A stretch of 64,000 nt of DNA from Fimbriosthenelais zetlandica (Eukaryota), in contig OZ365109.1 of NCBI GenBank assembly GCA_977030845.1, forward strand, positions 15,562,001-15,626,000. The letters are read 5' to 3'. Below are positions 1 to 64,000 of this stretch, one piece after another. Under the pieces are notes generated by a model. That model did no database searches. It was not told the origin of the DNA and saw only the letters and a list, made by a program, of their open reading frames with translations. The position numbers and the translations under genes are program-made. Numbering within the stretch: position 1 is the stretch's first letter; each line of letters starts with the position of its first letter.

Positions 1-80
1 TGATCATATCAAACGGTCAATGAGGGGCAACTGATGATTGATTGATTGATTGATTGAATGAATGATTTAATGGATGGATG

Positions 81-212
81 NNNNNNNNNNNNNNNNNNNN
101 NNNNNNNNNNNNNNNNNNNNNNNNNNNNNNNNNNNNNNNNNNNNNNNNNNNNNNNNNNNNNNNNNNNNNNNNNNNNNNNNNNNNNNNNNNNNNNNNNNNN
201 NNNNNNNNNNNN
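81..212. other. Assembly gap (132 N), preceded by (GATT)n/(GAAT)n/(GGAT)n microsatellite
   Basis: Run of N; tetranucleotide repeats at ~30-80. Confidence 0.99.
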
Positions 213-311
213 GAGAACCTAGAATGATGGAAAGATAAGACTTTCTTGAATCTATATATTATCTTTAGAATTTGTAAAACCTGTGGGCATTTGACTGCCA
301 GCAGAACTTAC

Positions 312-3300
312 TTAAATTAGTGATGTGTTTAAGAACATGGAGGACAGCCTTGCGGAGTGTAAGATGTCTGTTTTTGGTGTCCAGTCTATGCCAGTCGTAA
401 AACATGGTTAACAAGACTGGCACACCGCCTTGTCCGATCGCGCGGGCGGAATTGCTCTCTGTTTTTCAAAACAAATTTTTTTCCAGTAAGCATTCAGAGG
501 GGAGTATATTAAATGCTGACAACTTATGAAAATTGGAAATTAATTTTTTAAATAAATATGTAATAAATAAGCAAAGGACTTAGTATTGGGTCAACATCAT
601 GCTTCAAGAATGTTCAGAATCAATATTACATGAACATTAAATGAGATTCTACCGGGTGATTTAAATGAGTATTTTGAACTTGATCAGGTTGAAGCCATGG
701 TCATGTCTTATGCAATTAACAGCTACTTTTATAAACATGCTAATGAAATGCAACCATTGGGGTTATTATAGACGGATCAGTGACGGTGGAGTGGATTATC
801 TAGCTAGGAAAACCTACTTGACTTGACGAGCAAGCTAAGCGCGTCCAGCGTGTATTTGAGAACAGTCAGATGTTTCTTGCCACACACAGTGAGTACTTTA
901 AACAGATGGGTGACTGCACCATTCTTGCCAAGATACGAGGCATTCACAGCTGAAATGGTAAAGATCATCCTCAGATTCTATCTTAAATATTTCCATTACA
1001 TCATTACATGTATTTCATCTAAAGCTAGTATAGCTTTATTTCAACCATGCAGAAACGTTGTCCTAACATATGTGATGTGTTTTCACTAAATGAGAAAAAG
1101 TCGCACAAGGCCATTCACCGCTACGGGCCTGAAAGCTTTGTACACAAGCTATTTATTTATCTTAGCATTTTCGCATTAACGCAAACTATACAATGTTTTG
1201 ACTATTTTTCTGAATGAAATTGAGAGGAGTTGACCATTGTGCGTGTTGTCCCTTCAAGATTTCTTCCAGTTGGACAGAAAATTGTCTGTAATGGGCATTT
1301 TCTCTAGTATTTGCTGTCACTACTTTTATTTTTTGAAATTTTATTACACGCTATAGATCATTGGAACGCTCGTGATCTGATCTTACGAATCTGCAACTAA
1401 CTCAAAATCCATATTTTGCGACTATAAACTCGTTAGTGAAAACACGTCACATATGTTCATCCCGCGAGACAGGGGTACATACCGTTGGCTGAGTAGAGTT
1501 TGAGGACATGAAGGAAAGCTTGGAGAGGCTTGGCGTTATTAATATAATTTCTCACCAGATTGAGCGTAACGGGCAATGCCTGACTCAACCTGGCCTTGAC
1601 GGTAAACTTGCGATCTGAAAAAACAAACAGAACTCTCATATGTCTTGACACAGCTTGGGAAATCAAACGCACCAAAGAATATATTAATTTACCAACTACT
1701 ATTTTAACTTCGACTCGAGTATTTTAATCGAACGAGTTACCCAAAGTTTACCATAAAAAAAAATCAGCGATATCTTGCCTGGCCTCTACTACTGCTCCCA
1801 TAGCACCATTTCTTTACTCTCAAATACACCCAATCCAGTAATTGGGAATTCTCATGTACACCAGTGAGCATCAGAAGCTCATTATGTAGGGACCTCTGAG
1901 CTATGATCATAGTATCAGTTATTCACCTTGTAAACAGACTTACCCTTGGGACCTAATTTGGCAAGCAGCTGATGTAGAGATACGATGAGGTCGAGGGAGG
2001 GTTGCTGCTCCCTTGATTCCTCCACTAGTACAGCCAGTAAGGCATTAGTGGCTCCATGAGCTACCAACGTGGAGATACGCTTACTCGTGTCTGAAATATG
2101 AAAAACAAATTTTAGAAACAATCAGAGATTTCTTGAGAAACACAGTAGACACTCGCCCCGTTGTACAACCTCGCCAATGGCGATGGTCGACGAGAGCAAC
2201 AGGGCAACCTCGTCGAGCGATTGCTTTGTTAAAGTACTGTTTTCTTGAAAAAAGCGCTTGGAACATTGCTTGTTATTGCATTGTCCAAGCACTGTTTTCT
2301 CAAAAATATTGCTTGTAAAATACAATCGCTCGACGAGGGTACCCTCACCGACCCTCGCTATTGACGATTTTATTGTACAACACTACCAATATTAAGAGAT
2401 GATAGCATCATCATTAAGCTATTCAGAGGCCAAATTTTAAATAACAATGCCATTTGAATTCCACGAGAATCGGTTCTGCTTTATGTCTGAGTGGTAGTGC
2501 AAATAAGTAACTTATACATATTAAAGTAGATGCTGAGGTCTAATAGGGTTCATCCACTTTTTTCACCCAATAAAATTACCTTAGAAGGGTTCATCCACAA
2601 GGTCGCAAGGGGCAAGAGATTACAAATTTATGATCGCTGGGGTCCTATGATTGCTTGCGATTGAGCTTTGTGATCGCACCAATATTTGATGGGATTCGAA
2701 TTCACAATTGTTTTCTTCTTATTCGTAGTCCTGACTAGGTCGCAAGGTAGATCGCCTATTTCTAATGATCGCATGCCTTGAGAGCTTGGCAGAGTGCCAA
2801 TTCCTAGTTCTCACGCAAATCCCCCTTGTTTAAAGAAGCCTAGTTCCCATTCAATCCCGCAGCCTACACCATCTCACAAACAGGAGGTCATAAGTCTAAA
2901 GCTACAGGATCATAGATACCTTTCTGAGTCAGTGCTTTCTTATTAAACCTTCCATTATAACTGATTACAAAGTGTGTTATCTTGTAATGTAACTACTTCA
3001 TTATTGAACAGAAGAAAATATATATACATAATGCCAACATTGTAATAGCTTTCAGTCAATATACAGAGAATATACATAATGCCGATCATTTTAATAGAAC
3101 TCTTACAAATGTTTGATAATTTAGAAAAGATTGTCAAATGTACTAAATGCTCAAATGAACCTAAGGACTTGCTAAAGGACTCGGAAAGCTATTCGGAAGG
3201 TTATCCATTTGACTTCTCAAGATCAAAATTGCACCCTGAAAGAAACCCATTAATTCTTAACTCCGACCCCTTTACCATTCTTGTTGCGTGATTTATCTAT

Positions 3301-6300
3301 TATAGCCCAGACAGAGCATCTTCGTTCTCGCTAATCTTTTTCACTCAGCCGGTTTAAGTATCGATATTCCAACCCCACTCCATCGATCACTATTGATCTG
3401 CCCACCAATTCAAAACCATCATTTTCAATTTCCAAGGAACAACAATCAGCCGGAAATAGAAACGCTTTCCGTGACTTCCGACTATTCATCAAATTCCTTT
3501 CCCATATCATCAGGACCATATGACCAATTGTATGAAATTTCATACTAAAGCCAGGACTCCACTGCTGCGATTTTGTTTGCGACTCTACTGCGACAAAGGT
3601 GTTGCTTGTGTCGCAATAAAAATTATAAATTTTAAGTGTGCAAGGCTTTGACACCATTTTCCCCTGGTACATATTTCGTTAGGACACAAGCATCACCTTT
3701 GTCGCAATTGTGTCGCAAGCAAAATCGCAGCAGTGGAGTACAGGCCTTACATGGGCAGGTACTACTTTCTAGAAGCATTCTTAATAGAAACACATAACAT
3801 GCCCAAGGTGTTAATTATTCAATCCCCCATTACGCCAACACATATAGGTTAGGACTCACGTGTTTTTCCTATGAGCTCGTTTAAAATGATGAGGATGTTT
3901 TGTTGTACAATGGTGTCAGCACATGTCTGAAATAGGAACGAAAGTAAGAGTTATCTATGATTTCATACTGAATATATATGCAACAGGTAGGCAATAACCT
4001 ACTCAATATCATTAAATCTGGGCGCTAACGTTATATCTTCTTTAGCCACAGTGGCTAAAGGACGATACAAAATATTTATTTTATTTTAGCCACAGGAAAT
4101 TATCGTCAGGTCAATATTCATCAGTTTAGAAAAGTACATTCAATCAATGATTAGCACAAAAATAGAAATATTTCTAATTTATTTTAACTTAGAAATGGGA
4201 AAAGTATAACGAAACATACTAAATTGAAGGCTATGAATGTAAACTTAACAAAGGTTATAAAATTATATTTAAACAAAAAGATTAATCTACAATACACACC
4301 TCCATAGTATTGAGTAGCTGATCCAAGTAGGCACTGTTTTTGAGTATGATGTCACGGTGAATTCTCTCTGCAAGAAATTCTTCATTTAATATGAATTCTT
4401 CACAAATTCATTTAATACACGAACAGAATTGGCCAGGATGCAGGTTGCGCAACTCAAAACCTCCGGATTATTTTATTATGATTATATGAAAACTATTTAA
4501 TAGCATATATGGAACCGAGTCTTTGTTATTTCACTTAAAGTCTACAATCAGTTAATTGCATAACATGCATAACCGAACAAAATATTTGAATATGAGCATA
4601 AAGAAGAACTGCAATCTTATACAATCTAATGGAATTCAATGCTAATAAATTCCAAATCTGCTAATTATTGTAGCATAGAAAATTACTCTATTTTGCGGGC
4701 TTTCCTAGTGAGGGTTCAACAAACACAAATGGTTAAATGGCTTTAATGGAGGCAACGTCAATGGTGTTTTCAAACCAGAGCAAGGCAACAACAATACAAC
4801 TACAAAGAGTTGAACGTTTTACATAGAGAATATTTTCAATAGAGTCTGTATTCATGTACTTTGTATTGTTATACGTAATCGTTTTGTATGAAAGGCATGA
4901 CTTAAATACACAGGTTGAACTTTTTTTTCCTATTTTGTAGTTGCTGCCCTTATATTACTGGCCGTGGTGCCCTTAAAACCCCAGCAATGGAAACATTTAG
5001 TACTTCACCATTCAGGGCCCTATGAGGGTTGAAAATGGCCGAGCCCTAAAAATGTTGAAATTCATATGGGGCGCCAAGTGTTACCTTTTATATTTCGTAC
5101 TTCAATTATTTATTTCGATACGAAATATTTTTTATTTTGTACCACAATTATTTAATTTTGTTTCAATTTATTTTATTTCGTCTGGAATTAAAATTCCGTG
5201 GACGGAATTTTAATTAATTTTAATTTCCGTGGAAGTAATTAATATTCCGTGGACGGAATTTTAATGAATTTTAATTCCGTGGAAGGGATTAATATTCCGT
5301 GAACGGAATTAAACTTGATTAAAATTCCGTCCACGGAATATTAATTCCTTCCACGGAATTAAAATTAATTAAAATTCCGTCCACAGAATTTTAATTCTGT
5401 AGACGGAATTAAAATTTCGTTGACGGAATTAATTAATTACGTCCACAGAATTTTAATTGTGTAGACAGAATTAAAATTTCGTTGACGGAATTAATTAATT
5501 CCGTCCACAGAATTTTAATTGTGTAGACAGAATTAAAATTTCGTTGACGGAATTAATTAATTCCGTCCACAGAATTAAAATTTCGTTGACAGAATTAATT
5601 AATTCCGTCTATTTCCTTCAACCAACATAAGGTGGCAGCACGTTCAGGGATTGTAAAACCTAGAGAAACGAAGTTGTTGTCAGAGTTGATCTGCTGTCGC
5701 CATGAGTCCTGCAACATCAAGACAACTAATAACGTTGTGTTGTCATAGCTCCCCCAGTATTGCCATGAGTTAATTAATTCCGTCAACGAAATTTTAATTC
5801 TGTGGACGGAATTAATTAATTCCGTCAACGAAATTTTAATTCCGTCTACAGAATTAAAATTCTGTGGACGGAATTTTAATTAATTTTAATTCCGTGGACG
5901 GAATTTTAATTAATTTTAATTCCGTGGAAGGAATTAATATTCCGTGGACGGAATTTTAATTAATTTTAATTCCGTCCACGGAATATTAATTCCTTCCACG
6001 GAATATTAATTAATTAAAATTCCGTCCACGGAATATTAATTCCTTCCATGGAATTAAAATTAATTAAAATTCCGTCCACGGAATTAAAATTAATTAAAAT
6101 TCCGTCCACGAAATTTTAATTGTGGTACAAAATAAAAAATATTTCGTATCGAAATAAATAATTGAAGTACGAAATATAAAAGGTAACACTTGGCGCCCCA
6201 TAAATTCAGACCCTGGTCGCTGTATTATTGTTGTCTTTCTCTGGTGTGTAAACAGTAAAATACCATTAAGCCTGGAACACACTAATACGATTCTCTATCC

Positions 6301-9300
6301 GGCGCCATCCGATAGCTGTCCGTGAACTATATTTCTATTCACGCCAAATGCTTGCAATTTGAACAGTAGATGAGGCTAACCACTGACAAAATTTCAATCT
6401 TTATATACCATTAGAAATAGGGTATCAGATGGCGACGGGTTAGAGAATAGGATTAGTGTGTTCCAGGCTTTAGACAGTGAATGGTGGGTTTACCTTGGCC
6501 TGTGACATACTGGAGGAGTTTGGTGATGGTATATCGGAGCTGTTGTGCGTCATCTCCACCCAGCTTACTGGACGACCTGGTGGTGGTCAGTTTGTCTATG
6601 GTCTGAAACAGGTTCACCAGCCTCGTCCTACAAACGTAGAGCAAAGGTCATTTAGATTCAAATCATTTAAAACATCAGTCACATTATATGAGATTTCTTT
6701 TTATATATACGGTACATGAAGTATCAATATCTCTTTAAGGTAAATCTGCTCGAAAAAAAGTAAACCGCATTCAAGTATTATGTGTATTTGTTCTGAAATT
6801 GTAACCAATATTTTTAGTGAAGTAATTTAAATTTATTTAATGCTAACTGTAATAAATTTCAGTTTCTCAAGTTAAAATATTACACTGTTATGGACTAGAA
6901 AATGTTACAGTGTTACTGAATTGAAAGTGTTATACTGTTACGGTATTGAAAATGTTACACTGTTATGGACTAGAAAATGTTACAGTGTTACTGAATTGAA
7001 AGTGTTATACTGTTACGGTATTGAAAATGTTACATCGTTACAGACTTGAAAATGTCACACCGTTATAAGTTTGAAAATACATGAAATAATTTCCATCACC
7101 ACGAACAGTGCTGCAGGTTAGTATGTAAGCAACAGAATGGTTAATAATTCTCTAAAAAAAAATCAACGGACCGAGGTACATGTACCTCATAGCATTAGGT
7201 TAAAGCAGTTGCTTCATGTTTGTAGTCAAGGCAAGGGGTAAGGGGAATATTCATAGGTATACAAGTAATCTAGTATGGGACAGGCTCTTGTATAATGGAG
7301 CTCCGAGGATGAAGGAAGGATTTTGGGGTCGATATTATACATTGCACTGGTAGGGTTACTCAATCAAAATTATGCAATTTTAATCAATTTACCTATCCTC
7401 CATATTCAAATCAATGGGAAGATCCACATTGTATGAACGGATATCAATAAGAAAATAAGCAAAAACCACTAAGAAATGGGATGTATTTTGCATTTTAAAA
7501 TTCAAGCAACTGTCACTGAACAAAAATGCAAAACTGGATTCAAACTACCAAAAAATCATCATCCTCCAGCAAAAAGCAAAATCTTCATTTCTAAAATATG
7601 GCTGGATTTGTATAATTACAGTACAACGGTGACAACAGGTTTGGGTTTCTTCTTCTTGTTGGTTAAAGTGATACGACCATCGTTGCCCACATTGGGGTCA
7701 GTCAGATTAGGCGCTCTGTGTCAAAGTTCAATAACCACTTACCAAATTTTAAAAACAACTACATATTTATCAAGTCATGTAGTCAGTCATGTTAAATTTT
7801 TACAAGACTGAACATACTAGCAACAATAAAGGTCATGATAGAGAAAAGTAAAGCAATTTAGCAAATATGGCATATAGCGCTAACTAAATAAAAAATATTT
7901 TTGAATGAGTGTATTTATCTAAAGATCGGTTTAAAACCAGGTTTTCAGCTAAATTTTAAAAGAAAAAGATCTGTGCAGAACAAAAGCTAAAGCTTTTCAT
8001 AGCACCCTAAAACATCTTTGTGATGAACAACAAGTTTAGCTAATGTCAATTATGTTGACTTAACTTGTCATAATCGTTGATATTGTGATAATCAATAACT
8101 AAATTAAACTATATACTAATAATATAAATTCTATATTAAATATGAGTACACCTATTAATGAATAGTGTGAGGTATCTGGGTGAACCTATGATTAAATAAA
8201 TCTTGAGAGGAAAAGATGTTATACTCCAGCATTAATTTTTGTTCCATAAAATATTATTAGGAGTACATCATTACATAAATACATTAAATTTTGTGCACAA
8301 TTACCGTAACGCTAGAATGTATGTGTTTTGTGTAGCGCTATTTTTTTAAAGCAATGAAGTAGTATCAATTAAATATCTGTACTTAAGGCTATATAATGTA
8401 GTTGATACCAGGGGTAAAGCGTTCATGCAGGGTATGATTACGTAATGGATGGAGGTACCGCGCACCTATTTGGGACTCACAGGTAGATTAAACAATTCAT
8501 TTTTCGTCTGAAACCTTTCTTCTTCACTTTTCACCTGGAGAAGTATCTATCTTTCAACTGTCATGGACTAAACGATCTTTATTCATAGAAATACATGTAT
8601 ACGTCACTATTCTAACAGATTATGTATAAATTAAATTTTGAGGATTTCAAACATTGAATAATCTACCTGTAGGCCCTATCTCTATTAGAGTATTCTATCT
8701 TTATTTAACCACTACAAGATCTAGATCATGCAGCCTTACACTTGAACATCACGGAGATGTTTTTCCGCGCCAGCTGACTTCGATCTTTTCTTCCTAAATA
8801 AATTATTACCACACAAGTTGTAAGGAATCAACTTCAGATTTTTTCTATTAAAGCTTTAAAAGTAAAACTAGACAGGTTGTTCCTCAAAAACGGAATAGAT
8901 TCTACCACAGGAATCAATCGTAAACAACACAATAGACTTTTTAATACATGATTTGGTAATTGGGGGCGGGGGGCATGCAAGTTGGATCCCACAAATACAT
9001 TGTTAACATCGCACAATTTTTAGTGTTTAAATTATTTGACACATCTTTTCAATCAAATCACACTTTGAAGCACTTCTTTGGACATACCTTTCAGTGCGTT
9101 TTCTATTGTTGCTATAACACCATATAACCATAGAATGAATACAAGGAATCCATACATATTCCTTAGAGCAAAGTTTTTCTCTAAACATATTCATACATTT
9201 CATATTCATACAAGCACACTAGTTACATAGCATAATATTAATTCCACAGAGATCCAAAACTATAATTTTATGCAGAAATTGTTTAATATTTTGTGCGAAC

Positions 9301-12300
9301 GTTAGGTATATATCAATAACTCCTCGAGCGGGTATTTCTTTCTTGTAGTCGGCGTTTCAACACAAACCATGAATTATTGACCTAGCGTGAGGAAGATTTT
9401 AAATCATGCCACCCACTTCAGCGATAAGGTGTTAGCAATATACGCATGTGGTGCAGCCAATCATTTTCTAAATGCATCTTTCCGACCTTAAACGAGAGTT
9501 TCGCCAGATTTAAGTACACCAACTCTCGGAGGGCCCAAAGACTGCTCTACACCCTTTTAGCTTCATTTTAAAATGGAATCTGCTTTGTGCGAATTTATAG
9601 AAGGTGCATGTGGGATACAAGTAGGAAAGGTAGAAATTGATTCTTTGCAATGTGCTTACTGAGTATCATTGCAATAGGAATATCTAATATTGCACTCTTA
9701 CCATAGTCTTTTACCTATTGATGTTCTTTCCTTCTCACTGTTCAAATGAAGTGAATACTCTCAGAAAATAATTTTAAATATGTGAAAATATATCACAGGC
9801 GCAATTAGGGCTTTTAATTTGAGTTATAACACCTTTAAATATATACCTTGGTACACTCGAATATTCTTTTTTTAAATTCTTAATGTCTGTAATTTTTTTG
9901 GACGAGGAACATACTAATTTCTAAATTAGTAATTAGACCAACTTGCGATCTGTGAAGAATGCAATTTGGTGATTCAGACTCACTCAGAATAGACCTCTGC
10001 CCAGGCAGGTGAAACAAAAAATGCCAGCTTTACGCCAAGTAGTTCGTTAACTTGGCAACTCCTCCCCTCTCATCTATTTAACCTCAACATACTTTTTTGA
10101 CCAAGATTAAACATTCCCAACGTGATAAACATGCCAACAAGAATCAATCCTGTCTCAACAGCCGTCAAAACATCAACATCAATGGTCCTATCCTCTCTCT
10201 TTTCTTATTAGACATCCAAGGATAGTACACTCTCATTCTGATCCGGATTCCTCTCCTCACCTAGGGTCCCAAACTCTCATTTTCATTCTCTCCTTCATCC
10301 GTCTCTCCCTCAACATTTTTCGTTAAATTTAAATCCATCCATCTATTCCCCTTTCCCTCCCCTCTGATTTTCCACTTCCTTGATCTTCGTTCTCTCCCTC
10401 CCACCATACCCTCCACCCCTTTCACTCACTCTCTCTGTCATTAAATGATTTGAACACTTGTTAGTAAACTTACAGATTCAGTTTTGTTCCGAAACACAAT
10501 ATTAATGACTCACATTTATGTCCAAGCTTTGTATACAACCATTGTGCATGTATTTTAAGTTTAATTTGTTTCAAGTTTTACAGGAAAAGTGAGATAGTAT
10601 AGTCTTAATTAGATAAGACACCGGTCCCTGAATGAATACCATGGGCTACACTTTTCACCTAGATCGAGAGCCGTTCAGGAGATAGTAAGGATCATTATGA
10701 TACAGTATACATGTACCTAATGTGGGGCACATGTATGTTATGTAAATAGAGGGAGTAGATAGTTAATATAGCTGTCCCGCCCTGCTGCTGGAAAATATCC
10801 CTTGTTTCACTTACATCACATTCTCCCTGGAATTGAGCGTTATTTATAAAGTGTCTGAATGTCAAGGGTCTTGAGCAGTATAACATTTCACTGAACATTT
10901 CTATTAAATATTCTTCTATAAGTTATTCTTGACAGGACCCTGGATTGGAACTTGGATGGGGGAAGAGATGGCAGTGCGAAAAAAAACAAGAGATATTTAT
11001 CATTCAGCCTTCAAATACAAACCATTTAGCAGAAATGATCGTCACTCTGTTTTTAGAAGCGCAAGACAACTATATGTTGAAAGTTCTATTTAAGGTAAAT
11101 TTAATTGGCAACAATATTGACCACATTAATGATGAGGTCGATTCAATCAAGACTTTCATGAGTGAAAATTTATATTTGACAAATATTATAAATTCTCACG
11201 ACAACCCATAACCCTTTCTGTGAAAATCAATGTCTATAAACACTATAAATATAAGGAAGGGAAAAAAATCGACCGAGTCCAATAAGTGGGTCCCTAGAAA
11301 TGGATCCACCTGGAGGAAGAATAGGATGTGCACTGTTTATTTTACTTCACTTCCTTGGCTCCATTCTTTGGCAGGTTTCATGTATTAATTTTTCAAAGGA
11401 ATGGAGCAGCTGCCTACAGTGAGGCGGCTGTGTAAGTAGTGTACATACACCTTCCAGTGTTTGTGTCTAGGAGCATACAAACTATCAATAGACCGCTCGT
11501 CCCCAAAGCTGGGATGGGGAGGAGTAGGTAGGAGGTCTTCCTCTCACAGGAGATGGGGGAGGCGTGGGGTGGGGGCGGTTGGCGGGGGGGGGGGGGGGGG
11601 GGGGGGTGGCAGCACAGGTCAGAGAGAAGCGGGGGAGGCTGAATGGAATGGAGGTTGGGAGAATGTCGCCTGAGTATATATATAATATATACATTATATT
11701 GGGCAGGTTATTATTTCTGGTTAGAGGTGTGGAGAGTTCATCGAAATTCTATAACGTAACGTGAAAAGTTGGCTTCATTCTGGACAGGATTTAAATGATC
11801 AATATGGTCTTGGACGTTGACCCCTGCCCAATACCTCAGCAATACATTTGTATTCCATTCACCGATTGATTGAATGATTTATTGATTCATATTACATCCG
11901 GAATAAACAGGAGTAATTTTTTCACCATGAAATACTGGTTTGTTGTATCAACTGCTAGAAGCCATTACCTGCCACATTTTCTCCTAAATAAATATTTTGC
12001 TCTGGCAAACATGTTACTAAATATAGCCATCATTGATCCATGTCTAATTAAATCCTGAATCAATATCAGACAAAGAGGGAAAATACAGGGAAAAACAAGT
12101 CAGTCCCGAGCTGAAAAGGTCACGTTAGTGCAATAAGATTTTCACCCCCATTTCATGTAATTTTAATGTTTTGCAACCCTATAGTTAGATAATTATAACG
12201 TAAAGAAAGGACACATGTGGAGATACAAGTAATTTTTGCAATTTCCATCGAGGAATAACCAAGCATAGAATTTCTGGAATCATAGCAAAATCAGCCTAAA

Positions 12301-13831
12301 TGACCAAGATTTCAGCCTTAATGACACCAATTTGATGACAAATTTTTGGGGAAAAAAGTGATGCGCTAGGTGACACTAAACACAACATTTTTTTTCTTTG
12401 GCCTAAAGCAATGGATTACGCATTCCATAATCCAATGACGGGTTAAAAATACAGGGTGCACAGGTCTGTAATTCATGTCCCCTTCACATGAGGGCACTCA
12501 AAGGCTATGATATACAATGTATACACTTAGTTCTTCTAACCAGCCTGGTCTCGGGATGTTAGCTTCAAAGGCAGATAGATTTTAAAGAAGAGAAATTACT
12601 AGCTGGTGCTGAGGAAACTGGCTCATTTCTCAACCATTTGTGTCATCAATCTATAGAGCAAAACTTAATACTGGGGCAGTAGGAATTGTCATTGACCGTG
12701 AACCAAAACAAAATATTTGGGAAGAAATTTCTATTTTTAGAGCCTATGTGATTTTAAAGGTGAGTCCGTATCTTCTGTACATATATATCATATTTAGAAA
12801 TCGCCACTTAAGTACAGTTTAGATTGCAGGTTCCTTCATATATAGTTTCCTATGTACCATGGAAGTATTCAATGCACCACTTGCCAAAGAAATCCCTTGC
12901 ATCTTTTTCCTTGGCTCATGCAGAAGATATATAAAACGAAGTGAAGTCTAATATAACGTTTGCCAGATATAAATACAAGTAACCTGGAAGAGGCAGGGAA
13001 CATCTGGAGGGGAGGATCAACTTTTACCTGCCAGCCTATGGGCAGGTAAGAACTCGATACTTGGGGAGATTCCTGCCTCCACTCTCAGCCCCAGTCTCTC
13101 TGGGGTTTTGGAGCACCCAACCTCATGTACCAGGACATCTGTTTGAATTTTCTCTCAAGTGCCTGGGCCTCTCAACTCACCAATCAAATACCTAACTCAG
13201 TGGTCTTCCCCTGCGGTTCAGTGTATAGGCAGTTGATACAGGAAGGATCATAATCTTCTCTATTTAAAGCCGTTCATTTTTGTTCTACTGTCTCTTCCAA
13301 GTGGGATCTATATATATTGTCGCTTCGCTTGTATACTACAGACGGGTCTACTCGTACTTTCTTAACATAAACATCTGAATATTTTCACAGAACTCTTCAC
13401 CCCCAGCCATATTATCTGAAAACAATTTTCACCAACTAATATTCCAAGGCCCAATAAGGGCAGTACTTTCCCAGATTTGTATATAATGTCAAAAAAATAA
13501 GATTCTTAAATCATCATAATAAAAGTGTTTTGGATTAAGATCCTATCATTATTCTCATATGGGGTACATTATTTTATAAGATCAAATTGCTACCTTGAGA
13601 ACAAAGTAAAAGCCCATTTCCATTTGTAGGCAAAACCAGATGTGAATTTTAAATTGATGCCCTATTTTTATCAGGGCAAATATCACTTGAGCAGTTTTAA
13701 ATATATGCGGATGTTTGACAATATTTTTTCCTAATACGAGCACCTGACATTGCCTGTACATATACTAATATTATGTAAAGTAGAAGGAAACAATGGGAGA
13801 CCTACCCGCGATCCAGTGCACAGCTGGCCAT
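312..13831 (-). CDS. AGTPBP1: Cytosolic carboxypeptidase 1 (Nna1), 5' part; gene continues off the left edge
   Basis: Exons 13831-13806, 6627-6494, 4367-4300, 3926-3860, 2090-1944, 1614-1483, 949-818, 458-312; all GT-AG and phase-consistent. ATG in CCACCATGG context. Translation MASCALDRGTRLVNLFQ...SKRISTLVAHGATNALL...LHQLLAKLGPKDRKFTVKARL...YSANAVNASYLGKNG...LLVKSKSNSARA...DWHRLD follows the recalled human CCP1 N-terminus (LAKIGPKDKKFGVKARI, YSANSVNSVSLGKNG, DWHRHD). The first coding exon is less certain than the rest. Confidence 0.92.
1066..1447 (+). mobile_element. Interspersed repeat (non-autonomous DNA transposon-like), copy 1
   Basis: Aligns by eye with the reverse complement of ~57050-57416 (e.g. 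GGGCATTTTCTCTAGT, CATTGGAACGCTCGTGATCTGATC, GCTACGGGCCTGAAA). Confidence 0.8.
2160..2381. mobile_element. Imperfect palindromic MITE-like element
   Basis: Ends GTTGTACAA / TTGTACAAC; inner IR CCTCGTCGAGCGATTG / CAATCGCTCGACGAGG and further symmetry towards the centre. Confidence 0.6.
3546..3749. mobile_element. MITE, PIF/Harbinger-like
   Basis: ~65-bp imperfect TIRs (ACTCCACTGCTGCGATTTTG...TGCGACAAAGGTG.TGCTTGTGTC); TAA/TTA at the termini. Confidence 0.75.
5066..6215. mobile_element. Foldback (FB/TU-like) element with modular long inverted repeats
   Basis: Outer ~85-bp IR (5066-5150 vs 6117-6201); inner arrays of ~27-bp TTCCGTGGACGGAATTTTAATTAATT-type subrepeats (5180-5609 and 5769-6116); unique ~160-bp central loop. 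Confidence 0.85.
6269..6469 (+). mobile_element. MITE, PIF/Harbinger-like (family shared with 56145-56353)
   Basis: TIR AGCCTGGAACACACTAAT / ATTAGTGTGTTCCAGGCT; TTA duplicated on both sides. Confidence 0.85.
6880..7078. repeat. Minisatellite, 25-bp unit with 75-bp higher-order duplication
   Basis: TTACACTGTTATGGACTAGAAAATG-like units, about 8 copies; one 75-bp block repeated exactly. Confidence 0.9.
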
Positions 13832-13984
13832 GGTGGAGCTGGTGGCAGGGAGGAGGAGGAGTAGCTGGCAGGTGTTGGCGGGAGAGACGGAGTGTGAGAA
13901 TGAAGAAACTGTTGTGATGTTAGGCCTACTAGGGCCTCTTACCACTCCTCATCCTCCTTCACTCTTTCCTTCTCTCCTCACTTC

Positions 13985-14020
<36 letters not shown>

Positions 14021-16971
14021 AGCTCGAGTTCTATAGCATCCCTCACCTGGAAGACATATAGTAGCAGCAGCAGGAGTAAGAAGAATGCCAGAAGAGGGGG
14101 GCTAATGGCCTGGAGGAACCCAAACCACCCGCCAGAAGCTGAGCTGCAAAAACTGGGCAAACATCATATTGGCAATATCAGCCGGAAGGCCAGTCCATCA
14201 TCCCTTGCTGCCCCACCCCTCCTCACTTAATCCAGTTCTTAAAATGATCCCTTCCAGCTTATATCTTAACCTTTGGTACGATTATACATGAAACGAGAGA
14301 AAATGTCATCTATTTCGCAGGAAGTCATATACTTATGTACCTTTGTGAAAAACAAAGGTTAACAGGTATGTGTTATACTCATGGGAAATGCCAGAAAGTA
14401 TTCAACAATAAAGAGTTGAATATTATGTATTATATTGAAATAAAACTTTAAAAAAACTTTAAACCTGGCTGGTCGTTTTGAGTTTAGTATTAGTGGACCA
14501 GTAATTCCCAAATTTATGAACAATGTTGATTTTTTATGTTTATGGCAATTTTTCGAAATGATTGAGAGTGTTACGAGAGCATTTTAAGAAGAACCAATTG
14601 AACTACAGATCTGTACTGTAATTTTATTGATATAATTTATACCTCATAAACCTGTATCTATTAATTTCAGCTATAGGGTTATGATAGAAGTTCACTTCTA
14701 AACATTCCAAGATCTACGGGTGGTTGATATATTCTTAGATGCCTGACATTTCTCAAGTTACATGTTCAAACTCAAAGGATTTTTTTCAAATTCTCGCTAT
14801 GTATATAATGCATTGGTCTGATCGCACACTAGCTGCCAGTGGTACAAATCAATTTACCGAGTATACTACTTGGTGACTCAGGAATGAATTATTTCCGACT
14901 CCCAATTGGATAATTCAAAGCATGTGTCGGACCAATCATGAAACTGAAATCAGTACGGCATTAGATAACTCAATAATATTACATATTTACCAGTTAGTAT
15001 TTAGTCCTTGCGTTTTTTTTATCGATAAAAAATTCTATGCTGCTTTAGATGAATATTCAAGAGCTTAGATCGAACCTGGTAACCTTGCTATATGTACCAA
15101 AGATATAATATAGCAAGAAAGGAAATCCCAAATATCCCATAATTTCCTAAGTTTAAAGCAGAACAGATATTATCTCTGTAACCAGTTAATAATAATGCAC
15201 AAATAACCAGCACAGTCATCAGGAGTTTTTTTCTGGATCTTAATCTAGCTTAGATTAAATATTATCAGATTCATGTATGTAAGAAAATAACACTCAAAGA
15301 AAGTCAAGCGCCACTTACATTGAGGTAACACAGGTAAAGAATCATAAAGGACAGAGTTAGGTTTACAGAGCTGTCCTCACAATCCTGAGTCGTGCCTCTC
15401 CAACAGAAAAGATAATGGCTTCCAAGATAAGCAAAGAATCTGATAGGAAATATAACACAGTCCACAAACATAAACATACCATTGCATAAAAAGGCTATAC
15501 TTTCTAGGATATTTGTAAAAGCTCTCTTATTTTTTTGTACGGTATAAGAAATATCTGCATTATCTTCTGGGGTTCTAAAGAGTGCCTGTTATTTATGAGT
15601 TCCATGGGAAACATGTTTAGATATACAGAGAAATATATGTTTATGCCAACACACACTCAGACAGTCACTGGCATCTCAGGTGAAGCGGCTTGGCACAGGA
15701 CCAGCGAACACAAAATCTCACTTGTGCAAATTTTTCCCTGGAGGAAATATTCTTTTTGACTTGCCAAATGAATTGAGCCGAATCCATGATGTAACTGTAC
15801 TATATAATCAATATCTATAAATATCTGTGTGCCCAGATAAATTAGAGAGGCGCTAATTAGATATGGGCGTGGGATTAGTAGGACGAGGTGTGTGGGAGTG
15901 AGGTGGGGCGAGAACGGGGTGGGGGTGGTGCGGGAGGCAAGTATAGAGGGTTGGTTTTTGGTGGGGGTGGGGGTGGGGGTGGGGGGAGTATTTGGTGGGG
16001 AGGGGGATGGGGGTAGGTGTTGGGAGGGGTAGGGTGCGTGCATGATTGGTAGGCTAGGCTTAGGCTAAGGGTGAGCGGATTGTGTCTTTTTGGGTAGGGC
16101 AGAGGGTAAGATACCTTTCCATTTTCTTTTATTCCATGTGATTGTCTGAATGGCTAGCGTCTCCATTATAGGCCTACTCATTTATAGTCATCGGCCTATC
16201 TCTGATTCATGCCTTATTCACTACCGGTACCGTACATGACTCTGAAAACTGGTAAATGAAGTCTACATGAAATTTAAATTCATACTGGTAACCCAAACAT
16301 GAGATTAGTAACGTTGGGCGTATAAACATGAATAATGATAAACATATGCTCTACAACTATTGGCCTAGGGCCTACTACTAGAACTTTTATAGATAGATTA
16401 TCCACCCCTATTCCAGGGTGGAGCCTGTGTAACCCTTAATTATTATATAGTATAGAAGGGGCCTATCATATAGTCCAGTACTTTTATAGATGGTACCTAC
16501 CTGCCTACCGGTACTAACTACTAAAGTAGACCTCTAGTAGGCCTACCGGTAGGCCTACTACTAGGCCTAGCCCTAGGCCTCCTATAAACATAGAACTGTA
16601 GTATGCTACAGTACAGACAGTTCTATGGTACTACTATTAGACTAGTAAGATTAGTAGAGCAGAGATCTAAATGATCGCGTAAAAGTCATGTCATTTGAAA
16701 GGAACAAGTGTGCACTGACGAAAAGAAAGAGATATGTCCCCCTCTCCGATCAGAACAGCTGTAAAGCACCTTTCAGAAGTTCAGTGGAGAGGGAAAGCCT
16801 TCAACTTTACCGAGACAGGTTGGGGAGCAACGGTTGTAAACAAACGCTATTTTCCTGTTTGGAGGAGATGTGGTGGAATGCATAGCCATGATGTAAGAAA
16901 GTACAAGAATAAGTTTCTAAATTAAAAGATTCTATATCTTAGATTATGAACTATATTCATTTTAACTCACC
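13806..16971 (-). other. Putative spliced 5' UTR exons of AGTPBP1 (first exon ending 16971; 15439-15319; 14143-14047; 13908-13832)
   Basis: Minus-strand donors CAG|GTGAGT (16971), AAT|GTAAGT (15319), CAG|GTGAGG (14047) with plausible pyrimidine-AG acceptors; no transcript evidence. Confidence 0.4.
13983..14020. repeat. (CT)n microsatellite
   Basis: Direct observation. Confidence 0.95.
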
Positions 16972-17039
16972 TGAAACTCACATTGAAGTTGGAGAGCGGA
17001 AACCTAAAAGAATGTGTTGCTACCTGCTCAGCAGTGTGG

Positions 17040-17160
17040 AAATCTAGAGCAGAAAATGGCGGATGGATGAATGATGACGTCATGCGGGATTCCCTCGAGG
17101 GATATCCCCGAAGAAAAGCACGTGCTAGTGTTGACAAACAATGGAGGGGCGTGGATCCCG
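17040..17160. promoter_or_regulatory. CpG-containing promoter, probably for AGTPBP1 and possibly bidirectional
   Basis: YY1-type AAAATGGCGG 17053-17062, CRE TGACGTCA 17075-17082, E-box CACGTG 17119-17124, GC box GGGGCGTGG ~17146; minus-strand donor at 16971 just downstream. Confidence 0.55.
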
Positions 17161-18486
17161 GATCCACCACTGGCACTTATTTATAAGCCTACTGATCTAT
17201 AGGCCATAGTATAGGCCTAGCCAACTTCATTATAGGCCTACGCAAGGTCAAGGAGGTTATGATGTTCGAGTGACTAGAAGAAGGGTAAATTAGGCCTATT
17301 TTTGTCAATTTATGTCTAAAAAATGGCTGCATTTTATAGGCCTAGGCCTACTTATTAGTAGGCCAATGGCGATTATACCATAGAGGTTATACTAATAAGG
17401 TATTCTAAAATTAGGCTATTTTGATGTAGGGCCTACGCCTGTCTGGTGAGTAAAAGGTGAACTAAATAGCCTACATATATGCCTTTAGTTCTGAGTTTTC
17501 CCACTAGTGGCGGTAGCCTATCGTAGCATACCATTTCCCGCGTAGGCCTATTGCTACTATTGGCTTTCTTGGTCAAAAAGAAATATTTCTTTTATAGGCC
17601 TAAATAATAGGCCTACTTTCGTGGACAGGGAAATTATAATAATACCGTAGGCCAGTCTTCATTCAATCATTAGAAATACTGTAGGCCTATATATAGGCCA
17701 TGTAGGCCACATAATGCCCTGAATAATTGGATGCGTTTTCCTCACAGTTTAAACCCTATAATATTATTCTTCAAATTTCCTAATAAATAATTTAGAATAT
17801 GTAGTTAATATATAGGCCTATGCCTATGAAACAATGGTCACGCTCAAGAAGACACCATGCACACGTTAAATTTTAATACAATATATAGCTTCGCTTGAAA
17901 TGCACTATGGGTGATGTTTGGTTAATTGATGAGAATAGCAATAGGCGACCATTTTCATATTTGATTAAATGATCGTAGAGACCGTCGGCACTGCCATTAA
18001 AACATAATGTTTGTCAACAAGCAGTTGCCAAGTTGACATGTCTCCTTCCTGGTTGCTGTATTCTGTTCCTCTTCCTTTTGCACTCAACATGGAAGGGACT
18101 ATTTTAGTAGTGCAGTGAGGAGGATGATAATTTATAGACTTTGGCAGTTTCATCTATCCTTGGTTTCATGCGTGCAGTACTCTATATAACATTAGCTGCA
18201 TCCGAGCAGCTCGATCGCGCTCATCTATTAGAGCCCAGTGTATCGACTGTTTGGTGACAGCAAGATATATGCAACTAATGCAAGCTTTCATACAGAAGTG
18301 CATTCATGGAGGAAGGAGGAATCACCAGGCCAAATTGAAAAAAATATATTATTAACGTATAGAGTAGGCCTATAGACCGCACAAAATCGAAGTGCAAGTT
18401 GCGCTGTCTCCTGTGATCAGTATAATTGTGGATGCACTTGCATGGGAAGGTTGAAGATTAGATAGCCGAATATAAACGCTGTCGAT

Positions 18487-21400
18487 ATGGATGGAAGAAT
18501 CGCCCTTCTGTTTCTTGCACTGAGTGGCTTTTATGCATTCGTAGAAGGAAAGGGGAAAGGTGTGAAAAATAGTGACATCTATAGATCTTATTGGCTAAAT
18601 TTGAATTTTGGCAGTATATTAGGTGAGATAAACGTTTCTTCAATTTCGTGAATTGATTTTGATTTGTTCGCTGTTTCTTTCAGAAAATAACCCGGATCAA
18701 TTTCAAGATAGAAGGTATGATGGGAGTGTTAACCAGAAACCCTTGAAGAGGCGATTACTGGCTGAATCATCTGTAACTTCTGACACAATGTCATTAGATC
18801 ACAGTATAAATAAACTCAAATCAGAAACCTCCCGCTTACTGAGCGACACCAGCACGACCAGTCTCTCACAGAATATCATAAACATCCAGTCTTACACAGA
18901 GGAGAAGCTGGACCTTGTCAATTCATATATTAATGAGATCTCTTTGGGAGCGATGGACAATGGCACGGTTTATAATGCCTCGGCTACAATGCAGGCCACT
19001 AAGATCATCTCTATAGTTGAGGACCTGGGAGCGCTTGCCCTGCGTTTAATAACCTCCCAGGAATACTCGGTGACTATAGGTGTAGTCGATATGCTCGTGC
19101 TCAGGAAAAACTTTGTGGATTTCAATGGATTTGAATATTCATCAAAAGGAAAGGGTTACACAACTTCTGTCTCTGTTCCCAAGGAAGCCAAATTGGTGGA
19201 TATGGCTGGAGTGGTGGGTTTCAGTATACAAGGTATAGAAGACATACTTTCAGCTGACACTAATGGGTCTGTGGTCACTCCTATAGCCTCATGTACTGTG
19301 ATGGACATGCTTGGTAGGAGGCTGCCAGTGACCACTTTGGACCCAGTAACAATCATATTTGGTTATCATGGAAATGGTCCAAACGTGGCTAAAAGTGAGG
19401 TGGCCGTGTGTTCATTTGTTCAAATGGACGCAAATGGTAAATTCAGGTATGAATTTCGTAAATTATTTTTGAAATGATCCATCTTAGGCCTATACAGAAC
19501 TTATAAGCTATTTATTATCACTGAATGCCTAGGTGAATGAATATAAAAACAATCTTTTTCTCTCAAAGGGGTTGGTCAGAGGAACAGTGTGCCCTTGTGA
19601 GTCAGTCAGATGAGAAGATAGTTTGCCGATGCACACATCTGACTGCTTTCGCAGTACTCTACAGGAAAGAAGTAAATTTGAAATAATCAATTATTTTAAA
19701 AACAATTTCTGGCTCAATGCTTCACAAAAGTCTTTTAACAATCTGTGAGAACAATATTTTTTATAATTACTTCACATAGGCCTACATTTAAATTCATTAT
19801 TTTTAAAATTCAAAGCTTTGTTCATTATTGTAGGGTATAGCTGAGCAGTTGCAGATATTATCCTGGGTGGGATGTGCATTCACTACTCTCTCCTGCCTCA
19901 TTACAGCTATGACTATGGTCGGTTACAGGTACGGGAAATATATAATCAAAATGATAATTTGTTTCCACCAAAAATATCTAAGAATTGTATGTAAATGTAA
20001 GTATCAAATGTAAAAACGTTATTATTTTTTATTATAGATTGCTGGACAGTACAAGCTCATTTGTAAGAATGAATTTCCTTATGTCCCTTGGAATGTCGGA
20101 GGCAATATTCCTCGCTGGAATTCGCTATACAGACATACCTGTGAGTAGGACCAAAGAGCCATTAGATTGGTAGGACTATAAACCCACCTGACATAACACA
20201 TGCAACCCATCTCGGTTTACGCCATCCCCCTCCCGCCCCCTGCGACTCTTTATAATTATGCTCGGCCACCCACCTACCTATAACTCCACTTTAATAGTCC
20301 ACCCTTCTGATGACGACCCCCCCCCCCCCCCCGCCCCACCCACCCACCAGCGACCTACCTTGGCATCAGATAAACCTTTCACACATTCAGCCTCTCACCC
20401 CCACCCATCAACCCCACCACCGTCGCCCACCCCCACCCCTCTGTCGGCGCCCTAAGATATAAATACACAATTCCCGCATACCATATGTGTAGCATGATAT
20501 AATATGTCAGACTGACGTCTACGTTCAACCTTGGTTATGAGTTAGGCCTACATGTACATGTGTTAACTGGCTGATATTAATTAGTTCCATAAATGAAATA
20601 GTTTGATGATGTCTTGTATAATTTGACAGGCTGTGTGCATGATTGTGGCAGGTTTCCTTCACTTTACCGTCCTCGCATGTTTCACCTGGCTATTCAGTTA
20701 TATTTTACTGTTGGGGACAGAGATGAGAATGACCAACGTTAACAGGTATCAATTACTTTGATAACTAAATATAATTGACTTTCTTTTGGGTTTTATATCT
20801 GCAGCTATCTGCTCAAATTCTTGTGAGATTTTTCTATACCAGAGAATGTAAAGTAAAAGCTGCGTAATCGTCAAGAAATCTTACACCAAACCACATTTTT
20901 TTATTACGTAAAAAGTTAATGATGCTTGTATAATTTGTGGAGGCGGACAATGACAGCTGGGATGTACACGGTAATTGGCTGGCTTGTACCTGCATGTATT
21001 GTCACCATTACACTCATTGCTAGACGTCAGGTGTACAGAGATCCTTACTAGTAAGTCCATCTTCACACTAAAACCTGACATCCACTGTGCTATCTTGGAG
21101 GGCACCGTTTTTGTGATCGACAAGATCAAAAATGAAATCGTTGCGGATCTTGTCTCTATTGATTTACCATTGAAAAATCGGCGCCGATCCCAAAATTTTG
21201 GCATCTACCAGCCCGATCCTCGGAGGTCCCGATCGCCTGTGATCTCTTAAGATCGCAAAATCGGGATGAAAATCGGGCTGGTGGATGTCGAGCTTTATCC
21301 CAATATTCAGCCATGTCATGCCTACATAACCCATCCATTATTCATTGCTGAGAGTAATAATTCATTTCTATCCTCGTGTAGATTTAATTAGTAAAAAGAA

Positions 21401-23349
21401 AGTGAGGAATGAGAAATGGTGCAACCTAAATAAAACGAAGGTTACATGTATTATATATAAAGTAATCTTCCATAATTAATGAATGGAAAATTTCTGGTTT
21501 CATTAATAATCTTGAATTTTTACATTCTCTCTGATAGTTGCTGGATATCCTCGCGAGAACTGCTTAATCTCTCGTTACTCGTCCCAGCTGGAGTTATACT
21601 TATTGTAAGTGAAATTTGATTTGTTTTAAATAGATTCCTCATAAGAGTTGTGGGCCTATATATACTATAATTATAGGTTCCAGTGAAATTGTGTTATGGT
21701 TTTCTGAATTACGAAAAATGATGAATTATGATTTAGCAACCTGAATTTTATTTTTCTTCAGATTTCCTGGGTTATATTAAGTTATGTTGTGAACATGTAT
21801 CACCGTCGCCGAAAAGACAAGACTATCGTATCATTACTTGCTCTAAGCTGGTAAGCTGGTATATATATATTTCACTGTGTCATTTATAGGCCTAATTATC
21901 GATCAAAAGGGACAAAATCGCTGGAAGCAAAAATCCCGAAGCATAATTATTCTGGCGATTCGCATTTTTATGTAAAAAAAAAAAAATGTTCTGGGTACAA
22001 AAAAATAGAAAGGTGTACTTGAAAGACGTTTGTATGAGCGAATGATTCTGAGAGGGAGGAACGGATATATAGCTAAAGGGAGGGGCGATATGGATAGAGG
22101 CAGTCAGGGAAGAGAGGGAGTGAGCCTAACTTTCATTATTTGACCAATTGATCAAATTCAACTGCATGATAAACCAGTGATGATAATTAATGAACTGTTT
22201 GTCAGGTCTGGTATTGTATCCTGCACGGTTATCAGCCCTTTACTGACGGCCACGTGGTTTCTTGGTACCTTCAGTGTAACCTTCAGGGCTATCTGGCTCC
22301 AGGCACTCTTCACTATCTGTAATGTTGTGTTGGTGGGTCCGAAATACATTTACCAACCCTTACATAAAAAACTCATTATTAATAATTACAGAGTGGTATA
22401 ATAAATTTATGATATTAATTTTCTTCTTTATACATGTACGTGTATATATATATATAATATACACGTATCATTGGTTCGTTTAATAGTCCAATGTATAATA
22501 ATTAGGCCTAATATAAAATTTTCAATGTCTATAATTACTTTTCAGGGATTAACAATCTTCTTCTTCATGTGCTATACTAATGCAGAGGTAAGTGTGAACT
22601 CCTTTTTGCCAGTCATGAACTTTTTAAGAAAAACCTAATTTCGAAGTAATATAAACATAACCAAAGCTTGACCCCAGTTCCTTTAGAAGGAAAATGTTAT
22701 TTCCATTAAAAGTTCTTTTGTCACAGTGTATTTAAGATGGGAAATTACCTGTTTTTCTCTTTCTAATTCCTTTTCAGGTGCGTACAGCTCGAAAGAATCG
22801 CAAAATAACCCCAACCTCACTCCATGCAGTCCACTACAAGCCCACTTTCATTAAAAACACCCACACCATTGCTAGTTGTGAATCGGATGATTGCATCCAC
22901 AAAAGCAGATGCTTTTATGGTCAAAAAGTCAGCAGTTTCAATGAGCTAGGTCAACCCACTGTGAACTTAGGCTTCCAAAGACAGCACACATGGCAGCCCC
23001 ACGAGAAGAGGCGACCAGGAACATCCAAACTCTCTGATATCCTCTATAAGAAGACCATGCAGATAGTCCCAGAAAGATCCAACTCTCAAACTGATCTACT
23101 TTCGGTATGTACTCATACTTGTGATATATTTTATAACCTGAATATTTCTCTGAACGTTTATTTCTATCTCAGGATGAATTTAGTAATAGATCAGCTTAAA
23201 GAGACATTTTATAGATTAACCTCAATACATTAAAATATTGAAAAATATATAACAAAAGTGTTCATGTAAATAAATCTATTTGAGCAGAAATTAATATTCA
23301 CATCTCATTTCAGGGTGAAACGAATACCATGGATGAAAGCTCATTTTAA
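18487..23349 (+). CDS. Adhesion G protein-coupled receptor (signal peptide, GAIN/GPS, 7TM), 682 aa
   Basis: 13 exons: 18487-18559, 18684-19446, 19569-19671, 19834-19928, 20038-20140, 20630-20745, 20943-21050, 21538-21604, 21762-21850, 22206-22332, 22546-22587, 22778-23104, 23314-23349 (2049 nt, open frame). Signal MDGRIALLFLALSGFYAFVEG; GPS GWSEEQC...CRCTHL/TAFAVL; TM motifs CMIVAGFLHFTVLACFTW, YTVIGWLVP, CWIS, PLLTATWFLG, LFTICN; AATAAA ~23606. Confidence 0.9.
21150..21300. mobile_element. Degraded MITE remnant in an aGPCR intron
   Basis: IR CATCTACCAGCCCGAT (21202-21217) / ATCGGGCTGGTGGATG (21272-21287) with many (A)ATCG repeats. Confidence 0.45.
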
Positions 23350-24116
23350 CGGGTAAATGTACTAAATTTTACTTAGCTGGGCATCACTCTCAAGTGTTAT
23401 ATAGGCCCATTGCAGTGTTGTCAATATTCACTTCTACTCCTTGGTGAATTTGATATTCGATACTATATAATGTTTCCAAAATCCTACAGATATGTAAAAC
23501 TACGTGCATAGTGAATTTGTGAAGTTTTAGTGTGATATAATTTAACACATTCGTTACACATCGTCTTATATGAGTTAATGACACCTATTCATATTCCATT
23601 TAATGAATAAATTTAATCTACATTGTTTAATTAACTTTATTAATTATTTCTTCATTAATTAACAAGAGCCTAATACAAATTTTGATTTATGGTAAAATTA
23701 TCGACTTTACAAAAGTTTATTATAAAATCATGACTATTATGTATGACCATCCTGCACTAGTTGTTCTGGTTTCCTCTCAACACACCAGCTGGCGGGACGG
23801 TCGCGGAGTTCCCCGACCGGATCCTTTGCTATTTCTGGCGCGTAGTTGGTGGGTGTGTCCCTGTATCACAGGTCCTTGGTATATAGAACATAACGTTTGA
23901 TAACTTTCGGTTCATCAACAGGTTAACTTACAGCCAGTGGCTTTACTTATTCTCCCACAATACTGATGAGATAGCTGAATCATTATTATTATTGGCGAAG
24001 GATGGGCATAGGGGTCTACATTCTCCCACCAACCACCCTTTACCCCCTAAATGGCGATGTCTGGTTTTAACAATCGGCTTCGAAACGTCGGATATGCGAA
24101 GGAAAACATAGTACGT

Positions 24117-27100
24117 TTTATTATTTAAATAGTTTTTTTATTATTATTTTCAACAATATCTTACTGTACAAAGTGTGTATTTCAATGAAAAATTTCCTAG
24201 TCATTCCACTAAAATCGATAAAGTCCCCCTTTGATAGATTCGGTGGCAGGTCTAAGAAGGGACAAAGAACATTCAGTGTAGATGACTACATTTTTGTAGA
24301 CTTGTATCAAAGTAGTCAGTAACTCACATGAAATATTACTACACATATTCGATATTAAAAGTTGGAAATATTTCTTATGAAATTTAAGCACCACTTCAAT
24401 AACAAAGTATGTGACCAATATTGCTTGGTTCTATTCGTACCATTTTAAGCCAGTCGGGATTAAAATGTTGAATGAACTCGCGACTATTGTCAGTGAATTT
24501 AAAGAGTTTAACAGGAAACAAATTAACAAATGCCAACCTAGGACCTAGGTCTGTGGAAAACTACAAAACATCTTAACTTGACATTCGTAACACAGGGGTA
24601 GAAAAAGTAAAATGTTTGGGACAACCAGCAACATTCTAGAAAATTGTAATAAATCCGGCAGGTACTGTACATTATCAGCATGGATAATCAAATTAATTTC
24701 AATAGATTTGGTTTGTGTTCATAAAGGCAGTGTCGCTACAATAATAAAAGACATTTTCAACCCTGCTGCCTTGGACTACTTAACTAAGTACAATCATCAT
24801 TTTTTTGCTCAGAAGATTGTTTATATGAAAATGAATTGGTATGTTTTACTTCCAATGAAAGGCTGTAAGCACACAACAGAACCGGAATGACTCGACATTT
24901 AACATAGAAAATTGAGACTATGAATGAACCAGACTCGAGGTGTATAATATAATATATCATATATGTCTAGAAAAAGATTCCACACTGTAGCAAATTTCAA
25001 AGATGCCTTCAGACACCGATTAATACTATTAATTCCTCTTGAATTAGTTATAAAAACACTTAGCAGTAGACATATAAATCTATAGAAACCATCACATTTA
25101 TCTTTGGCGCCATTTGACATGGACCAACTTGTCTTCAAGTCCAACCATGGACAAGAGAGTCCATTCACTTGACCATCAAAACCACCCAGGTATTTGTACA
25201 AAGAGAATCCAACGATAAGAACCCATATATACAAACTACTCTGGCACTATCACCTGTTTAACTCAATCCACAGCCTTCAATAACGTAACCTCAATCCTGT
25301 CCATTAACAGTGCAAATATTTTTTTCTAAATACTCAAAAAAACTTCAGTCTTTTCAAGCGAAGGAAACTTTGGAAAAAAAAACATAAGAGGTCAAAACTG
25401 AGAATGAAGACCACAACACGTAGAAATAGAAAATATGAGCAGAGATATACCCGTCCCTCAAATCCCTTCCCGCTTTTTTTTGGTTTTTTTTGCGTCACCC
25501 TGTGAATAAACATTTTGTATTAAAATATATAGAATAATATCAACAAAGAGGTGGTCATTTTACAATCCAGTAGCTGGCCTTTTGAGGTCCTAAGAGTGAA
25601 AATATTCCTGAGACAAAATCTTTTTCTGTTCGGACCCTATTGACAAATGGATTTCAGATTGAAATGTACCAAATTCCTCAAGTATTTCTTGTTAACATAG
25701 CATATGAAATATTAACCTTTTTTGCGCTTCAACACTGCATAAAACGGTCACAAGAATGGTCATTTCTCTTGGGAAAACATTTCACTTGTGCCTTCTGATC
25801 CACATTTCAAGTATTATTTTTTTACCTTCTGAAGTTATGTGGTCTATTATGAGATATGTTGTCATATATATAGTACATACTGTCTTTGTATCAACCTATT
25901 TTACCTTAGTTTAAATATAAGTTATCTTTACATAAAGACATTTGTCCAATATATATGATGACTAACGAACACAATATAGATTAAGATTAAATATAAGCCA
26001 TATATCGCAACACACACAGTCCGATATCAAAAATCACACAGCTACAAAGCAACAATATATGAACGCTCAATAATCGATTCCCAATCTGTCCAATCATCCA
26101 CTCAGATGTCCTTCCGCTTTCTCTGATAACCCAATATCAGCACCAATACTATTTAATAATCCCATCTCACTCCTTATCAAATATACTTCCTCACACTTCC
26201 TTAAAACAGGATTGTCTGCACCGACGGTAACCTCATTATCCTAAACCAGTACCCTTTCCACTTGATTCAGACTCTGGGAATAATTTGTAATAATGGGTAA
26301 TAAAGGGTCAAACTCCAATAAAGATAGATATATATAATCATGTAAACACATGTTTGGTGTGGGTACAATTTGGTGCCATTATTTACAGTGGTAAAGAGTA
26401 AATATATATATACGACAAGTACAGAAAGTAAAGGGAAATTTCTATCAAGGTTTTCCATAATCTCTGAACACTAGCTGCATTTTACCCTTTCAATGACAAT
26501 AATTTTTTTGTTCAAACATTTTTTCCCAAACTTAAGAGTGTCAACTGAAACTGTCTTAATTTCTTTACTTCGTGTACTTGTGAGTCTAGATATGATATAT
26601 CTAACTAACAACAAACGAGGAATCGAGTTTGTATAGAGCTCTAGGATAGGTTAGTATACTGCCTTACTAAATACACGTTAGTGTAAACAATAAATAAGTC
26701 GACCAGGCTCTCTACCGTACACGAAGACAATCAATAAATAAAAGCAAGACAGCTTTACACGGTATGTACTGAACATCGTTGCATCTCCAGCTGGTCTCAG
26801 AGGATAGGTTAAGTGTGTGCAGGTTTGTTTCTGTAATATACTTGCTACATTTCTGTGTATACATAAAATATCCTTTTTTGCTTTTTTTCTTCATGTATAA
26901 AAATCACTCTGGACTCTGGCTTTCATAGCAACTATAGGCACATCAGTACTAGTAATGGTACAACCAGTGCTCTCTGTAAGGGGAAAGGCACATGTTGGGA
27001 AGTTTGGGAAAATATAAAACCACCGCAATAAACTGTCTTGTAAGATCTGGATCCATCTAATAAATGATAAGGATCCAGTGTCTACGCGTGTGTATGTGTG

Positions 27101-27232
27101 TGAACTATACAGCCAGCGGCCACCCACTCGTCCACCAGATCTCCTCTTTCTGGTTCCAGCACCGTTTCATCACAAGGATCTGTCTCTTCTTGTGTCCTAT
27201 CTTTTTCTTTCCTTCTCATGTCATTTCGTATT
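24117..27232 (-). other. Putative ~3.1 kb 3' UTR of the KLF gene
   Basis: First canonical minus-strand AATAAA I found after the stop is at 24137-24142 / 24117-24122; U-rich on minus; an earlier ATTAAA (~26152) could be used instead. Confidence 0.45.
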
Positions 27233-31147
<3,915 letters not shown>

Positions 31148-43180: not shown

Positions 43181-46100
43181 TTATCCGTGAGCACCTGTTG
43201 CTTTGGCCGAGATCATCTCCCTGGGAAGTGGTCGTGGCTTGGCCAGCCTCGCACCACTGGAGTGTCGCCGCGTCTCCAGACCAAGATTAGGGAGGCGCGC
43301 GGTGATAGTCTGACTGTTGCGGGGACATCCATGTAAACCCTGTAAAAGATTATATATGGATTTATTCATAATTATGTGATGGGCTAAATCCTATGATAAG
43401 TTCTAAATTTAATGCCTCTTCCTCGCCTGAAACACTTCCCCGCCTCAAAAACTTTTCCCATAGGCTAATATAAGAGCCACACCCACACACTATATATACC
43501 ACGATCCCCTAAGCAGCAGCCGTCCACATTTTCATTCTATGATTCAGGGATCAAATCAGTTAACCTAATATTTGCAAAATAATCTAGATATCTAGTCAAA
43601 GGTTTACTTGATCGCAAAACTATTACATTTATCACATAGGCTATTTATAATAAATAGGCCTACGGTTATCAATGTTTGCAAATCATCTCTAAAATCTAGA
43701 AAAAACATTTTTGTGTCCTTATTAGTATCGTTACAATTTCTCCAGGTTTAAATGTCACTCTCTGTCGCCAGGTCCCCCTCTCCCTTCTCATCCATGTACA
43801 TCGTAACACAGAAATTACCAGCATGCATATAGATCATCACCCCATCCCAACTTCTCAATACTGTATTTTAATTTATCAAAGGTTTATGGTTAGAGGTAAA
43901 ACGAAGTTTAAAACAAATCAAGGTCATCTGTAATATAGATTCACGTAAGGGCAGTAATACCAGAGAGCAGAGAGAGTATTATGTGTACGTGTATAGGCCT
44001 ATTACAGTTATGACCTTAGAATCTTAGATAGTTGATTTCACTACAAATGTCTCTGGCTGATGCCTCGGTAAATCAATTGCTAAACGCACTAGGATAAGAG
44101 ATTCATCATATCTTATAGGTCTAAGCACAGGGTGGCGCCACCGAGCTGAGACTGGACTGTTAGATGGCGCCCCCTGTGTATATAAATGGCAAAGCCCAGC
44201 CTCTACCACATTCTGATTGGCTAACCAACACCATTGTGACAACCTGTGACATCATACTTGCTAAAGATGGCTGACCCCCATCTCTTACTCTGGGGAGACT
44301 TATCTTGTTTAGGAATTGATTTCTCGCTACTGAGACATCAGCCAGCTATCATTAGTAAATACAACTATATCCAAGGTCAGAACTACGCCGGAAAATTACT
44401 TTAAAACAAGTGTTTGGATTCTGTTTATGTATGCTCATTTGGAGAGAACCAACGCACAAACCGTGAATCTACATGTACATGGTATGAATTATATGTACAG
44501 GTAGGTGGAAAATATGGACAGTGAACATAAAAAATATCAAAAGCACAATATGAACGTCTCAATTAAATCAGCACATCACGTTCAACCGTTAAACAGTCAA
44601 GTTCATGCATGAAAAAACTCCGACAGTGTATTACCATACTCTCCTGAATAGAAAAGAACAATGTTACTGTTAGGTGCTCAAAAGTCATAATTATAAAGCC
44701 CTTCCCGACAAGCATTCAAGGTCCCCCTAAATCCTTTATACATGGGGTGGAGGCGTGATGAAGCTCGCATCTTCTGTAAGGCAGGAACACTTTCAAGCCA
44801 CGCCCACAAAGGAGATGGCCACACCCGCCCACGCACCTTCTCCATGTCTACCTTTGGTCCTGGGGGAGGGGCGAAGAAAACATTGGCATTGCTTACCGTT
44901 ACCGTCAAGTTAGGGATAGGTGACTGAAAATAATGTAATGGCCAGAGATATTATGTAAAATTATGATAGAATCAAAGCTCTTATCTCCATTATAACCTGC
45001 TCTAGGAAAGAAAAGAAAATTTAATTAATATAAACTACCACCTTTTTCACCATTTCTTACAAGATAGGGCCACTGACCGTCTCAGCCTTCATGGACTTTC
45101 TTTCATTTTCTTTATCTGCTTCTGTCATATCTACCTCCATGAGAGATGGACAGACATACACATCTCAACGTCTCTCTGTCGGGGTATCTATCTGTCAGTC
45201 TGTTCAAATTAATTTTATTTTAAGACAGACACAATAATTATTAGTGTAAGGAATACATACCATGATAGACTCTGGGTCCTCCTCTCGACTAGCAGGTCTA
45301 CTATTACTGCTATAATGAGACGTCGGGGGACATGGTGACTTGGCTCCTGCAGAGTTGGTTACGGAGTAAGAATTATTCACTAAGAAGCTGTCTTCCCTAC
45401 CATTCATGGCAAACCTGAGTTGGGGAGTGTCAGCCACAGCGAAAGCAAGTCTACCTGCGCGTCTGTCTAAGACGACAGGATGCTGCTGAGTAAACATTCT
45501 GTTAAAGTTCTCCTCTCTGTTATAAAGTTCATTGCGGTAACGTTGCACCTCTTTCCGTAGCCGTTCAAGCTCCTCTCCAAATTCCTGTGGAGAAAAAACA
45601 GGAAAATAATAATGATTGAATATCAAAATAATATAAAAATGAATACATGGATCAGAGAATTATATTTAGGCAATAGACCATTTAGAAATTCCACCTAGTT
45701 TGCTCAGGTAACAACCATAATTAGACTGATCCAATTCTCATAGGTCTATATGGATTATGGAAAAGAGACGAAAGGTGTCTTATTTCAGTCTTATACATGT
45801 AATTTCAGTTTTAAAACGAGATGGCGCCACTGCAGTCAGAGCTTAACCAAGCAGGGGAATAGGCCCTACATCTCCGAGTACAGTAGAAAATCCTATCAAA
45901 TGTATTACATCAAAATAAAATATAAACGGCTACCATGCATTTATGGTAATTACATGTGTACATGTATGCATTTTGATTTTCCATTAAATTCGAGGATCCA
46001 CGGGGGTATTAAATAATAATTATTATTATTATTTAAATCAGGTGCCGGCTTCACAAAACATGTTTTCTGCATTGTTCTGGTTCTGTAATTCGGCATTTTT

Positions 46101-46988
46101 TTCTTGCCGGAATGGAAACAAATGCCAGACATAGCAATTGCAATTATATTAGAATAATTATAAAGCTCCTGAAATCGTATTAACAAAGTGTTTCACCTGG
46201 CAAAAACAACATAGACTTACTGGGGCTGGCTCAGCTCTTGATCCGGCACTACTCCGTCCTGACTTATCGGATCTTTTTAACAACTCCTTCTTCAGTAGAC
46301 GTAAATCCGATTCTAAATTTTTATTTCTAGCAGACAAACTGTCGCGGGCCTTTTCACATTCTGTGAGATTCTGATGGGAAGTGGACAATTCTTTGCGTAT
46401 TTTCTCATTCTCCTTCCGGAGGTCTTGCAGGACACCATTAGAACTATGATCAGCCTCTTTGAGCCTTCTCTCTAGGTTGGAAATACATTGTTTTAAGTGT
46501 TCTACCTCTTTGCTTTTACTTTCGAGTGCCTTGTTTTTTCTACTTAACTCCTCCGAATGACAATCACGGAGCTTTTCCAAGTCTCTCTGGGCTTGAATTA
46601 ATAGATCTCGAGCATTCTGACACTCCCTTTTCTCCTCATTAACCTGCTTCTCTAAGATGGCCCATTTTTTCTGCCATTCCCCCTCACGTTTTGCTAAACC
46701 GTCATTGTCCTTGCTTTTTGTCCTTTCCTCCTCCAATTGTTTGGTGACTTCCCGCACTTCCTCCCGTAGGTTTCCGATTTGCGTTTTAGCATCTTTTATC
46801 ACTAGACTTATTTCGTGTTCGTAAGCTTCCTTGTATGCTTCCAGTTCAACTTCTTTTTCGTGGTTCCTCGTGAAGAGCATATGAACTACCTGCGTCAGTT
46901 CGGCCACTTTCTTTGACATTCGAAATTCGAATGTCTTTTTCCTGTCTCCATCTTTGGAGGTTATAGTATCCATGACGTAACCGGACAT
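43181..46988 (-). CDS. FAM184: FAM184-like coiled-coil protein, ~425 aa
   Basis: Exons 46988-46221, 45584-45261, 44923-44897 (27-nt micro-exon), 43339-43181, all phase 0. RMSKKVAELTQVVHMLFTRNHEKE resembles FAM184 KMSKKIAQLTKVIYALNTKNDEHE; ELYNREENFNRMF resembles ELVNRETNFNKVF. The last two exons are less certain. Confidence 0.78.
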
Positions 46989-47365
46989 ACCTGTAAGATA
47001 ATTTCATGATGAGACATTAAGCCTAATTATAGTCGTTACTTAGGTACCATATAATTATAATTATAATGTATAGGCTTATATAATTATGGCCTTACGTAAA
47101 ATACTGGTTAAGTTAAATTTTTGAGCCAAAAAAATAATTAGAGTTTGATCCCGATTATGTTTTACGTATTCTTATACAGGATTAGGCCATACATAGGTAC
47201 ATATAGAACTGTATAACTACACTTGTGTGTATTATATATAGCAACGCCTGTAGCGTCAATGTATAAATGTCTACATGTACTATTCATATATATGCGAGAA
47301 TGTAATAGGCTAATTATTATAATAATAGTTCAGTAGGCTAAAATTTTCCTCTCTCACAAGACTCT

Positions 47366-47493
47366 TTAGGTACGCCTCAATTGTGTATTCCTAAATATCA
47401 TTAAATTTTAGGTACGCCTCAATTGTGTATTCCTAAATATCATTTAGGTACGCCTCAATTGTGTATTCCTAAATATCATTTAGTAACGCCTCA
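47366..47493. repeat. Tandem repeat, ~36-bp unit x3.4
   Basis: TAGGTACGCCTCAATTGTGTATTCCTAAATATCATT repeated. Confidence 0.92.
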
Positions 47494-48528
47494 ATAATTA
47501 ATATTTGGTGTGGAGCAGATGACCATGATAGCGTGTGAGTGACTGGATTGTGTGACCTATCAGCCCTCCCACTCACCCCGCCCCTCCCCCCAACCAACAC
47601 ACCCCAATCCCCCTCATGTCCAGTCCTGGCCTATAGGACACTTCCCAAATATTTTCTTTTACATCTAAATAAGATATAGCTATAAACTTTTAATGGACGT
47701 TTATTTATTTATTTCTGTAAACGCATTATATGTCTTTTTGTATTCAGAAATCGGTGCAGTACCCGCCAAAGAAAGCCAGGAGGGGGGGGGGGGGGGGTCA
47801 AGTCCCCACTTTTGCAAGTGATTTCTTTTCATAAGGTTTCACACAAGGTCCATACGGTATATAATGTTATTAACTGGGACACATTCTTAAATTCTACTTC
47901 ATTTCCTACTTCTACATGGCATTCCTCTGTGTCCATTGTCCAATTCTGGTGGGAGTTACAGACCTTGATATTATCGTTATATAGGACTCCAGAGTCCTTA
48001 AGCCTCCATGCATACATGCACATTATGATTCACTGTACATGGATCTAATAAACTCTTGACTACAGTCAGTGAGTAAACATACTGGTCGTGGTATCACTAC
48101 TACAGTAACAGTATATAGTGACTAATAATAGACAGTAATTAAATTTGTTACTGAACTGCAAAGATTTATTATAAATAGGCCTACATGTACAAGATTTACT
48201 GTTATAAATATATTTTATTTAATAAATTATATGATATTCAATATTTGTAATTATATAGGGACTGACAGTTCACAGGCTATTGTTACTATAAGCTACTATA
48301 ACCATATGGATAAACAATCTCAATCAATCAGTCAATAATCAGTAGAATAATAATAAAATATAGGTTAAATAAAGACAATTTCAAAAATCCTTCCTACTCG
48401 TATGGGACCAGGATAAAATATCAAAATTGACCTCAGCATCATTGAGGTAGATGTAGTCAAAGGATCGATTTATCTAAACTATAGATAATTATATAGGCTA
48501 ATATTAATTGACATTGAATTGACTCACC

Positions 48529-48900
48529 TCGGATTAGAAAAAACCTTTTATGCAGTCATTTCCCTCATAGAAACCCCTCGGTATACATGTAATTCCACCT
48601 GTCGGTCATGTCTTCTGGCTGACTATATGAAAAGCTTTGTAGGAGAGAGGGACCGAGTTAGCCAGGGGAAAGGACCTACTTTGAGGCAGGTGAGAATTCT
48701 TAAGTTAAAAGCTCCGGAACTGAGCTCTTGGCTTGCACGCCTTCTGTGGATTTAGTCTTATTGGTGGAGCTATTTGGGGAATATTGGAAGCTATTAATTC
48801 GGCCTACTTTGAGTAGGACCCACTCTCCCGTGTGTTAGTGCCAGGCACATCGCCATGGGACTTTTTCAACATGTCACGACATGGCGTCGATTTGCCTTTC
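48529..48900 (-). other. Probable non-coding first exon of the FAM184-like gene
   Basis: Strong donor GAG|GTGAGT at 48529; coding exon has acceptor CTTACAG| two nt before its ATG; TATA-like TATATAG ~48918; short uORFs; 5' boundary approximate. Confidence 0.45.
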
Positions 48901-49106
48901 ATGAGCGCACGTGGCGCTATATACATGTAATACTAATAGGCTTAGGCCTACTATAGACCTATAATGTTCTTATGTCAGTTCTTTCTCAATGAATTCCATT
49001 TTGCTTGGGAAATCAGATATGTCGTTCTTCTTCGAGATATTTTCGAGTAGGCTACTCCACGTTTTTTTGCAACATCCTTGAAAAAAGTAGGCTACAGATA
49101 AACTTA

Positions 49107-49294
49107 TGCCGGGCCCACACAGAGGCGATATGCCCAAGCGATGCAGAGTGATATTATATTTCTATAGTCACACCTAATGCTTGTAATTTTATCAGTTGCC
49201 TTAGCTAGACTGTTAAAATTGCAAGCATTGGTTGTGACTAGAAATACTATCGCTCTGCATCGCTTGGGCAAATCGCCCCTGTGTGGGCCGGGCA
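49107..49294. mobile_element. MITE, PIF/Harbinger-like
   Basis: ~48-bp TIRs TGCC.GGCCCACACAG.GGCGAT.TGCCCAAGCGATGCAGAG; TTA target duplication on both sides. Confidence 0.87.
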
Positions 49295-50361
49295 TTAGGC
49301 CAATGTGAGATAGATTGTCACCGGTGTTGTACAACCATAGGCTAAAGTGTTGTTGTACAACACCCCGATAGTCTCCATTTCTTAATCTATATCAATAAGT
49401 AAAACAAAGGGAATGATTTAATTAGTGATTTAATCGTACCAAACATTATTAAGCCTCTGTTATTTCATTTGCTTTTATTCTTTCAGATTCAAGAGAATTA
49501 AGGGGGCGGCATGAGCCACTAAAAGATAATAGGGGAGCGAGCGTATGTTGGCGATTGTTGGCTTTCACACAATGTCATCCCATTTATAATGGGATCCAAT
49601 GATTGAAATGTTGTCAATGTTCAAATTACAAGCATTTGGTGTCAATAGAAACATAGTTGTGGACAGCTATGGGATGGGGCCGGAGAGAACCACCCTCCTC
49701 GGGTGGAAAGATGCCCTGCTGTGGGGAGGATGGGGAGAACCGGATCAGTGTGCACTTCAACCACGGACTGGGCAAACAATAACTGTTAAATTCCCCTAAT
49801 TTTTTTCGGATTATACTGAATCAATGCTCATCATAGGCCTAGGTATATTTGCTGCTGACAAATTAAAAAAAAACAACAAAAACATTATATTAAATTATTA
49901 AAGGGACACTATGATGGAGGCACAATGAATATGTACGTGTATCTGCAGCTGACCCCCTGAACCCTGACCTGAAGTAGACCTCATAGGAAGCTGTGACACT
50001 GTACGAGGCGGATCCATACCGGAAAAAAAAATTAATAATGGATGACTTGGTACTTAGGACAGGTCAACCAGTGCCTTCTCAAAATTAATACCTGGTGCAC
50101 GACATTGGAAGGGCTCGCACTGGGACTACTCAATTATTTCTCTAGATTGCGGGCAGCCACTAATATCATCCTATATATACTGCATGTGCTTCGGAATGAT
50201 TGAAAAAATCAATCTGATATAAATAGGAGCTAACTCAACTAAATACCCCAATATTTGAATTCATCAACAGTGTCTAAAAATAAAATGAAACAATTGGTTG
50301 ATTTAAAGAAATTGGCCAAGAGCAAATTAAGGGCTGGCCCAAATCTGATCCTCAATCTCCC

Positions 50362-50394
<33 letters not shown>

Positions 50395-50938
50395 CCAGAA
50401 CCCTGTCCTCAATCTCCGTCCTGTCTGGGAGTGTCCCGGTCTTGATGGTAAACAAGTATGGAATATCAGCACATCGATACCCACTGTCACACCCGAAGTG
50501 CCGCGGGGGTGGGGGCTTGAGCCAGTTAGGCCTACTACGCCCTAATTTGACCCTCCTGGGCGAGGGTCTACAACCCTCTGATGGAGCGTACGCTTTTAGC
50601 GCAGGAACCAGTCGGTAGGGGTCAGTTGGATTTGGCACTGCCTCTGGGGATTAAGTGGAAAATAGTCCCTATTTATATGACCGCCCACACTCTATCCACA
50701 TTTTGACACCCCCGCCATCCCGCCATACTTCCCTAACACACATTGCGCTGGTCACAACTATAAATAGGCCCGGAAGTACTATTAGGTATATAGTTGATCT
50801 TTCACCCCATCCCTTCTCTTATCCCGGACCCGCTCCAATGAATGTCTTGGAGATAGTGTCGGACATTATGCCGTGATGTCATTAGGTCTGACCTATTGTA
50901 ATGAACCTGGCGGACATCAGCGAAAAAGTGTGCGTCCT

Positions 50939-51005
50939 CTGGCCAGACCGGGAATCGAACCCGGGCTTCTCACAGTCTTGGTGAGTGTCCTACCTGTAGA
51001 CTGGC
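50939..51005 (-). pseudogene. tRNA-derived sequence (pseudogene or SINE head) with truncated D-arm
   Basis: GCCAGTC/GTCTGGC acceptor stem (6/7 paired), CTCAC-7nt-GTGAG stem, CCGGG-TTCGATT-CCCGG T-arm with B box, T5 about 12 nt downstream; non-canonical anticodon loop. Confidence 0.6.
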
Positions 51006-51075
51006 TCACACATTCTCCACCCAGGTCACCAGAGTACGCCGTTACCATGCATGCAGAGCCCGCTCGCTGACCCCC

Positions 51076-51142
51076 TACCCAGCAGGCACAAGACGTCTTC
51101 ACAACTCTAGACGTTGTGAAGACGTCTTGTGCCTGCTGGGTA
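51076..51142. repeat. Perfect 30-bp inverted repeat with 7-nt loop (collapsed MITE, TA-flanked)
   Basis: TACCCAGCAGGCACAAGACGTCTTCACAAC-TCTAGAC-GTTGTGAAGACGTCTTGTGCCTGCTGGGTA. Confidence 0.9.
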
Positions 51143-52347
51143 TAGCCTTTCTCACTCTCCACTATTCCCTAATGAACGATCATTATTGCGATGTGTTACC
51201 ATACTAATACACCACGCAATAGGTTAATTATATATAGGGCTAATAAGTATTAAACCATGGAGAAAAACACAGGAGGTGATTCCCAAGTGGCAATCTAGGC
51301 CTACTAATGAGGCCTAATTGGTAGGCCTATGTTCAGACTTACTGAATTGACTATATTGTTTACTTGGATATTGATTGCACATTATTTTGATTTTTGTGGA
51401 TAGGCCCACTAGCCTACATGTATACATGTAATTATGTAGATGCTTGTGGTTTTTACAATCCTGTCTTCTTGGAATTTATGTTGGTCATAAAAATCATGCT
51501 ACATAGCTAGGACTTAATAGGCCTATAGGTGCTTTTTATTTTCATTTAAAGATCACAGATCGTCCTCCAGTTGAGATATCAATTAGCCTATAATGACTGA
51601 TCGGGCTGCTCAAAGGGGGCATTTATCAACAGGATCTCCATCCATTCTTGCAGGTTATGATCACTATGATGATCAATATTGGCCTATTAGGCCCTATCGC
51701 TCAAAATAATTTTGTTCTCATGCCATTTGTAGGTTCATTCCTTGAATCAATCCAAGGACGCGGATATGGAGAAAAGTATGGGAGAAAGGGCATACAATGT
51801 ACTTGAGTAGGCCTATAGGATGTGCATGTAGAACTACACTACATGGTCCATGATTCCATGTTGTGGATCACGTGGGGTAGCCGATGCATCTTGGGATCTT
51901 GGGATCTTGGGAAGGGATGTGAGGGCAGCTTCCTACGCACGTCGTCCGGGGGAGCAGCACGTGGGCGTCATTCATCTCTGTCCGGCTGGGTGTTTACAGC
52001 CGGCTGTGTGTGTGTGAGCTACTCCTACTTAAAGCCTCACCCCGCCCCACCAGCGAGCAGTATAGAGCAAGAGTGAGAGAAAGCAGGCCACACCCACCTT
52101 ATAATATAGACCTATAGGCCTGACACACGCGTGGCCCTCCACTAAAAGTTGGGATCTGACAAGAACAAAAGGAATAGGCCTACCCATTGATATTGTGCTA
52201 CCTCTTCCAAAATATAGGCCTAACACAAGGGTGATTTGTATTGAAAGTTGGGGAAACAGAAAGTTAAGAGTCGGAGAAAACTGTGGAAAGTTGTTGTAGT
52301 GGAAGTTAGTTTTGTATTGGAATATTCGGAGTTGCTCATATTATAGA

Positions 52348-52597
52348 ATGAACAGGCTAACAGTCACACTGGCGGCCCTGTGCCTTGCTTGGATGGCTGT
52401 GTTGGCTGTAGAAGCTTGGAGTGAGCCGTGGACAATGGATCGTAGCTCCAGAATTGGAGGATCGGCTAGATACCACTGTTGTTGCCCTAATTGCCCTGGA
52501 CGAAGGGGTTTACGGGGTTGCTTCCCCTGCAGAAACCAACAGTATTACTGCAATTGTGAAAGCTGTTCGTGTTTCCCAGAAAAACCTGTTGACACAA
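52348..52597 (+). CDS. Small secreted cysteine-rich peptide precursor, main coding exon (candidate terminal exon 54358-54392)
   Basis: MNRLTVTLAALCLAWMAVLAVEA signal peptide, then WSEPWTMDRSSRIGGSAR, then YHCCCPNCPGRRGLRGCFPCRNQQYYCNCESCSCFPEKPVDT; acceptor TTATAG| just before ATG; strong donor A|GTAAGT at 52597. Confidence 0.75.
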
Positions 52598-52718
52598 GTA
52601 AGTTTTGTAAAAGTTATAAACTCTTAATTTTGCTGGTTAAACTTTAAAACTGTCCATCGAAGATATTAAATCTATTGGTTAAAAAGTCAAAAGTTTAAAA
52701 ATATTTCTACTTGCCCAA

Positions 52719-53062
52719 CACTATACTAATTAATAATCGGTTGTGATCGGATCCGATTAGATTCGAAACGATCAAAATCGATTAAGCAAAAAAAAAACCC
52801 GATAAATTTCAAACTGTTTTTTGTCAATAATTCTTGTGTATCTTTTTCATTTTCTATGTATCAAATGACCCCTTAATCCAAACCCGACGGCCCGACCATT
52901 AAAATCATTGATCACCCAAATCACCCAAATCCACCTACCGATCGACACCCGATCCAATTGATCCGACTGAATTGGATCCGATTTCAACCCACACTTTTCA
53001 GATCCAATCGATAGTAAGCAAAAATCGGATCAGATCAAATAGGATCCTTAATCGGTACAGTG
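52719..53062. mobile_element. Non-autonomous DNA transposon remnant with CACT(A/G) termini
   Basis: Left CACTATACTAATT...GATCGGATCCGATT, right reverse complement CACTGTACCGATT...GATCTGATCCGATT; many GATCC/ATCG subterminal repeats; no TSD seen. Confidence 0.55.
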
Positions 53063-56000
53063 TGCTTTGGGCTTAAGATGTATTTATGTATTTAAGGATA
53101 AATACATTTCCAAGTGGGGTAATTATTCCTGTCAAAATATTAGAAATCGCCACTATAGCAGATTGATATTCACATTGGAAGTAGGCCTACCTTAGATTAT
53201 AATGGTCTCTTTCTGTAATTTTTAACCACTGCTAAAGCTTCATCCATTAGAACCACTATATGCATGTAGGTCTGATGAGCACCTGTGAAATCCTTTTCCC
53301 TTACTCCTGCTGCTTACTTGATTGAAGCCACATCCTTGGTTTCGTTCGTGTATCATTTTAAGCCAAGGCGCGGTTGGGCACCACCGGAAGGCTTCAGACA
53401 TCGTTTTTATAGAAAGGAAAATGTGGGGGAGGAGATGAAGCAACGTTGATTAATGTTACACCTAAACCGTCCCTCACCTATGTTTTCGTCCCTTAAAAGT
53501 CGTCTATTTTTACCCTATTTTTTTTTTTTTTAAATAGGCCTATGTAATTCCGAACTAAGATTTCTGCAAAAAAAGTTCCCCTAATTCTGAAGTATCTAGC
53601 AATCTTAAAGAACTTTTAAACCGGACAGGTATAATTGTATAATTTTTAGATCTATCAGCATATATCAGCATATATATAACATTGTGGCCCATGCCTTGCT
53701 TTATAAATATCCAAACCTTTGGACAGGTGATATTGGCAGTTCTAAATTCACCTCATTATAAAAGAAATCGCTTTTTGGATACCCGGTAGCCAAATATATA
53801 TGCTCGAGTCGTGAGGCTAAAGTCTGACCAGAACATTTTAACTGGAAAAAAATCCATAGAGAGTGGTTGGGAGGTCCAAAAAAGATTCACTTCCGGTAGA
53901 ACTTCAGGAGTTCTATGGTCTCAGGCACATTAAGCCGCCATTAGCATATGAAATTTTTGTTAGTGTATGTGCAGATTCCTCAAGGGATGTGCAATTACCT
54001 ATCAACTTCCGGGATAATGGCGCATCTCTAAGATTGAGACTATCCAGAACGTGATTAGTTTACTAAGTGTATTTCAATGTCAGTTTTCCTTTAAAGTTGC
54101 AAAGTGATATTTATGATTCTACAACTTGGTCTTTTGTAATGGGATCATGCATTATAATCATGGAATATGCAAAGGTAATCCTTCTATAATGTAGGGTCTT
54201 TTTAAAAACAAATTATCAATTAAATGATGGTACATGCAGTCATAATATTTTCCACAGAAGTTACAATGTATCACGTAGAAAGTTCTTGCGCGGAAATAAG
54301 ACCAATTTAATTCGGAATTATTGAAAATTGGCATTCATTTTGTTTTGACGTCAACAGATCTGTGGCTATCTGCATTTGCCGAGCCCCTATAATTCCTCGC
54401 TCCCGGTCTCCTGGCAAGATAGCAATGTCGTGGCAAATCACTCTTTTCAATTACTGTACAATGTCAGAGTGAGGGACTGTGAATGTTGATATACACTCGA
54501 AAACGTCAAGGAATGTAATATAGGCCTATGTTGGACCTCCTGAGAGATGCTGGACTTTAGATGGAGTATAGGCTTATATGCCATACTATGCAACATATAT
54601 TGCTTTGAACCAATTGGCTTAATTTGGTCTTTGATACTCGATCAGTCAGACCTTATATAAAGTTATATTAGGAGTCGCTAGGGGATTGATCTGTACGATA
54701 TATAGGATCCTTCCTTCAAGACAATAAGCCACACATATTGAGTTTTGTTTTATAGGAGCTGATAGTGATAGGGCACGCACACAGGGGTACTGGTGTCACA
54801 TAGCTGGGTGTGGCCATGTGCGGATATACATAAATTCGTGTTTATTCGACAAGATGGATGGTCAGATGTCACTGAAACATGCTCTTATTGAATACTTGCA
54901 TATTGATATCATGACCTGGGACGTTTCAAAAGGAAATATACTATAAGGTGGTTGTCCATTGAGATATTAAAATGATATACATATATATGTACATGCTCTT
55001 TTCGAAGTGGACACAACTCAATATGTATTGTGACTTATTGTCTTGAAGGAAGGATTGTAACAGGAGCCCGTTTCAAAACAATGATTATCATTGAAACGCA
55101 CCCCGGGACATATCAATCTAAATAATATAAAATCACATTATATTGATCAAGAGGAATTATATGGAAAGTTATACATATTAATATCATGACAAATTGTCCG
55201 CATTTCTAGATCCTCTTTACGATGCTTGTTGATAGTTGTTTTGAAGATAGTTAATGTTGATAGGAACAGGATATTATTGTCAATCCTAGAGTAGAGGGAA
55301 AGACAAATCTTTTGATTGCGTCAAGGGCGGATCGGGGGGCGGGGGTGGGGGTGTAGGGGATGTGGAGTGGTGGATGTGAAGGATCAGGACCCCCTTTTCG
55401 GCTTTTGTTATTGTGTGTGTTGGGGGGGGGGGGGGGGGGGGGGGTGGGGGTGACTAGCATTGCACAAACTTTAGCAGATGTCCCCTATACCCGGTTTTAG
55501 CCATATCCCGTATTTGCTATTCGCATTAAGTACAAGGCTCTATAGTAACTTCGAAACACGATTTTCTTTCTGTATTATAGTTTTCCTGGTAGAGGATGGG
55601 CGAATAATTCCTCTGCCATATTTTCCAACGTTTAATGCACGAGAAGTGAAAGCGCAAAGAGCCGGATTCTAGAAAATGTTCCACTCCTTATAGACGGGGG
55701 CCACCAGAAGGGGTACGAGATCTAGACGAGGTCATGAGCGGAGCTTGCTTTGAATATGATTATAATATTTATTATGGAAAATCAAATGTAACCATAAGCT
55801 TGCGGTAGAGGTCGGTAAATGATTTTCTTTATACATTTGTAGATTGGTCGTGGAAGGGTCCTAAATATACTCATTCAACTAGTCCCGTAGATATCCCATA
55901 ATAAATGGGATATATATGCAACCGGTCCTACGTTTGGACCGCTATGCATAGTGCAGGCATGACGTGAGCAAAATGTTAATCAAACCAGAGGTTATCCTAA

Positions 56001-56144
56001 TCACATAGGTAATTGTTCAATAGTAATCACACAGCATAATGTATGTAAAGCCGATTACAATATTAATGAGTACCGTGGTCTATCTTTAGGTTCTATTTAA
56101 ACGGATCAACCATGAATAATCATTGTTGCTCGTTTTAGGCCTAA

Positions 56145-56353
56145 AGTCTGATAAACACTTATCCGATTCTCCATCCATCGCCATCCGAACCCTGCTTTCC
56201 AATGGCATCTAAAGATTGAAATTTGGTCAGTAGATATCCTTAACTGTTGTAAAGGTCTGTTCAAATTGCATGCATTTGGTGTTAATAAAAATATAGTTTC
56301 GGACAACTATCGGATGGAGCCGGATAGAGAATCAGATTAGTGTGCTCCAGCCC
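56145..56353 (-). mobile_element. MITE, PIF/Harbinger-like, second copy of the 6269-6469 family
   Basis: Reverse complement matches CACACTAAT..GATTCTCTATCCGGC.CCATCCGATAG.TGTCCG; TAA on both sides. Confidence 0.8.
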
Positions 56354-57023
56354 TAATGCATCGGCACGTCTACATCATGTAGCTTCTAGAAAATTAAAAA
56401 AAAACTGATGTGGATTAGTGATTGAAGTCAGAACAGTTCTGTCAATAACTAAAAAGCATTGCACTTGTTTGATAACAGCGAAAGTTGAAACTATTACGAT
56501 CAACATACTTTCTGTGTGATTGAAGACGAAACAACAAATTGTGGATAAATAAAGTGGAAAATAATATGTGAAGTAATTTCAGATTTTAAAATGATTAGAA
56601 ATGAAAAGTTGTACATTCTATGTATTTTATTTATAAGGACTACCCATAGAATACGAATGGTATGAGAGAGTAAGTGGGAAGTAGGAATAATTGACTCACA
56701 TGAAATACATGCCCAACATTCATCATTTTATCAAAAGCAACTTGTGGCATTCGTAGTAGGCGTACAGATTATGTCTCAGCACAACACCTGCAGATGCCAG
56801 CACTGTATACCCCAGCAGCGAAATTAGAATGGCGTCCTTTCCGCCAAAGACATCTGTCATAAAATACCACATGCAGTCATGAAAATGGACCACTGTGCAC
56901 ACCTTTAGGTTGTTTTATATTACTTTGAATAATCCGTATGATTTTTGGCAGAAATATATTTCTGATCAGATTCCTTCATATCCATGGCAATATACATAAA
57001 ACAGGATTCTTTCGACGATTCAC

Positions 57024-57425
57024 TAAAGGTGCATTTTTAAGCCAAGTATCGGATGAATGGACGTGTTTTCATTAGATGAGTCTCAAGTCGCAAAAATGGA
57101 TTTTGAGTCCGAGATTCGTATAGATCAGATCACGAGCGTTCCAATGATGTCCATGGATAGCACAATTTCAAAAAAAGTAGTGACAGCAAAAACTAGAGAA
57201 AATGCCCAACTGGAAGAAATTTTGAATGGAAAACACGCACCAAGTTGAACTCTTCTCAATTCCACCTACAAAAATAGCCAAAACATTGTATACTTACTTT
57301 TAATGCGAAAATGCAATAAGAGAAACAAATAGCTTGTTCACAACGGTTTCAGGCCCGTAGCGCTGAATGACCCTGTGCGACTTTAGACTCACTTAGTGAA
57401 AACAAATCACATATTACGTCCTTTA
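57024..57425 (-). mobile_element. Interspersed repeat copy 2 (family of 1066-1447), possibly Kolobok-like
   Basis: Homology to 1066-1447; termini TAAAGG...CCTTTA; superfamily call is tentative. Confidence 0.7.
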
Positions 57426-58357
57426 CGAATGAGGCCTGTAGTTTGTATAGGAAACATCTGACGGCGAGTTTGATGGATAAGGCAATAAAGAGTGTAAACA
57501 TTAACTAGGTTCCCCCCGACTGCGAGTAGCCTTCGACACCTCTGTTACAACTTACATACAGAAAAATCCAATCTTAAAGGGAAACAGGTTTAGACTGCCC
57601 ATCCCCAACCCACCCCAATCTCCAATCCGGTCCATTATAATTACCACACATAGATTACCCAGTTATATCCACCGCATATCCACGAATGGAATATAAATTT
57701 AATGAATTGGACAATTTGATAAGATGAAGGCGCCTACTTGTGAGCCTAGTGCCCTTTATAGTGCTGCCTAACACCGGGTTGATCAGTCTTAGCACTGTCC
57801 TCTTGTTTCTGAGTGCCAAGCGAGTGAGCCAGTGGAACCATTTTTCAGTATGACCCGCACGCAGTTTGAACCGGCAAACTTCAAAGGGCACAAGCAACTC
57901 TAACCACTAAACTGCCGTTGAATAGAACGGTTAATAGTTGAGTCGACTCTCGAGAGTGAATGGGATGGGAAAATCCTCGGGCTCCACCCTTGGTTTGCCC
58001 TCCCATTCACTCTCGGGGCATACCGCCACCACTATGATTTCTCTATTTCTTGGTCAATTCTATCGCATAGAAAATACCCCACCCACCCAGCATATACCAG
58101 TCCTCCCTCCGATCCTGTAGCACCTGCTCCCATGCACCCACCCACCTTGCATTAGAAGGTACTTTTAATGATACTTGATCAATTTAATCAGGAGAATAGC
58201 ATAGGCCTATTATTAATGGCACTATAGGTAAATACGTGTACTATAAGGACAGCCATGCTTAAGCGACCCTGTAGTGTCCACCCGTGTCCCCTTCCCATGT
58301 TCCCATGGTTCATGAATAGCATCTTAATGCTCAAGACTCCAATATTTTGTCTTGCAG

Positions 58358-58441
58358 GGTCCTTCTTGCAGATGCTAATGCGCAGCGGATTCGGAGGTTC
58401 TAAGTTAAGGAGAAGTTCCATCTGGGACAGGAAATGACGAG
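58358..58441 (+). other. Candidate non-coding exon
   Basis: TTTTGTCTTGCAG| acceptor and GAG|GTAAGC donor; stops in all three frames. Confidence 0.3.
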
Positions 58442-61400
58442 GTAAGCTGTGTTCAAAATATATTTTTTTTATGCTGGGCTGGATTTTACTTATGCTTAAA
58501 GGTTGCCAATGGCATAAAGTCTATAGCAGTTGTTAAAATCCATGGGCTAACTTTCTGAAACGGAGAAAATATGTGCGTGTCTGAATACTAATTCGCACAT
58601 GTATTGGTATCATTCTAAACTTTATCGGAAATTCGGCCAAAATATGATAATGAATAGGCAAATAAAACTCTTACGGCAGATGGAATGTATTACTAGAAGT
58701 GGAGAGGAGATTTCCCATATTTTAATGACGACAATACTTAATTCGAACTAACTACACTGCCGCCATGTCGGTACTGAGATAAATGTGGTGTTTGGAGGCC
58801 TCTCGACCGATGACCGACATTATTCCGGCTTCTCAGGGGTCCTTTGCCAATCCCAATACGGACTTGATAATGGAAATGGAAGTCAAGTGGACTATTTGCC
58901 TGCTCATGCCTATGGCTCGATGCAAATAGTGGCTTAAGTGAGCAGACCATAGGCACCAAATGGAGACTAATCTCTTACTGGGCCCCTCAGCCATTCAACC
59001 AAACTAGTTAGTGCTGACCAAAAAAGGGCTTTTGCCTTCAGGAGTAATGGATGCCGTAGTTGTATGTCCCTTCAGTGCTACGCAATCTGCCCATGAAGCT
59101 CCATTTCATCTATATATAACTGGGGAAATTGGGGGAAGGATTCATACATGGACCCATCTATTAATAGATGATCTTATAAACATATATGATTTATGCCAAT
59201 ATCAAGAAAAACATATCGTTTGGTCATGTTAACGAATTACTACATACATGTACATGTATAACATCGGTCCTATTAATAATTAAGAATTAAGATGTTAGCC
59301 CATATGGTCCCCATGTCCATTATGCCTACCATTACATGGAACAACTCATCCACATTTATAAATCGTTCATCTATCGGTTATGCATGAATATATGCATAAC
59401 CGGTGCATAAATGCATATAGTATAGATAAAAGTGATGCATTCAGTCAGATTACGTCGTCTATAGCCGATCACCTCTCGCTATGTATCGAGAAAACATGGC
59501 TCCATGATGGATCATGCAGTATGCGTGTCATGCAGATCAAAAGATGTGGATGATCCATTAATTTTTCCCGTGTAGATGTCTCTGTATATCACATGTGATA
59601 ACAGAGCCAGGATTTTGAGAAAGGGGAGTTTAGTGACAAGAGGAAATTTACTATTTGAGCGACATAAAACCATCTCTGAAATGGGAAGAGGCGGGGAGAG
59701 GGGGGTGGGGAGGAGGTGTCATACAGCCTCTCCTTGATCTTCCATGGCAGATGCAGCCGTCCGAATTGAATCTTATACAGACACCTAACATAAATTTAGT
59801 CCCACTTTTTATAGCATAGCAATATCCACATATAACTCGCCTACTTCCAACTTATACAAACTTGTCTCACAGAAACAACAACCAGGTTTATGTTTTCAAC
59901 TGTCTAGCCCAGTGTTTCATTTCAAGCTGTTTTATGCCCCATTAGTGCAAAATCTTTAAACACAAACTCAAACTCATAAAGGAATTTGTCAATAGCTGTC
60001 TGACAGATTATATTAAATGGTTTCTGGATCTACTAGGATTTCCCTGGATTACTCGAGGGGAAAGTTCATATAGACTCTCAGGACAAATTAGAGGCATGCA
60101 TCTGACCAACGAGAGTAAAATTACTCTCGTTGATCTGACACTAGTATAATAGTTTGTTCTTAACAGTTACTCCGCATCATTATCCCCATCCTCATTATAT
60201 AGATTACTCCCTAATCCTGCATGGTTATCCATTGATCTCCAAGAGATCCTTGATAATGAAGCAAAATCTAAACCCATTTCATCTCTAAATGGTCTATGAT
60301 CAGCAATGGATCAGGTTTTGCCAATTTCTGAATAAGAGAGTTACTATTATTATTTATAAACCTCTGCTATTCCACCATGTAGACCTACACTATTGATTAA
60401 ACAAGTTATTAAGATCTTTAAGTGTCCTTTGCATGGGGGAATTCTCAGGTGTTGTTGCTTCAACGTCTAATAACTATCAGCAGTTCCTAACAGTTCCCAT
60501 CTAAGAAGTTCAGTCCGGGGAGGCAATAATTATTTTGATTGATGCAATTTCCAACTAACCAGAAAATAATGTATCCGACTAAATTGGTTCACGTGAAATC
60601 AATGATAACCCGACCCCTACACCGTATCTTATTGTAAAATAATCATCCAGGGCCAAGCAGTGATTTTAGCCCAGGACGCCTTTGACGGAGCTAAATCGCA
60701 TGCAAATCGGGACACAATCGTAACCGATATTGAAGGTTACCCATCCTTTATACGGATACATGAGTTGGTCCCTCGGGCTCCTGTCAGCTCCAATCCTATC
60801 TGCAGATAAGAGAATTAATTCAGTGGAGTGGAGGGACGTTTATATTCCCCGATATACTATAAGGCCTTCTGCATAGCGAGAGCTCAGTGCTTATCTGTGT
60901 CCCATAACCGTCAGCCATCAAAAGCACACAGACAGTGTTTTATTGGTTGATTTCCATTCTGATCAATCGTATCGAAATAATAATCATGACACAGGGTGAT
61001 AAATAATGGATGTACGTGGTTATCTCTCTTTGGACTCAGCATTGATAACAATGGTTGTTTATTAGTGGTGGAAATGTCTCCCTCCAAATATTATGAAGTC
61101 CAAACTGCATCCATGATAGATCTCTTCGATGGGACAAATCAATGGGTATGGTTCCACACCTGCATGAAATTTAAGATTCTGGAAACGCATTACACAAGGC
61201 GGGTTTGAGACAACCCTCGCAAATAATAAGTCTCCTAAAAGTGTCTCATCTCAGCTCAAGATAGTACAAGACCTATGAATAAAACGCTCGTAAACGTTCT
61301 TAGTACCATCTTAAGTCAGTTTTCACCATTGGTTTGACTATTATTTGCGAGAGTGTTTTTAGATGCGACAGCCGTTCTGCAATGCATCTCAAGACTCTTA

Positions 61401-64000
61401 GACGCTCTTAACTTAAGACAGAACTTCTGCAATGGAACTAATATGGCCCTAAGACAGAATTTCTGCAATGAAATTTCTGACAGAACTTTGATATAGATGT
61501 AAGTCACGATATTGTACTGAATTTGAGACTAGCTAGGTCTTGTTATGTTGATATTGCCCATTAATATCAACCGACCATAATGAGAGAATGTTAGAAAGTC
61601 GGTGACTAAAATAGACATAACCATTACTTGGATAGAGCTCTTACTCTTGAAGTGGCTTAATTTACTTCTCATTCTCTATCCACTAATTGGTAGTTTGGAA
61701 ATCACAGCTTTTTAAACTTTACATTCTTACTCAAGTGACATGATTTCTGTCCCCATTAAAAATCGAAGACAGATTAGGAACAAATTAATTTAACCTAATG
61801 TTAATTAGATTATATTACCTCAGGACGGGTTAAAAACCAAGTAATCCATATAATTTTTCAGATTGATGAACGACAGTGATTCGTTGTGTATTTTGCTGGA
61901 ACGTTAAACATGGACGTGATGCCACTATTGTCAATGAGGACACTTGATGTCAAGACATTTGGAGGAGAAATGGAAAAGATTGCCATCAACAATAATGTCA
62001 CCACGTACACAAATATGATCCTATCCAATTGAACATCTCCACAGCTTGAGGCACCGAGGCTGAGGGCACCAATCATATGAGGAGTGATTAAATGAATGCA
62101 AATTTGCCATTATGGAATTTTAAATTGATTTCTTATCTCTAATTTTATAATAATTTATAAATAAAACTCAGACACATGTTATTTTAGGTTAACATAATCC
62201 TGTGTGAAAAGTGCGTTAATTGGGAATTTATAATCGATTTTAATTCATAAATTTCCCCAATTACTAAAATGTTTTCAGAGAGATTCTGTATTATGTATAA
62301 TTATATTCATAAAGATATACCAGTCGAATAAAACATGTACTGTACATGTATACATGCATAATTTTATGCATAATGACCGTTAATCAACTTTGGCACAACA
62401 TAGGTCAAGTGAACCTTTGTGCAAGGGTATTGGGTTGAAAAATGCAGTAAAGAAATTACGGGACATAACTGCTACATTAAACCTCCTTTAAATCTTGATT
62501 CCACCCACGACCAAAAAGGTTATGCAGCATACTAGAGTGTTTTTTCAAAGAATTACCATGGGGACACACTTGAAAATTTAACATGAGGGGCTTGCTATAC
62601 ATAGCTCAACTATATGAAGGGCTTTTATTATTATTACTACATGTATAAGGACATTCCTAATCGTTCCTGTGACAGGCATAACTTAATATAATATTCCCAT
62701 TTAAGTTAGTCTATGTACAAACTTTTGAATGAAAGCTTGTACATGTGGGGGGTTCGAAGATTTACTGTTATTCTCAAAGTATGTATAAATATGAAATGGA
62801 AACAAGCCTGGGGTATATATTTATATATAATTGAGAAATTTAGAAAGAATTTATTTTTTGTGTGGAAATTTTAGGAATACAGAGACAGAAACCATGAACC
62901 AAGAATACTGTAAAAATTTCCTTGGTCGTAAAGTTCAGGGTTGACATTTTAAACAATGATCTCATCGTGCATGTCATTTAGCTAATGTGTTAAATATGAT
63001 GTTAACTAGAAGCAAGAGTCTTGAAATTAGATTAGGAGCTATTCATATATACACATATTGTCTTGTAAGTCATTGGTAATTTATTTTTACAATAAAAACA
63101 GACCGTATGATAACGGACCTCACTGCCTCCATGTCTTAGTCAAGTTGGACTCTGTATACGGTGGGTGAAGCATTGCCCAGTAAAAACTTACCTTCCAGGC
63201 AAAAACCTGTACACACTACAAACTGCTGTACTGAGAAATAAATGTAATCGATGCTAATTGGCTTTTGTATATGACAAGACATAACAGAATTCATCGACAT
63301 AATTTAGCTATAACTACATATTACCACAACTGTTACAAAGGGCAATGAAATGACAGACTTATCCATCTATAATTTTTATGCCTGGAACAGACTGTGGATA
63401 CCTCGGAATGCTTTCTTTTCCTGTCATGCTACTCGATTTTCTACAAATCTTAAAATTTTAAAGTTCTAAAAATTTTACTCTAAGTTAAGGAGTAGCACAT
63501 ACTCTGCGTTTGCTTGATTTAGATGCGTACTTTCTTCACTAGCGGTGCATAAAAAGACAGACCAGGACTGGGGCGACTATAATGGAAGCACGACCGCAAA
63601 AACGCTCTGGTCTGTTCAAGCCATAAGTTTTCCATCACTCTCAAGAAATAGACACGACCCATGGGAACATGCAGACGAGACCTTCTCCTTTCATCTATAT
63701 ATATATACTAATATATGAATTATTTCATTTCTAATATACTTATGTATAGCCTTACATACTCAACATATACACGATCCGACTGAAGGTTATAAGGGCCTGG
63801 CCCTTCTCTCCTTATCACAACTGCCACATAGACCTATCACGTTAATGCTAATCTCCTACATTCATTTTGACATGTGGGTGGACTACCTACCTCACTTGTT
63901 TACGCAGCCTGGGGGTTGGGGTTGGAGTGGTGGGCAGAGCTAGGCGGAAGCTACTTGTAGAGATAAGACCATTTGACGTCACATATATAACCATGGCCCT

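Follow-up and report, generated by a model that had tools for sequence, protein, structure and literature searches.

A two-exon gene for a ten-cysteine, secreted-type peptide in Fimbriosthenelais zetlandica, and its unnamed relatives

What kind of gene stands behind a short reading frame that packs ten cysteines into 32 residues, and what could its product be doing? The question is raised by 64,000 nucleotides of the genome of Fimbriosthenelais zetlandica (assembly GCA_977030845.1, contig OZ365109.1, positions 15,562,001 to 15,626,000, forward strand), referred to here as the window and numbered from its first letter. Disulfide-rich peptides that are secreted count among the main sources of hormones, immune effectors and pharmacological probes, and where a cysteine framework is new, the fold and the target are usually new too. 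An earlier note on this DNA had drawn attention to such a frame, and the present analysis establishes its exon structure, places it in a family of relatives and weighs the functions that its product may have.

The gene and its two exons

The frame opened by the ATG at 52348(+) has a hydrophobic N-terminus, from which a stretch of 18 residues leads to ten cysteines within 32 residues. The hydrophobic part is itself 18 residues long and ends in V-E-A, while the stretch that follows it ends in Arg41; the cysteine framework, CCC-x2-C-x8-C-x2-C-x6-C-x-C-x2-C-x-C, occupies residues 44-75 in the translation of 52348-52599(+). The reading frame, the signal-like N-terminus and the spacing of the ten cysteines are thus present at 52348-52597(+) exactly as the earlier note had described them. 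By inspection and hydropathy, the residues at -1 and -3 of the predicted signal are small and the one at +1 is aromatic and conserved, and the segment contains a hydrophobic 12-mer with a mean Kyte-Doolittle value of 2.5. The peptide is cationic (+3 in the core and +6 in the tail), and cysteine makes up 31% of the core, with CCC, C-x-C and C-x2-C motifs.

Such a density of cysteines is no effect of composition. When all six frames are read, the core is the window's only stop-free stretch of 32 residues with at least seven cysteines, and among 200 simulated versions of the window (order-2 Markov) the maximum was eight, against the ten seen here. These tests, together with the homologues described below, exclude a chance origin of the frame. 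No paralogue was found within the 64-kb window; tblastn rows near 49.2 kb were considered as one and rejected, being weak and lying in different frames with stops.

The coding sequence continues beyond this first exon. A GTAAGT donor stands directly after base 52597 and leaves one base of the next codon, and its position and phase are the same in three related contigs, L003, L006 (in both of its copies) and L007. Every phase-1-compatible AG between 52604 and 63990 (n=411) was scored for similarity to the tails of the relatives, and the acceptor that opens exon 2 at 58358 ranks 1/411. The codon split by the resulting junction encodes Arg, as it does at that place in another relative, L004. Homologous second exons lie at 15705-15805 in L006 and at 5853-5950 in L007, each the best phase-1 candidate downstream of its donor, and the introns measure 5553 nt in L006, 4836 nt in L007 and 5760 nt in the window. 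Between L006 and L007, only exon 1, exon 2 and the extra exon 1 copy of L006 align. A tblastx comparison of L006 and L007 with the window found exon 1 alone, and a profile built from the tails of five relatives did not single out exon 2 and was non-significant against the window, the tails aligning poorly as a set. It is the pairwise scoring of phase-compatible acceptors, followed by the genomic relatives, that settles the placement of exon 2; L003 is too short to hold this exon.

The second exon encodes an amphipathic stretch, a small stretch rich in Gly and Ser, the motif L-[KR]-R and a basic C-terminus, and its dibasic site (R101-R102) lies at 58408-58413. Since exon 2 ranks first among the acceptors and is confirmed in relatives, the gene spans 52348-58437 and not 52348-54392. 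Of the splice sites claimed earlier, the donor and its phase stood, while the proposed terminal exon, 54358-54392(+), proved to be intronic, with rank 395/411 and no counterpart in the relatives. The gene is made up of 52348-52597 and 58358-58437 and encodes 109 amino acids: a signal peptide, a cysteine-rich domain, a short linker and a basic tail (Table 1).

Table 1. Positions of the gene and of the parts of its precursor, counted from the first letter of the window
Feature	Positions	Strand	Description and basis
Coding exon 1	52348..52597	+	250 nt; residues 1-83 and first base of codon 84; ORF and translation, homology
Signal-peptide-like segment	52348..52416	+	Residues 1-23; predicted cleavage after V-E-A; hydropathy, relatives, AF2
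N-terminal stretch W24-R41 of probable mature peptide	52417..52470	+	Holds conserved G-G-S-A motif; alignment
Ten-cysteine core Y42-F76	52471..52575	+	Ten Cys at 52477-52572; alignment, codon usage, AF2
Short linker P77-T83	52576..52596	+	Longer and acidic in relatives; alignments
Intron, phase 1	52598..58357	+	5760 nt; GTAAGT donor, pyrimidine-rich tract and CAG acceptor
Coding exon 2	58358..58437	+	Residues 84-109 and TGA stop (58435-58437)
AATAAA polyadenylation-signal candidate	58661..58666	+	223 nt after stop

Relatives and what they conserve

When 1.84 billion cluster representatives were scanned exhaustively with HMMER, nine matches were returned, with E from 1e-11 to 1e-4, and eight of them are true relatives. 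The ninth, P0007, a repeat protein of bacterial origin that carries chitobiase-type domains, was discarded as a false positive, since its alignment covers none of the cysteines. A word-indexed protein search gave no match with the exon 1 peptide and, with the family profile, P0013 as the only new member. A metagenome scan added L007 to the family and supplied genomic DNA for L006 and L007, and exon 1 of the window is homologous to these two contigs as well as to the eight proteins. Scans of prokaryotic genomes and of viral contigs found no relative. The eight true relatives, their cluster mates and P0013 come solely from Logan, ENA and JGI assemblies and carry neither a name nor a Pfam domain, and text searches for conserved peptide strings of the family, made in the main texts of non-subscription journals, found no paper.

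What holds this family together is the cysteine-rich core. A hydrophobic N-terminal segment is found in every member, and 12/12 members have exactly ten cysteines in a core of 29-37 residues and none elsewhere in the mature part. The family pattern reads Y-x-CCC ... C-[FY]-x-C-R-[NS]-x2-[FYH]-x-C-[ND]-C-x2-C-[SG]-C-[FY], and the window peptide carries every invariant residue. The 12 invariant residues (Y42, C44-46, C58, C61, R62, C68, C70, C73, S74 and C75, with F59 nearly so) include three that are not cysteines, namely the Tyr, the Arg and the Ser. The framework is fixed in its second half, C-x2-C-x6-C-x-C-x2-C-x-C, and varies in length and sequence from CCC to the fifth cysteine; the first C-x2-C becomes C-x5-C in P0004, P0013 and P0008. 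The most variable segment of all is the cationic loop, which has 2-11 residues of unrelated sequence among the members. This loop (GRRGLRG in the window) had been singled out as a feature of the peptide; being its least conserved part, it is not a functional signature.

At each of the 12 invariant positions the six DNA sequences compared use at least two different codons, which means that conservation acts on the protein. The family is under purifying selection: pN is 0.21 and pS 0.76 between L006 and L007, and the core remains 35-50% identical across about ten sequences with saturated synonymous sites. It is very likely that the window gene belongs to a real, conserved family of secreted-peptide genes.

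Beyond the core, the precursor is conserved unevenly. Signal segments diverge, and conservation lies in the mature core and the tail. The start M-[ND]-[KR] is common to the window peptide, P0002, P0003 and P0006, and the aromatic residue after the predicted signal cleavage is kept in almost all members. The motif G-G-S-A before Tyr-x-CCC is shared by the window and four relatives (P0004, P0013, P0008 and P0009), and the N-terminal stretch is 10 residues longer in the window than in most relatives. This stretch had been described as a spacer ending in Arg and likened to a propeptide. Since several relatives leave a gap of just 7-9 residues from the signal to CCC, and Arg41 itself is not kept, a place in the mature peptide is likelier for the stretch than a role as propeptide. 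Towards the other end, L-[KR]-R with a basic C-terminus is found in the window, L006, L007, P0004 and P0013; in P0005, P0008 and P0009 it is not clearly alignable.

The exon structure is shared as well. In the window, L006 and L007 the linker is followed by a phase-1 intron, and the basic tail is encoded by a second exon; the donor is also found in L003. Several of the database matches are gene-caller frames that run into the intron, and their common ending, S-S-K-Y, is the translated GTAAGT donor. The family shows how short two-exon peptide genes with introns of about 5 kb escape annotation, and the genomic relatives stand in protein collections only as such intron read-through frames. In L001, L002, L004 and L005 the core, an acidic linker and the basic tail lie in one ORF, and these contigs are either mRNA-derived or from intron-less lineages. 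P0006 was called through an in-frame TGA (L003:202-738) and P0008 through an in-frame TAG (L004:183-731). Given these stops, the C-terminal parts of the two proteins are artefacts, and the true end of P0008 is the TAG near L004:541.

Tandem copies occur among the relatives. L006 has two paralogous first exons on the same strand, 4.7 kb apart, at 5155-5410 (P0002-type) and 9896-10151 (P0001-type); each has a phase-1 GTAAGT donor, and a single tail exon is detectable downstream (15705-15805). The two may be alternative first exons that share one second exon. P0003 and P0010 form another tandem pair, being called at a distance of 7.4 kb on one strand of a single 30-kb ENA contig of ERZ26695794.

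It could be asked whether the copy in the window is a silent or decaying member of a family that functions elsewhere, or a chance ORF. The gene is predicted from sequence, a TATA-type box was looked for in the 450 nt upstream and not found, and the protein collections searched do not contain the protein. Against this stand two intact exons with canonical splice sites, a matching phase, a stop and an AATAAA signal, the retention of all invariant family residues, and the cysteine-density tests and homologues that exclude chance. A silent copy or a chance frame is very improbable.

Possible roles of the peptide

The framework had been called unfamiliar, and it has stayed so: a match to a characterised family was looked for with HMMER, Pfam, PDB and Foldseek, and none was found in Pfam, PDB sequences, PDB folds, named proteins or the papers searched. 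With hmmscan at E<=10, the window peptide gave only chance-level rows to DUF7156 and TMEM95 (E 0.14 and 0.8), and at E<=1 no two of the 12 members matched the same Pfam family. None of the Pfam toxin, defensin, macin, knottin, Agouti, metallothionein, EGF and TNFR families was matched. The family profile found no match among PDB sequences or in Pfam, and the window peptide found chance-level rows only among PDB sequences.

With the 12-sequence alignment, AF2 reached a pLDDT of 71 for the whole of exon 1 and 66 for its mature part, with values of about 70-85 in the core, and both models have four short strands; in the model of the whole exon the signal segment forms a helix at residues 3-24. 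Foldseek searches with these two moderate-confidence models gave nothing below E=6.8 in PDB and no agouti-type chain, so that the inhibitor-cystine-knot fold of solved agouti-type structures found no counterpart here. The top rows were EGF domains (the light chains of factors VIIa and Xa) and BCMA, at E 7-10, probability <=0.08 and TM about 0.2-0.3. EGF-like domains and TNFR-type domains such as that of BCMA are likewise small and disulfide-rich with short strands, and scores of this kind amount to no match. Taken together, the gene probably represents a new hormone-like or defence peptide family, set apart from the described families by the libraries searched.

Several known systems help to frame what such a peptide could do. 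The C-terminal domain of agouti and AgRP is a secreted signalling ligand that holds ten cysteines (five disulfides) within some 35-45 residues and shares its precursor with a basic region. The likeness lies in the combination of ten cysteines in a small domain and a basic region in one precursor. The order of parts is reversed here, with the cysteine domain first and the basic tail last, and CCC opens the domain; Pfam (E<=10) and PDB sequences and folds give no match to Agouti, so that it is the profile and fold searches that set the two apart. Prohormones of the vasopressin/oxytocin-neurophysin type combine a signal peptide, a cysteine-rich domain, dibasic sites and terminal basic residues. 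The parts of the precursor are similar, while domain order and cysteine count differ, the processing here is presumed, and the window peptide has no similarity to them in sequence or fold.

We favour the reading that the gene encodes the precursor of a secreted, disulfide-rich signalling peptide of prohormone-like kind, with a probability of about 0.5. The signal would be removed after residue 23, and the ten cysteines would form five disulfides in the secretory pathway and fold into a compact four-strand domain. Prohormones processed by convertase and carboxypeptidase commonly have a tail with a dibasic site and terminal basic residues, and by analogy the precursor may be cut at the conserved L-[KR]-R in the tail encoded by exon 2 and its terminal basic residues trimmed. 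The product would be a cysteine-rich ligand, perhaps accompanied by a short C-terminal peptide, and could act as an extracellular signal (a hormone, a neuropeptide or a cytokine-like factor). Signalling is preferred to toxin or defence because diverging signal segments accompany a constant core and tail, because non-cysteine residues are invariant, and because copy number is low, at one in 64 kb.

A role in host defence is kept in play by the positive charge, by the change from acidic to basic along the precursor and by tandem copies among relatives, and we regard it as a tentative second reading of rather low likelihood. The peptide would then be an antimicrobial precursor, cationic and secreted by epithelia or immune cells, in which the acidic linker seen in relatives neutralises the cationic parts until processing. 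Mussel myticin and mytilin and the macins are built in this way, with a signal, a compact cationic cysteine-rich peptide and an oppositely charged extension, and their genes are often tandem. The net positive core, the strongly basic tail, the acidic linker before a basic tail that relatives keep, and the tandem paralogues (the two exon 1 copies of L006, and P0003 with P0010 on one contig) would all fit. However, myticin, mytilin and macins are set apart by the Pfam searches and by a cysteine framework that goes unmatched, and the core is far more conserved here. Defence peptides evolve fast, whereas this core is more conserved than the signal and pN is far below pS; moreover, the sole strongly cationic loop is the least conserved part of the peptide, and the window holds a single copy.

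That the family is undescribed and of secreted type was borne out, as far as the libraries reach; of the roles suggested for it in the earlier note, toxin fits less well than signalling. A signal followed by a small, cysteine-dense domain is common among animal toxins, as are unmatched cysteine frameworks, and a component of a venom or a toxin delivered to prey or predators would agree with this layout and with the want of any match to a housekeeping family. Yet the core is 35-50% identical, with invariant non-cysteine residues and saturated synonymous sites in about ten sequences, there is no large multigene expansion, and no Pfam toxin family is matched even at E<=10. A toxin must accordingly be considered very doubtful.

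Metal binding deserves consideration on account of the cysteines themselves. Metallothionein-like motifs (CCC, C-x-C and C-x2-C), together with 31% cysteine, keep such a role barely in play, either as a secreted binder of Zn or Cu through thiolates or as a structural peptide that cross-links a matrix, and the papers found on the 'CCC motif' deal mostly with metal-binding proteins, such as metallothioneins and PP1 Inhibitor-3. Metallothionein is a cytosolic protein without a signal peptide. Here, on the contrary, a signal-like segment is present in all members, the cysteine count is even and fixed at ten, and residues other than cysteine (aromatic ones, Arg and Asn) are conserved; Pfam gives no metallothionein match, and the first C-x2-C turns into C-x5-C in P0004, P0013 and P0008. 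We regard a metal-binding or structural role as improbable.

Returning to the signalling peptide, the exon arrangement allows a wider proposal, which is speculative and, in our estimate, unlikely to hold in full. The peptides could be prohormones of old origin and wide distribution among animals, missed by annotation and built on a five-disulfide fold that is new, and in this family some species would combine alternative first exons for the cysteine domain, each with its own phase-1 donor, with a shared tail exon. If this were true, alternative first exons would yield different ligands with a common processing or sorting tail.

Surroundings of the gene

The window looks like animal-type nuclear DNA, with a GC content of about 39%, a non-LTR reverse-transcriptase ORF and a cluster of tRNA genes. 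A scan with Rfam found tRNAs only. Four tRNA-Trp (CCA) genes with identical Rfam scores lie in two pairs at 37255-40223 (+), just upstream of the reverse-transcriptase ORF. This ORF, of 816 residues at 40476-42926 (+), carries the reverse-transcriptase domain of a non-LTR retrotransposon, and its best relatives, at <=59% identity, are longer and have endonuclease domains that are missing from it.

The palindrome TAGGCCTA occurs in 57 copies, against about 1 expected, and is the commonest 8-mer palindrome in the window. Copies near the gene are found at 52175, 52215, 53182, 53535 and 54521, and L006 and L007 have none; since its flanks are unconserved, the palindrome is not part of a repeat family. 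A perfect inverted repeat of 30 nt with a 7-nt spacer is located at 51076-51142, 1.2 kb upstream of the start codon, and two runs of about 29 G on the plus strand lie upstream of exon 1 (50364-50392) and in the intron (55422-55450).
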